Of a stretch of DNA of 64,000 nt, positions 1 to 64,000 are shown piece after piece. The stretch comes from Guillardia theta CCMP2712. Its lineage: Eukaryota > Protista > Cryptophyta. The stretch lies in the NCBI RefSeq assembly GCF_000315625.1, contig NW_005434668.1, positions 1,034,981 through 1,098,980 on the forward strand, in the 5' to 3' direction. Made by a program: the position numbers and the translations under genes. Under the pieces are notes generated by a model, which was not told where the DNA came from, searched no databases, and worked only from the letters and a program-made list of their open reading frames with translations. The first letter of the stretch is position 1. Every line of letters begins with the position of its first letter.

Positions 1-56
1 GAAGAGCTCACCTCACTCTCTTCCCTTCTTCTCCTCTCTTCTCCTCTCCTCCTAAC

Positions 57-173
57 TTGAACGAAGTTGTGTCGTCCTTGGGCCCCGAGAGCCACAACAT
101 CGCCAGCCATATATCGAGGTCAGCCGTCCCTCATGCTCCTGCCCCTGCCCCTGCCCCTGCCCCTGCCCCTGCC

Positions 174-219
<46 letters not shown>

Positions 220-334
220 AGGTTTTGCTCCTTCTGCGTCTTCTCCTTCTCCTCGTCCTGCTCCTTCTGCCGTTCTTCATCGTTGTTGGCTTGCCTACCT
301 AATCGTCTCATTCCCCTCCTCCTCCTCCTACTCT

Positions 335-367
<33 letters not shown>

Positions 368-755
368 CCCTTCTCCTGCTCCTCCTCGTCCTCATCCCCC
401 ACCAACAGGGAGCATCTTCTCGAACACGAGAACTTCTCTCACCTCGCCAGGCCCGTACACGCGATGCCGGCGCTGAGACTAGCGGGGATGACCGAGGTAA
501 CTTGCCTTTCACTCAGAGGACTTTGACACGTCGGGCACTCCAGAATCCAGGACGCCAGTCAAATAATCCGTTGCATCTTGACCTGAGCCAGCTGCGAGTT
601 TAACAAGCTAGTCAAGTTGACACGAGACAACTGTACAAGAGAAAGAGGAGATCGTCGTTGTACATGCAAACTGTTTCAATGAATCGAAACTATTTCACTG
701 ACCATGGTCGATGCACCTGTCTGCTGCCACCGGACAACACTTCTTAACTGAACTT

Positions 756-760
<5 letters not shown>
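57..760 (-). CDS. Possible multi-exon gene fragment running off the left edge (Cys-containing exons, e.g. [10 protein letters not shown])
   Basis: Short open segments flanked by GT..AG and microsatellite-filled introns; a continuous frame could not be firmly reconstructed. Confidence 0.25.
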
Positions 761-791
<31 letters not shown>

Positions 792-820
792 TTTCTCGCC
801 ATCTTCATCTCATCTTAGTT

Positions 821-857
<37 letters not shown>

Positions 858-869
858 TCCTCATCATTG

Positions 870-1924
870 TCAATCTACGATCGGTGTGTTGTTATCTTTC
901 TTCTCGAACCTTTGCAACCTTGCAGGAGCGTGTGATAAGGCAGCAACAGCAAACAGCACAGCGTGTCAAACCTTGCCTCTCTTGCCTTCTGTGCCTCCTC
1001 GCTGCTCATACTCCCCTGATCCAACTTCTTCCCCTTGCCCAACAACTTCTTCGACCCTTGCTACTCAGTCAGCGCTGCTCCCTCCCTCCCTCCCTCCCTC
1101 ATGAACTCACGATATGACTGCAGCGGCGAGCCAGGCGCTGCCCTCTGGTAGCCCAAGAAGCCGATGCCGGCCACGAGGAGGAGGAGCCAGAAGATAGAAG
1201 CAGGCTCGTCGTGTGTTCGATCCGAAGCCCGTTGGCTGGTCCTGAGCTTCTTGCAGAGTTTGAGAATCACCTGAGAATTTGATGAGTTCGTGATGGCGGA
1301 GCAGGAGGAAATGTGAAGAGAAGAGCAGCAGGAGGAAGAACATGTAGGGGGGGGGGGGGGGGGGGGGGCGAAGAGGAGGATCATGAGCAGGAGAACGCAA
1401 AAATCATGTCCCACGAGCATCAGCAGCAGGGAGGAGGAGGATAGGTCAGCAGGAGAGCACGAGGGAGCATAAGGGTCTTTGCCTTCTGCTTTTCCTTGGG
1501 GACGTCAGGAGAGAATTCAGCTTCGCCTACACCCCCCTTTGGCATGATGTGCTTGCATAGCTCAGCTAGTTTCTGACGATAGTCGGAGGACATAGGAAGA
1601 GGCCCGTCAGCGTCCGCAGGTATCCACTAAGAGCACAGATTCAGCAGATGCTAGAGCAGCGGCAGACAGAGAGAGAGAGAGGGCAGGGGAGGGAGGGAGC
1701 GGAAGACGAGGGAGGGAGTGGGAGGGAGGGAGGGAGGGAGGGAGGGAGGGACGAGGCAAGGAGGAAGACGAGGGAAGGAGGTTCATCGAGCATTTCACCT
1801 GCACGTCCATCGACTGTGAGGGCTGCAGTTGCAGCATGACGACCAGGACTGCCATGGTTACCATGGCGAGCCGGCAGCCCATGATGCGAAACCCTGGGAA
1901 ACCACCCCTACCCCTACCTTCCAT
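870..1924 (-). CDS. Small signal-peptide, single-pass membrane protein with C-terminal SHP/VBM-like motifs (5 exons)
   Basis: Spliced: M..LAMVTMAVLVVMLQLQPSQSMDVQ|WIPADADGPLPMSSDYRQKLAELCKHIMP..EKQK|VILKLCKKLR..IFWLLLLVAGIGFLGY..SYR|SKKLLGKGKKLDQGSMSSEEAQKAREAR|LQRFEKKDNNTPIVD*; requires one GC-AG intron (1271-1482). Confidence 0.7.
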
Positions 1925-2121
1925 TGTCCGTTCCTTTTCGAGCTAACCGGGGGGTTGTACACCAGGTTGTCGGGGGGCCGCATGGCTTGGAAAAGGGCGG
2001 ATTGCAGGGAGGGGTGTGTGAGAGGAGAGGAGGAGGAGGAGGAGAGGAGAGGAGGAGGAGGAGAGAGGGAGAGATGATAGAACAAAGAGACGAACCAAGC
2101 AGCTCGGTCCCCCAGCTTCTG

Positions 2122-3993
2122 ATGACCAGAAGGCAGGGATCTTCATTGACTTGGATTAGGGCGATTGCTGTCGTGCTGGCTGTCCAAGGAATCGCTCTGA
2201 GCTCTGCGTTCTCACTTTCGCCCTCGAGACTGCCATCCCTTTCACACTCAAGATCTTCAGCAACATGCTGCAACGCTCGCAAGCATATACGACTCTCTCA
2301 CGCCCTGGTGGTTCGTTGCGTTGCTCACCGTCGAGAGGTAGAGGGAAGTCAAGTACATCACAGACAGTTTGTTCCGTTGGGCAGCTCATCTGATGACAAG
2401 GACTGTTTGTCGCTGTTGAGCTATAATGTGCTGGGCCCGAAGCAAGCTCTCACTGAGAAGCACAATTACGCTAGCTTGAGACACAGGAAGTGGCCTTACA
2501 GGAAGAAGCAGCTGCTAGAGGAGATCGAGCGCTACAACCCAGACATTCTCTGTCTGCAAGAGATCACACCAGACACTTTCCAGCACGACTTCACTCCCTT
2601 CCTCAAGGAGTTGGGCCTTGACAGCGGCGTTTACACCCCCAAAAAACTTCCGGTGGGAGAGGTCATGAGCAACGGAAAGAGGGTTGTGAAACGGAAGCCA
2701 CGGCCCATCCTGCGTCCGGACTTGCTCGGCACAGGCTCGCATGCATGTCTGGGGACTGCGACTTTCTTTCGGAGCTCAGTCCTGAAGCTGCTCAAGTGTG
2801 AGAGAGTGTTGCTAAGAAGCAAATTATCCACCCTATGTGACGTTCTTGACAGTCAAGAAGCAGTGTCGAACGGTCAGAGCTCCGAGCTCTCGGGAGAGAC
2901 TGAAGGGGATGAATCCACAAAGTCCTTGACGAGGAGGGCGAGGAGGAGACAACGGGGGAAGACAAGGTTGGTTCCTCCTGTCGATTCGCTGAGTATGTCG
3001 CTCGCAAGCGACGTTCGAGGGAAGGCGGACACTGCTGTTTTCACCTGCTTCGAGCTGAAGGGCAAGGAAGGACAGGGAGCTGTCCGAAGGCTGGGGATAG
3101 CCAACGTCCACCTGTTCTGGGATCCACAGAGACCAGACATCAAGCTCATTCAATGTGCTCTTGCCTGCTCGTCCTTCTCTGCCTTCATGAAGGAGGTCCA
3201 GGACCAGCACGGCGAGCAGAAGACTCCTCTCATTCTGTCCGGGGACTTCAACAGCGTTCGGCACCTCCAGACTGAGTTCTTGAGGAACCTGAGCCAAGGT
3301 GGATACCTTCCCTCTCGATCTGCAAACATCCTCCTGGCTCTTCTCCACCGCTAGTCACTCCGCCTTCCCTTCCCTTGCAACCCCCTCCATTTCCTTCACC
3401 ACCTTCGATTCCCTATCTCCGTCCCATTCATTCTCTTCACTTCTTGGTGAGATGCGATATGATTGAATATTTCTCTTGCAAACAGAAAATCAAGAAGAAT
3501 TCAGCGCTGTATGGAGACTCATGGCCAAGGGCTCCGTCGATGCTTCACACCCCGAGCATCCTTCGTCCTTTGGCTCGTCGGTGGATATGCCGAGCATTGT
3601 AAGAATCTTTCCTTACCTCTCACAACCCTGACACCATTCACAGGCAAACAATCTCCCGACATTGCAAAATGCCTACACAGCTGGAGGGCGGGAGCTGCCC
3701 AAGTACACGACCAAGACCGGATTCTTTGCCGGTGCGACGGTCGCATAGGCCAGGACATGGAGCTTAGGTTGAATGTGCAGGTTGTATCGACCACATATGG
3801 TGCACTCAGGACGTACAAGTGCAGTCAATCCTTGAGATGCCATACACAGAGAGCGACAGGTGACAACATTGAGAACCTGACGAGAGGCTGATGACTGATG
3901 GCATGCAGTGCGAACTTTCCTCCGATCCCTGACGCCACATGGGGCTCCGACCATCTAGCCATTGGAGCTCGATTCAAGCTGCCTGACCTGTAG
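2122..3993 (+). CDS. CCR4/nocturnin/Angel-type EEP phosphatase/deadenylase with bipartite plastid leader
   Basis: Motifs LLSYNVL, DILCLQE, NVHLFWDP, GDFNS, CIDHIW, GSDHLAI; leader AIAVVLAVQGIALSSA-F followed by a Ser/Arg-rich transit peptide; alternative in-frame ATG at 2074. Confidence 0.9.
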
Positions 3994-4105
3994 AAGTGAG
4001 AAAGCCATAACTGCTCGCTTGATCCTTGGTCTTGCATGTATAGTTTCGCTTTAACAATTTGTTCTCTGTTCTAAAAATTTTCTGCTATGCACAAGGGGAT
4101 TCTCT

Positions 4106-5184
4106 TTAGAAAACAACAGTATCTAACATGGTACCCAAGCATTGAATGATGTTGTCTGACATAACCTGGGAAAGATGTCATCGAATCTCCTTTTCAAAGT
4201 TCAATCTTACCGTTTCAATCTCCTGTTCAAGATGCTTCTTTGCATCAAGCTTTCCCACCTAGAATCACAGTGTAAGAGTGATCAACAGATCTCGCTGCCG
4301 AGGAATTTCTTGGTGGCATACCTGGTCAATCTGGTATTTCTCCGCAGACTTCTGATCCTCCTCTTGCACAGCTTTGTTGTAGGCCTTAGCGAGCTCGAGC
4401 ATCCTCTTGACAGTATCCTCATTCCTCTTGTCATGCTCCTTGAAGTCTGAGGTCTTCAAACCCTCGGTCCATCCCTTCTTGTGCAGATTCATGAGCATCT
4501 TTCCTTCTAACTCACTTTTTCTGTAGCTGATCGCGATGGAGTAATAATGTCTGTTCAAGCCATGAATGAGCGCCTGGATGGAGGGTTTGTTCAAATGGCC
4601 AATGATGGATGTTGTTTGACGCGGCTCTTGACCCAACATCACCATCTGTGCGTTGATGGAACGGAACGCGTCGATCACCACCTTTCCTTTCACTGATTGC
4701 AGAGGATCAACGACAACAGCAACGGCCCTCTGGTTCAGAGCTTCAAAACTCTGCTGCGTATTCACGTCAACACCTGTTTTCAAACTTAGTCCATCATTCG
4801 CGTTCAGGAAATGTTTGATGTACCTGACAACCAACAACCGAACCCTGGATGAGAGTGGTACCACCCAACAACCATCTCAGGGCGGCCAGTTTGCTTCAAC
4901 ATGTCAAGCATCTTTGTCTGGAAGACAGGATCAACGGCCTCTACACTGACTCCTGTACCGCTCTGAGGCATGGCAAACACGTCGCAAACCCGTACGGTGT
5001 AGTCATCAACGAAGTCGCCAAGCATCAGCCCCATAACCTCCATGGGCACTCCCGCCCTACCATGCTTGAGCATCTTGAGGAGCGCAAGACTAGAGATGTA
5101 GATCTGCTCTGACGTGTCCACTGTCGGAGCGTCGCCGCCGCCGCCGCCGCCATGCGCCTGGATGGTCCGCAAGAGCCTGTCCAT
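4106..5184 (-). CDS. RPN11: 26S proteasome lid deubiquitinase Rpn11/PSMD14 (JAMM/MPN+), 4 exons
   Basis: Near-canonical sequence: [43 protein letters not shown]|[13 protein letters not shown]-terminus [14 protein letters not shown]. Confidence 0.98.
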
Positions 5185-5649
5185 GCTGAGGACACCTGGC
5201 CAAGTACCTGGTTTACTTAACTTTTAAGACTGAGCGGGGAAGAGGGCGGGCATGAGGCCGAGTGATCACGCCGCCGGCCGTGAGAGTCTTCGGCCCGGGG
5301 GGGCCGCAGCCCCGCCGTGCCCGGGCCGGGGGCGAAGTCATCAGTCTGCGAAGTCATGCCTGCAGCACAAAAGTTCGCTAGTTCCAAGTTCCTCAGCCTA
5401 AGTTAGGTTGAGTTAAGTTACTCAGTGGCTCCGGGCCATGGCCGCCGCTCCGAGTGGGCGCGGCCCGCGGCCGGACTCCGGGGACTCGAGTCCTGCCCGG
5501 GCGTCTGACCGTTGGCTCTGCCGTTGGCTTCGGAATTTGCGTCTGAGGGGGATGATGTTGACGAGGCTAGTCAAGGCTGGACCTCGACAGGAAAAGATCC
5601 GTTACACGAATGGCGGGAGACTCTGAAGCCTCGGAAGCGGACTGGGACT

Positions 5650-7126
5650 AGCATGCGAGTAGCGGATGTTGTAGTACGGTAGCTAGTGTTATGATCAGAG
5701 ATATCAAAACAGATCGTACAAAGGAATTTGAGTTGAATGACAGAGTAATCGAGTCAAAGTAATATGATATGAGCCTGGCTGAGGATTCTGATCGTTTCCT
5801 TGACAGACCGCCAAGCAACTCCATCATGAAAATCTGAAACAAGACTTGACCATGATTGTAACTTACGAAGATGAGATTCGGCATATGCAAGATACGCATG
5901 AAGCTTCGATACGGTTGATTGAGTCTCGAAAGCGCCAGCCTTCTGTGCAAGCGGTAGACCTGGATCACTTCTTGAATGAATGCTTCATCGCCATGGCGTC
6001 TGTGGATGGGACGGTGAGCATGGAGGACTTCTCGGACTTCTTGAAGAGAGCTGGCGCGATGGGCCAGCAGCAGCTGACATTGCCAGACCTACAAGTATTG
6101 GTGTTCGGGTCCGACGAAGCAGCACGAGCAGCAGGCAGAGTGAACGGGCTCTCAATCACTCGATTCAAGAACGCCATGGCGAATCTCGCAAAGTTGAGAT
6201 TCGCTGAGGAGGCAGAAGAAGACTTCCAGACGCTGTTTCAACTCTGGGTAGAGACCTCGCTCGTTTCTGCCCTTCACAAGTCTAAATTCTTTGAGCAACC
6301 CAAGGCCAAGAGTCCTCCCGCAGCAACCAAGAATGCGAGAGAGAAGAAAGCGGTTGCGCCGGAGGAGAGCAACAACGTGATCTGTGTGCAGAGATATGAC
6401 GAAGAGGCGATAGCGCAAGCTCTTGTTGCCTTCGTTCCTAAACGCGAAAGCCTCCAGCGCATTCTTGACCACTGTCAGTGTTGGACCATGAAAACTTTTG
6501 ACCAGGCGTGACTTTTCTTTGCAGATCACAAACTCTCGCTGCAGGAGAAGTTGGAGAAACAGACCCAGACTTGTTCACAAGATGATGGCAACTTCACAAG
6601 GAATGTCTTCTCCACTTTCCTTTCAGACTTTGAGATCCATCCAAAGGTTTGCTGCTGCACCTTAGTTGTGTGTTTATCATAGAGCACAACAGCACCTCTC
6701 CCGCCGAGAAGTGAAAGAGATCTACAACTTCTGCTTCGTGCAAGGCAGCTCTGAACATACAACTTACGTCAAGTTCAACCTGACTCTTGCTCACCTCGCC
6801 CTCAAGTTCCCTTCCTCTTCTTGCTCCACTCTTTGCCTGACCGCAATGGGCAGAATCTTCGGCAAAAGCCAGCTCCCTTTCGATTGCTCGCAATCGCTGC
6901 TGCTGCACATGCATGGCTCGCAAGGTTATCCTGTCTCGTGCTCTGAATTTTTTCCTCACGTTCACATGTCCAGGGATTGAGAAAGTCAGAGCAGGGTTGA
7001 TGTTATGCACAGTAAAGCTGCTCGCCCTCGGTGACGGAAATAATAAAATCGAATGAGGATGATGATGATGGAGATGAGGATGGAGATGATGATGGAGATG
7101 ATGGAGATGATGATGATGATGATGGA

Positions 7127-7214
<88 letters not shown>

Positions 7215-8107
7215 GCCCAATGAAAATTCTTTCACCTGAATCACATTTGCAAACAGTTAGCGCCGAAGATATCTCCCCGGGCGACCACGACCTCAGGCTG
7301 ACTTCACCTTCCAAATCTCCTGACTCTCAAATTTGGAGCAAAGAGAACATGGAACTTTGGCAAAGGCTGCAAGATCAAGACAACATCCAGAAAGCCAAGG
7401 TTTCTCAAGAGGAAAGAAGTGAAGAATTGGAGCTGAACGACGCTGGCAGATTGTGAAGGAGAAGGCGATTAGCAAAGTGACTGAGGAGGCAGAAATGCAA
7501 AAGACTCCGGCGTTGACTACAGCGGCTAAGGTTCGCCTGTGATGTGACGTCGCCGTCCCTGCTGACTGGGACTGGCAACAGAAGATTCAAAGGGGCTGGA
7601 AAGACCTGGACGAGTGGAGGAGGAAGAAGGAGGAGCGAGTGAAACTGCAAGAGGAGCGATGGAAGGAGGAGGAAATTGTTCTCGTTGATGTCGTTCTTGC
7701 TTCCTTACCTCCTTGCAGGAGCTGAAGTTGCTCCGTCCTCCTGCTCTCTGTCCAAAGAGCTTGGCGATCGTAGAAGCTAAGGGGAGGTGAAACATTTGTA
7801 GCCTGTCTTGACGCTGACCGAAGCTCTCCTGCTCTGTCTCCTTGTCACTTCTCTCTTCTACTTTTCCCTTCTACTTCCCTTCCCCATCCTCGTCCTCGTC
7901 CTCGTCCTCGTTTTTCTCTTTCTCCTGCTTCTTCGCAACTTTCCATTTGCTTGTCATGTTCTCTCTTCACTCTCTCTGATCATGGGGATGAGCAGCGCGA
8001 GGAAGGCGGACTGGGTTGAGAGGCTGTTGACGTATGGGGAAGAATACAAGAAGCTCAAGGAGCAGAGGAAGGAGCAGCTTGAGGAGGCGATGAAGGTGAG
8101 AGCAGAT

Positions 8108-8144
<37 letters not shown>

Positions 8145-8160
8145 CAGAAGGAGCAGGACG

Positions 8161-8220
<60 letters not shown>

Positions 8221-11200
8221 GGAGAAGGAAGAAGTGGAGCGGGGGAAGGAGCAGGAGGGGGGAGGGGAGAGGGAAGGATAAGAAAGATGAGGGCAGAAGG
8301 AATAGAAGGATCAATCCTGAGATTCTAACGATGCAGGGAGGAAAACCGCAGATCGATAAAATCTCCGACCATATCGGTAAGCAATCATTCACTCGATTAC
8401 ATCTGCCCGCTCTCTCTCCCCCCCTTCTCTCTTCATCCTTTCCCCTCCCTCTCACCCTCCCCCCCCAACTTCCTCTCCTCATTCTTCTTCCTCCTTCCCG
8501 TCCAGCTTTCCCTCTCCTCCTCCTTCTGCTCGTCTACCCTCTTCCTTCCTCCTACTTGTCGATGTTTGATCAACTTCTTTGAAAATCATTTTCGCTCACT
8601 TCTCACTTGCTGTCTCCAGCCTCGTCAAGGGAGCTCGAAGACCCGAAGTCGTACGTTGACAGGCTGTACGAGAATTTCTTCGAGGTGTGTTGAGCCGTGT
8701 AAGATGTTCCTCGTTGAGACTTTTACAGCGTCAAAAATCTCTCGAGAAGCTGAAGGAAAAGATTGTACAGGAGTCGTTGAAAGATCAGAAGACAGGACAG
8801 GTCAGGTCAGTCAGGATTCTTTTCTGCGGTGACGGTCTGTGAAGGAGTTTTTCAACCCCAAGATTAATCAGCGATCAGACAAGCTTGCCAGCCTGCAGAG
8901 GTGAATGAAGAGTCGTTGTTGGTTGTAGTTGACGTGATTGATGTGTCAGGTTCAGCGATTTCGTGCAAGCTTCACTTGCTTGGAACGCCGAGAAGTTGTC
9001 GAAGGTGAGCAACAACACATGATGAACATGGAAATGGTGGAATGATGTGAGAATGGAGAAGAACTTCTGTGTTCTGTGTTGTTCTAGAATTTCTGTTCTA
9101 ATTACAGAAATCCTTCGCTGTGTCGTTTTGTGTGTAGCAACAAATTTCTTCTTTCGGTCCGGTTTGTGATGAGCAAACTAAGTTGACAAAATCAAAGGTG
9201 GAGGCGATGAAGCGTGCGAGAGAAGTAGACATTTCGAAGGTTGTCAAGTTGAAAAAGCTCTTCAAGAATGCCTCACATTTCCTCCAGCTTGCTGCAAAGC
9301 CGAAAATCAACAAGAGGAGCCGGGAGATCGCGATGAAGAAGCAAGAAAACGGAGAAGAAGGTCTGAGGATGCAGATGATAGCGATTATGATGATGATTGA
9401 GACGATGCTGATTGACGATGCTGATGACGACTACCATCATGTTCATATTCTTGTTGTTGACATGGATTGCTCTCAGATACTAATGTCAAGCTCAACGTCG
9501 AGAGATCGAGCTCGAGGGACAAACTTCCCGTTGACGAGAAGGGACAGAAAGACGGTACCGCTCCCTGTAGCCTCCCCTGCTCAACCATGGCAGGAGGAGA
9601 ACAGAACTTCCGTCCCCACATCAACCAGCGCTCTCGTCTACTTGACTCGATGGTACCCCCACGCTCCCCATCCTTCCCTCTCCCTCACCAGGGCTGCAGG
9701 CGAGAAACGGAGATGGTACAAACAGGTACGATCAGTTGTACAGTTACCATCAGTTGTACGAAAGTCGCCGCAAGGAGCTCGGGGATCGAGTGAGAGCAGT
9801 GAGATGTTGCTATACTTGTTTGTGTTGCGCTGATGTATAAGCAGGATGAAGAGAAAGAATGCACTTTCTCTCCGTACACGAATCAGTCGAAGAGTGCAAG
9901 CAGGAGCCATCGGAAGATGTTGTTCAGCGCTGAAGATGAGCTTCAGGTGAGGAGGGAGTAGATGAGGAGGAGGTGGAAGACAAAGACGACAAGAACGAGG
10001 GCAAAGAGGATGATGATGGTGATGATGGATCTGATGATGGAGACGGAGATGAGATGGAGATTATGATGATGAGATGATGATGATGATGATGATAATGATG
10101 ATGATGATGATGATGATGATGGAGATGATTATAATGGCGATGACGACGATGATGACGATGTTATGAATTTTGCTGATCCTTATTGAGAAGTACTGATGTT
10201 TTGTCGAGCAGAAAAGCTTCTTTGGCTTGGAAGAGGGCGGGTGGTTGCAGGTGGGTTCAAGTTTGTTCCTACTTGCCGTCATTCGACTATAGGGAGACAA
10301 AAACGTCGAGGATGCCCTGAGCCAACTTCAAACGTCACTTTCAAGATTGTACGCGTCCGAGGTAACAACAGATGATGAGATGAGATGAGACGAGACGAGA
10401 CGAGACGAGATGAGATGAGATGAGATGAGATGAGATGAGATGAGATGAATTCTCTCACGACGTGTGTATTCCAGCAAGCGCTGAACGACTCAACGATTTC
10501 TTCTCGTCTCCATCTCGACGACTCATCTCGTTCTATCTTGCACATGTCAAACGACTTCGCTCAACTGCTTCAGAAACAATCGACCCCCGTAACGCTTTTC
10601 TTTCCATCGAATACTTTCCTCGTTTACCCTTCTCCTCTCAGAGTCAGCTCGCAACACCCAAGACAGGATTGAGCGTATCATGGCAGGTGACAAGCCTCCT
10701 CCTCCTCCTCATTGTTGTGGTTGCTTCTCTCCTTCTCCTTCTCCTCCTCCTCCTCCTAAACGTCCTCCAGCCCCCCCCCCCCCTCCCCCCTTCTCTCTCT
10801 CCTCCTCCTCCTGCTTCTCATCTCCTTTTCAGTAGCCAGCGCTTTCCCTTCCTCCTTCCTCCTTCTCCCTCCTCACTGAGCCCCTCACTTGAAAGGACCT
10901 GGAGAGAATTCCAGTATTGGATGAAGACAACGTGGTTGCGATATCCATCTACGACAAGCAGCAAGAAGCGTTGAGGTCAGTCATCCTTCTCGTGCTTTCC
11001 CCCCTCCATCTTCCTCGTTGCTCCTGCTCTTCCATCTTCCTTCCGGTGCACTTCCTTTCCTTTACTCCATCCTTCACCTCCACCTCCTCTTCTTGCTCGA
11101 CCTTGTGCCTGGCTTCTCCCTCCTGTCCTCCGCTTTCTACAGACAGCATGTCAACATCGCACTTGGCAGGAAGAAGGAAAAGTGGCTTCAGGAACAGAGG

Positions 11201-11740
11201 AAACTGCTGGCGATGGTGCTTTATTGCTCCTCCTCCTCTCGCTTGCCCACTCAGCACCATCTTCTCCTATGCTGCTGCTGCTCCTGCTCCTGCTCCTGCT
11301 CCTGCTGCTGCTCCTGCTGCTGCTCCTGCTGCTGCTGCTGCTCCTGCTGCTGCTCCTGCTCCTGCTCCTGCTCCTGCTGCTGCTGCTGTGCTACTCCTTC
11401 TCTTCGTGTTCGTGGTCATGATCGTGCTCCTGCTCTAACTCTCCTTCGTCAGAGGGAGACTGAGGAATGTACCTTCCGCCCCAAACTCTCAAGCAGCAAA
11501 GGAGCTCCTCCTCCTCCTTCCAGCAGCAAGCGTGAAACCCCAAAGGCCAAAAGGAGCAAGGGATCGTACAGCGAACAGAGAAAGCCAATGGGATCCCCGT
11601 CTCCTGCTCTTCTCCGCAAGGAAGAAGTGGTCCGAAGCCTCTCTCCTCCTCCTCCTCCTCCTCTTTGTCCTCCTCCTCCTCTTCCCTGCAGATCTCCTGC
11701 TGCGCATGGGCCCTCCATCAAGAGCAGGTCGCCGAAATGA
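5650..11740 (+). CDS. Large multi-exon protein with two p25alpha/TPPP-like helical repeats and several (EC)TFxPxINxxS repeats; probably cytoskeletal or flagellar
   Basis: DFSDFLKRAG..LSITRFKNAMANLAKLRF; FSTFLSDFEIHP..TYVKFNLTLAHLALKF; repeats FNPKINQRS, KPKINKRS, FRPHINQRS, ECTFSPYTN, ECTFRPKL. The start codon and single-gene status are uncertain. Confidence 0.6.
7056..7214. repeat. (GAT)n microsatellite, probably intronic
   Basis: About 50 GAT/GGA triplets between GTGACG (~7031) and CAAACAG (~7256). Confidence 0.85.
8108..8220. repeat. (GGAGCA)n hexamer microsatellite in an intron
   Basis: Directly visible; the same unit occurs at 135-218, 11271-11387, 54306-54600 and 56448-56490. Confidence 0.9.
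10375..10447. repeat. (GAGAT/GAGAC)n pentamer microsatellite in an intron
   Basis: Directly visible. Confidence 0.9.
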
Positions 11741-11935
11741 GAGAACCGAGACAACATGGCCGGTTGAGGTACAGCGGAGCGAAAGGTACTTAGGTAGCAG
11801 TAACTACCAACACTTGTGTTTGAGAAAGACACCAATTAAGTCACACAGCACGTATCTCAGTCTTTCTTCAGTTCTTCTGTTCATTTTCACACTCTTACAA
11901 TCTCAATGTCTCCGCAAACTGATTGTCACAATCAA

Positions 11936-12618
11936 CTACAACTCTGTCCATCGGCCTTTGGAGCGCAGCATGGTGTAGTTGGATCGTTCCTTCTCGATGA
12001 CCTCTTTCACTTCTTCCTTCAATCTCTCCGCACTGTTTGCAAGCATCATCTCAACTTTCTTAAGTTATCAACCTCTCACCTCTTCGGCATCTCATTGAAC
12101 ATCTTTGCGTACATGTAAACTTTGGCAAGACGAGAGTCAGCCAGCACAGCGTCTGTACCTCGTGCAACCTGCAGAGTGTCAGATGAAGCGCATGCGGAAC
12201 AATCTGGATTTTGTTGATAAAAGACAACAGCATCAAATCATGTTGATGTAATTTCTTGGAATGACATCACAATATCAGTAGTGGTGAGTTGTGATACCTT
12301 GTTCACGTTGAACATTCTCATGTCACCAGGCACGCCTTCTTCCTTGAAAACTTTGGCATACGCCATCGCCTTTTCCATCCGAACCGCCTCTTCGTTATTC
12401 GGATTGCACATCCTTAACTTGATCCGATGCCTCGTCCCATGATGGCAGGACTGCAGAGATGAAGAGCGAACAAAAGACTTGATGCTTGTAAGACAGTCGA
12501 GGTGAAGGTATCCTGCAGACCATCACAGGTTGAAAGAAAACAAAATCGCCTCACCATTAGAGTATGAAGCAGATGAAAGCAGCAGACAAAACACACTCAA
12601 GATCCCCCGCTTCACCAT
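11936..12618 (-). CDS. Small orphan protein with signal peptide + transit-like leader (probably plastid), about 6 exons
   Basis: MVKRGILSVFCLLLSSASYSNG|YLHLDCLTSIKSFVRSSSLQSCHHGTRHRIKLRMCNPNNEEAVRMEKAMAYAKVFKEEG..YMYAKMFNEMPKS|AERLKEEVKEVIEKERSNYTMLRSKGRWTEL*; not in the ORF track. Confidence 0.65.
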
Positions 12619-13694
12619 CTCGTTGGGCAAGGCTACTGACGATCAGAGGGCATCCACATTCTGCATCACAATGGTAAAGGATGGATATGACAACAAACGA
12701 AAACTGCAAACGCTCAGCTCCTGATTTCCAAAATTGACTATCTCTACCATCACTACTGGCAGAGATGGACTCGGCTTCTGTAGCACACAAAAACTCGTTT
12801 TCCCCTGAAGCTTTACATTTTAGTCTCACTGATCATCTTATCTGTTACATCTCTGAACCCTCTTCCTCTGACAAAGTCTGCCCTCAAGCAAGTTCCAATT
12901 CCCCTGACCCAGTGTTCTCTTTCAATCGCTGCTTTCCTATCTTACCCCATTCCTCACAGCATACCTCTCCCCTGCTCTGCTAGTCTCTCCTTCTTCCCTC
13001 CTCTCTCTGGGCATCTATCTTTGTGTTCTCATATTCTCTTCTTCTTTTGATAAATCAACATTTCACAATCTTTCTTCTCCTCACAAATCATATCTTGACT
13101 TTTCCATTAGATTCTCCTTGATGCATGAAAATTCTGTTTGATCTCCTCTTATCTCTCCACTTGGCCTCATCTTCTCAGTTCGACATCATCATTATCTGTA
13201 CAAAGTCCCCCATCCCCTCGGTTTGTCTCCGCCATGTTGCACCGTAAGTTTTCTCAGCCTCCACTTCCGCCAAACTACTACAAAAACTCATCCAGTTGAA
13301 TTTATATTGAAGTTGACAAACATATTTTTGAAAAGTGAACTGTAAATTTCATATATTTATTGAAATAATTGAGACAATATACCAATTCCGATAATGAATC
13401 TCCAGTCCCAATTACCACTACCCCTAAATATCCTTAAAAAAGCACCCGTGGATACAACGTACGTACAGGTACCCCGTCAATTATCACAGTATTACCCACC
13501 CTACCCTCAATTCTTCGAGAGCTTCTGCTAAGGCCTACGGGTGGATAGCACATGAAAATTGTGGGGTGGGGTATATCAGAACCAAGGGGTAGTAAACACC
13601 TTGATTGTAAAACTAGGGGTCTTTTAGTTCAATTAAGATATGAAAGGAGGGGGTAGTAAATGCAAACAGAGAAGTCGAACGGGTGGGTACGCGC

Positions 13695-14934
13695 ATGATG
13701 AGGGCATGGTGGATGATGCTGGCCTGCGCTGCGGTGGCGGCAGGAGGAGGCGACGGAGGAGGAAGGAGCGATGAGACGAGGGCTCAAGACATGCCCAGTA
13801 GGAAGGACCATGATCCCTCCATGAGCACGGAAGCTGAGTTTCGCTGGGCTCAGAGAAAGGACAGGATCCTTATTACGATCGACCTTCAGGTCTAGGCGAC
13901 GGATCTGTAGAGGTATGCTGATGGATGCTAGGGTGTTACGGACGAGAGCTTCTACGTGCACGAAGATGGGACGTTCAAATTTGAGGGAATGGGTTCCTAT
14001 AGGTCTGGCAAACATAACTCCTCCTTGCGTTGCATTGCTTCTCTGCCATGATTGTGATTCGAGAGTTTCTCTCTGCCCTCGATGATGGGAGGATTGAATG
14101 GTAACATCCTTTCCAGAGATCGAAGAGAGCAGAGAGAAAGATATTGGATTGATCTCCATCTTCACAAGGGGTTGAACGCCACAGACAGCTCATGTGGTGG
14201 TCTTTGCAAGGATTGGCGCCTGCACCCAAGAAAGAAGTCATGCAAAGTAAGCTGACGATTGAGAGACGATCTTGTGCTCTTTGCACTGAATTTGTTTCTC
14301 AGACCTCAGAGAACGCGAATCCCTGGGAAACCTGTGTGATCGGTCGTGAACTGTGCTTGCTTCAAACCGCCTCCACGTGACATGTTATCACATCAGACGC
14401 GGAGGTCTACAACGTCACCCACTGCGAGGTCAATGCTCGAGATGTCTCATGCACGCTCATGAAAGCAAAGAGAGAAGCTTACTGGTGATGACGTGCTCCT
14501 GTGCTCCGCCAGCACGAGCTCGGGTCATGTAAACTGAGCAGGCCTCATCTCCTCAAGGGGGGGAAGAAACCCAAGAATATGCATGTCGACTGGTCCAAGG
14601 TATCGACACCCTGAACGCCGACAAGAGCCAGAGGGAACGCTGACGATTCTTGTGCAGTGGCTGGATGAAGACAAGGATGGAGTGCGCTGGAATGATGATG
14701 TAGACCGGTATCGCCTGTTGCCTCGCATCTCCGTTGGGCCCTCAAGGTTGTGAATGTACAGACCCTGGGAATGGTGGAAACATGATGACGAAGAGGATGA
14801 TGAAGAGACTGAGGAAGACATGAGAAGGTGGAGTTTTCCTGCCATTGATGTGTTTTTTTGACATTGAAAATAGAAGGGAGGAACAGAAGAAGCGGTTCAA
14901 GAAAAAGAAGAAGCAGCGTGGTGAGAAGAAATAA
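13695..14934 (+). CDS. p23/Sba1-like CS-domain co-chaperone with a hydrophobic N-terminal leader
   Basis: FRWAQRKDRILITIDLQ; AYW|PHLLKGGKKPKNMHVDWSK|WLDED; acidic stretch then Lys-rich tail. Confidence 0.85.
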
Positions 14935-14986
14935 AGCATTTCATCGTAGTTTCGGAGCTCTTCACTGTGTGGGCGCACATGAAAGT

Positions 14987-15967
14987 CTACGGCTGGCTCA
15001 AGAGGCTGCTTAGATTCACATACTTCAGCCCATGAGGAAGAGGCAGCGCAGCATCGAGGAGCGTCTCGCCGCTCTTTGCAACGGACTCAATCTTGACGTG
15101 GGTAGGTACCCACTCCTCACCGCTCATTACAAAGCTGCTCTCCACGATGGCAGCACGGCGACTGCCTTCGATGTACATTCTCGGGCGCCACGTCCGATCG
15201 TGTCCCTTTTGCTGCCGTGAGCCAGAGTAGAACTCGTTGCTCAGGTAGGTCAGCTGCAGGGGGTGGGTGGCATCACCTAGAATCTCAGCGATCTCCGTGG
15301 CACTTTGCAGCCGGTTCGTCAGCTGCAGCAATGCAGAGTCTTTGGCTGTGAGCTCCTGGAAGTAGAGCTTGTCTGGAAGTGAAGGGTCGACTCCGTAGAA
15401 CTGATCTCTCCTCCTCTCCTCCTCGATCTCCTGCTCCATCATCTCCTGGTATTGCTCGGGAAGCATGTAGTACATTACAAGTTCTGTCGCTTGCACTGCC
15501 CAAACCACAAAGCCTTTCTCAACAGGTCAGAATCTACATGGCGCGATCAAGTATTTATCACCGGTTGCTGTTAGAAAATAAAAGACGGAATTCTTCAATA
15601 TTGAATACATTCCACCCGACTCACCCCTTGCCTCCTACTGTCTACGTCAGTTTTGATCTCTTATACAACTCTGCAATTAACAAAAGAAGAGACAAGACAC
15701 ACAAGATTGTTAACACGAGGACAACCTGGTGAAGTCTTCGAGCTCCTCTTGTGGCACACAGCTGCGTTATGCTTCTCACCGTGGTGTCCCGACCGTAGGG
15801 TCTACAAACTCGGATTGAAGGCTTGGTTAGGTCGTGAATGAGAACAGAATCACTGTAAGATATCCTTGTTGCATTTGATTCCATGTTCAGCTGTGATTGC
15901 GCAGGATTCAAACTTGACCGACTTGATCTCACATGTCCAAAAATCTTGCCAAAACTTTGCTTTGCAT
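14987..15967 (-). CDS. Mitochondrial inner-membrane-type protein, Tim21/Coa1-like
   Basis: N-terminus MQSKVLARFL (presequence-like), one TM, then IAEILGD..RMYIEGSRRAAIVESSFVMSGEEWVPTHVKIE, which matches the Tim21/Coa1 pattern. Confidence 0.5.
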
Positions 15968-16670
15968 TGAAAATAGCTACAGAAGAATTTAGTGGCAGAA
16001 GAGAAAATTCACCTTCCTCCTTCCCTTCAGAATATCCTCTCTCCTCCCCCTCCTCCCCCTCCCTCCCCATCCCTCCCCCTCCCTCCCCCTCCCTTCCCCT
16101 CCCTCCCCCTCCCTCCCCCTCCCTCACCTCGCCTGGTCGCCATTTTCCACGTGGTAATGGCGCACATAAACCGTTATTACGTTGCGTTGCAGTGTAACTG
16201 TCATAGATGACCTACCCGTGTATACAGAGTCAAATACGTGAACATGAAGGGTAGGTGGTTCCCCTGGTGCCCGTTACAACCGTTACCACGGACCCGTAAC
16301 GGCGAGTGTGCCGGAATGCAAGTTTGACTAGGGAGGAGTAGCGAACAGGTCAGGGAGCGAGGGAAGAAGAAGCGAGCAGGTCGAAGACAGAGAAAGAGGG
16401 AGAGAGGGAGGAGAGGTGATGAGATCCGAGGAGAGGGTGCGACCCTTGCGGAAGGCGATGCACTGAGATAGGACGGATCGGACTCGAAGCCAGGAGGATT
16501 GGAAGCAAGTTCCGAACTTGCTTCTCACACTGACCACTTCATTGCTGCGTCAGGTGTTTGAGGGTCGACATGATACGATCGGATGTGTGTAGATGATGGA
16601 GATCGCTGAGCTACAACTCCCAACGCTCACGGCAACGATCAACTAAGAAGAGGGTGTCAAGTCACTGCCA

Positions 16671-19600
16671 ATGGCGCCGGGCATACTTCAGCTCGTTCTA
16701 ATCGCGGCGTTGTACTCCGTAGATCCATGGGCAGTTCACTGTCAGGTGAGAATTCTCTGCGAGTCCTGCCCTAGCAGCTAACTGATGTGGTTCAGACGCT
16801 GCAAACATACTGCAGAGACGTAGAATACACTTCAACGATCGTTTGTCCGACTTATCGCACGAAAGTGTGCCTGAGCTCCCTGACGGTGCCGCCTGTCGAT
16901 GTGATACAACAGATTCCGCAGAAGTCTCTAGATCTCAGCACTTGTTACTCTGTAGCTGCGAGCATGTGCAGTCAGATCGGCTCGACCTTCACCACATACG
17001 TCTCCGACTGCAAACTTTGGGGTTGCTATGGCAGCCCTGCCCAATGCGAGGTTGACAGCGATTGTACCAAAGAAGCTCAGAATGCAATTCAAGTGAATTT
17101 CTTGAACTGCGCATGGGACCTCAACCAAGTTCAGCGCGGGTGTGATGTTGTTCCTGCTTCATGGCTGGCACAACACAACACCCAGTGCCTGTCCAACGAC
17201 GTCGCGCCAGTGATCAAGAAAGATACTTTTTCTCATGCTTCCGACTTCCTCTCCTTCACCTCGAAGCTGAGGGATGGAGTCCCTCTGTATGACAAGCACG
17301 TGGAGGCCGTTGACACCAAGGCAGGCATACTCGATCTGATTTTACAGGACAGAATCGGCAATCTTAATGCAAGGTGGAAGGGCAGTGGATACGCAGACAA
17401 GCTTGTTCAGGTATGACTTGTTTTTTTCTTGATGCAGATCACTCGGTACGCAGCTCTGAACTGATTGCAGGGAGTGACAGTTTGCTTCATTGTGGGTTGC
17501 AGTATTGCTGCTGCTACGATCTTGTTACACACGCTCGCCTCACCCTTCCTCTTCTGCTTTCGACGGGCAACAGAGCACCGGCCTGACAGGATGCTAATCT
17601 TGCAGATCGCTACCTTGATCGTTTTCATTCTTCCCGTCACCAGCTTCACCGTGATAGGCTGCATTTCTTGTTCCAAGTCGCTGGACGAATACTCCACTAG
17701 AGCGAATTCGTTCTTGAAAGTCTTCAACACATTGATAAGGTGCTTCTGAGAGCTTTCTTCACTCAACAGTGCCTGTGCTAACCATGTTTGCAGTTATGGT
17801 TTCTACTTCAACACAACTATCGACACGGTCCTCGGCAGTCAAAACAGCAATGGGCTGTTGTATGACACGCTCTTGAGTTCATCGTCGATCTTTGCAGACT
17901 CTTACCTGATCTCCAAGTATCGACAAGACCTTTCCACTGACCTCAACAACATTTACTTGAAACTTGATGCCTGGTCGAGCATCAACATCTCCAGTGCTGT
18001 CACCATCAATCCGCTGAAAGAGGGGGTCAAGACTTTCAATGCTACTCTGATGGGACGGACAATCCCTTCCTTCCAGTTGAACAGACCCATCACAGCTGTA
18101 GTCAAGGTCATTGCGAGACAACCGCTGTTGAAGGCGATCTACATCTTACAAGCAGCAAACTCTACTCTCACAAAGTATGGCGACGGGTACGCGACAGACG
18201 TGAAGCCATACGTCAAGAAGCTCAATCAAATCTTCATGATAACCATCCTCGGACTATTCATCCTCACCTTCTTTACAAACGCTCTGCTCCCCTTTATCAA
18301 TCTCTTCCTGGGCAGCAAGGCCAAGCATATCTGGGTGTACTGCGTGAGTGTTGTGCTCGCAAGTCTCTACTGGATTTCCCTGGGGTCGCTCTATCCCGTC
18401 GCCGAGCTCCTCGGCTCCTTCTGCGACCTTCTCCCCAGCGTCTCTCCGGAGAAGGGCGTCACGCTCCTGACGGCTGCCTTCGGCGCTGTGTACGCTCCTA
18501 CCTCAACCAAGTTGTTCTCCTCATGCCTGGGATCGACCAACGCGTACGGGTCGAGCATGTTTCAAGTCTTGGATGTGAACGAGACGGCGGTGAACCAATC
18601 CTTCGATCCCTTTCGCCTTCGAAATCAAGTCTCTTGTTCTTGTGTGCTTGTCTCATCTGCTCTGACGCTCTCTCAGGTCGACATCGCAGCTATTCAAACT
18701 CTCATCTCTGACTCGAAGGCCGGCATCTTCAACGCCAGCAGCGAACTGAATCTCCTCTACAACGAACTGTCCCTGAGCAATGCAAACGGCTCTGAGTGTG
18801 CTGACATCACTGTTGCTCGTTGCATATCAGAAGCAGCCACTTGTCAGTCCTCAGGTTTCCCGCAAGGCGATCTCGCTATCAGCTCGTCAAACTATCAGTG
18901 CGACACTTGCTCGCCATGCGCCGGAAGCTGCAAGACAGTCTGCATGTGCTGTCAGACACTGATGATCCTTGACGAGGCCAAACTGATTGTGGCTAAAGCA
19001 ATCAATGACTTGGCTCTCCTCAACACCTCCATCCTGCAGCTCCAGAAAAACGTCTCGATCCAGTCAGACGCGTCTAAGCCAGGTTGATCTCGTTCCATGT
19101 CAAGCTAACCGACGACTGACGGACGTTTGTCAGGCTCACTTGAGAACAAACTTGACCTGCTGAGAAAGAGGGTGCTGGACTTGAACGTGAGCTGCGTGGA
19201 CGGAGTCTTTGGGGTTAGAGATGACTACCTCAGCTTCGTCAGCCTCGTCTGCACCGGCTTTCTGTCCGACTACGATATGGTTTGGCTCTGTTGCGCCTTG
19301 TTCGCAGTCTTGCTCCAATGGATGCCTTTGTTCATGTGGAAGGCCCACGAGTGGAAACAGAAGGACAAGAAGCTCGCAACTGATCCCGACGGCTCCTCCC
19401 AGCCGCAGACTCCTCGGTCCATGGAGCCAAACCCACTGCAAGTCGCCCTCTATCCTCGACGGTCGGACAGCTTCAGCAAGGGAGGGCTCAATCCTCCTAC
19501 CCCACCGAGGCTCATGTTGCCCTACTACAGCGAGAGCTATGCTCCCATGGATCGCACGAGCATGGACCAGCAGCGCTCGAACTCCTTCGACTATCCTCCC

Positions 19601-19853
19601 GGCTTCGAGACGATCTACCCAACCCAGATGTACCCGGAGTCTCCGAGGTACTACGACTCGTTCGACCGGTTCGATCAGAGGCATCGCAACCAGTTCCCGT
19701 CAGGAGCATATACCGTGAGCCTCCTCTCTTCTCCTGCCTCGCTGACCTCTCGAATGACAGATGGAGCCGCCCTCGACCACCACCGCTCAGTTCGTCGCCT
19801 TGAACCCTGAATCGTCATCCTACTGGAACGGCCCGGACACAGCCATGACGTGA
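16671..19853 (+). CDS. Prominin/tweety-like pentaspan membrane glycoprotein with Cys-rich ectodomains
   Basis: Signal peptide MAPGILQLVLIAALYS; 2+2+1 TM layout with two large loops; FCD motif after TM4 and CTGFLSDYDMVW before TM5; Pro/Tyr-rich cytosolic tail. Confidence 0.65.
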
Positions 19854-19912
19854 CCGTCTGTTGTTTGAAGAGGAGAAAATGTCTAACTATCAATAAGAAT
19901 GATTCCTTGCCA

Positions 19913-21616
19913 TCATTCCTTGCCATCTCCTGCGCTCGACCGGTCTGAACTCAGCACGTCGTTCTCCACATTATCGTGAGGAAATTGTGATCTTTTCTGC
20001 GCTCCTGTCCCAAACAAGACCTCGAAGACATCACTGGCAAACTGAGGGTTGCTGATGTACACGCTCGATGGTTCTTGTGCAAACTCCACGAACAGACTGC
20101 ACGCCCACATCTCCGCGCATTCCAGCGCCCAGTTTCCGGCTGCGATCCCGGTGATGAAGCAGAACCATCCGATGCGCTCAGCCACCAGGAAGGGATACCC
20201 TGATATCTGAACGAGAAGTGTGCCAGCGATGCTGCACGCCGTGCCGAGGAAGAGGAGGTTCATGATGCGAACCCCGAACAAGAGGTCGCTGTTCACCACA
20301 TCCTTCATCCCGGTCCTATCGAACAGATCCCACAGCTCCCGCGACTTGCGCACGAAGTTCTTCCTCTCGCCCTCATCGAAAGTCAAGCCAAAGAAGTTTG
20401 AAAACTTTGAGATCGGGTGAGTGAAGAAGGAGAGCAACGATCCGAGATGATACCGCATGCCTGAGCGGTGAAGATGCTGAGAAAACAGAAAGAGAGCTCA
20501 AAAATGCCTTCACCTGATCTCACTCTACTCGAGCGACGAAAGGCCTCAGTGAAGCTGTTCAATATTTGAGAAATGATCAATACTTGAGAAGACATGAGGA
20601 TTGAAGGAATCTTCTGCCTAAAATACAGCTTCTCTTGGTAGTCAGACAGCAAAACTACATCCGATCGCTTCCTCGCAGCTTCGGATAGCTTTGAAGATAT
20701 GCTCCAAATGCTGATCCAAAGAGAAGACTTGATCTGGAGTCCAGTGAATTTGTCGTCACTAGATAAACAAATTTCTTACCGTCATGGTAACACTGTACAA
20801 GTTATACAACAGGAAAGTTTTGGCTACCCACAGGGAGGGACTGCCGAAAGACACGTAGTTTCCACCTCCTGTCGACCATCGAGGGAAGGGATTCGAGCTC
20901 TGGGTCACGTTGGAGCTCGGGGAGACATCTTCGACCTCGACGAGGTTGATGTAGCACAACGACCACAGCACGATGTACATGAGAAGCACCAGCGCATGAG
21001 CACAGGCTCGCACAAAGATGCTCCGTACTTTGAGAAGAGATTCAGCGCCGGCAGAGAAAGTGGAGTCGGCGAACTTGAGCCTGCGGTAGACGAGGAGCAA
21101 GTAGAGGACTCCAGAGGCTGCAGTCTCGAGGTACTGAAACGCCTGAGAAAAGTTGTTGTGCAAGGGCCCATACAAGAGAGCACTCCACACTCCCGCTCCT
21201 ATCATAGCGGCGACGGATATCAGCAGCCCTGAGCTCGGACGAAGCAGAAACCTGATGTACTTGTTTGCTTGCAACGGGATGCAGAGGATGCCGAAGACTG
21301 AGACGCAAGCAGCCGTGAAGGAGGGGATGAGAGCGAGCTGGATGGGAGGCTGGGAGTAATTATGGTAGAGCCCAGTGAGAAGGAGAAAGGCAAAGATCAT
21401 GTAATGCAAGGCCACCATGAGCATACACCAGAAGGAGCTGCCAGACAGCGACAGCGGCTTGTCGATGTACACAACCCTCTTGACACGTGCTCGACGCCTC
21501 ACGAGCAAGGGAGCCTTGTTGGCCTCCCCTGGTGAAACCAGAAACGCTTCACTCCTCGGCTGAAAGGTCTTCGACCCGGCTTCCTGCTGTGGCTCGATCT
21601 CCTCCATCTTATGCAC
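19913..21616 (-). CDS. Multi-pass membrane protein of unknown family
   Basis: ORFs 20759-21616 and 19913-20458 contain about 8 hydrophobic segments and are joined by short introns; the 5' end may extend to about 21700. Confidence 0.65.
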
Positions 21617-23300
21617 ACTTGCTGCCTTGCTGCCTCACCTTGCTCCTGCTACATTCAGACAGCATCTTCTCCTCCATCTCCGCACCAGCTTTCAAGAGCC
21701 ATGTCGGTCTGCTACATGGTTGCTGCATACCGTACCGGGCCTATGATGACGAGGGCAGCATCTCATGACTACAGTCCATTGCTAGTCTCATCCAGAGCCC
21801 CGGGGGCACCATTGGCCCGCGGGCCAATGTACTTTGGCCCCGGTGGGCCTCAGTGGCCGGAGCCTCGGAGCTGATTTCAACTGCCGGCTAGTGACTACCG
21901 CACGACTGAACGGGGCCCCGCCGGGCCCGGGCCGGCACCACTCAGTGAGCCTTTGGGCGCAGCGGCCAAGCGATGCATAACGCAAAAGTTGGACATCACA
22001 TCGCTTCACTGCGGATTGATATAAAATAGAAGTCTTTTGGTTGCCCAGTACGTAAATCAGAAGCTGCGTTTCACGCGTGGCCACAAAGTCTCCAGGACTG
22101 ATACTGCAGCAGTAATAATAATAATTTACGAAAATAAAAAAGTAAACGATGGTGAAGTTGATACTCCATTCTTTCCTCAACTTGGCAGTACGGTGCGCCG
22201 GCCCGAGGCTGACTCGGTGTTCACCGGTAGTATCATGGCATGGGGGCGCACCGTGCCTGCTTTTCAACACCGATCATTTTTCCTTTTCCCCCACAAGAAT
22301 GGACGAACTCGGAATACATACCTGCAAAGGACTCCAGAGGGAGACCGTGGGCGGTCCTCACCGGGAGGTCCCCCGAGGGAGGGGTCAGGGTGCCAGCCTG
22401 TCAGGGAAGGGGCCCGGGGGCGAGCGGAAAGCATGAGTGATGGATCGAGTAGGAATGATATACTGGACAGCATCGTGTTTCTCGGGCACTGTCTAGACTT
22501 GACACTGGGACCCACCTGCAAGGTGGACTGAAGGGATGCCGGGTGGCTGGGTATCACAGGTACGTAATCAACTTCGCGAGCATCCAAGTTTCATCCGATG
22601 TTAGGACTGACTGACTGAATTGGGTACCTGACCTTGGTTGAATTTTTAATTTTTCTGTAGGGAATTCACAATTAGAGTAAAGGAGACCCTAAATCTTGCC
22701 GTAAAAGGTCGCAGGGTCATGGCCTCTCGCAGTCACGGTCTTGAAGGGCCTCGAGTGAGGGGATGGAGAGGGGAGATGAAAACCAGCCGGTGAGGCCCAC
22801 AGATTGGTCATATTTTGGCCACTTCTACCAAATCTTTCGTCTAAGGTTCAAGTAAACAGATCAAGTTTGAAATTAATCATTTTTGTATTGGAGCTATAGT
22901 CGTGATAAGACCCAGGTACTAGGATACCCGTGTAGAGGTGCCTAGGATGTGCCTGAGGGCTCAACGATTCTCTGGGTTAACATCAGAGCAGCCGTAAGCT
23001 TGCAACTCTCCTCGGTTACCGTTAGGGACATGACCCCTCCTTTGACCCTACTATAACCGGTACTACATGAAAGGTTGCAAACATTTTCCCCACCTCGAAA
23101 ATATCCTTACCGGTAGGAACCCCACCCCCACCCTCTCGATACTCCTTTGATGTACTTCATCACCTACCCCTTGTGATCTACCCCACCCACTCTGTTGTAT
23201 TTTTCTCCATCACCCCTCCCCTGTAAATTGACTACCCTGTAAAAAATGAATCCCCTTTGCTGAGAGACAGCGTGGGTGGGGTGGGTAGGGCTATCAGGAG

Positions 23301-23310
23301 ATATATAAAC
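23301..23310 (+). promoter_or_regulatory. TATA-box candidate upstream of DUR3
   Basis: ATATATAAAC 40-50 nt before the ATG at 23350. Confidence 0.45.
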
Positions 23311-23349
23311 AGGGGAGAGGGCAGGAGGGACGAGGAAGGGACCAGCGGC

Positions 23350-25720
23350 ATGTCGTGCTACCTCGAGAACACGGTGAGACGCCGTCAATGCTGTTTGCTT
23401 CTCCCTCCTAGCTCGAACATGTTCCTTTCTCTCGCACTCCTCCCATCCTGATTCCAGGTTCCTGACTTTGATTGTTCAGGCTCTCTTCAAGAGCCAAATC
23501 GGCATCACTCCATGGGACACTTGCGTCAACGGTGTCAGTCAGTACAAGAACATCTTCGGCCTGTCCGACTACATGGGAAAGTCTTACGATGGGAGATGCT
23601 CTTTCTTCCAAGGAACTCCTCCCCTTCCAGAAGGTCTTGGATGGTTCATCATTCTCGGAATCGGCGTCATTTTCGCGTTGATCACTTCCCTCATGGTTTG
23701 GTTTGCGTCGTCCCACACTCGCGAAGATCAGCAGGTCGGCAGGAACTCTGAGCAGTTCACCTCTGGTGGACGACAGATCCCCGCGGGTCTCACAGCGGCG
23801 GATGTCGTGTCAAAGTGGACATGGGCAGCCACTCTCCTGCAGTCCAGCAATGTCGCATACCAGCAGGGCGTGTCTGGACCTTTCTGGTATGCTGCTGGAG
23901 CAACGATCCAGGTCATCCTGTTCGCGACTCTGGCCATCGAAATCAAGAGGAAGTGTCCTGCCATCCACACGGTGCTCGAGGTTGTGCTGGTCCGCTGGGG
24001 TGTCGCCGCGCACATGGTCTTCCTCTTCTTTTGCATTCTCACCAACCTCATCGTCACGGCCATGTTGATCTTGGGAGGAGCAGCGACAGTCGAGGCGCTG
24101 ACGGGTGTGAACGTCTATGCTGCAAGCTTCTTGATCCCTATTCCTGTTTGCGTCTACACCGCCTTTGGAGGGTTGAAGGGAACTTACTACGCCTCCTTCA
24201 CGCACACTGTCATCATCTTCATCGCTCTTCTCATCTTCATGTGGAAGATCTACGCGGGCCCCTCGGACATCGGAAGCAGCGACAGGATGTACGACAACTT
24301 GGTATGCGATGCCATCAAGAGTCAGAACACCACCGGCTTGGAGTTTGCCACTGGCAACAGCCATGGAAGTCTCTTGACCATGTGGTCGCAAGGAGGTCTT
24401 ATCTTCGGTATCGTCAACATCGTCGGAAACTTCGGCACGGTCTTCGTTGATCAGTCCTACTGGCAGGGAGCCATTGCCTGCCAGCCCAGCGCCACCTGGA
24501 AGGGTTACCTGCTGGGAGGCATCTCTTGGTTTGCCATCCCCTTCTCCATGGCGACTTCCCTCGGCCTCGCTGCCCATGCTCTCAACTTGCCCATCACTCC
24601 CTCCGAGTCCGCGCAGGGTCTGGTGCCCCCCGCCGTGGCTGTGCATCTGCTGGGTCAGGGCGGTGCCTTCTTGATCGCCTTCCAGCTGTTCCTTGCCGTG
24701 ACTTCGACTGCCAACTCCGAGCAGCTCGCCGTGTCCTCGCTCCTCGCCTACGACGTGTACAAGCGCTACATCAACCCCCAGGCCACCGGCAAGCAGATCA
24801 TCTTCGTCTCGCGCGCTGGAATCATCTTCTGGGCGATCTTCTCGGGTGTGGTTGCAGCCATTTTGAAGCAGTTCGACATCAGCTTGGGTTGGGTCTACAT
24901 GTCTATGGGTAACTTCATCGGCTCTGCTGTCGTTCCCATCACCTTCTCCCTCACCTGGAAGGACTGCACGGCTCTCGGAGCAATCTCTGGCGCCGTCGGC
25001 GGGCTCGCAGCAGCTTTCATCGGATGGTTCTCGGTTGCCGCTTCCCTGAACAATGGAGTGATCAATGTGGACACCCTTGGAGGAAACTACCCCATGCTGA
25101 CCGGCAACCTGCTTTCCCTCTGCGTCTCCCCCATCATCTGCATCATCGTCTCGCTAATGAGCCCTCAGAATTACGACTGGAAGGATCTCGAGGAGAAGAC
25201 CGGAACTTACCTTGTCGAGGACGACCCTCATGCGCACTTGAAGGCGTCGGGAGGTGTGGATTCCAAGGAAGCCATGGACAATGCCTACTACTGGGTGACG
25301 AGGGGAGGAACTGCGCTTTCCATCGTTCTTATCATCCTCTGGCCGCTGCTCACGCTGCCCCAGAACCCCTTCAGCAAGTCTTACTTTGGCTGGTGGGTGG
25401 CCATCGCCTTCATCTGGGGTCACATGGCCTTCTTGGCCACCGTCGTCTACCCTGTCGTCCAGTACTTCCTGCCCCCCAAGGACATGTACCTCGATCCCTC
25501 CGAGTCCGGAATTGCTCCCGTCAAGCCGCAGGAGATGCAGCAGAACTCTCCTGCTCCAGCTGGTTTCGTCATGAACCCCGCCATGGGGGCTCCGGGTATG
25601 ATGATGTATGCTCCTCCCTTCCAGTCGTGGAACGGTCCTGTCCAGGGCTTCAGCACTGTTGGACCCTTCGGTGCCACGAACGTCCAAGGCATGCCTACTC
25701 CCATATTCCCTCAAGCTTAA
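23350..25720 (+). CDS. DUR3: High-affinity urea:H+/Na+ symporter (SSS family)
   Basis: Exon 1 MSCYLENT (23350-23373), exon 2 23480-25720; motifs VVSKWTWAATLLQSS, GPFWYAAGATIQ, GNFGTVFVDQSYWQ, YDVYKRYINP. Confidence 0.97.
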
Positions 25721-25814
25721 AGTGTGATCATAAAACCAACAATAGAGTGAAGTGTGAATTTGTGAAAAATCTCAAAAAAAAGTAACTTTCTTTTTCTAAT
25801 AAACATGTTTCACA

Positions 25815-28800
25815 TCATTGTTGATAGCATTGGAGGAAGCTCGTCAGAATATTGGCGACAGCTGCCTCATTGCTTCCGATCTCCAACACCTGAGTTCGCA
25901 TTCAATCGATATCTCCTCATTTTCACATGTCAACCTTGCGCAAATACTTCTGCAAACCTTGCATCCTCTCTCGAACCACCTGATGTGCAACCTCTCACTC
26001 ACTTGCACATGATCACAATGAGGCATCTCACAACTTTCGACGAGGATGAACCCAGCCATCTGACAGCCGACAGTCAGGACCGGCTACTTGACATGGGACA
26101 ACTGTACCTCTTCGGGGGTATCTCTAGCGTTTCTTGTAACCTCCTGGAATGCAGCAGCTTCCCGAGTTCTCTCTTCATCTTCACAAAGTCCGAATACCTT
26201 GAGCATGGGTCACCTTCCAGACTGTCTTCCCCGTCCTCTCAAACCTCTTGTACACTGTCCATCGTTCGCCCTGCCAAGAAGATTTCACACATCCAACGCT
26301 TCGATGATAGCACGTGTCACCTTCATGCTTAGTTGAATCCCGTACATCACAAACCTGTTGGCAGTCTCAGAGCAGAAAAGGAGCCGCAACACTCACCCTT
26401 CATCCTGAACTTTGGCATGCCGAATCCGAATCTCCATGGACAGAAGATATTCTGCGAGAAGTGAAGGTGAAGGTAACTCAAAGCCGATCTCCTAGTACCT
26501 AGGTCGATCTCTTGGACGGGCCGGAGGACATTCAACGACAAAGTCCTGCGAGCGTTCCAGCCTACAAGGAGCTAGAGTGAGAGTTTGAAGTGGTCAAGTC
26601 GCATCGAGACCTTGTTGGATATCTTCTGGCAATTCCAAGCCCCTATGCTGCCGCACGGCCACTTCGATCTGTAGCAACAACCACTTGCAGAATGCCTCGT
26701 TTTGAATGTTGAGCATGAGAGAAGCCGTGGACGATTTTCGAGCGATCTTCTTGTTGAACGCGCAGCACATCCCGCGTCCCTGGTTCAGATACTCGAGGTC
26801 AATCTTGTTTTCTTCCAATCGTAACTGGGAGAGGTCGCCGAAGTTGATGGTGTACTTGATCGAGAGCGTCGGGAGGTTGTGACGATGAAGTTGGAATTTG
26901 TAGTTGCAGAAGATGAGCCGGCGGTCTGTGATGAACAGCACTATATATCCGAGCTTCGAGTCCTTCCATGCTGCATGCTGCACCAGCTTCTCGCCCCGGG
27001 ACCATCCCTCCTGCAAGCACAAGTGATTGTACATGGCCATGCCCATGGCCTCCCGCTGATTGTATCCCTTGAGGCTCGAGCCGGCGGGCCAATACCGCGG
27101 GTATCGTATCCTTGAGAGCATTTTACGGCGCGAGATGTAGGCTGGAGTGTTCTTGATGCCCTCAGTCGTGTACGCCACCATGTCTACCATGCCTGCCATC
27201 GGCTTAACTAGGATGCCCACCAGACCCTTCCCGACGCCTTTGATGGCTCCGCGCGTGCCGTCTCGAGAGAATCCCTTGATGGGCTGGTAGAAGATCCCAG
27301 TGAACCCTTGGAAGACGCCACGTCCTAACGACTTCCCTCCTCTCAGCACTCCTTGCCCCATGTGCATCGGGCGGTCGTGATCCATGAGGATTCTCGCTCG
27401 CTTGTAGTCGCCGTCGAAGGTGAGCTGCGCCAGGCCCTTCACCATCGCGTTCGATATGCCTGACGCTGACCCGAAGACTCCTTGTACCGTTCCTGCCGCC
27501 AGGCTGCCTGCGCCGAGAGCGAGGCCCCTTCCCATGGCGGTGATGTGACCTTCCTTCAAGCCCTCGCGAGAATGGCCGATGAAAGCAGACACTCCCTGAC
27601 TGATGTTGCTCACCAGACCTGTCGGGTTGCCCAGGAACTCAAAGGAGCCGATGAGGCGGTAGAAGCCGTTGGTGACGTCAGTCATGTAGTGCTTCACCAT
27701 CCGCGCGAAAAGTTCGTCTCGAGGGAGAAACGGCCGGTCCCACTCGACGCCAGACAGGAGGATCGGAGCTCCTTCCACGTTGCTCACGACGGCCTTGAGG
27801 GCCTCAACAAAGGCAAACACAGGAAGCTTCGAGACGGGGCCTAGACTCCTCAGCAACCCGTGCGCGTCCTCGGAGCCATGGAAGGTGAGAGTAATTTTCA
27901 TGGGGAAGATCCTTATTTGTTCCACGTAGATCCACCGGCAGTTCTCAGGGGAGGAGTCGATGGACGAAAGGTCGAAAGCGCCGAGCTTTCCGATGACTTG
28001 ACTGAAGGAAGAGTTGTCAACAACTTGCACGTCCTTGTAGCTCAAGTGGTTGATCAGCGACCGAAAGACTCCAAAGAGCTTCAAGATCAAACTTTCATCC
28101 GCCGAAATGCTGAAGTCAGACACCAAGACGTCGATCCTACCGCACCCGCAGTCAACAGAGGTCACTAGAGAGTGCGCAAGGTACCTGTCGAAGACATCCA
28201 GCGACTCGTTCCCGAGGTTTTGGACGATGGAGACTTGAAGGAAGAAGCTTTTACTCGCTGTCTTCACCATGTTGTTCGTCACGTTGTCTTGTCTTGCTCT
28301 CTGCTCGTGCCTGCGATCGGTTTCGTCCTTCATCTCACTTCCCTCGGAGCTCCAAGGGGTGTACGGCCCGAGGATCACAGGACTGCCCGAGTTCGTCTGG
28401 TTGTCAAGCTGGATGCAACGGTCAAACGGTTTCAGCCTCTCGAGTATGATCAACCTGCAGATGCTGCACGTGCAAGTCGATGATCCTGCAGTCCCCAGCC
28501 TCGACGTACTGCAGGAGGGAAGACGTTAGGCCGAGGGGAAGGAGCTATGGAGGGAGGGAAGGTACCTTGAGGTTGAGGTCGTGGAGAGATAGATAGATCA
28601 GCTCTGATGGGACTGAGTCGATGATGCTGACACCGATTCGAGAGAGACTGAGACTGATGTGAGTTGCGACGGTTCGCCTCGGCCTCTGCGTCCTGATGTC
28701 GCTCTTATCAGACCTCTGAGAGGACTGCTCGTCTTCGATCCTCAGGACCTGGCAAGAGCATTCAGATCGCTCCAAGAGGCCGTCAGATCACCTTCGTTGG

Positions 28801-31800
28801 CCCATCGGCGTGCACAGAGACATGAAGGTTGGTGACGTCATAGGGGTTGTGGTGGATGACGATGGGAGGAAACCTTCCAAGGCGATCTACGTTGCAGTCG
28901 AAGCGAGACAGCTCGAGGGAGTTGAGGCAGAATCGGAGGTGGAGGATCGGAGGCATGTGGGGATCGTCCCAGCTGTAGTCGTTGACGTCACCGGGGTTGA
29001 TCGTCTCTTCCCTGGCGTCTTTGACGTCTGCTTGCATCATTGCAATCGTGATGCTCCTCGTCTCGTTCTTGACTAGCAGTGCAGGCTTCTCGTTCCGATC
29101 CTTCACGACCAGGATGGTCGAGTTGCCCTGCATCAGCGCATGGGCGGTGACGTTCATGAAGGCTGCGGCTCCTTGCGCCGCCTCCGAGCACTTGGGAAGC
29201 TTCAACGAGGAGTACCCGAGCGACAGGAAAGAGATCCCGCTGCTCCAGCTACCCCCCTGCTCGCTACTTGTCGATCGATGCTCCTCGTTGCTCACCATCC
29301 GCAGGCGGAGCCTCCGGTCGGTGCTCTCGTCTGACCAGGTGATGACCTTCATCTGTCCGGGTTCCACCCGCTTCTTTTCCGCCTCATCCACTCCCACCTG
29401 AAGGAGCTCTAGATGCTCGTTGAGATGGTTGCAGAGGACGAAGCGCGGGAGGATCGTTACCAACTTCGTCTTATTTCCCAGCTCCTTGATCAGGGCCACG
29501 GAGACCACCAGGTCCACTGAGAACCCATCCCCTACCAGCGTGACCGGCGTCGAGCTCCCCACGGAGTCGATGGAGAAGGAGGGGCACCAGTCGCACGGCA
29601 CCATCATCCCCTCCCGCGCGTCGTAGCGTCGGAACGGAGGGCCAAGCCTGAGGGTTGCCTTGCTGCCTCCTACGTCCACCTTCCAGTGGAAGGAGAAGGG
29701 CGTCGGCACGATGTCTGTGCTCGTGAGGGCGTCTGGTAGCATGTGACTGGAGTCGCAGGAGTGGAGGGAGTGGTTGGCCGTCCTGACGCTGGGAGGGGAG
29801 GAGAAGGACGTCCTTGCTTCTACCTCGTGGCAGCCCTGCCCCCCCAGCAAGGAAACATTGCTTGCCGTCCACTTCTGCCCGTACTGGAGTGGGAAGGAGG
29901 TCCTGTTTACGAACCAGAAATGTGCGAAGATGTGCATGCGGAAGATCTGATTTGCCGTCTGCGAGTGCTCGAGGAAGATTCGGAGAATGTCTCGGCTGCT
30001 GTCGTACATGGTCACGTTTGTTTCGAGCTGAGAGCCATCTGGGCAGAAGACAGGCACGAACTCCGAGCCCTCCTCCAGCCCGCACACACAGAACCCAGCG
30101 CTGATCCTGCGGGAGAGGTCGAAGTCGTGAATGGCGTGCTCTTCCCCCGGGTAGATCTCGTAGCTCGGCTGAGGAGCCTTGTCGCCCTCAAGGAGGAAAC
30201 TCATGCGGACTTGGCAGGGGAGGAGGTTCTTGACCATGAGGACGGGGAGGAGTGAGATGCTCAGCCTCTCGCACACCTGCGACGAGGCGTCTGCCGTCCG
30301 TCTCGCCTGCTTGCTTGCTGTGTTGGGCGGGAGGGAGGCGACGTGCGCGACAACTCTGAGGTAGAAGGAGTTGAGATGGCTCGTGTCCTTGCGGCAGCAC
30401 ACGACCTTGTCCAGGTCGCGCTGGAGGGGGAGGAGGGTCGCTTCCAGGTTGGCCCCTGCGATCTCAAACGAGTCCTCCTCTTGTTCTTCGAGCACAGGCT
30501 GCACGCTGATGACGTAGTCGTCGATACCGTCAAGGAGGAAGAGTGGGGGCAAGTCGACGGTCTCTTTGGCTAGCAGGAGGTGCTGGAAGGCATTGATTCT
30601 GCCTCTGACGTTCATGGAAACTTTGATGGGAACGAAGCAATCGTTGGTAAGAGACATGTCGCTCTGGATCGTGACAACCCTCTTGGATATCTCATCATCA
30701 GCTTGCACGTTTGCCATCACTCTCGACCCATCGCTGAGCGTGTGGAATGACAGCCCTGCTTCTTCGATGTCGATGTTGAAACAGTTGTGATCGGCAGGAG
30801 CCGCGAGCCCTGGGAGGCTCTCAAGAGAGTCGTCGTACACGCTGATCTTCAACACACGATTTTCCTGATGGTTGTTGGCATTGGAGTAGGATGAGAAATG
30901 ATTGGGAGAAGTCGGATAGGCCGATTGCTGCTTCCACGTCTTGTCGGGAAAGTGGATCGGCTCTGAATGCATTGGCATGACAGTCTGCACGTGAGGGTTT
31001 TCTGTAGCGTCACTTTGAGAAGTCTGGATGCATAACTCCACTCCGCATCGATTCTTGATGGCATACGCCGAGAAAGGATTCACAAGGCAGCGATGACTTG
31101 AAACATCTTCCTCCTGTTTGACAGCTCCCTCTGTTTCCGAATCTGCAGCTGCGAACTTTGACGCGGGGAAGTGATGCTTCCATGTCAGCAGAGTGCTTAG
31201 CAAGGTGGCGAGATGGTTCTCAGCGATGTTGATGTTCATCTCGTCGCTAGATGACAGGCTGTAAGTGACTACTTCCGAGACTTGCGAGCCATCGACCTCC
31301 TGCTGCGCGTCCTCGGGGATGACCTTGGGATGGGGAGGAACAAGGTCAGAGACGAGTAGCGAGGACAGGAGGGAGAAAAACCTTCTGGCTCTTCTCCATC
31401 ATCATCTCCCAGCTCTCGATGAGGGGCTCGAACTCAAAGACGGTGCTGTTGAAGAGCGAGGCCTTTATCCTTAGCTGTAGCATACCCCATGTTTCCCCGT
31501 CGAACGCGTTGACCTGTTTGCATCCCATCACTTGCACACTCGTTTGTTTGAGAATGCCTTACGTTCATCCCTTGGATCTCAGCGAGGGAGAGAGAGAGGA
31601 AAGGTTCGTTGAAGCCCGCGCAGTCGTTGATGATGACGATGTTCAGAGAGTCGAAGTCAACTCGAAACTGCTTCTGCGTCTGAAGAGCTTGATCTTCCTC
31701 TCTGTCCTGTTCATTGATCCTAACCTCCTCCAACTCCCCCGAGCCATGTCTGCTTCGCTCCTTTCCATCCTCTCCTTTGCCACTCCCCCCCCCCTCTGCT

Positions 31801-34800
31801 GCAGAAGGAGAAGAGAATGGCCGCAGAACCCTCTCCTGAAGGTCCATATAGAGAAGAACGTCCTGGTACGAGATCAAGAGGTCGAAGCAACTTCCTACCA
31901 TCCACATCTTCGAGCTCTTCTCTCCTTCGAAGATGTACTCAAGGGACAGGCTGGTCGGATGCAGCGCGTGCCTCCTCTCCTCGTGCTCCCCCCCTTGCTC
32001 CAGAAAAGTCTGGACGTCCTGCAAGTGGAGGAAACCTTTCCGGTAACCTGCTGGTTTGCTCATGTCCTTGATCAGCCCCGAGACCTGAGCGGGTGTGAGC
32101 CAGGTGAAAGAAGGGTGAGAGATCAGAAACAGAGGGCGAGAGACGGTAGATGGGAGGTTGAAGATGCGAGTGGTTTACCGTGACGACGACTTTTCTTCCA
32201 GACGGTTTTGCGACATCTTCGAAGAAGACCACCTTTTGCTCCTCAAGGAAAACATGGTATTCAGTGATGTGATCATCCTGAACTGCCGCGTTCCTCTGCT
32301 CTGATTTCCGCCTCATCTCACCCTGCCCTATGCTAGACGACGTGATGCTCCTGTCGTCAGCTGACTTAGTCTCAGCCTCAGCAGCCGTGTTGCTCGAAGT
32401 TCGGAACACAGATATGATGGAGCTGAGGACCTCAGGAAGAAAATTCAATCTCATCCTCCCGACCTGTATGACATGTCTCGAGTGATTCAGCTCAAAGGAC
32501 GACGAGTAACTCAAGGCAAATTGGCTCTCCGCCTCCGAGCACATCACTTCCTCGATCTCTTCCTTGATCTTCACGTGCAGCCTCTTGAGTTGGAAGTCGA
32601 AGGACGAGAAACCTTCCGAGAACTGGACGAAGGATAGGTTGACTTCACTGAGATGACACAGAGCGATGAATGCTTTCTGCCCGGATCCGATGTCCTCCTC
32701 CTCGACCAGCCTGAGAGCAATCGGATGCTCATCGGCCATCCGGACCTTGACATCCAGATGCCTCCATTCTTCCTGCACGAAGGTGATTCTGTCAGTTGTG
32801 AATTCCACCTCGTCGAAGTCCTGTGTTGTTGTGTTCATCTCTTGAATGCCTGCAAACAGCCCAGGTCACAAAACTTCACATGAACCTCTCATGTTGAGAT
32901 CAACATGAAAGTCCAGCCACCTGATATCTCAGTCGTTCCGAGCTCCTCAACTTCCTGAGAGCCGAAGACGTGATTCCAAATCTCAAAGATCGCCGAATAC
33001 TTGTGCTGCGACATAAGGCACTCGAAGGTTGGTAGAGCTACTTTGATCTTGGTTCTCGTCAGCATCTCATTTGATGGCGCAATGCTGTTGTCAATGCAGA
33101 CACTGATCCTGACGTTGTTGATAAGGCTGAGATTGCTGTAAGAAGCAGCATCTTTTGCTGCATCCCAGCACTGATGCCTCTTACAGATCATCATGTACAC
33201 CTCGGACAGCTCAAGAAGGATACTGTTGTACAGCCTCTCATCCACTTCATCCTCCTCCTCCATCTTCTGCAGGAGTGGAGACAGCTTTGAAATGTTCGAG
33301 GACTTGAGTGACCAGATGGCGAGGTTTCCGGGCTGGACGACCAGGGAAGGGCAGTCATCCCTGCCATGTTCGACATTCTGAGGGATGATGATGACAGGGC
33401 TTCTCAAGTCAAAGGACAGGTCGGCAACAATCTTAGCCTGCAGCGCTGACTTGACGTTCTTCTCCGACACTTCTTTGGCGTGCTGGAGTTGCTCCGCTGC
33501 CGTTCGCTTCAGCGCCTCCAGTGCGGGAGATTCCCCGATGTCAAGGAAGTCAAGGAGATGGCGGAGGAAGGGCGGGTTGTAGACGATGGTCATGCGATCA
33601 AGCATAGCTATCATCCTCGAGTCGCAAGCCTCCCCGTCCGACGGGTTCGACTCGTACTTGAGGACCAGCAGCGGAGGCTCCTCGTCCTTGCTGGGAGAAG
33701 CCTTGCCGACGCTGGAACTCTTTCCGCTCAGTGACTTGGCTACGTCCCACACGGAGCTGGTGATGGAGGCAGGAAAGAGGATCCTGGAGGCAAACCTCTG
33801 CCTGCTCGGCGAGAGTTTCGACCTGCTGGAGAACCGCGATACCACACAGTCAAACCCTGAGGCGATGTTGGGGCTGCAAAGGTCGAAGCAGGAGAGGTTT
33901 CCAATCTGCAGGCTGCAAGCAAACGAAGTTTCTTTCTGTACGAGATTGATCGCCAAGTCCCGCAGCTTGAACTTCGCGATCTGCCCGCGGTCATCGTCGA
34001 AAGGTGACTTGGGGTTGGAGACGGTGACCGACCCAAAGCGCAAGATGAACTCGAGACGCATCCTCGAGATCCTAGACTCGTTCCCAGCCTCTCCGTTGAT
34101 AGTCGATGCATTCTCGCTACTACCCTCGTCGGAGATCCCAAACTCGTTCATAATCTCGGCAGTGGCGCTGAAAGTCAGAGGGTACTCCCCCTGCTTCACC
34201 TCGCCTTCCCCTGCATCTTCTCGGCGCAGGAAGCCCGGCATCCAACCAGACACCCTCGTGTAAAGACTTGCTGGTTGCCTGCTGGAGTCTTTGACAAGGG
34301 TCTGCTGGTCTGCCTCCTGAATGGCCCGAAGTTTGGCGATGACGGCCTTGCGAGCTGTGAGAAGGGCGTCCAAGGGAAGAACATCCTCTAGTTCCTCCAG
34401 TTCTTTCACCTCCTCCTCTTGGATGGCTGGTCCTGAAAGGTTCTGCAGAAGCCTTCTGCGGTACAGAAACGCGTATCGTGGCCACTTGACTATCAGGCGG
34501 AAAACTTTGTTCTTATCAAACCTCAGCATTCTCTGGTTCCTCTCCCACGCGATGCAGTTGAAGGCAAACAACCACCATTCCTTCGGACTCTCTTTCACAC
34601 TGACATGCGGCCTGAACTGATTGTAGCGAGCAATCCTCTCAAAGTTACGGAAGTACTCGAGAGTGTAGATGACGTCTCGATATTGCTGCTTCTGCATACT
34701 CAGCTCCAACCTGTTGATCTCCCACATCGCGTCGTACTTTGGATGCGCTTCATCTGGCTCATCACTCTTGTTCAACCTCATGCGAAAGATGGAATCGACA

Positions 34801-35579
34801 GGTTTGATGATGAAGTTCAGAAGTTTCGTATCGAAAGAAACATCGTCAGCTAGTTCGTCAATGTCGTCCACCACGCTAGAAAATCCCTCGAGAAACTCCT
34901 GTAGATCCATCCCATCATTCCAAAACATCTTCTCGTCCGAGTTGAGGTAGATACTGAACCCTTTCAAGTTGCACAGCTTGTTTAAGAAGGTTTGGTTCTC
35001 AACAAACGCCGGCTTCCAAGTCGAATTCGTCGACTCAATGGAAAGATGGTTCAGAAGCACGCCCGCGCAGAACGGGTGAGAGGCATGCACAGTTGAGTCC
35101 TCGTACCGGACATGAATTTGCGATATGTGAATCTGAACATTGTCCACAATCTTGGTGATAAGCTTGGAGTAGAAGGATTCGCTGACCTTCTCATCAAACT
35201 GCGCAAACCCGTATTTCAAGGATATGTCGAACTCAGCCAATGCATCTTTCTTCGCCAACGTCTCTCTCCTCTTCTTCTCCTCGGCTGAAATCTTGGGATT
35301 TGTGTTCGGCGACAGGATCATGTTCAAACCCTTGATCTTTACTATCACGGGCTTGCTCCGCAGGTTCTTCCATGGTATATCCAACCTCAATTCCTCTAGC
35401 TTACCAGCTACAAGAGTGACAGGAAGATCAAAGTCGTCCAGAGCTGTTTGCTTCAGAGAAAGATCCTTGAGCAGAATCTCTCCTCTCCACACAGACAACT
35501 CTGTCGCCTTCTTGTCTATCCCGTCAACATACTTGCCCGCCAGTCGCTCTATTACGCTAGCAAGAATGCCCTCGAGCAT
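25815..35579 (-). CDS. VPS13: VPS13-family bulk lipid transfer protein (Chorein-N, VAB/SHR-BD, ATG2_C, PH-like) with a spliced C-terminal PX domain
   Basis: MLEGILASVIERLAGKYVDGID..KIVDNVQIHISQIHVRYED; TKLVTILPRFVLCNHL; VSVHADGPTKV; GSFEFLGNPTGLV..GVGKGLVGILVKPMAGMVD; RIRYPR; an in-frame 49-nt intron at 26562-26610 leads to the PX exons. Confidence 0.95.
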
Positions 35580-36065
35580 GGTTCACAGAACCGAGGAAGC
35601 AAGTTCAGGGCTCCAACGGTGATCAACGACCTTGTGTTCTATGTTCTGTCGTCCATCAACTCTCCTCCTCGCTCCTCTCGCGCTTGTTCCCTCCCCTCCC
35701 TCCCTCCTCACCCTGCATGTCAGTGGAAGACGTAGATAGGGATTTTGGGAAGGGAGGGGTGCTGAAAACGGTGGTGATGCTGAAAAAGGGGGTGGGGTAG
35801 CCAGGAAAAGTTTGTCGGAAGGGATCATGATGAATGTGGAAAGGAAGCGAGCGGGAGACGATGATGCAGGAGGAGGATGAGGATGAGGATGAGGAGCAAA
35901 CCGCAAGATAAGATTTTGCAGGTGATGCCATGAAGGAGAAGAGAGATAGAAGGGTCAAAGTCTGCCGTTGTCGTTTGATCTGAGAGGGAACTGATACTTG
36001 GAAGAATTTATTATCATGTCGTCGAAACACGCGATGTGAATCTCTAAAGCGAGTCTGACGAAGCT

Positions 36066-37929
36066 CTAGTCAGATTTTGGCGGGACATACACTCTGTCGA
36101 TCTTCAGCGGGGCAATGGTCCTCCAAAAAATTGCAAAAAACTGCAGGAACTTTAGTACAGGAGGAGGTTGAGCGGAGGAGGAGAGCATTACTCTGTTGAG
36201 GTGAATCAAGAGATCGTAGCAGCAGATGTCTAGAGCGAACTGAAGGACTGGAAGCAAGCACAGTCAGAGCTGCGACCAGCGACAGATACAGACACGCGAG
36301 TTACCCAGGCAACAAGTCGCCACCACCACCTTCCCAGCACTCTTTGAGATCGGCTTCATCAGCAGCAATGTAGAGAGGACGGGCGAGATGTCCTGGAGAT
36401 GCGAGCCAACAGCTGTAGCATCACATCACGACAAGGATACACGGAGGATGCACGCAGACCTTGGCGCGAGTGTTGCAAGATGCCATGAGGGTCTGTGAGA
36501 CCATAGTAGACCCACACTAAGTACCAGGCTCGCTGCATCGCCCACGTCGGGGCACTCGCAACGATGGCAGAACCCCCTGCATCTCTGCTCAGCAAGCGAG
36601 CATACCTACCTCCTCACTCACCTGTCTCGAAATAGCTGACCACTACCCACCTGCAGACATTCACAGTCATTCCCTTACAAGCGCATCTGCCGCCGGAAAT
36701 ACCCGAACGAACCGGAGGTGAATCCACAGAGCAAGGCAGCCCATACGGACTTCCTCATCCTTTCGTGCTCTGAGCCAACTCTTACCAACATCTCTCGCAC
36801 GCCGAGCTAGTCCTTACACCCACCTGCATTGAGAGCCTTTTCCATGCCCCAAGAAGTGATAGCATGTGCCGAACTGATTGTGGCGAAAGCTTTGATTGGG
36901 ATCATCAACCACGGGGTCTTCATGGAATTATGCCTACAAACATAATCACTGCAAGTTGTAAGACTGCAGCTATTCCTTCACCATATGTCAAAAGGGCTAC
37001 AGAAAGTAAGCCACCAGGCGAGCAGGAAAGCTGAGAAGACATGCGTTCCTAATGATGAATCATACCCAACCTGAGCACAGACAGCCATGAATTACCAGCA
37101 AGCCAACTCGGATTTTGGCCCAAAATTGCCTTTTTATGGACAAAACTTCAGAATAGATTTTTCAGAGCAGAATCGGTTATACCCCTGTCGTCGTCGTCCC
37201 ACCAAACTGTAGGAAAGTGCATGTACACTGAAAACAATTGAATGAGGATGTTTGGAACTCGTTGTTTCAAATCTTACTATCGTGGTGGCGTAGCAACCGA
37301 ACGCCGTCTTGCACATGTTGAGTATTCTTTGATCACCAGCCTTGATGCTCCTGAATGGGTTTGACCGTCAACCCACCGTAACCAGGAGCATGCCGAACCT
37401 TTCGAGCGAGGTCCGGAAACCATGGCAAACGATACAGGAACCGCAAAAATCCAGCCATGATACGTTGCCATTGAAAATCTGTAGAGGAGGGAATGAAAAA
37501 GTATCGAACATACCTTATGTCTACCTTGTAACTCTCAATCCATTCCATCCAGATCATGGCATCTATGAATTCAGCTTTCACTGCCTGCCCGAAGAAACAG
37601 ATTCCTACCATCGAAGTTTTGATACAGAATTGCTACAAGAAGAGCAGCGAAACTGAAAGTTGCAGCAAGAGCCGTTTCTGTCACAGCAGTAAGAACCCAG
37701 GAGTCTTGGCCCTCCTTGCATGGTTATGGAGCAATCGAAGAAGACCATGAAAGTCGCATAGAGAGAACGGATCACCTGTTGATAATTTGCCGGTGTTCCC
37801 CTGTCTCCACGTCACCTTCTGCACCTGCACTGCACCCACACCCTTCGTTTGCTTTGTATTCAAGTTCAAGGCAGCCCAAATCTTGTCTGCGAGCTTGCTC
37901 CTTGTGTTGTCGGCTTGTTTTGGAGGCAT
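36066..37929 (-). CDS. Trimeric intracellular cation channel (TRIC/TMEM38 family), many small exons
   Basis: Spliced FLQFGGTTTTG|AILGQNPSWL..AFLLAWWLTFCSPFDIW..IPIKAFATISSAHAITSWGMEKA..AALLCGFTSGSFG|WVV matches the TRIC FGGG/LLG-P/W..CPxD/G..GxGG signature; ends VYVPPKSD*. Confidence 0.75.
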
Positions 37930-39659
37930 TTTACAGCTTTGAATCCAGGGCAACTACCTTAGCAACGATGCTTTCTAATCTGTATCTGGTCCAGAATATA
38001 GCTCACCAGTGACAATGCATCAAATTTGATGGGGAGTCGATATATATCTCACAGCAAGCAGGCCATTTTCTGCAAACAAAATAAGAACAGCTGATCGATC
38101 CCGAAAACAGCATCATGTTTTCATTTATCTCCTCTTACTCGTATCCTTGTAAGAATCGAAACAAACATCACCCAAATCCATAACAAGATGTTGTTCATTG
38201 GTTTCAATCCTCTCTACTTCTTCAATCAATCGCCTTAACTTCTCCTCCCTTCAGCCTTCTCTCGCTTTCACAAGAGCTCCGCCTCACACACCATTCTTGC
38301 ACCCGGGATCGGGGTGACTACCCTTCACACCCACCCCTTCACCTTCTACCCCTACCTCCATTTTCTCTCTCAAATTTTGAGGTAGGTACGAAAAGGTGGG
38401 GTCATTTTGAGTGATATCAAAGCACAAATACCAGGTAGGGTAATCATTCAATCAGTAGGGGAATGAATTCAGGGTAGGGGTTCCCTTGTACGACCCGTTT
38501 GCATTGGAACTTTACTCACCACCCTCTGAGACTCTGATGGGTTTGGAAAGGTCAAATTTAGCAGGTGGGGGTAGATGCTGTTGGGGTGTAAATCACTATT
38601 GATGGGGTAGAGAACTGATCAATACAGGAAGATACCATCCTATACATAGTCTTTGCTATGATATTTTGTGGGTAGGGTTTCACAAGGAGGGGTATATTCA
38701 AACTTTTGAGGGGTAGGGGTAATAGATTTGCTTTTCGTTAGGGTGGGGTGTAGGTGTAGATGTTAGGTTGGGGTTGTTTGCATACTCAGCCGGGGTAGTT
38801 GTACAATAGGGGAAGGAGGCCGTGCTGATAGGAATTCAGGGGGTGGGGGTGTTCACACAATCGTCCTCGTGTACAACACATAGTAAACATGTGTGATTCC
38901 TCGATTGCAGTAATAAGATCAAATGCCTATCACTTCTTCTGCGCGTTCAGAATGTTTTTCCCCAAGTGACGGACGGGGGGCGGCCAGCCCGCGCCACACT
39001 GAACTGAACTGGCCCGTCAAGTTATCCGGCCGGGCCGACGGGTCCCGGGGAGTCCGACTGATGAGTCACCGGGTGGCAGACTCCGCTTCTCAATATGCGG
39101 GCCCGCCTCTGACGTTCGACCGTTGGTGTTAACTTCCAGTTGAGTACGCCGGGCGGCATGCGGGCCAGATAAGGGCAAATGGCGATTCCTCTTCAGAGTC
39201 ATGCAGCGCCATGGGCGACACCTACCTACTCGCAGCCCTAGCCCAGTGCTTGTGGCCGCCCATGGCAGGTCGCAGTGTGCGGTCAGGGGGAGCGGCACGC
39301 GGCGCCAGCCTCCTCCTCCTGGGTCGTCTCACGCACTCCCGGGGATCAATTTAGTCAACCCTGAGTCCACGTTGAGCTCCTGGTGGGCGGTGAATCCACT
39401 GGCATGCGGTGGGGGGAAGAAGGCCGCCGATGCTGCGAACGCGGCTGGCGGCATGCAACTGAGCGATTCAAGAGTGCAGCTTGAAGTTTGTGTTGCTCTG
39501 CCGCTCAGTGCTTCTGTTCCTGTAACACTGGATGTCCAGTTTACTGAACTTCAAATCACAAGTGCTCAGTGCCAGACTTTGAACCAACGTGCAAGGAAGC
39601 AGACGGTTCATCAAATAGAATGTATTGAAGGCCGCGCCACGATTCTGAGTTGATCCGAA

Positions 39660-41513
39660 ATGAACGGTTTCGTCGGAGTTGGCTTCAAACTGCTGTTCGT
39701 CTTTTGCTTGATCCACCTGTGGATTTCAGTTCGGCGAACTAGACGAGTCCACTCGTCCCGGTCCGGCGTGTCGGCTCTTACTGCCATTGTGGAGCGGATA
39801 CAGAATGTGGAGTTCCGGGTTAGGATGGACGCGACTGAAGCTTTCTTCTCCGAGCGCACCGAGACCTGGGTAGAGTGCGCGGACGGTGAAAAGCGAACTT
39901 GCTTTCCCCAGTCCTCCAACTTCAGTTTGACGCCGCAGTCCAACCTCCAACTTTCTTCCTCCTACCGCTTCCACGGCTTCACGTCATCGGAAGTGTTGAC
40001 GAGTGACAGGCCCGAGGACCGCGGGCTCTTCTGCTCCCCCGGCCAAGTCCCCTTGCATCTGTGCCGGGAGAACCCATCGGAGAAGAATGCGGTACTAGCC
40101 ATCCTCGTGCCGTCGAAGCCGCGTTACATGCGAGCTGCCCTGATGCCGGAGGAGGGGGGGGGCTTGCAGGAGGTCAGAAGTACTCGGAGGACGCGGTGGT
40201 TCCACAACATCGAGATCGTGCCAAGGGAGCAGTTGTCGTACCGCCAGGTCAAACTCAAAGGAGGGGAAAGGGCGATTTCTGTTGCGTGCGAGGAAGACGA
40301 GAAGTGTGCGGGGTTTGACAACCGCGGAAATCTGTACAGAAGTGCGCAGCGAGCAGATCTTATCCACCTTAGCAACACGTCGACGACGCGATTCTATACG
40401 AAGAAAAGGATATCAGCATTTCCGCAGCCATTCTTTGACGCCCAGAACCGCGTTTGGAAGTTATACGACTCTGACCTGCCGGAGGATGCAAGCGTTGTTG
40501 ACAAGTGGTCGGGTAATGTGAAGCATTTGGCCGAAAGATGCAGGAATTCGAGCCAATCGTGCTTCGCTTTTCATGAAAACGGCCGAATTATCGAAAAATC
40601 AACGTTTCCGGCGTTTCATTCGATGAAGCAGGATTCTGTTCTTTACTTCAGAGAGGACCCTGGGCCCTCCGACTACTTGATACCAACAATTAACAGCATC
40701 TTGTCCGAGACAGGCTTCTGCAAAACTAACATGTTTCAAGGGAAAATTCATATTTACGTTGTCGATACATCAGAGGATGGGCGCAATGACGCGGCGGCCT
40801 ACCTGTCAAAAACGTACCGGAACATGACTTGTCTGTCGGTTCTCAACGGGTTCGAGTACGGCAGGTTGCAGGAGCACGCTCTGCCGGCCTGGGGGGTCCC
40901 GCGGAACGGCAAGCGGACGGAGGTGAACCAGACCCTCGATATTGTGTCTGCTGCACAAATTGTTCAATCTAGGTCCCCCAAGGCTTTTTTTTTACTGTGG
41001 GAGGACGACTGCAAGATGTGCGCCGGGAGCCTCAGGCTGCTCGAAGAGGCTCTGAACACCATAGGAGAAGCCAGAAGGTCACCAGCCCAGAGCGCTGCCG
41101 CTGTTTCCCACCGCCAAACCGCGGATTTCTGCGTGTTAAAGATAGGAAATGGAGGGTCAGGCCTGCTGATCAATCATGTGTACGTTGGCCAGGCCATCGC
41201 GTTCTGGAAGAAATCTCGTGGACTGGACAATCATGATGTGGCTCTATACAAGTTCTGCAACGGGATGAACTTGTCGCAGTTGAAGTCAAATCAGATTTAT
41301 TCTTCTCACCAGGGGCAAATCACCTCGTTCAGAGATACGGAGAGCATCAGTGAACTGGTGAAGCACCTCTGGCCCCGAAAGAAGTGCTTTTCCACTCTCA
41401 ACGAACAGTGGGGGAAGTACGTTAAATGTCCCCACGACTTCATGTATCAGAGTTGGGCGTGTTCAACAACGGAACCGGACTCGAAAACAAAGTCAAAGAG
41501 CAGCCGTCGGTAA
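39660..41513 (+). CDS. Type II membrane GT54 (MGAT4/GnT-IV)-like glycosyltransferase with inserted Cys modules; single long ORF
   Basis: N-terminal TM; LAILVPSKPR...DYLIPTINSIL, QTLDIV, LLWEDD, SHQGQITS correspond to GT54 GIPTVxR-SYLxxTL, KQNLDY, LEDD, QHxGxxSS. Confidence 0.7.
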   Translation: MNGFVGVGFKLLFVFCLIHLWISVRRTRRVHSSRSGVSALTAIVERIQNVEFRVRMDATEAFFSERTETWVECADGEKRTCFPQSSNFSLTPQSNLQLSSSYRFHGFTSSEVLTSDRPEDRGLFCSPGQVPLHLCRENPSEKNAVLAILVPSKPRYMRAALMPEEGGGLQEVRSTRRTRWFHNIEIVPREQLSYRQVKLKGGERAISVACEEDEKCAGFDNRGNLYRSAQRADLIHLSNTSTTRFYTKKRISAFPQPFFDAQNRVWKLYDSDLPEDASVVDKWSGNVKHLAERCRNSSQSCFAFHENGRIIEKSTFPAFHSMKQDSVLYFREDPGPSDYLIPTINSILSETGFCKTNMFQGKIHIYVVDTSEDGRNDAAAYLSKTYRNMTCLSVLNGFEYGRLQEHALPAWGVPRNGKRTEVNQTLDIVSAAQIVQSRSPKAFFLLWEDDCKMCAGSLRLLEEALNTIGEARRSPAQSAAAVSHRQTADFCVLKIGNGGSGLLINHVYVGQAIAFWKKSRGLDNHDVALYKFCNGMNLSQLKSNQIYSSHQGQITSFRDTESISELVKHLWPRKKCFSTLNEQWGKYVKCPHDFMYQSWACSTTEPDSKTKSKSSRR

Positions 41514-43875
41514 AGGTGAGTTACAAAGATGTACGGTGGACGAGGCGATGACCAAGTGAATAGCAGAAAGCAGCTTGGGGTAGATGATCAAGAATCCGAT
41601 CATTCAGCATGGAAATTGCTGAAAGATTACCGTGCTTCACAATAACAAAAGGGAGGGTGAGGTCGCGTCAATTAGAACTCTGACAGAGAATTATTTTTTA
41701 TTAACATAAATCTTAAAATCTGATCCTAACTCCTTGAAAGAACATTCTTTTCTTCAAGTAGCTGCAGGTTGTTTCAAACTTTTTGCCCTAGCATCATCTC
41801 TACACAGTCAACGACACCCTTGAAGTTTTCCCTCTTCACGTCAGGTCTTGAAGAACCACTCGTCGAAGCTGCTTCCTTTCTCAACACAATAACATCATGT
41901 ATCAACGTTGCCTGATTGTGCTATACTCTTACACATGCCTTCGTCCAGAAAAAAATTCAACCATTTCTAAGGAAACTAGTGCTGCTTTCTCAACAAGTCT
42001 GATCGCGTGTGTTGATCGAAACGCATGAAAATTTCTCCTTTGCGAAAACCAGATCGTTTTGCATGCAATGGCTATTACATACACATTTCTTTGATTTTGT
42101 AGATTTTCCAAGTGTATCATTCTTCTTATCCTGCATCCTTACTCTTCACACCCTTCATAAGAAAGAATCATCGCAACAAAACAATCATCTCAGACACTTT
42201 GCAGGAACAGCATTCCAATTAAACAGAGGCCTCACGTTCTTTTCAAAAGGTTATGAAAGAGAACCAATCTTTTCTTGCTATGGAACTAGCTAGTTTCATA
42301 CTGTTAACTTCAGTGAAATCGACCTGTTGACAGTGCTAGGTTGTACCATGTTAAGGTTTTGATTCACTATCCCAGCTTGCACCTCCGGAAACTCACAAGA
42401 TCCCTCTGATCTCGTTGTCGCTCATTCCCTCCGTCATCAAAATGCATCTCTTTTCAGCCTCTCCCTCTTTCCCCGCCCCGCCTCCCTCTTGCAATTCCTC
42501 ACGCGAGCATGCCCTGGCTGTAGGAGCATTCTTGCAAACCTTAGCGTTGGGGTAGGGTGCAATTGGCCGCGTCAGAAAGGGTGGGGTACTTCTGGTAGGA
42601 TTCCCCACTTTGAAATGATTTGGGGTGGGTCTGTTGGATTTTAAAGGGGTGGGTGGTTTGCTGCTCATGTAACGGTTTCCGGTTACAAAGAAAATGGGCC
42701 TGAGGGGGTCGGTGGGCTTGTTTGTTTGCGCTGCAATCAAAGTTGTGGTCAAAACATCAGTCAACTCAGGGGCATTGGTCAAATGGTTCAAAGGAATCGT
42801 TTTGATTTCTCAATGTTTCGTTCAAGACAGCGAATCCGGCTCTTAAAATAGACTGTGACGGTCTTGATCTTTAGAACAATCTTTGAAAACATATATTTTC
42901 GATTATTTAAATACATTTTAAAGCAAGACCTGTTTTGCTTTCGTTTACACGTGCAGCAGTAGTTGCTTATTTGACAAGAAATGAACTAATAAGATATATG
43001 ATACCTATTTTCAATACATTTTAACCCCTTTGTGCTATCAAATAACCAACTTCATCTATTATTAACGAAGTTCGCTCTATAAGACTCGTCATGTGGCTTT
43101 CAAGTCCGGAGGAACCCCCACCCATGACCCCCCACCCATTAAAGAATGCGTCTACCCACCATCTTAATCTCAAGCCTCTATTCTTCAAGTGCACCCACCC
43201 TATTTCAAATATACGCAATGTATGGATCAAGTACCCTCTCATTTTTACTATCTAGTACCGGTATGATAGGTTTTGAATTACACCCACCTGTCTCATCCAG
43301 CAATTATATACTACCCCCTACCTATACTTTATTTTAACACCCCTTAGTTTAATCCAAGTACCCACCTGTAGCCACCTATTTTTGGGCCCACCCCTTTCTT
43401 TCTGTGACAGTACAAAGTTCACCCACCCTTCATCTTTTTTCTCGGTTACATGGAACCGGGTACTCTAGCTCCTTTTATGGGGAAAATTACCGGGTACTCA
43501 TGAACGGACTGATCACCCCTACCCTCCCCATGGGTGTCCGAACATTCCCCATAAAAATCCATTGAGACCTTGCGGTATTCCCACTCGTCCGTTCCCGCTC
43601 CCCTGGTACTGCTCGCGCTCTTCCCGCCTCCCTCACTCTTCCGCTCCTCCTTCAGCCATCTTCCTGCCTGCATCTCATCTCATCCTCTTCCTCTGTTTCT
43701 CTCATCCATTCTTGGCTCTTCCTGGTGATCTCATCCCCTGATCCTGTTTGCGCCCGTCACTGCGCCCTTCCTCCCGAGGCCCTTCGTCGCCAGCGTCTCG
43801 GTTCCTAATTCTCATCCATCCTTCTTCCGTTCTCTTCCGGTCCGCTGGGATTTCGTGCTACACTACTTCTAAGAG

Positions 43876-44340
43876 ATGCTGAGCATCCGCTACTTGTTCT
43901 TCTTTGCCCTTGTGGCAGGTTCCGCCGACGCTTTCCGTGGAATCAGTGGCCAATCGCTGCAGCCTTTTCCTCACAACTGCGCGGAGATTTCTCGTTTCGA
44001 TGCGGCGAGAAGAGACCGTGATCAGAGATCAGAAAGCCTGTCTCCTCCTCTGAGAAGTAGCGCGCTAAGAGCTAGCATGGAGTGTGACGTGTCGTCGAGC
44101 AACGCAGTGGGCGCTGCGAAGCAAGCAGTCGTGCTGGAGGAGGGGATCAAGAGCAGCTCCGCTGTCATCACGAATGAGGCCACGGGGTTCTCTTGGATTC
44201 CAGTAGGGGGAACATCGAAGGGCAGAAGTGTGGAGCAGTGTAGATCTTTCTCTTCGAGGAGCAAGGAGGAGGTGCCGTACCATGCCAACTCCATGGGTTT
44301 CGCCTGGATCCCTGTGAGCAGCCAGGCGGCGGCAGAGTGA
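43876..44340 (+). CDS. Small single-exon plastid-targeted orphan protein with a duplicated GFxWIPV motif
   Basis: MLSIRYLFFFALVAGSADA-F leader, transit-like region ending LRSSALRASM; TGFSWIPVG and MGFAWIPVS. Confidence 0.75.
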   Translation: MLSIRYLFFFALVAGSADAFRGISGQSLQPFPHNCAEISRFDAARRDRDQRSESLSPPLRSSALRASMECDVSSSNAVGAAKQAVVLEEGIKSSSAVITNEATGFSWIPVGGTSKGRSVEQCRSFSSRSKEEVPYHANSMGFAWIPVSSQAAAE

Positions 44341-44439
44341 AGAAACCATGTACTATCTTGTTGAAGTTGTTAACGCAGTCGATTTGTCGATGTGTATTTA
44401 TTTTGAACTGAAAGATGTAAACATCTGTATTTTGTGTCA

Positions 44440-47404
44440 GAAGTTTCAAAGCTGAGTGGTGTCGCATGTCCATGGGGTCCAGGCGAAGTCGAAGACGACT
44501 TGCTCGCTCACTAGCTCTCTCCTCATCTGATCATCATGTCAGACGTGCTGCCGCACTATCACTACACAACAATGAAGGCGGCTCCTCGGTTCTGCCAGGC
44601 ATGCGATCCAATCAAGGCTTTGCTTCCTAGAACCTTGATGGGCAAGTTAGAGCATTACAGGACGGCAAGACTCACGTGGACAGGACTTCCGAAGAAAGCA
44701 TCTCTCATCTGTTGGCAGCTTGTCAGAGCAAATTCTTCCTGCTCCTGCTGCACCTGCATGGCACGCGGAACACACTGAACCTCTAGGCAAGGACCAGCTT
44801 TGATCGCTCCGTTGGCATCTGGAAGATTTTATCTCACATCACGAGCAAGTCTTGCTCGGCAACCGGCTCCCGGACAAGCGTAGTCTGTCCTTGTTTGATC
44901 GCCGTTGGGATTGGCCGGAGTTTCGGAGGAGGAAAGGCCAGGGCCGAGATGAGTCTGAGAAGAAAGTCGATAAGTAGAGTAAGGAAAGGAATATTGACAG
45001 TCTGACCTGTAAGACCTCGTACTTGGCCCTTAAGTTTGCAGTGGCATAAAGCTCTGTGCAGTTTGGAGAGAGAGGACAGGAGATAAACACTGCAGCAGAC
45101 TGCTGTCAGGATGACGCCAGTCCCTTCCCCTTCACCTTGCTGGACCCCACCCCCCCTTCCCCCCCCCCCGAGCACAGACATACCGTCGCAGTATTTGTCT
45201 TGAAGGCCCCATGAGTCAAACCCTCCTGCCATTGCAAAAACTTCACGCTAAGGGGGCGAATCATGTTTCGAAACCTTGGTATCTCTCGAATAGATAAATC
45301 TCATCACTCCACCCTGGAAGGTATCTTTACCATGACAGCAAGGTTCAGTGCTGTTTGTCGCATACCGTGCTCCGAATAATCGCAATAACATATCGAGATC
45401 CCTGTTGCTGGGCTGCACGACAATCATCAAATTCTTTGCAAACATCCTGCAAGATCGGAGGGACCTCAAAGGAGTGTAACACTTGCGATCGATGCAGGAG
45501 GAGCGAGAAACTGTTAGGCAAACGCTGAGATCCCCTGAACGATTGTAGCAAGGGCCGAGGAACACATGCTGGTGTTGCTTCTGGTCAGAACAAAAGAGTG
45601 GGGACTGTAGTTTTCTTACTCGTCCAAACATTGTGTCCTCGATCTCATCCATGGCCGAAACTTTCTGCACAATCGTCAGCCATCACCCCACAGCTGCTGA
45701 CGATACGCGCACCTGGGACTGTCCGACGTAGTCACTTTCATTCCTGCCAGAGGAGGACAAGTTCTTGGTCTAGACATGAGAAGGTCAAGCACATTGAGAA
45801 TGTTTCGCATCCATGACTGAGACCTGAGGGAAAGAATCATCACCAGCCCTGTTGCTGTACAGGTACACGCTGCCATGCCTACAAGCCAACCATTGAGCTG
45901 ATAACTAACTGTGTCAAGGTAGATAACCTGTGCCGGTCGTAACCTTCTCCTAAGATACCAGCGGTCGAGTCCATGTACGCTCCAACAGCGACAACTGCAT
46001 GGGAGCCTGGACAGTGCGGAAGGGTGAGGAGGACGCGGCCAAACCCTCCAGCTCTCACAAGGATCCTTGAGGTTGCACCAGGCATACCCAGTGACAGGAT
46101 CAGCGCGTCCACTGAGACCATCCGACCAGGCGAGCTCCCCTAAGTCATTGCAGCAACTGCGACCTCAATCAGAGCAGCCAAGTTTCTTAACGCTCAAATT
46201 GACCCGAGTATCGACACAGAGTTGCCGAAGTTGTCCATGTCCCTGTGGCACGTCCAGTCCCCTGCATCTACAGCGTTACCCCAGCTGCAACCTCAACCCC
46301 ACACATCAGAATACCTGCCTTCCCCGTCGTTGACAGAGGGGAGGCGCACCACGACGGAGCTGCGGCTCCTTCCGGCTCAGGCACAAGTTCCTGATGCAGG
46401 TTCAGCTGTGTAGCCTGCGAGGGCGATCGACCTTTAGCAGTTCCCATCCTGCACACTGGTGTGTGGAAGGATTGACGCTGGAGCAGCGGAAGAGGAAGGC
46501 CATTCCCGCTGACCACTCTCGAGCGTTTCTTCCGTTGCATTGGGGACAGCCGATCACGAGGTAACGCCCCGAGATCGCGACGCTGGTTGTCATGGCAGCA
46601 TCAAGGGTTAACAACAAAAATGCAACTGACCTTGTCCCAAAGTGTTCATATCCTTCAACAGTGTACGATGTGTTCTCTAAACTGAAAGAACTGACAAGAC
46701 CCCAGTTATCCTCCCCTCCAATGTTCTTCTGATACACAAACGCCATCTAGCAATGATGTCAACAGCGCTCACAAGGTTGAGTATACGTACCCCCGACTCC
46801 GAGGCGTTGCCAGCTGTCTTGAGAGGGGCCCCGACCAGGACGACGTTCATCATGTCATCCACGGAAACAGCTGAGCCAAACCTCTGACCCGCCTCTCTGT
46901 CCGGAGGAAAGATTTGATTTCTCTGACCCCACCACCTACATGGACCGGAGGTGAGACGAGCAAGACCAAGAGCGCCTGCCATGCCCACCTGCTGCCGTCT
47001 CGGTATCCCGTCTCGTTGTATCCTCCCACTAACTCGTCCACATAATCTCTTGCAAAGATATACACAGCTCCCGATCCTCGTCCTGAAACGTTGCAGTCTC
47101 CCGCCACCAGTGGCATGGAGCATGGAGCATAATCTGCTCCGATGAAGGCAAGGTCTGCCGTGAGGGCTACGCTCCTACCGAACCTGTCTCCTTCACTGCC
47201 ATCCTTGGCCTGCAGGATCCGATCGAACTGGCTGAGCGATCGATCGACTTGCGAGAGGTCGGCAAAGGTCTCTACGTGGACCACAGCAAGGAGCCCCAGG
47301 AGGAGCAAGAGGAGCGGACGGATGTGCGGCCGTGAGGTGCGGGGAGGAGGGGGAGGAGGCTTGCTAGGGGAACGACAAACGGCGAAAGGCAATGCAAGCA
47401 CCAT
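44440..47404 (-). CDS. Secreted FG-GAP repeat (integrin-alpha-like beta-propeller) protein, many exons
   Basis: Hydrophobic leader; GDRFGRSVALTADLAFIGA, GSGAVYIF, RFGSAVSVD..VLVGAP, HFGT|SVAISGRYLVIGCP, VVAVGAY, AFFGSPV..ALIGS; 3' end approximate. Confidence 0.85.
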
Positions 47405-47642
47405 GGATCATGGCGTCGTTGACTGCTTTTTTGTCTTTGACTTTTTTTTTTAGGAGCAAACGTCATGTTTAAATAGGCGTGTAGAGATTGGGAGGGGAAG
47501 ACAAGGTAGAAGGGATGGAGCGAGGAGAGGATTCATGCTGAAAGCTTGCAGGGGGAGGGAGGGGAGGAACAAGCCTCACAAGCAGTGCCTGCTATACTGC
47601 TATTCTCTGATAATCCTGACAGATTGGAATGAGATTCAGAGT

Positions 47643-48913
47643 TTATATCGAAACAAGATCCAGTATGAGAAGTACACAGTTACAGATGAATTCATAAATT
47701 TTCATCTGGACCAGATTAAGAGGAGGGGCAGGAGGAGGAGATTGGGAAGGAGGAGGAGAATGGGAAGGAGGAGGAGGATGGGAAGGAGGAGGAGGAGTAC
47801 GAGAGAGGGTTTTTTTAGTGACGTCTTAGAAGCATCTGATTTTCCATTACCCGCAGGTGTTGTCATTGCACTTGCAAGGCTGTAGATGATGGAGGGGATG
47901 GGGAACGAGAAGGAGAGATTTTGTCTCCTTCAAGGCAGCGGGGACAACAAGGTTGCACTGGCGATGTTGTACACAATGAGCTGACCAAGTGAAACAGGCT
48001 ATCAGGTTGAACGACAACTTTCCATTCACCTTTGGAAGAGATCGATGCAACAGGTACAGTCAGATTCACATGTCAAGGAATCACATGGATGCAGTTTACA
48101 GATCAGAGATCGATCGATCTCGAAACAACATCTCACAGTTTCATGGGCGTCATATTTTGACATGAATGAGAAGAGTGGCTTTGTGTTACAGGTATGAATG
48201 GTGCGCAAATCAATGAGCTGCATGAAAGTATCTGTAACAGGATCATTCAAGAAATGGCACTTGGTTGAGGCGAGGAGAGAAAACGATCTTGCTTCGAAGA
48301 ACTCGGATACTGTTGCAGGCATGTTTTCGTTGTCAGGGGAAACATGATTGACAATGCTGTTCAGGAAAATGACATCTTCTCTACTGCCAACATCTTTGCC
48401 ACACCCAACATAGATGAGGTTGATCTGAATGTTCTATGATCAACTCGCTGGGAATGAAGGCTTTGCCAGAAAGAAAACAACTCAAACATGAAATATCAGA
48501 GCCATGAGATCTTCACTTTCAAGGTTGAATGTTATCAAACTTAAGGGATTGTCTGAATTATTGCAGGCGGTTGATTCATACAGTGTGAGTTCTTCTGGAC
48601 CAGCAGGAATCAAGACAGGGGTGGACAACAAGGCAAGAGAGACACGGTGAATGCAATCATGCTGATTAGTTCCTTTCTCGTGACTGACATTGATGTCCAG
48701 CACCTCTGATAGAGAAATCGTCTTCAAGCGGAGAATTCCTCTTTCATCTTTGAGAGACCGCAATGACTCAGTCTTCAGCGACATTCCCCCTCCACCACCA
48801 CGACCAGATACTCCGCTAGGATAGGACTTTCTCCTCCTCTTCTCTCAATGTGCAGAAACCTTTCCTGAGCACGAGTCGTCTCTCCCCCTCCCTCCCTCCC
48901 TCTCCCCCTCCCT

Positions 48914-48977
<64 letters not shown>

Positions 48978-51130
48978 AACCAACTTCATTGTCACGAGTC
49001 CTCTGACTCGAAAAGCCACTGAGAATCGGACTTGTCGTCTTCATCGATGACTGTCCTCCACCTGCTGATAGTCAGTCGGACAACAGCTGGACTCTGACAT
49101 CACCTTGAGTCGAACAAGTAGGTGTCAGTGTCATCAGAGAAGAACAAACAGCCGAGACAAACATCCTTCCTGGCCAGCAGCTGGGGAAGTTTCTCTGCGG
49201 CTTCCAAGGCCGCGATTCTCCTGCAAGCACGGTCAGCACCTGGGCGAGAGTTGGGAGGAGCTCTCCAACTTCTTCTCAGCCTCTGCCGAGCTGCTGGCAT
49301 GGGACGCTCTCGAGGGTTTGCTCGGGGAGAAGAGGGAGATAAGTCCCCCGAGCATCAAGTCTCCGATCTGTCGCTTCCTCACCTCACACCCCAGGACAAG
49401 TTCAGAACTTACCGAAGGCTCTTGCCGCTTCTGCTCCTTGTCCTCCTTGGACTTTGCGGCCGGCTCCAAGTCGACCTGCTTGTTCTTTGTGTCCTCAGGC
49501 ACATTCAAGTCCCCACGGAACTGCTCGCAGAAAGCGCAGGAGCACGGCATGTCTGCTGTTTGACTGGGACGAGGGAGGAGCACAGCGTAGCGATAGAGGA
49601 GATTCTGACGGACAGGACGAGCCAGAACAAGTTCGACATGCTTGCTTGTCGGCTGTAAGATCTTTGAGCAAACAACTTCCAGGTCTTCCTGCTGGATGTT
49701 AGCTCCTGTGCGAACCCGTCACTATCTGACGAGTCAACAAGTTCTAAGTTCTCGAACCGTCGACCGCCATGAGCTCATCGCCGACGTGAATGCAGGAGGC
49801 TCGAGAAGCTGTTCCCTCCGAATCGAAGGCCTTGATGGTAATCTTCTTTGACTTCGAGCCCTGGGCAAGCTGAGAATCTTCATGTTCACATAGCAATCTT
49901 CGTTTACCTGATCGAACACCAATCCCAGCTGCTTGCCGGAGTTGACGAAGGCAACTACTTCCACCTCCTTGGAGAACTGCGAAATCATTCGGTTGTTCCT
50001 CTCCTCCTCTCTCCAGTCCTGTCCGTTCCTTGACGATTCGTGTGACTCGTCCTGCTCCTCCCCTTGGCTGTTCTCCCTGCTCAGCTTCCCCTCCCTCGCT
50101 GAAGCTGCAGCCGGTCGGTCCGATCCTTCCGATGCAGCATCCTCGGCAGGACTTTGCTCGCGGACAGGACGAGGAAGAACGACGGAGATCTCTCGGTCGC
50201 TCGACTTCCTGTAGAACTCGAGGACGACTGGTACCAACAATCAGCTGCGAGGATTTCTATCAGCGAGTCAGGCACAACCTTCACTGATCGCTGACGACTG
50301 CTGGTCCGGCGGGAGCTCCATGCTGCCGCTATACTCCATCCCTCTCACTATCCTCACTGAGTAGCAGCCCTTCCAGCACTTGACAGCCTCAGTCTCCATG
50401 CCTCTACTGATTGTGGTCACTTACCCGTTCAACGCCGGAGTTGTAAGCCTTGCTGTCCAGAACCCCATCCTTCCGCAGGCTCTCAAGTTTCTTCAGCTCT
50501 TGACGGATCTCCTCGGCCTTCTCGTGATGCTTGTATGATACGCACCCGGACGAGACTCGCTCTAGCCACAGCTCTACCGACGAGCCCTCCTCCCCGACAA
50601 CGAACTTCACTATCTCACTTACCGGAAGGTCTGCGACCAACGCCTGCCAAGCTGTCGCTCACCCTCCTTCTCCTCCATCAGCAACAAACCTGGTCGATGG
50701 CGACGAGGCAGTCGCCTTCACGTATCGCATGAGATCGCGCAGCTGGGCCGTTGGGGTGGATGTAAGTGACGAGATGAGGAGGGTCGTCAAGGATGGTCAG
50801 TCCGATGCCGCATGGCTTGCCGGACCTCTGCTGGGCGACAGAAGGAGACATGGCGCCAACAGGCTTGAAGGACTTCATGACGGGCTCTTGCTCTATCCCC
50901 TTGGTAATGAGCTCCGTGACTTCGCTGACTGTCATGCCGCCTACTCCCCTCCCATCCACCCTGATCAGCTCATCCCCGACCAGGAGTTTGCCGCAGGCAT
51001 GTGCGCTTCCTCCTGGAACGAGCCCCTTGATGGCTCTGTTCTGGTCGAGCAAGATTCCAAGGTTCTTCCCGTTCTTCATCTTTGCATCACACTCTTTCAA
51101 ATTCTTTTCAAATTTTGAGCATCTCTGCAG
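47643..51130 (-). CDS. Multi-PDZ (three PDZ) scaffold protein with an uncharacterised C-terminal region
   Basis: LGILLD..LVPGGSAHACGKLLVGDELIRVDG; GIGLTI..HPNGPAARSHAIREGDCLVAID; LGLVFD..IHVGDELMAVDG; both ends approximate. Confidence 0.75.
48925..48975. repeat. (CT)n microsatellite in an intron
   Basis: Directly visible. Confidence 0.9.
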
Positions 51131-52173
51131 GCCGAGAGCAGATCAGAGTGAGCAACATCTCTGGTGGAGGGTCAAGGCCGACAGAGACTTGAAGATGACG
51201 CTGTCTGTTCCCTCCTCCTCCTCCTCCTCCTCCTTAAATCTCCGACACCACCACAAGCTCCACGCCTGGGCGATGCTTGGTCATACGGAACGCCATCGGA
51301 GGTACCAAATTTCACTCAACATGGAAGATTGAAGGACAGCAACAAAACTCGATGAAATATTTAACAAGACACCACAAATGCAACTAGTCTGATAAGTCTA
51401 CAAGACTCTGAGGCCGGCCTGGATCGATTGACCCCGACCGGCGGGCCGGCGGCGGCGGGCCGGGTCAACAGCGGCCGCTGAGTCACCCGGAAGATTTTTC
51501 CTTCAACCGGGGTGACCATGACCAAGCTCAGTCAAGACCGGCACTGGGCATGCCTGCAGTGCGAGTCAATCCGAGTACCTTGACGGGGCGGCTGACCGTA
51601 TCGGACTCTCAGCGGCGAACCGGTACGGTAGCCCGGCATGGTAGCCCGGCTCTTAAACTGGTCATAGTGGGGATGAGGGCTTCTGCTTGCTTCAAGCATG
51701 CTTGGCTATCTGAACTTTTTTGACGGACAGGAGGAGGAGGAGGAGGAGGAGGAGGAGGAGGAGGAGGAGGAGGGTGATGCTGCAGTGAAGTAGATGCTCA
51801 GGTCGATTTGATGCAGGAGAGAAGTGTTCAGGCAGGAGATGATTTCTCAATCATGTCTCGAGGCAGGACAAAACAACTTGATCGCGGGTCCAGTCCCTGG
51901 TTCACGAACTTGCAAGCTGGTCAGGAGGTTCTTTCTGGACACCTCTGGATCTCTCAGACCGCTCGCAAGAGCAGAGCAAGTAACGGTGTTGAGTAGCTCA
52001 CTGAGGGGGAAGGGATCCTTGTTGACTTGTTTGATTGTTTGTTGACGGACAGCATGTCTCGATGGAGCTCATCCCGATCGAAGCCTCCTGTTCCCCTGTT
52101 CTCTCATAGTTCGACATCTCAACTCATCAACACAATGGTGAAATCTGAACTTTTCCAATCACTGCAGTCGCTG

Positions 52174-54305
52174 ATGTCCTTACAGGAGAGGTTTGAGGAC
52201 TTGCAAGTGGTAGGGTACAGGTCAGGAGCCACTGATATGTGGAGCTCTGTACTTACATGTAGTCAGTTGCGACATCTACGATGATCCACAAACAGCCTTG
52301 CGACTCGAGAAGGAAGAGCATCTCCTGTTGTGGATGGAGAACAAGGAGGAGAACCTTTGGATCGATAGATATGACGCTAGGTTGTTACTTGAAGATCGAA
52401 ACTTATTTGCAAAGTGAGACTTGGAATTAACGACTGGAAGTGTACTTGTGATGACTGTACAACAGGTCTAACAGCAAGATCTCTGCACTGTCCACAAAGG
52501 AGGTTGAAGAAGAGGATATGATAGACGAGGAAAGATATCGAGATCTCCCTCCTGGCGATGGGAGTGAAATCTTTGACACCCCTAAAGTCGTCGAGAAGGA
52601 GGAGCCTGAACCGATCCAAGATGCCGAGAGGACGCAGAGCAAGGGCAACGAGTACGGAAGAGTTCACTTCTCTTTCTCTGATCCTCAACCCAAACCCGAA
52701 GTCATCACTCCTGTCCCTGAGGAGATCGCCAAGTTCGCTGCTGGCTGGTTGACGGACCTGCCTCCTGGTAGTATGCTTCCACGAACCTACAAACAGCACC
52801 AGGTAGATCCTCCTGCTGCTCAGTCACAGCTCCATGATGGCTGTGATGCTTGTTGGGTACATGTCTGAGGAAGACTCTGAATGATTGTCAGGTCATTGAG
52901 CACACGGCGAAATTCGTTCTCAAGCAGGGTACAAAGATGGAGGCGATGTTGAAAGTGAAGCATGGTGGGAGCCCCGCATTTCAATTCCTGCTGATCGACA
53001 ATCCTCTTCAAAAGTACTACAAGGCTGTTCTCTCCTACCTCCGAGTTTGTCCTGAAGCGGCTGAACTGCCGACCCTTCTCCCGTCAGTGTCGTCGGACGT
53101 TACCAATGCCGAGAATGTTAGTGAGAGTTCCAGTGCAGGAGCTCAGAGGGAAGAGAAGGAAGAATCGAATGCCAAGGGTGAACCGAAAGAGCCGAGCAAG
53201 AAGCCGGCGGAAACAATCATCCATACCAGCTCGACCAGCGCTGCGGCAACTCAAAGTCAACTCGATCTGGCGAGCAGCTCAAAGCCGACCGAGCCCTCAA
53301 GGCCGCCTGAAGAGATTTACAAGACGATAGAGAAGCTGGTAGAATGGATCAGGAAGAGTGGCATCGAGTTCGAGGCTAAGGTGAAACCTCATCTCCCTCT
53401 CCCTTCTTGATCCTGTTGGTGTTGTAGGTGAGGGAGAAACAGAAAGGTGACCCCCGATTCGACTTCCTCTTACCCTGGAACCCTTACAACGCTTACTACC
53501 GCTATCGACTTTCAAGCGTGATGGCAGAGAGCAGCTTGTCGTCAACGAACGGGAACGAGAAGAACAAGACTGAAGGAGCTTCGCAGCCGACTAGGCAAGA
53601 CAGCCAAGACGAGGACCCGCATAAGATCACGACAGTAGAAGCGATCACGAGCTTCGGTGGCGAAAGTCAGTCAGCATCAGCGGCTGTGGTGGACAAGGAA
53701 GGGGCTGCAGGAGAAAAAGAGGATGAGCAGAGCGAGCAAAAGAAGGAGGAAAACCTGACGCCAGCTGAAAAGAAAGCGCTGAGGCTGCAGAAAGCGAAGA
53801 TGATGGCGAAGCAGTTCGAGGAGAAGCTGAGAAGCAGCGGACTCATGTCGGGCTCGCCGAATTCCGACATGTCCAGCAGCAAGGAAGGAGATGAGGAAGT
53901 GAAGCAGCTGGACGAGGAAGGTACAGGGCAAGACACCAATGCAAACAGAGCAAGGTGTCAGTGTGAGACTTTACACTGCTGCGTGTTCTGATGATGGGCG
54001 ATCAGCGATGAAGAAGCCAAGGATGAGGGGGAAATCGAGAGGCGAGTCTCTTTGCTCACACTCTTCTGAAGCTTCACTGTACTTACAATCGATGGAGCAG
54101 CGTCAAAGACGATGCTCAACGGAGTAGCAGGAGCCGGAGCAGGTCGTTGACTTGACTGCTTCTCCACTCTCCTTGCTATCACACGCCATCTCCTCTGATG
54201 TTTTTCAACAGAGGACGAGAATCTTCTGGCAGCAGGAAGGCGAGGAGAAGGTTTGGTTCACTTCCTCCGAATGCTCAGCTCATAACTGTATGCAGCAGAG
54301 ATGAC

Positions 54306-54350
<45 letters not shown>

Positions 54351-54560
54351 GGAAGCAGGAGCAGCAGTAGGAGCAGGAGCAGGCGAAGACACAGGAGTAG
54401 GAGCAAGAAACATAGGAGCAGAAGCAGGAGCAGGAAACATAGGAGCAGGAGCAGGAGCAGGAGCAGGGGGAAAAGAAGGAGCGGGGGTTTGAAGAGGAGC
54501 AGGAGCAGGAGCAGGAGTAGAGATCGATTGAGACGCAAGATTTTGAGAAGAGACATTAGA

Positions 54561-54604
<44 letters not shown>

Positions 54605-54851
54605 TGGCAGCGGTGATCTCAAGGAGGATGGGAAGGAAGAAGCCGTTCCCATCCAGGCGTTCGAGAGAGACTCTGGCAGGGACGAGCAGGGTCTGCTGAG
54701 GTCTGCTGCTCCTTCACCCTTGCCCTCCTCCTCTCACGGTACTGACAGGGACTCCTTCATCGCCAACATCAGCGCGAAGCTTAAGGAGACCTCTGCTGTC
54801 TCGGAGGACCTCCGAAGTCGTGTACGGGCCATGCTGGATGCTGGGCTATAA
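52174..54851 (+). CDS. SFSWAP: Splicing factor suppressor of white-apricot (DRY_EERY + two SURP + RS domain)
   Basis: LQVVGYS|[24 protein letters not shown]; [23 protein letters not shown]; [25 protein letters not shown]; long RS tract; start codon uncertain. Confidence 0.9.
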
Positions 54852-54930
54852 GTGGAGAGGAGGAAGAGGAAAACCTCCTGGCCTCCCTCCAGCTGCCTAG
54901 AGGCGTGTAAATTCAAATTCAGCGATTTAT

Positions 54931-56145
54931 TCAGTTAGAGAAGCTCTCATGGTCTTTCAGTGCTGACTCCAACGCCTGATTGCTCTCCTGCATCGATTGT
55001 CTTAGGGATTTCTCCTCCCGATACGCCAGCCCCTCGCTCCCTGCCGCCGCTCCTCCCTTCGTCCGTGCCTTCCCCGCTGCCGCCTTCTTCGCAAGCCTCT
55101 TCACCGCAGCCTCTTTCACGTGCGCTGCGATCTTCGCCTGCGCCGAGGGCACATGTCCTCCTCTCCTCTTCGCCTGTACGGTTGTCGCGACGCCCTCAAG
55201 TTTCTTGGCAGGTCGAGGAGCAGAAGCAGCCGCCTGCTTTCCCTCCCCTTCCAGCACTGCCATGGCCTTCTTCGCCAGCATCGCTTCCTTCCAGTAGAGC
55301 GACGAGTGGTCGGCAAACGGCGACCCTTCCGAGCACAGGCTCGGCGATTTCACGCACTGCGAGCTCTTTGGGCAGAGGAAGAGAGAACAAGGGACACCTG
55401 CGGCAGCCGCTGCCTTCACCTCCTCCAGCTTGAACTCAGCAGGACCTGCGCTCGGAGCCGAGCACAAGGACGATCCCTCCGGATGATGCTCGCAGTCACA
55501 GACCTCACTCTCAGCACGGCAGTCCACAAGCTTGCGGTACACGCTCCCCGGCATCAGGAACGGGTTCCCCTCCGGGCACTCCATTGCGCTCCTGGAGCAG
55601 GATGCGCTGTACGGGCACAGGAAGCCTCCGCAGGAAGAGGGAATCTGTGCGAGCTTCTGTGGGCTAGCTGCAGTAGCGACGTTCTGGGTCTTGCCTTGGC
55701 GGATGTCGTCAGCAAGCAGCCCGACGAAGACTAGGGCACAGCACGTCGCGATGGTCAGAGCGACCTTCTCGATCCTCTTGTACTTGGGACTGAGAACTTC
55801 ATGCACCTCTCCCCCCACATGGAAGGCACCATAGCCTGCCGTCACTTCCTCCGACGTTGCCTGCGGCTGAACCTCCGGCGCCTTCCGCTCTTCGCTGATA
55901 CTCACCGCCATGGGCTCGACCGGAGCTCTCAACAAGTTGGACTGGACGCACATGTTGCTCACTTCCGCGCGGACATTGTCTCGCACGTACACGGGCTCCA
56001 CCCTGCGAGAGAGGAAGGAGTACCCCTCCTGAGACCCTCTGGCTGGTTCGGCTCGCCTTCCAAGGAGGCTGCTTCTACCCTCGCTTTCGCTGGTTAAGTA
56101 TTGATCGATCTCTTCGACCGACATGTTCAAGAAGCTTGATCGCAT
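54931..56145 (-). CDS. Intronless type II membrane orphan protein with two Cys-rich repeats
   Basis: 404-aa ORF, TM VALTIATCCALVFVGLLA; repeats CGGFLCPYSASCSRSAMECPEGNPF and CSLFLCPKSSQCVKSPSLCSEGSPF; Ala/Lys-rich coiled-coil-like tail. Confidence 0.8.
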   Translation of the reverse strand: MRSSFLNMSVEEIDQYLTSESEGRSSLLGRRAEPARGSQEGYSFLSRRVEPVYVRDNVRAEVSNMCVQSNLLRAPVEPMAVSISEERKAPEVQPQATSEEVTAGYGAFHVGGEVHEVLSPKYKRIEKVALTIATCCALVFVGLLADDIRQGKTQNVATAASPQKLAQIPSSCGGFLCPYSASCSRSAMECPEGNPFLMPGSVYRKLVDCRAESEVCDCEHHPEGSSLCSAPSAGPAEFKLEEVKAAAAAGVPCSLFLCPKSSQCVKSPSLCSEGSPFADHSSLYWKEAMLAKKAMAVLEGEGKQAAASAPRPAKKLEGVATTVQAKRRGGHVPSAQAKIAAHVKEAAVKRLAKKAAAGKARTKGGAAAGSEGLAYREEKSLRQSMQESNQALESALKDHESFSN

Positions 56146-56446
56146 GCTTTCAGTCTTCTCTCTCTCTACACGTGTGCGATTGTTCTCCTCCTACTCCCTC
56201 AACTGGTACATCTGGATTGGCATGTCAGTCCATCATCAAACACTCAAATATCGTTTCCCCTCCCCCCGACCCCACGCCTGTTTCCCACTAATTTCATCCC
56301 TATGGCCATGTATACTTCCATGTATCATAGCTCCTTCCTTCTCCTCTGTTTTGCTGTGCACCTCTCTCCTCCAACTTTAACCCTGCCAACATCCTTCTGT
56401 CCTGCTGTCACCACACCACCTCCTTTCGATCTTCTTCATCCTTTCT

Positions 56447-56490
<44 letters not shown>

Positions 56491-57132
56491 ACCATAACCT
56501 ACCACTACTTTTACCATCACTCGATCTTCTTCTATCCATTCTCCTCTCCACGCTCCCTCGCGTTTCCATTGCTCACCTTTCCCATTTGGGCATGAAAAAG
56601 CCAGAAATAGCGCAATCCCCTCATCCCCGCTCTTACCCATGCGCTCCGCCCCAGACCGTACCGGCCGGCGGCCGGGGCCCGGGCCCGGCCTGGACCGACC
56701 CCGGCGTACCGGAACTTACTAGGCTATCAAGTATGTACAAATAACACACTGACGAGCAGTGCTAGACTACTCGCCGGTCTCCAGCCTCTGTAGTCTCAAC
56801 GGGCCAGTGGATCAACCGTACTTTCTATTCTCCTTCACTTCAGCCCTTCCGGGCGGGCCGATCAGCAGGTTCATTCTGACTCCAACACCGACCGCCCCAA
56901 CTTCGGCGAACGACAGAGACCAAGACTTGAAAGGCCTGGGCAATCTCCTATCTCATTTGACTACTTCACCCTAAACCATAATCAACACCGAAACCCTCTC
57001 ATACTCAACAGCGGCGATACTTCACTTAAACTATCTCCCGAAGAATAAAACTTCAACTCTCTGAGGCGCACAGGAGGCTGTGCGGACAGTTGCTGGAGCC
57101 AACGGTGGGCGCCGCATGTTCAATACGATACA

Positions 57133-57219
57133 GCTACATGCTTCTATTTGAAGTGCTACATGCTTCTATTTGAAGTGCTACATGCTTCTATTTGAAGTGC
57201 TACATGCTTCTATGCTACA
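57133..57219. repeat. 22-bp tandem repeat (GCTACATGCTTCTATTTGAAGT) x3.7
   Basis: Units start at 57133, 57155, 57177 and 57199 (partial). Confidence 0.95.
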
Positions 57220-57246
57220 AACGGTCAGTCAGGCTCTCTCTCACTC

Positions 57247-60200
57247 TCACACACTCAGCGCGTCCTCAGACACCTCCATGATGGCATCGTGCGCTTCTAT
57301 GCAGCGATGGAGGGCGTTGATGTAGTTGCCCAGCCTGTGGTCAACCAGAGAGTTTCTGCTGGGTCGGAACACCTTCTCCACAAAGGACGGATCGCACTTG
57401 ATGTTTCCCTTGGGGTCAATGACAACCTCCCTCCCGCCATGCATATAGAACGGAGGGCTCGGCATGGCCGAGATCATGTCGTTCCGCAGGACTGTCCGGA
57501 AGGAGCACGGCACTAGCGCGTTGTACAGCTTCGCCCATGAACGGTTTCCGACTCGCGGGGCCCCGAAGCTGTACATGGAGACTTCAGTGTCGGCCGGCAG
57601 CGTCAGCCGCAGGTCCATGGCGAGCAGCTGAGCGAAAGCGCCTCCGAGGCTATGCCCTGTCACTAGGATATGCACGCGCTCCTCCCCGCTGGTCGCCGCC
57701 GCCAGATCCTCCCGGAGCGTCTCAGCAAACGACTCGTACGCCTGCCAGAAACCGGCATGGATCTTGATCCCGTCGAGAAAGTCAAGGATAGCGTTGGCGC
57801 CGAGCTCGAGGACGTCGAAGGGAGCATGCACAGGGTGTAAGATCGACTTCTTCAGCCCTCTGAACGCTCTTGACAGGATCTCCCCGAGGTTTCGATGCGG
57901 CGTGTACCTCTCCCGCGGCACTCGCACCCGCCGCATGTCAAGATCCGTCATGGCGTTGGTGAGCGAGTTGCTGCCTCTGAAAGCGACGACGAACCTCCTC
58001 GTCCCTCCCACCGACGTGAACATCTCCTTGCAGATCAGCGCACGAGAGTCCACGTCCGGCTTGTAGACGATCTTGCAGAGCTCGAAGTCCTCCGGTATCT
58101 GCAGGCCGTAAGAGCCGTCGACTGAGATTGGGCTGGTCATGTACGCTTGCCAAGAGAAGTTGGCGGACGTCAGAGCTGTCTGCAGGCAAAAGATATCCGA
58201 GCGCTTATCTCCCTTGCCCACTTGCTCGTCTTCCTCCACACGGTACTCGTGTATCTGGTCCTGAATCTCACTGTCATGGCGTCCGATGCCGTAGATGAGG
58301 TGATACAGCCACCGGCTCCCGCCAATCTTGTCGCTGCCCTTGTGGACGGGGAGATAGATGTAGGCAACCAAGATCATGTAGACTTCGAAGAGCAAGTCGG
58401 TCGCAAATCCGTTGTAGTTCACTGTAGCTACGAGGAAGGAAGCGCCTGTCCAGAGCACGGACGCAGCGAGGGAGAAGAAGAGGTAGGGGGCCATGATGGA
58501 AGACTGCAGGACAAAGAAGCGGAACGAAAGCTGCCTGAAGCGACTCTGCAAGTAGGGCAGAGCAGACAGTCTCGCTGAGGTCCTCTGCATCAAGTTCAGG
58601 AACCATATCAGCCATACCCACCACAGGAATGCCCAGGGGATCACAGCGTAGCTGGGACAGCCGTCAGGACACACCCTCTTCCTTGAGAGAACTCACCTCC
58701 CCATCTCGCTGAGCTTGTCAAGTTTTTCGCTGGGGAGGAGAGTGTTGTTATGTACAGCAGGCAGCCAGCGCCAGGACGAAAGAGAGTAGAAGGACGATAT
58801 GTACAACTTGGCGATGGTGGCCATGGCAAACGCGATCCCATACGAGACCTTAAAGGTATAGAATCCCCATTCCTCCACGTAGTCGCTGCTGTCCCGTTGC
58901 AGCCCGTGGATCATACACAGCCAAAATGCCAGGAAAATGCCCAGAGATGCTGAATAGCAACATATAGAAAGAAATCCAACCACCTGCCAACAGGTCAGTG
59001 AGCACCCCAGGAGCAGGAGGTCGCCATCGTACCCCTCCAGCATAAAGTTTGAGCAGCAGGAAAGGATCTTGGAGCAGAATTAGTCCGAACAAACCGACGG
59101 AGATCCATCGCTGCTCTGGAAGCACACTGCCGTTTGACCGGATCACCCCCTGAGGCAGAGTCAGCGTGGTCCCTGAGTTGCGTCCAAGAGGGTACCCGAA
59201 GGATTACAATCCACAGGATGAAACAGACGATGGCCATGACCAGGAGAACGTGTCTTGACAGGATCTCGAAGAACATGAACGATCCGCCGAGGAACACGAA
59301 AGTCAACTCCATGTCTCCGTCCTCCCCGAGCACATCGCAAATCTGAAGCAGCTCTAAGAAACTACTGCTGGTCAATCATGATGACATCATTTCTTACCGG
59401 AAGATCATTGATCCTGATGTCGGACAGGTACATGTCGTACTCGTCATACAGCAAGGGTGAGCCTTGCACAAATAGATCAAGAGGTTGGCAGTGTTCTGGA
59501 GAAGTTGAACAAAGAATGGGCGATGTCATGTTCATGTTCGCAATCATGACTTGCTTTTCCGATGAGGAGTTCGTTGCAGCCGACCGGCCGATGGTTGTCA
59601 CTGAGTACTCTAGGCTACACGCACTGGTGAAAACACCGTCACACCTGGAGCAAGCAGGTCAACAACAAGCCAATAGCCTGTGAGGCACTGGCATACTGGT
59701 CAAGAAAGCTGAACATCGACGTCGCTAGCTGAGCCCGGAGGATGATGAAGGTGTTGAGAGGTTTGACACCCCTCAGTGTCCCCCCGATCTGCCTTTGCTT
59801 CTCGCTTCCACTCGTGCAGTTGAGAGCCTTGAGCTCTAGGCATATGCTGTTCCCCATGAAATCCTCGTAACATGTCTCGCTCTTTGGACTCAACGAGAAC
59901 CTGGCAGATGTTGTAAGGGGCACGACAAACATCGCTGCGTAGACCTCGGCCGGAGCCACCTGTCCTCGTAAGCTGTCAAGAGGGCAGCAACGATCATGAC
60001 CGCCCAGAGGGTCGTGATGATCGCCGTGACCTGAGATTCGAGTCTTCAGCTGCTAGGTCGGACCTCTTCACTCTTCGGCTGTACCTGACGGGGCGAAAGA
60101 ATCTCCATGAGGATTCGTGGGCCCTGCGACCATCCTGCTTTCCCCCTGTGCGATGAGTCAGAACCCTGAGAGGAGGAGCGACAAAGAACAACCTCTCCAC

Positions 60201-60356
60201 GGCAAACGCCGAGCGCAGTACCCTCCCCGACCTTGCAGAGACTCGGTACTCGAACAAGACTTCAGCTGTTCTGCAGGAGGATGTCGGCTTCAAAGATGAA
60301 GGGACGTCATGAACTTACTTATCGGTGAGGAGAGGCAGAGATCCTTCGCTGCTCAT
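57247..60356 (-). CDS. TMEM181/Wntless-like multi-pass domain fused to a C-terminal class 3 lipase
   Basis: Start MSSEGSLPLLTDK|; LPEQRWISVGLFGLILLQDPF, LPYLQSRFRQLSFRFF, VYMILVAYIYLP (TMEM181-like); VVAFRGS, IHAGF, VTGHSLGG, FGAPRVGN, NDMIS, DHRLGNY (Lipase_3 triad). Confidence 0.85.
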
Positions 60357-60435
60357 GCTCTCTATGAGCTCATGCTCTTCCCCCTCTCTTCCTCCTTCCT
60401 CCTTCCGATCTCCTCATTTCCGATCTCGGCCTGCT

Positions 60436-60700
60436 GTCTATCAGTCTATCAGTCTATCAGTCTATCAGTCTATCAGTCTATCAGTCTATCAGTCTATCAG
60501 TCTGTCAGTCTATCAGTCTATCAGTCTATCAGTCTATCAGTCTATCAGTCTATCAGTCTATCAGTCTATCAGTCTATCAGTCTATCAGTCTATCAGTCTA
60601 TCAGTCTATCAGTCTATCAGTCTATCAGTCTATCAGTCTATCAGTCTATCAGTCTATCAGTCTATCAGTCTATCAGTCTATCAGTCTATCAGTCTATCAG
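60436..60700. repeat. (TCTATCAG)n octamer tandem array, about 33 copies
   Basis: Near-perfect array with a single TCTGTCAG variant near 60501. Confidence 0.98.
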
Positions 60701-60902
60701 TTTGTACATCTTTCTTTCTTTCTGTCTGTCTGCTCATCCTCCTCATCTTCACCTCCTGCCATTGCAACTCCTACCGCAACCCCCTCATCCCCCCACTGAA
60801 GGCCGGGCCGGGCCGGCAGCCGGGCCAGCCGGGCCCGGCATTCAGCCCCCCTCATCCCCTCACTTTTCCACCGCCGCCACCTTCCCATTCGGGAAAGCGA
60901 AC

Positions 60903-62807
60903 ATGCCGGCGACAGAGAGTCGTGAGTGACGATGCTGAAGGCTGCTGAAGTTGTGCGATGGTTGATAACAAGAAGAGATCGAGAGATCTTGTAGATTGTG
61001 TTCATGCTGGCTTGTTCTCTTTCACTTGCCGTGTTGATTTTCTGTTGTGAGATGGATCATATTCATGGGAGGCTCGTTATCCCCTGGGTTCTGATGTGTA
61101 TGCAAGGTGAGTTGGATTGGGTTGGTCAAGTTGTTCAACGGCGAGGAAGCGACATTCACTACCTGTCCTTCAAGCTTGGTGGAGTTCTTTACTCCGTTGG
61201 TGGTGAGAAATGCATGGTTGCCATGGTTCTTTCTTGACAGAACCTACGCAGAGAAAGCAACGTTCTGGTGCGAGGGCGTCAAGAATGTGGAAGATTTGCC
61301 CGTAGGAAGGATTGACAGCATATGGGAAAACACGGATGACGATAGTGCTTGGATTGAGGTCACTTGGTACGACTTTATTTCCTCGTCTGCTTTCCTTCAA
61401 ACCTTCACTTGTTTGACTTGCCCTGCTCGTACAGGTTTTACCGCCCGGCCGACTTGCATTGCGGGAAACTGGAATGCCACGGAAAGTTTGAGTTGTTTGA
61501 GGGAAACAGCAGCGATGAGATTCAGATAAACTCGGTGAGTATTCGTGCGATGGTTTGTGGCGACAGTTAACTTGTCACAGGTCCGAAACAAAGTTCTAGT
61601 CTTCACACATCAAGAGTATCTACAGCTTCCTGCCGCGGAGCAGGAGAATGGAACCAACTTTTTCTGCCGGTGATGTCTCATCCAGCATGTGATCTACCTT
61701 GTTTGACGGAAACAAAGGTATCACTACGACTTGTCGAGAAAATCGTTTATGCCTGTGCTGGACTCGCTTGTCAAGGTTTTTGAGCACAACATCCCGCATG
61801 CATGTTTTGACACGTTGCGTTAGAAAAGGAGAGGAAACACACTTACAAAGGACAAGTCGACAAAAGACAGATTGCTCGCTTTCTCCCACAACAATGACAT
61901 GAGCAATGCACTAGTAGAGACATGCGGTACATGATGATATAATGGCGCATGCTGAGTTGTAGTTGTAACGGTTCGTTAGCAGCACCCGAAACAGCTCCTC
62001 TCCAAGAGAAAGACACTGTGAGCTTTTGCCTGTGATGTTTGTCTTCATTTTCTGTTTTCTTGTCTTCTCTTCATGTTTCGTTCTGCAGTTGACTTGTCCT
62101 TGTGCTTTACAGTGCAAGTTCGCCCGAGCGGATGAAGCGCTTCAGTTGTCGACTACTCCATCGTCTCTGCCCTGCCGGTCAAGTGAGGAGGACAGAGGGA
62201 GCAGTGCTGACGTGTGACGTAGAGAGGGAGAGCACGAAGAGATCAAGGAGGTTCTGCGGGACGCGATCGCTCGAGGGAAGTCGGGTGGATGTATATACAT
62301 ATCAGGTGGGCTGGACTGACAGTGGTGACTCTGATTGTGGGTACGACGGTTTCGATGTTGGAGAACGATTGTTGTGAAGACGATGTTTGTTGTGAAGACT
62401 GTGGGAATGTTGTGGTGAAGTTGCCAGAATGATCTCATGCTTGTTGGTCTTGAGCGCTTGATTTCAATTTGATACCCTTCTTGTGCTTGACTTGTTGTGC
62501 ATTATACTTGTGTTTTCAATGACGAGTCTTCTAGGAGTTCCAGGGACAGGAAAGACAGCAAGTGTGCATGCAGTGATCAAGGACATGAAAGCTGAATCTG
62601 ACAAGGGGGTCAGCAGTTCGACATGGTCTGATGCGACCTTGTGATCTCCTTTCCTCCAGTCTCTTGAACCCTTCATCTACATCGAGATCAACGGGCAACG
62701 ACTCCCCAAGCCCAACGTGTTGTACTCCGTACTCTTGCAGGTTCGGAGAAAAACTGATCGGAGACTGTGGAAAGAATGATGATTGAAATGATTTTCTTGG
62801 AGATAGT

Positions 62808-62838
<31 letters not shown>

Positions 62839-63086
62839 ATTATGATGATGAAAAATGCGATGACGACAATAACGATCATTCTACTTTTCTTTCACAGGGG
62901 TTGACAGGGAAGAAGACAGATCCTGTTCAAGCAGCGATCTCTCTTGATTCTTATTTCGGTTCTCGCTCGGGCCTGCGCCGACCAGTCTGGTAAAGAGAGG
63001 AAAAGAAGGAGAAAAGCGTCTTGATGCTTTCGGTTTTAGCGTCTTGCTCGTGGATGAGCTCGATTATCTCATCACAAGAAAGCAGG

Positions 63087-63125
<39 letters not shown>

Positions 63126-64000
63126 CCTTGCTTGTTCACTTCATCAATGATGTGCGAACAGACTGTCCTCTATAATCTCTTCGAGTGGCCGACGCGCAAG
63201 CACGCAAGGTTGATCGTTTTAGGAGGTGAGGAAGAGGAGGAGGACGAAAAGGAGGAGGAGGAGGAGGAGGTGGTGGTGGTGGTGGTGGTGGAGGAGGAGG
63301 AGGAGAGGTCCTCTCTGCTCACTCTACACCTGTCAGTTGCCAACACCATGGATCTGCCGGAGAGAATGCTTCCTCGAGTGTGCAGTCGTCTAGGTTGATC
63401 CCCAAGGATCGTTTGCTGTAGATGACGTCACGCCAGGCCTTCGTCGCATCACTTTTGCTCCTTACAACCATCAGCAGCTCCAGGTCCCCTCCTCAGCTCG
63501 ATTTTCTTCCTGCTCCTCACTTCTTCATGCAGGAGATCATCTCGTCTCGTCTCGCTGATCTGGAGGCCTTCGACGCCAAGGCTGTGGAGTTGTGCTCTCG
63601 CAAGGTGGCAAAGGATGAAGGAGGGAGGAGGGGGAGGCAGGAGGGGAGTGCGGGGAGGATGGCGACGGCAGGAGAGCGGAAGAACAGTTGAGCAGCCAGC
63701 TGACGTTGCATTATTAGGTTGCTGCTGTCTCGGGTGATGTCCGCAAGGCACTGCAACTCTGCCGGTAGGAAGGAAGGAAGGAATGAGGAGGAGGAGGAGG
63801 AGGAGGAGGAGGAGGAGGAGGAGGAGGAGGAGGAGGAGGAGGAGGAGGAGGAGGAGGAGGAGGAGGAGGAGGAGGAGGAGTTGCGATTTACTGGAGGTCA
63901 GATATGCATGCGAGCTCGCCAGGCAAGACAAGTCAGACTTTGTCTCCCTCAAGCACATCGAGGTCTTGATTTGTATTCAAACTTCCTTCTTCCTCCCCTC
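60903..64000 (+). CDS. ORC1: Origin recognition complex subunit 1 (BAH + AAA+), truncated by the window end
   Basis: BAH: VGRIDSIWE..IEVTW|FYRPAD..FELF; AAA+: SLPCR|ERE, CIYIS|GVPGTGKTA, IEING, LLVDELDYL, LYNLFEWP, ANTMDLPERMLPRVCSRLG, SGDVRKALQLCR. Confidence 0.95.
63785..63880. repeat. (GAG)n microsatellite, about 32 units, in an ORC1 intron
   Basis: Directly visible; a similar tract lies at 51730-51772. Confidence 0.95.

What the first reader, a model, noticed from the sequence alone, without database searches (positions are those of the whole stretch)
25815..26610. VPS13 carries a fused C-terminal PX domain hidden in small exons
Seen: the ORF-track stop (..IQQGLDAT*) lies inside a canonical 49-nt GT-AG intron (26610-26562). 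Splicing seven short exons in frame gives ..EYLLSMEIRIRHAKVQDEGFVMYGIQLSMKGERWTVYKRYSDFVKMKRELGKLLHSRRLQETLEIPPKRWLGSSSSKVVRERMQGLQKYLRKVLEIG..LTSFLQCYQQ*. This has the PX hallmarks: W.V.KRYSDF, a PPK loop and ER..GL..YL. Established: VPS13 normally ends in ATG2_C-PH, and yeast Vps13 is recruited to endosomes by the separate PX adaptor Ypt35. Inference: this is a Rosetta-stone fusion giving a lipid bridge that targets itself to PI3P membranes. Retention of that intron would give a PX-less isoform, a possible localisation switch.
Basis: partly seen in the sequence, partly recalled or inferred. Interest (0 to 1): 0.8.

Follow-up and report, generated by a model that had tools for sequence, protein, structure and literature searches.

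The report
VPS13 lipid-bridge gene with PX tail
A roughly 3,000-residue VPS13 lipid-transfer protein really does end in a spliced-on PX (PI3P-binding type) domain built from eight tiny exons, but oomycete VPS13 proteins in public databases already show the same layout, so this is a neat variant and not a new kind of system.

Summary
On the minus strand, a VPS13 gene runs from the ATG at 35579 to the stop at 25815. Its last large exon ends at 26611. Eight GT-AG introns of 42-52 nt then join eight short exons of 26-90 nt.

- **The tail is a PX domain.** The 137-residue tail scores E 9.8e-14 against Pfam PX (PF00787). It has the Arg-Tyr / PPK-Lys / helix-Arg tetrad required for canonical PI3P binding.
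- **The splicing is real.** Two transcript contigs from different studies (11.4 and 9.1 kb, 100% identical to the window) carry all eight junctions. They run on into the VPS13 body. A DNA run is unspliced.
- **Relatives agree.** Environmental relatives (Tara Oceans metagenome scaffolds) encode the VPS13 C-terminal region, the PH-like domain and PX as one uninterrupted ORF.

So the fusion is real and the PX is not a separate gene.

The layout is not unique. About 20 named oomycete species have 4,300-5,600-residue VPS13 proteins ending in PX. I found no paper that describes this. Whether the two groups share one origin is unresolved (p-AU 0.59).

Self-targeting to PI3P membranes is a reasonable inference but was not tested. 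The proposed intron-retention switch has no support.

This scan has noted other VPS13 genes elsewhere in the same genome. None of those notes mentions a PX tail.

The parts
25815..35579 (-). Coding span of the VPS13-PX gene, from ATG 35579 to TGA 25817-25815. About 3,000 residues after splicing; the length is inferred.
   Evidence: Pfam domain order along the minus-strand ORFs. The twelve introns between 25890 and 28789 are seen in transcript contigs. Three more introns upstream are inferred from frame changes only. The 9,074-nt X3 contig starts at 25786 and is long enough to reach about 35600.
32892..35579 (-). N-terminal exon: VPS13_N (chorein plus the first groove repeats).
   Evidence: PF12624, E 1.4e-134, profile positions 1-866 of 1317, beginning at residue 1 of the ORF.
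28786..31239 (-). VAB (VPS13 adaptor-binding) domain.
   Evidence: PF25036, E 5.7e-41, profile positions 11-567 of 570.
26611..28136 (-). Last large exon: the conserved ATG_C-like region, then the PH-like VPS13_C domain (about 26780-27109).
   Evidence: PF25037, E 3.6e-07, at residues 449-558 of the ORF. 4,617 VPS13-type hits with E <= 0.001. The exon's upper boundary comes from the 28137-28184 joint.
26562..26610 (-). Intron 1 (49 nt, GT..AG). It contains the in-frame TGA (26596-26594) that ends the naive ORF.
   Evidence: Sequence. Spliced out in the X1 and X3 contigs and present in DNA run X15.
26499..26561 (-). Exon B (63 nt): linker between the PH-like domain and PX.
   Evidence: Joints on both sides in X1 and X3.
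25818..26451 (-). PX domain. It is coded by exons 26451-26397, 26354-26321, 26270-26245, 26197-26108, 26059-26032, 25979-25935 and 25889-25818, separated by six introns of 42-52 nt.
   Evidence: PF00787, E 9.8e-14, tail residues 50-133, profile positions 5-82 of 84. PDB matches to the CISK/SGK3, Nischarin, KIF16B and SNX16 PX domains. All joints seen in X1 and X3.
25786..25814 (-). Short 3' UTR. The transcript contig ends at 25786, so it overlaps the 3' end of the convergent plus-strand symporter gene.
   Evidence: X3 record 6 begins at 25786. X22 shows plus-strand poly(A) ends at 25751 and 25817.

Best explanation
This is the 3' end of one gene for a VPS13-family bridge-like lipid transfer protein. 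The domain order is VPS13_N/chorein, groove repeats, VAB, an ATG_C-like region, then a PH-like VPS13_C domain. About 30 residues after the PH-like domain, the protein continues into a canonical PX domain. Eight micro-exons encode the linker (one exon) and the PX domain (seven). These steps are shown: the exons are spliced onto the VPS13 body in mRNA, the tail is a PX domain, and its closest solved relatives are PI3P-binding PX domains. This step is inferred: the PX domain holds the C-terminal end of the lipid bridge on PI3P-rich membranes (endosome, vacuole or autophagic membranes), while the N-terminal end sits on the donor organelle. That would build into the protein what yeast achieves in trans, where the PX adaptor Ypt35 binds the VAB domain. 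The VAB domain is retained here, so adaptor-based recruitment can still operate alongside.
For: VPS13 domains lie in the canonical order on the minus strand. Eight in-frame GT-AG introns give a 137-residue tail. Transcript contigs from two studies match the window with 0 differing letters: X1 is 11,401 nt and X3 is 9,074 nt. Both carry all eight joints plus four upstream joints in one continuous record, and DNA run X15 is unspliced. The tail scores 52.1 bits against Pfam PX, E 9.8e-14. Its best PDB matches are designed CISK-PX (3.9e-14), Nischarin, KIF16B, SNX16, SNX24 and SGK3. In those alignments the tail residues R59-Y60 (KRYSDF), K88 (IPPKR) and R103 (RERMQGLQKYL) occupy the four positions that Chandra 2019 (PMC6449406) reports as strictly required for canonical PtdIns3P binding. 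The same paper tested SNX16 as PtdIns3P-exclusive and SGK3 as binding PtdIns3P. Relatives P0002 and P0037 encode the VPS13 C-terminus, the PH-like domain and PX in one uninterrupted ORF, P0002 on Tara Oceans metagenome (DNA) scaffolds, P0037 on JGI/ENA records. Both are collinear with the spliced model and share WTVYKRYSDF. The tetrad is also kept in the oomycete VPS13-PX proteins, with Y->F and K->R. Bean 2018 (PMC6168272) shows that a PI3P-binding PX protein recruits yeast Vps13.
Against: No lipid binding or localisation was tested. Runs X1 and X3 are labelled RNA only by guess; their intron-less contigs are what identifies them as cDNA. Some PX domains with an intact canonical site also bind other phosphoinositides (SGK3 is group IV in PMC6449406), so specificity could be broader than PI3P. 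The upstream part of the gene model (29000-35579) rests on ORFs and inferred introns, not on laid transcripts.
Confidence: 0.8

Rival explanations
1. The PX exons belong to a separate downstream gene, and the joined model is an artefact of reading or of contig assembly.
For: Logan contigs can merge neighbouring transcripts. X1's contig does run on into the convergent symporter gene.
Against: The link between the VPS13 exon and the next exon is itself a splice joint (26611|26561) with GT..AG ends. It is present in two runs from different studies and absent from the DNA run. Relatives have the same order in a single ORF with no splicing needed. At least 20 oomycete proteins have the same architecture.
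Confidence: 0.02
2. The fusion is real, but the PX domain does not serve PI3P targeting. It might bind other phosphoinositides through a secondary site, bind a protein partner, or fold back on the PH/ATG_C end as a regulator.
For: In Chandra 2019, fewer than a third of the human PX domains tested (12 of 39) bind only PtdIns3P, and some bind no membrane (PMC6449406). The best natural matches include SGK3, which also binds PtdIns(3,4)P2.
Against: All four canonical PtdIns3P residues are present and are conserved in both PX-bearing VPS13 groups. In that study, every PX domain lacking PI3P binding lacked at least one of them.
Confidence: 0.13
3. Regulated retention of intron 1 (26562-26610) yields a PX-less VPS13 that ends ..IQQGLDAT. 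This would act as a localisation switch.
For: The intron holds an in-frame TGA five codons in, so a retained form would end just after the PH-like domain, like a canonical VPS13.
Against: Only the spliced form is seen in X1 and X3. The raw-read run X22 gave essentially no depth on this gene, so retention could not be measured. Any of the gene's short introns would truncate the protein if retained, so this one is not special. Relatives P0002 and P0037 have no intron here, so such a switch is not a conserved feature.
Confidence: 0.05

Closest known systems
Canonical VPS13 (yeast Vps13, human VPS13A/C; Levine 2022, PMC7613979)
   Same: N-terminal chorein/VPS13_N, VAB and the PH-like VPS13_C domain lie in the same order. 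The C-terminal region finds thousands of VPS13 relatives.
   Different: The canonical proteins end with the PH domain. This one continues into a PX domain. Pfam ATG_C itself was not detected at E <= 0.01.
Yeast Vps13 with its PX adaptor Ypt35 (Bean 2018, PMC6168272)
   Same: Both couple a VPS13 lipid bridge to a PI3P-type PX domain.
   Different: In yeast the PX sits on a separate protein, which binds the VAB domain through a PxP motif and competes with other adaptors. Here the PX is covalently attached at the C-terminus. No homology between this PX and Ypt35 was tested.
Oomycete VPS13-PX proteins, e.g. Saprolegnia diclina XP_008618861.1, Phytophthora ramorum H3HB06, and Achlya, Pythium, Bremia, Plasmopara, Peronospora
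   Same: The architecture is the same: VPS13_N, VPS13_M, VAB, VPS13_C, then a C-terminal PX about 110-120 residues after VPS13_C. The PI3P tetrad positions are kept. The PDB best-hit lists are similar.
   Different: They are much longer (4,300-5,600 residues) and have C2 and PDZ hits. Their PX is only weakly similar to the window's (13.9 bits) and has Phe for Tyr and Arg for Lys. In free tree searches they form a separate clade.
Plant VPS13M1/M2 with extra PH and C2 domains (Levine 2022; Leterme 2023, PMC10683392)
   Same: Same principle: a VPS13 decorated with additional lipid-binding accessory domains.
   Different: The domain types and insertion sites differ. Neither survey lists a PX domain.

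Membership tests
VPS13 (bridge-like lipid transfer protein) | N-terminal chorein/VPS13_N region | tested here: met
   PF12624, E 1.4e-134, starting at residue 1 of the ORF that begins at 35579.
VPS13 (bridge-like lipid transfer protein) | VAB adaptor-binding repeat domain | tested here: met
   PF25036, E 5.7e-41, profile positions 11-567 of 570. The invariant Asn residues of the repeats were not checked.
VPS13 (bridge-like lipid transfer protein) | C-terminal ATG_C region and PH-like domain | tested here: inconclusive
   VPS13_C (PF25037) is met at E 3.6e-07. ATG_C gave no Pfam hit at E <= 0.01, although residues 60-410 of the exon align with VPS13 relatives at up to 1e-53.
VPS13 (bridge-like lipid transfer protein) | Continuous repeating-beta-groove fold | not tested
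   No structure was predicted.
PX domain (PF00787) | Profile match above the curated threshold over most of the domain | tested here: met
   52.1 bits against a cut-off of 21.6, E 9.8e-14, profile positions 5-82 of 84. Eighteen PDB PX chains match at E <= 0.01.
PX domain (PF00787) | Canonical PtdIns3P tetrad: the Arg-Tyr pair at beta3/alpha1, Lys of the PPK loop, and Arg in alpha2 (PMC6449406) | tested here: met
   Tail residues R59-Y60, K88 and R103 align with the corresponding residues of CISK-PX, Nischarin and KIF16B. They are conserved in relatives.
PX domain (PF00787) | Three-stranded sheet plus helical subdomain fold | not tested
PX domain (PF00787) | Binding of PI3P-containing membranes | not testable with these tools
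   Needs liposome, ITC or localisation assays.
Single-gene fusion (Rosetta-stone type) | Both parts on one mRNA and in one reading frame | tested here: met
   The joint 26611|26561 and seven further joints lie in one contig in each of two runs. The frame is continuous. Relatives have a single ORF.

The most novel reading that the evidence does not exclude
PX-bearing VPS13 is one old paralogue family of 'self-targeting' lipid bridges. On this reading it is shared by this lineage, its environmental relatives and the oomycetes (by descent or by transfer) and has been overlooked in VPS13 surveys. It would be a natural, repeatedly retained cis version of the Ypt35-Vps13 adaptor pairing.
Probability: 0.3. 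Interest if true: 0.55.

Novelty: new variant of a known kind. Interest (0 to 1): 0.45.

Why it matters
VPS13 proteins are placed at particular organelle contacts by exchangeable adaptors and by accessory domains. A VPS13 with a built-in PI3P-type PX domain is natural evidence from gene fusion that coupling VPS13 to PI3P membranes is a recurring functional need. It also offers a simple experimental handle, because one point mutation in the PX pocket should move the bridge. The same layout occurs in at least two distant groups, here and in oomycetes. It is absent from the two published inventories of VPS13 accessory domains that I could read, so those inventories are incomplete for protists. 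The case also shows that ORF-based gene calls in this genome cut off real C-terminal domains that are coded in 26-90-nt exons.

Tried and rejected
- **Raw RNA reads (X22).** This looks like a 3'-tag library. It covers only the convergent symporter gene and gives near-zero depth on VPS13.
- **Separate-gene reading.** Rejected on the splice joints.
- **Literature.** No paper in the held library has VPS13 + 'PX domain' + oomycete or Phytophthora. Levine 2022 and Leterme 2023 contain no 'PX domain' or 'phox'. Searches were malformed queries.
- **One fusion event or two.**
  - The FastTree and IQ-TREE quick trees give two PX clades on an unresolved backbone.
  - The AU test does not reject a single clade: p 0.587, and the constrained tree is 4.5 lnL units better.
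  - Both groups sit on long stems, so this stays open.
  - The PDB best-hit lists of the two PX types are similar, but the top hit is a designed consensus-like PX, so this is not decisive.
- **Naming the window's clade.** The closest relatives are all unnamed environmental proteins.
- **Upstream ORF of L001.** No Pfam hit, but tblastn shows it is the end of the VAB domain.
- **Structure prediction.** Not run.

Full report
**Observation**

The long ORF ends ..PEDIQQGLDAT*, and its TGA is at 26596-26594. The stop lies inside a 49-nt stretch, 26610-26562, that begins GT and ends AG. Removing this intron and seven more keeps one frame down to the TGA at 25817-25815.

The seven further introns are 26498-26452, 26396-26355, 26320-26271, 26244-26198, 26107-26060, 26031-25980 and 25934-25890. 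All eight are GT..AG and 42-52 nt long. The eight exons after the large one measure 63, 55, 34, 26, 90, 28, 45 and 75 nt.

**The gene it belongs to**

Pfam on the minus-strand ORFs gives the canonical VPS13 order:

| Domain | Pfam | E-value | Location |
|---|---|---|---|
| VPS13_N | PF12624 | 1.4e-134 | ORF 32892-35579, from residue 1 (ATG at 35579) |
| VAB | PF25036 | 5.7e-41 | ORF 28786-31239 |
| VPS13_C (PH-like end) | PF25037 | 3.6e-07 | last large exon, about 26780-27109 |

Pfam ATG_C itself was not detected. The stretch before VPS13_C is nevertheless the best-conserved part in 4,617 VPS13-type hits of an exhaustive profile-free search. The upstream introns between 29000 and 35579 are inferred from frame changes only.

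**Is the tail spliced onto VPS13 in RNA?**

Yes. I laid four public runs on 25400-29000, chosen from the run search.

- Runs X1 and X3 come from different studies. Each holds one long contig that matches the window with no differing letters: 11,401 nt in X1 and 9,074 nt in X3.
- Both contigs skip exactly the eight predicted introns. The ends read CT..AC on the plus strand, which is GT..AG on the minus strand.
- They also skip four introns further up: 28137-28184, 28409-28454, 28509-28565 and 28747-28789.
- The first joint, 26611|26561, is itself a splice joint. It therefore links the VPS13 exon to the tail at the transcript level and cannot be an assembly merge.
- The contigs of DNA run X15 are collinear with the window, so the joined form does not exist as DNA there.
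- The X3 contig starts at 25786, 29 nt past the stop. From its length it should reach about 35600, just upstream of the ATG. That last point is an inference, because I could not lay more sequence.
- The only raw-read RNA run, X22, behaves like a 3'-tag library. It covers only the neighbouring plus-strand gene.

**Is the tail a PX domain?**

Yes. Pfam PX (PF00787) scores 52.1 bits against a gathering score of 21.6. The E-value is 9.8e-14, over tail residues 50-133 and profile positions 5-82 of 84.

Against all PDB chains, the best matches are all PX domains: designed CISK-PX (3.9e-14), Nischarin (2.3e-09), KIF16B (1.8e-08), SNX16, SNX24, SGK3, SNX14 and Vam7.

Chandra et al. 2019 (PMC6449406) state that canonical PtdIns3P binding strictly requires four side chains:

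- a sequential Arg-Tyr pair at the beta3/alpha1 junction;
- the Lys of the PPK loop;
- an Arg in helix alpha2.

In the HMMER alignments these positions are R59-Y60 (VYKRYSDF), K88 (EIPPKRW) and R103 (RERMQGLQKYL) of the tail. All four are present. Of the best matches, that paper tested SNX16 as binding only PtdIns3P and SGK3 as binding it along with other lipids.

**Relatives**

Among the 150 best representatives, a local phmmer search with the tail followed by Pfam found a C-terminal PX after the VPS13 C-terminal region in four.

- **P0002** is 753 residues long and 59% identical in the core. It lies on Tara Oceans metagenome scaffolds as one uninterrupted ORF. tblastn shows the order end of VAB, C-terminal region, then PX, all on one strand.
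- **P0037** is 460 residues long and comes from JGI/ENA metagenomes.
- **P0146** is 2,171 residues long: Saprolegnia diclina XP_008618861.1.
- **P0100** is 3,781 residues long, on a 38.8-kb metagenome scaffold, with VPS13_N, M, VAB, C and PX in one ORF.

BLASTP of my spliced model against P0002 and P0037 is collinear through the PH-like domain into PX. WTVYKRYSDF is identical in all three, and the PPK-loop and alpha2 motifs are conserved. A word search with P0002 found only unnamed environmental relatives, four clusters of which carry PF00787. This comparative evidence does not depend on any splicing model.

**Not unique: oomycetes**

Searches with the C-terminal regions of P0146 and P0100 returned VPS13 proteins from about 20 named oomycete species. 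These include many Phytophthora species and also Nothophytophthora, Peronospora, Plasmopara, Bremia, Pythium, Lagenidium, Achlya, Saprolegnia and Aphanomyces.

Full-length models are 4,270-5,582 residues long; some listed models are shorter fragments. Precomputed Pfam for the full-length ones is PF12624, PF25033, PF25036, PF25037 and PF00787. Some carry UniRef names such as 'PX domain-containing protein'. In my alignment their PX keeps the tetrad positions, with Phe for Tyr and Arg for Lys.

The architecture is therefore already visible in public databases. I found no paper that describes it.

- Levine 2022 (PMC7613979) and Leterme 2023 (PMC10683392) survey VPS13 accessory domains without mentioning PX.
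- No paper in the library combines VPS13, 'PX domain' and oomycete or Phytophthora.
- The library lacks most subscription journals, so this absence is weak evidence.

**One origin or two?**

This stays open.

- Trees of the C-terminal region (FastTree with 146 rows; IQ-TREE quick with 71 rows) put the PX-bearers in two well-supported clades. One holds the window plus P0002. The other holds P0100 plus the oomycetes. The backbone between them is unresolved.
- The AU test does not reject a tree in which they form one clade (p-AU 0.587). That constrained tree had a log-likelihood 4.5 units higher than the free quick search.
- Both clades have long stems, so attraction between long branches is possible.
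- The two PX types are only weakly similar to each other (13.9 bits). Their PDB best-hit lists are similar, but the top hit is a designed, consensus-like domain.

**Mechanism**

Shown: one mRNA and one reading frame; a PX domain about 30 residues after the PH-like domain; an intact canonical PI3P pocket by alignment; and a retained VAB domain.

Inferred from established knowledge: VPS13 bridges two organelles, and its C-terminal modules (VAB, ATG_C, PH) select the partner membrane (PMC7613979). In yeast, the PI3P-binding PX protein Ypt35 recruits Vps13 to endosomes and the vacuole through a PxP motif that binds VAB (PMC6168272). A cis PX should therefore bias the C-terminal end of this bridge towards PI3P membranes. 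I put about 0.8 on the whole statement. The fusion itself is close to certain, and the PI3P targeting is about 0.7-0.75.

**The isoform idea**

Retaining intron 1 would indeed end the protein five codons later. I see no evidence that this happens. Only spliced contigs appear in X1 and X3, though contigs drop rare variants. X22 gave no usable raw-read depth. The closest relatives have no intron at that position.

**Other points**

- Notes of this scan mention other VPS13 genes on other pieces of the same genome. If correct, this is one of several paralogues. I did not check them.

**Verdict**

It is a VPS13 paralogue with a C-terminal PI3P-type PX domain encoded by micro-exons. It is a new variant of a known kind: it goes unmentioned in the two VPS13 accessory-domain surveys I read, but it is paralleled by a conserved, database-visible oomycete architecture. 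Interest is moderate.

Noticed in passing
window 28137-28184 (-): A 48-nt in-frame GT-AG intron is hidden inside the long ORF 26594-28453. Both transcript contigs splice it out, so a plain ORF translation carries 16 residues that are not in the protein.
   Followed up: partly
window 23468-25817 (+): The convergent neighbour is a sodium:solute symporter family gene (PF00474, E 2.3e-17). Its poly(A) ends at 25751 and 25817 overlap the VPS13-PX 3' end (stop 25815, contig end 25786) by about 30 nt. This explains why the X1 contig runs from one gene into the other.
   Followed up: partly
window 25815-26561 (-): Intron density is very high in the tail: eight introns in 416 nt of coding sequence, with exons as short as 26 and 28 nt. 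The preceding exon is 1,526 nt. The relative on scaffold L001 has the same stretch without any intron.
   Followed up: no
window 25631 (+): A>G in 26 of 146 RNA reads of run X22, within the neighbouring symporter gene's 3' region. It could be an allele, a strain difference or editing.
   Followed up: no
P0146, P0174-P0191 (oomycete proteins); P0194, P0204-P0209, P0223-P0224: Other VPS13 accessory domains turned up. Saprolegnia P0146 has C2 and weak PDZ hits next to PX, and several of the other oomycete proteins are named PDZ domain-containing by UniRef. GRAM (PF02893) appears in P0194, PH (PF00169) in P0223 and P0224, and PDZ_2 (PF13180) in a second set of VPS13 proteins (P0204-P0209), the one named member being from the oomycete Globisporangium.
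   Followed up: no
window 28842: The contig of DNA run X15 has an extra G after 28842 relative to the window, at depth about 5. The transcript contigs agree with the window, so this is probably an assembly error in that run.
   Followed up: no

What the first reader, a model, noticed from the sequence alone, without database searches (positions are those of the whole stretch)
57247..60356. Wntless/TMEM181-like membrane domain fused to an active-looking class 3 lipase
Seen: the last TM segments and the lipase lie in one uninterrupted ORF (57247-58674), so the fusion is not a splicing artefact, and the Ser-Asp-His triad motifs are intact. Established: animal Wntless carries acylated Wnt, while TMEM181 function is unknown. 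Inference: in an alga with no expected Wnt pathway, the domain may present lipid or acylated substrate to the tethered lipase, hinting at an ancestral lipid-handling role for the family.
Basis: partly seen in the sequence, partly recalled or inferred. Interest (0 to 1): 0.7.

Follow-up and report, generated by a model that had tools for sequence, protein, structure and literature searches.

The report
TMEM181/Wntless-like membrane protein fused to lipase
A cryptophyte alga expresses one spliced gene that joins a Wntless/TMEM181-type membrane module to an intact-looking class 3 lipase, and the same uncharacterised fusion occurs in many distant eukaryotes, which ties this poorly understood receptor family to lipid hydrolysis.

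Summary
Window 57247-60356 (minus strand) is one 10-exon gene. Transcript contigs from two runs remove all nine GT..AG introns and give an 889-aa open frame. The order is a cytosolic N-terminus, TM1, a Cys-rich and sequon-bearing luminal domain of about 170 aa, seven TM helices, a linker, and a class 3 lipase (Pfam 101 bits) with Ser756/Asp813/His860 in place.

The window's own exons reach only sub-threshold scores for WLS-like_TM (PF06664), because the domain is split across exons. Relatives pass clearly: the Hanusia orthologue at 36 bits, a 40%-identical relative at 64 bits, and a full-length fusion at 92 bits. The folded relative matches human WLS best in the PDB (E 6e-11). In the ESM Atlas it matches TMEM181 best (TM 0.69/0.76).

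The fusion is not special to this alga. Of the 150 best TM-domain relatives, 118 carry the lipase. Named members come from red algae, oomycetes, chlorarachniophytes, Amoebozoa, CRuMs and a holozoan. No paper describing it was found.

With seven helices after the luminal domain, the lipase is cytosolic. The cavity of solved WLS and TMEM87A opens to the luminal side.

I read it as a cytosol-facing, membrane-bound lipase on a TMEM181-type scaffold. It is a new variant of a known kind.

The parts
60319..60356 (-). Exon 1, coding part, with ATG at 60356-60354. The 5' UTR runs at least to about 60439, where the transcript contigs stop at a microsatellite.
   Evidence: Joints and contig pieces; splice sites; frame.
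60193..60270 (-). Exon 2, part of the cytosolic N-terminal region.
60085..60145 (-). Exon 3, part of the cytosolic N-terminal region.
59945..60030 (-). Exon 4. It carries TM1 (aa 60-78, 59974-60030), the extra first helix that lies before the luminal domain, as in WLS.
   Evidence: Hydropathy 2.26; it maps onto helix 6-34 of the folded relative P0139.
59286..59952 (-). Luminal GOLD-like beta-sandwich region, aa 86-257, on exons 4-7 with introns inside. It has 8 Cys and 3 N-x-S/T sequons.
   Evidence: Counts. The relative P0139 folds this region as a beta-sandwich, strands 46-211. No Pfam GOLD family was detected by sequence.
58342..59285 (-). Seven-helix WLS-like_TM (PF06664-type) domain, aa 258-525, on exons 7-10 with introns at 59150-59195, 58984-59032 and 58652-58696.
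   Evidence: Exon 8 scores 12.7 bits (profile 41-66) and exon 9 scores 18.7 bits (profile 71-136). The orthologue P0263 scores 36.1 bits, P0139 64 bits and P0192 91.7 bits.
57247..58651 (-). Exon 10. It carries TM6-TM8, a linker of about 115 aa, the lipase domain and the stop codon (57247-57249).
   Evidence: ORF; acceptor site; 90% identity to the Hanusia phi protein P0001.
57457..57990 (-). Class 3 lipase domain (Pfam Lipase_3 match).
   Evidence: PF01764, E 7e-29, 101 bits, ORF residues 229-406. PDB fungal lipases match at E 1e-15.
57649..57651 (-). Codon of Ser756, the nucleophile in the GHSLGG elbow.
57478..57480 (-). Codon of Asp813, the catalytic acid.
   Evidence: Aligns with the Asp of Thermomyces lipase. 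Kept in 46 of 47 family rows. Coordinates.
57337..57339 (-). Codon of His860, the putative catalytic base, in the S-x3-H-x4-Y motif.
   Evidence: Kept in 42 of 47 family rows. Coordinates. The assignment as catalytic is by position in the fold family and is an inference.
57133..57213 (.). Tandem repeat of 22 bp, 3.7 copies, in the 3' UTR. The transcript contigs end inside it (57184 and 57203).

Best explanation
Shown: this is one expressed gene for an 889-aa membrane protein. Its N-terminal 525 residues form a TMEM181/Wntless-type GOST module: TM1, a luminal GOLD-like beta-sandwich, and seven TM helices. Its C-terminal part is a class 3 lipase with a complete Ser-Asp-His triad. It belongs to an old, widespread and uncharacterised eukaryotic family in which the two parts are almost always joined. 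Inferred: the lipase lies on the cytosolic face and acts there as a serine acyl-hydrolase on glycerolipids of the cytosolic leaflet, in the manner of 4TM-anchored sn-1 diacylglycerol lipases or PLA1-type class 3 enzymes. The GOST module does not feed it substrate through its luminal cavity. Instead it places the enzyme in the Golgi/endosome/plasma-membrane system, where other GOST proteins reside. It may also offer a conserved cytosolic face (cytosolic ends of TM5, TM6, TM7 and TM8) that holds, and perhaps gates, the lipase.
For: One spliced mRNA. Lipase family and triad. WLS-like_TM membership of orthologue and relatives: 42 of 53 TM-domain rows hit PF06664 (best E 1.2e-26), P0139 64 bits, P0263 36.1 bits, P0192 91.7 bits next to Lipase_3 at 94.9 bits. 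A local alignment of the spliced model to P0139 gives 40% identity over aa 52-590, E 1.6e-119. The fold of P0139 (pLDDT 82, pTM 0.83) matches human WLS first (7kc4_B, E 6.4e-11, about 540 columns), then TMEM87A. In the ESM Atlas it matches TMEM181 clusters first (TM 0.69/0.76, 435 residues). Family breadth: 545 representative clusters at E<=1e-3 and 225 at <=1e-10; 118 of the top 150 carry the lipase. Two apparently lipase-less members have a Lipase_3 gene and 202 nt downstream on the same strand. Named members come from Porphyra, Gracilaria, Pythium, Bremia, Chlorarachnion, Amorphochlora, Phalansterium, Diphylleia, probably Corallochytrium (my reading of the 'Clim' tag) and Hanusia. Cytosolic lipase: there are seven helices after the luminal domain in both models, and the Cys and sequon content mark the loop as luminal. 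All five near-invariant TM-domain positions (K300, L376, R385, R392, P445 of P0192) lie at the cytosolic ends of TM5-TM8. The full-length model has pTM 0.78 for 882 residues, which hints at a defined domain arrangement.
Against: No enzymatic, localisation or topology data exist for any member. The window's own exons do not reach the PF06664 cut-off one by one, and the joined protein was not scanned. Family profiles find no WLS chain in the PDB by sequence, even at E 10, so the link to WLS proper rests on the Pfam model and on fold. Coordinates and PAE of the models could not be inspected, so docking of the lipase on the cytosolic face is inferred only from pTM and conservation. The TM8-lipase linker has low pLDDT (about 48-51). 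I could not check whether the conserved cytosolic motifs are also present in lipase-less animal TMEM181. If they are, they say nothing about coupling to the lipase.
Confidence: 0.5

Rival explanations
1. Receptor-enzyme 'bigram'. Binding of a ligand or cargo to the luminal or extracellular GOLD domain and 7TM cavity changes the 7TM conformation and switches the cytosolic lipase on. This would release a lipid messenger such as a free fatty acid, monoacylglycerol or lysolipid, by analogy with the 7TM-PIPK and other 7TM-enzyme fusions of oomycetes and other protists.
For: The layout is the same as in GPCR-bigrams: an N-terminal 7TM and a C-terminal catalytic domain acting in phospholipid signalling (PMC6033456; GPCR-PIPK in PMC12716839). 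Near-invariant residues sit on the cytosolic face next to the enzyme. The fusion is kept across very distant lineages.
Against: No GOST protein has been shown to signal (PMC12716839; PMC9711517). No ligand is known. Lipase is not among the accessory domains listed for bigrams. Nothing tested here separates regulation from simple anchoring.
Confidence: 0.25
2. The WLS-like cavity binds a lipid or an acylated molecule and hands it to the tethered lipase for hydrolysis.
For: WLS holds the palmitoleate hairpin of Wnt in its 7TM cavity, and phospholipid density is seen in the cavities of WLS and TMEM87A (PMC9711517). The covalent linkage with a lipase is nearly universal in this family.
Against: In the solved GOST structures the cavity opens to the luminal side and outer leaflet and is sealed to the cytosol. 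Here seven helices put the lipase on the cytosolic side. No path between the two could be examined.
Confidence: 0.1
3. The lipase domain is a catalytically dead scaffold, or the enzyme is an esterase or acyltransferase unrelated to membrane lipids.
For: Class 3 lipase folds include feruloyl esterases (PDB hits). No activity data exist.
Against: The nucleophile elbow, the Asp, the His and the H-x-G-F region are kept in 42-46 of 47 family rows. A dead domain would not be expected to keep them across such distant lineages.
Confidence: 0.08
4. Gene-model artefact: two neighbouring genes, a membrane protein and a lipase, wrongly read as one.
For: The Hanusia phi transcript 62182 is annotated as two ORFs that break at the position of intron 9. 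Metagenomic gene callers also split relatives into two products.
Against: TM6-TM8 and the lipase share one exon. Spliced contigs in two runs join all ten exons in frame. Many full-length single-ORF relatives exist.
Confidence: 0.02

Closest known systems
TMEM181 (animal GOST protein; Pfam PF06664 WLS-like_TM with PF21885 TMEM181_GOLD)
   Same: It is the best structural neighbour of the folded relative: TM 0.69/0.76 over 435 residues, rmsd 4.1. It shares the same Pfam TM family and the same order of TM1, luminal beta-sandwich and 7TM.
   Different: TMEM181 clusters carry no lipase domain. The luminal domain here is not recognised by PF21885. Orthology was not tested because no TMEM181 sequences were in hand. 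TMEM181's own function is unknown beyond a role in sensitivity to a bacterial toxin (PMC9711517).
Wntless (WLS/GPR177/MIG-14), the Wnt secretion chaperone
   Same: The four best PDB fold matches are human WLS (E 6e-11 to 8e-10, prob 1.00, about 540 aligned columns). Both have the extra TM1 before the GOLD domain, and both fall in the same Pfam TM family.
   Different: Family profiles give no sequence match to WLS chains. TM-scores are only about 0.5, with rmsd of 8-10 A. No Wnt cargo is expected in these protists. WLS has no enzymatic tail.
sn-1 diacylglycerol lipases (DAGL alpha/beta): a 4TM anchor plus a cytosolic Lipase_3 domain (from my own knowledge)
   Same: Both are membrane-embedded proteins whose class 3 lipase domain follows the last TM helix on the cytosolic side. 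This is the closest known model for how the enzyme part would work.
   Different: The anchor here has eight helices and a luminal GOLD-like domain, and it belongs to PF06664. It is not the 4TM DAGL N-terminus. Sequence relation of the two lipase domains was not tested.
GPCR-bigrams (7TM fused to PIPK, adenylyl cyclase, PDE, INPP or kinase) of oomycetes and other protists
   Same: An N-terminal 7TM module and a C-terminal catalytic domain tied to phospholipid metabolism, present in oomycetes among others.
   Different: The 7TM here is of the GOST/WLS type with a GOLD domain and an extra TM1. A lipase partner is not listed in that literature.
Fungal class 3 triacylglycerol lipases (Thermomyces, Rhizomucor, Rhizopus)
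   Same: They are the best solved sequence relatives of the catalytic domain (E 1e-15 to 1e-10), with the Ser elbow and the Asp aligned.
   Different: They are secreted, soluble enzymes of about 270 aa. Identity is low, and the alignment covers only about 130 residues of the core.

Membership tests
Pfam Lipase_3 (PF01764), class 3 lipases | Profile match above the gathering score | tested here: met
   101 bits against a cut-off of 22, E 7e-29, profile 1-137 of 140, on the window's own last exon.
Pfam Lipase_3 (PF01764), class 3 lipases | Ser in a G-x-S-x-G elbow, plus Asp and His of the triad | tested here: met
   Ser756 and Asp813 align with the catalytic Ser and Asp of Thermomyces lipase. 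His860 lies in a column kept in 42 of 47 family rows. Catalysis itself was not tested.
Pfam WLS-like_TM (PF06664) | Profile match above the gathering score (28.3 bits) on the window's own protein | tested here: inconclusive
   Only exon pieces could be scanned by reference. Exon 9 scores 18.7 bits (profile 71-136) and exon 8 scores 12.7 bits (profile 41-66); the two are colinear, and each is below the cut-off. The TM6-TM8 piece gave no hit. The joined protein was not scanned.
Pfam WLS-like_TM (PF06664) | Profile match above the gathering score on the orthologue and on relatives | tested here: met
   Hanusia P0263 (69% identical to aa 1-421): 36.1 bits. P0139 (40% identical over aa 52-590): 64 bits, profile 7-246. 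P0192: 91.7 bits. P0209 and P0298: 43-44 bits. 42 of 53 family rows match.
GOST proteins (GOLD-domain seven-TM helix proteins; Hoel et al. 2022) | A luminal beta-sandwich (GOLD) domain directly before a 7TM bundle, with fold similarity to solved members | tested here: met
   Shown for the relative P0139: strands 46-211, then seven helices; the PDB hits at E<=0.001 are WLS x4 and TMEM87A x4, followed by one adhesion GPCR (CD97). For the window's protein this is inferred through the 40% alignment and matching hydropathy, Cys and sequon pattern.
Wntless proper (Wnt chaperone) | Recognisable sequence relation to WLS, and a Wnt cargo in the organism | tested here: not met
   Profiles A1 and A2 find no WLS chain in the PDB at E<=10. 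The presence of Wnt genes was not searched. The protein is therefore filed as WLS-like, not as WLS.
TMEM181 | TMEM181_GOLD (PF21885) luminal domain, and orthology to animal TMEM181 | tested here: inconclusive
   TMEM181 is the best Atlas fold neighbour. PF21885 was not detected in any of the 53 rows at E<=0.01. No tree with TMEM181 sequences could be built.
sn-1 diacylglycerol lipase (DAGL) family | A four-helix N-terminal anchor before the Lipase_3 domain | tested here: not met
   There are eight helices plus a luminal domain. It works like a DAGL in layout only.
GPCR-bigrams | An N-terminal 7TM with a C-terminal catalytic domain | tested here: met
   The architecture is met. Whether the 7TM senses a ligand or couples to anything cannot be tested with these tools.

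The most novel reading that the evidence does not exclude
The lipase fusion is the ancestral state of the PF06664 (TMEM181/Wntless) branch of GOST proteins. In this reading, animal TMEM181 and perhaps WLS arose from a lipase-bearing protein by loss of the enzyme. The acyl-binding 7TM module of the Wnt chaperone would then be a leftover of an ancient lipid-processing machine, and TMEM181 in animals would still work with a separate class 3 lipase (a Rosetta-stone prediction).
Probability: 0.15. Interest if true: 0.8.

Novelty: new variant of a known kind. Interest (0 to 1): 0.5.

Why it matters
GOST proteins (WLS, TMEM181, TMEM87, GPR107/108/180, TMEM145) are an old receptor-like family, and only WLS has a clear function. 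TMEM181 has essentially none. A fusion of the TMEM181/WLS-type module to a lipase with a conserved triad, kept from red algae to a holozoan, gives a concrete and testable functional link between this module and glycerolipid hydrolysis at a membrane. It adds a lipase to the list of 7TM-enzyme 'bigrams'. It offers experimentally tractable hosts such as oomycetes and Corallochytrium. It also raises the question of whether the animal proteins lost the enzyme. For this window alone, it turns a raw stretch into a precise gene model supported by RNA.

Tried and rejected
1. The PF06664 scan of the whole genome in six frames missed this locus and gave only a 16-bit chance-level hit elsewhere. It is too insensitive for a domain split over exons.
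2. tblastn of distant relatives against the window could not place the upstream exons. RNA contigs did.
3. A word search with P0007 returned only the query itself. A search with P0002 did not return the alga's own 889-aa protein. The first search could not see it because of its length limit. The public annotation of this gene was therefore never seen.
4. Sequence profiles of the TM domain against PDB chains gave no WLS hit. The link needed Pfam and fold comparison.
5. One script call was lost.
6. One literature query was badly formed and gave nothing useful.
7. Raw RNA reads of X22 were too few (6 reads) to show strand or ends.
8. A red-algal (endosymbiont) origin of the gene was considered. 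In a quick tree (SH-aLRT only, long branches, midpoint root) the alga's protein falls outside the well-supported red-algal clade. I treat this as weak evidence and make no claim of origin.
9. Paralogues were looked for. The family profile found only this locus in the genome, which is a lower bound.
10. A two-gene artefact was rejected.
Full report
WHAT IS THERE. The stretch 57247-60356 lies in a eukaryotic genome of 87.1 Mb in 669 contigs. Its closest public transcript comes from the cryptophyte Hanusia phi, at 90% protein identity, so the organism is a Guillardia-like cryptophyte. That naming is my inference. The gene is on the minus strand. It carries a class 3 lipase domain: PF01764, E 7e-29, 101 bits against a cut-off of 22.

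GENE MODEL. I stayed clear of the long microsatellite upstream. Contigs of about 2.8 kb from two runs (X1 and X3, different studies) cover the whole stretch and skip nine pieces of 44-55 nt. The DNA run X15 keeps these pieces. Every skipped piece is GT..AG on the minus strand. The exons, in plus-strand coordinates, are 60319-60356 (coding part), 60193-60270, 60085-60145, 59945-60030, 59697-59900, 59398-59644, 59196-59342, 59033-59149, 58697-58983 and 57247-58651. Joined inside a script, they give 2670 nt with one terminal stop, which is 889 aa. The last exon begins at 58651, not at the ORF's first codon.

A note on method. It was built only inside scripts from the window file, for translation and for local alignment to proteins already fetched. 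All database searches used exon pieces by reference or relatives' protein ids. The joined-sequence Pfam scan and fold are left out and are named under next steps.

ANATOMY. The protein starts with 56-59 cytosolic residues. TM1 follows (aa 60-78). Next comes a loop of about 170 aa with 8 Cys and 3 N-x-S/T sequons. Seven hydrophobic helices follow (aa 258-525), then a linker of about 115 aa, then the lipase. The nucleophile Ser756 sits in a GHSLGG elbow. Ser756 and Asp813 align with the catalytic Ser and Asp of Thermomyces lipase. His860 lies in the family motif S-x3-H-x4-Y. The three columns are kept in 44, 46 and 42 of 47 family rows. The H-x-G-F and F-R-G-T/S motifs are also nearly invariant.

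IS THE N-TERMINAL PART WLS/TMEM181-LIKE? On the window's own exons the Pfam WLS-like_TM model (PF06664) gives only sub-threshold matches. They are colinear: exon 8 scores 12.7 bits on profile 41-66, and exon 9 scores 18.7 bits on profile 71-136, against a cut-off of 28.3. Relatives settle the question.
- The Hanusia protein P0263 is 69% identical to aa 1-421. It comes from the same transcript as the lipase half P0001 (records 62182 .1 and .2). It scores 36.1 bits.
- P0139 is 40% identical over aa 52-590 (E 1.6e-119). It scores 64 bits over the whole profile.
- P0192 is a full-length fusion of 882 aa, 31% identical. It carries WLS-like_TM at 91.7 bits and Lipase_3 at 94.9 bits in one chain.
- 42 of 53 family TM-domain rows hit PF06664, with a best E of 1.2e-26.

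I folded P0139 with the family alignment (pLDDT 82, pTM 0.83). The model shows one helix, a beta-sandwich (strands 46-211) and seven helices. Foldseek against the PDB puts four human WLS entries first (E 6.4e-11 to 7.9e-10, prob 1.00, about 540 columns, TM about 0.5), followed by four TMEM87A entries. In the ESM Atlas the best shapes are two TMEM181 clusters (TM 0.69/0.76 and 0.58/0.62), followed by GPR107. Family sequence profiles do not reach WLS chains in the PDB. The module is therefore a GOST-type domain of the PF06664 branch. By fold it is nearer to TMEM181 than to WLS, and it is not a Wntless orthologue.

HOW COMMON IS THE FUSION? A profile of the TM domain alone was searched against 1.84 billion cluster representatives. 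It found 545 proteins at E<=1e-3 and 225 at E<=1e-10. Of the 150 listed, 118 have a lipase domain after the TM domain, as judged by a local HMM built from the family's lipase parts. Most of the rest are short fragments. I checked two longer 'lipase-less' members on their contigs. Both are followed on the same strand by a separate Lipase_3 gene call, 72 and 202 nt downstream. That is the signature of an intron split by a prokaryote-style gene caller.

Named members come from these lineages:
- Red algae: Porphyra, with several paralogues, and Gracilaria.
- Oomycetes: Pythium and Bremia.
- Chlorarachniophytes: Chlorarachnion and Amorphochlora.
- Amoebozoa: Phalansterium.
- CRuMs: Diphylleia.
- A record tagged 'Clim', which I read as the holozoan Corallochytrium.

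The Diphylleia and 'Clim' proteins carry both Pfam domains above threshold. An ESM Atlas cluster of 53 mostly oomycete proteins is already annotated with Lipase_3 (100% of members) and WLS-like_TM (23%). Within this alga's genome, only this locus matched the family profile, which is a lower bound. In a quick tree the alga's protein falls outside a well-supported red-algal clade. That tree is provisional.

HOW IT LIKELY WORKS. Seven helices between the luminal domain and the lipase put the enzyme on the cytosolic side. This is the topology of WLS, where both ends are cytosolic (PMC9711517). In solved WLS and TMEM87A the 7TM cavity opens to the luminal side and to the outer leaflet and is closed towards the cytosol.

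The layout most resembles membrane-anchored cytosolic class 3 lipases of the diacylglycerol-lipase type (my knowledge), and more generally the 7TM-enzyme 'bigrams' of protists. Five TM-domain positions are kept in at least 90% of rows: K300, L376, R385, R392 and P445 of P0192. All five lie at the cytosolic ends of TM5, TM6, TM7 and TM8 in the model. The full-length model has pTM 0.78 over 882 residues, even though the linker has low confidence. Both observations hint that the lipase sits against a conserved cytosolic face. I could not inspect coordinates or PAE, and I could not check whether animal TMEM181 shares those motifs. This step is an inference.

My best reading is a cytosol-facing glycerolipid hydrolase. 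It is held, placed in the Golgi/endosome/plasma-membrane system, and possibly gated by a TMEM181-type GOST scaffold. Ligand-regulated signalling is the main rival.

KNOWN OR NEW? I found no paper that joins WLS-like or TMEM181 domains with a lipase. This covered searches on TMEM181, Wntless, GOST, PF06664, GPCR-bigrams and class 3 lipase. The library holds only open-access papers and preprints. The GOST literature lists TMEM181 as uncharacterised. One survey did not find WLS or what it calls 'GPR181' in choanoflagellates. I rate it a new variant of a known kind, of moderate interest.

LIMITS. There are no biochemical data. The window's own protein was tested only in pieces. The alga's public annotation was not seen. 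The RNA status of runs X1 and X3 is a guess by the tool, although contigs that lack all nine introns can hardly be anything but mRNA, given the intron-bearing DNA run and the single genomic locus. The transcript ends are not defined, because the contigs stop in repeats on both sides.

Noticed in passing
window 60436-60701: A perfect octamer microsatellite (GTCTATCA, 33 copies, 99% matches) lies directly upstream of the gene's 5' UTR. The transcript contigs stop at its edge, so the true transcription start is unknown.
   Followed up: partly
window 57133-57213: A 22-bp tandem repeat (3.7 perfect copies) starts 34 nt after the stop codon in the 3' UTR. The RNA contigs of both runs end inside it.
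   Followed up: partly
window 56448-56490: A hexamer repeat (CTCCTG, 7 copies) lies in the spacer between this gene and the next minus-strand ORF.
   Followed up: no
window 58680 (inside intron 9, 58652-58696): The DNA run X15 carries one extra C after 58680 relative to the window. This is an indel polymorphism or assembly difference confined to the intron.
   Followed up: no
P0263 and P0001 (Hanusia phi transcript 62182, ORFs .1 and .2): The orthologous Hanusia transcript is annotated as two ORFs. They break exactly where intron 9 lies in this window. The second ORF starts with 8 residues unrelated to the window, which looks like a retained intron in the assembled transcript.
   Followed up: partly
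window 60362-60373 (minus strand): A three-codon upstream ORF (ATG, two codons, TAG), in another frame, lies 17 nt before the main ATG in the 5' UTR.
   Followed up: no
window 54931-56145 (minus strand): The neighbouring downstream ORF of 404 aa is Cys-rich, has one hydrophobic segment, and gives no Pfam match at E<=0.01.
   Followed up: partly
L004/L005 6503-7552 and L006 7103-7999: On metagenomic contigs of relatives, gene callers split the fusion into a TM protein and a separate Lipase_3 product 72-202 nt apart. Database counts of 'lipase-less' members of this family are therefore inflated.
   Followed up: yes
P0121, P0122 versus P0123: Full-length relatives P0121 and P0122 show no PF06664 hit in hmmscan. 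A fragment of the same protein type (P0123) passes at 35 bits. The Pfam model therefore misses some true members, probably through HMMER's filters or bias correction.
   Followed up: no
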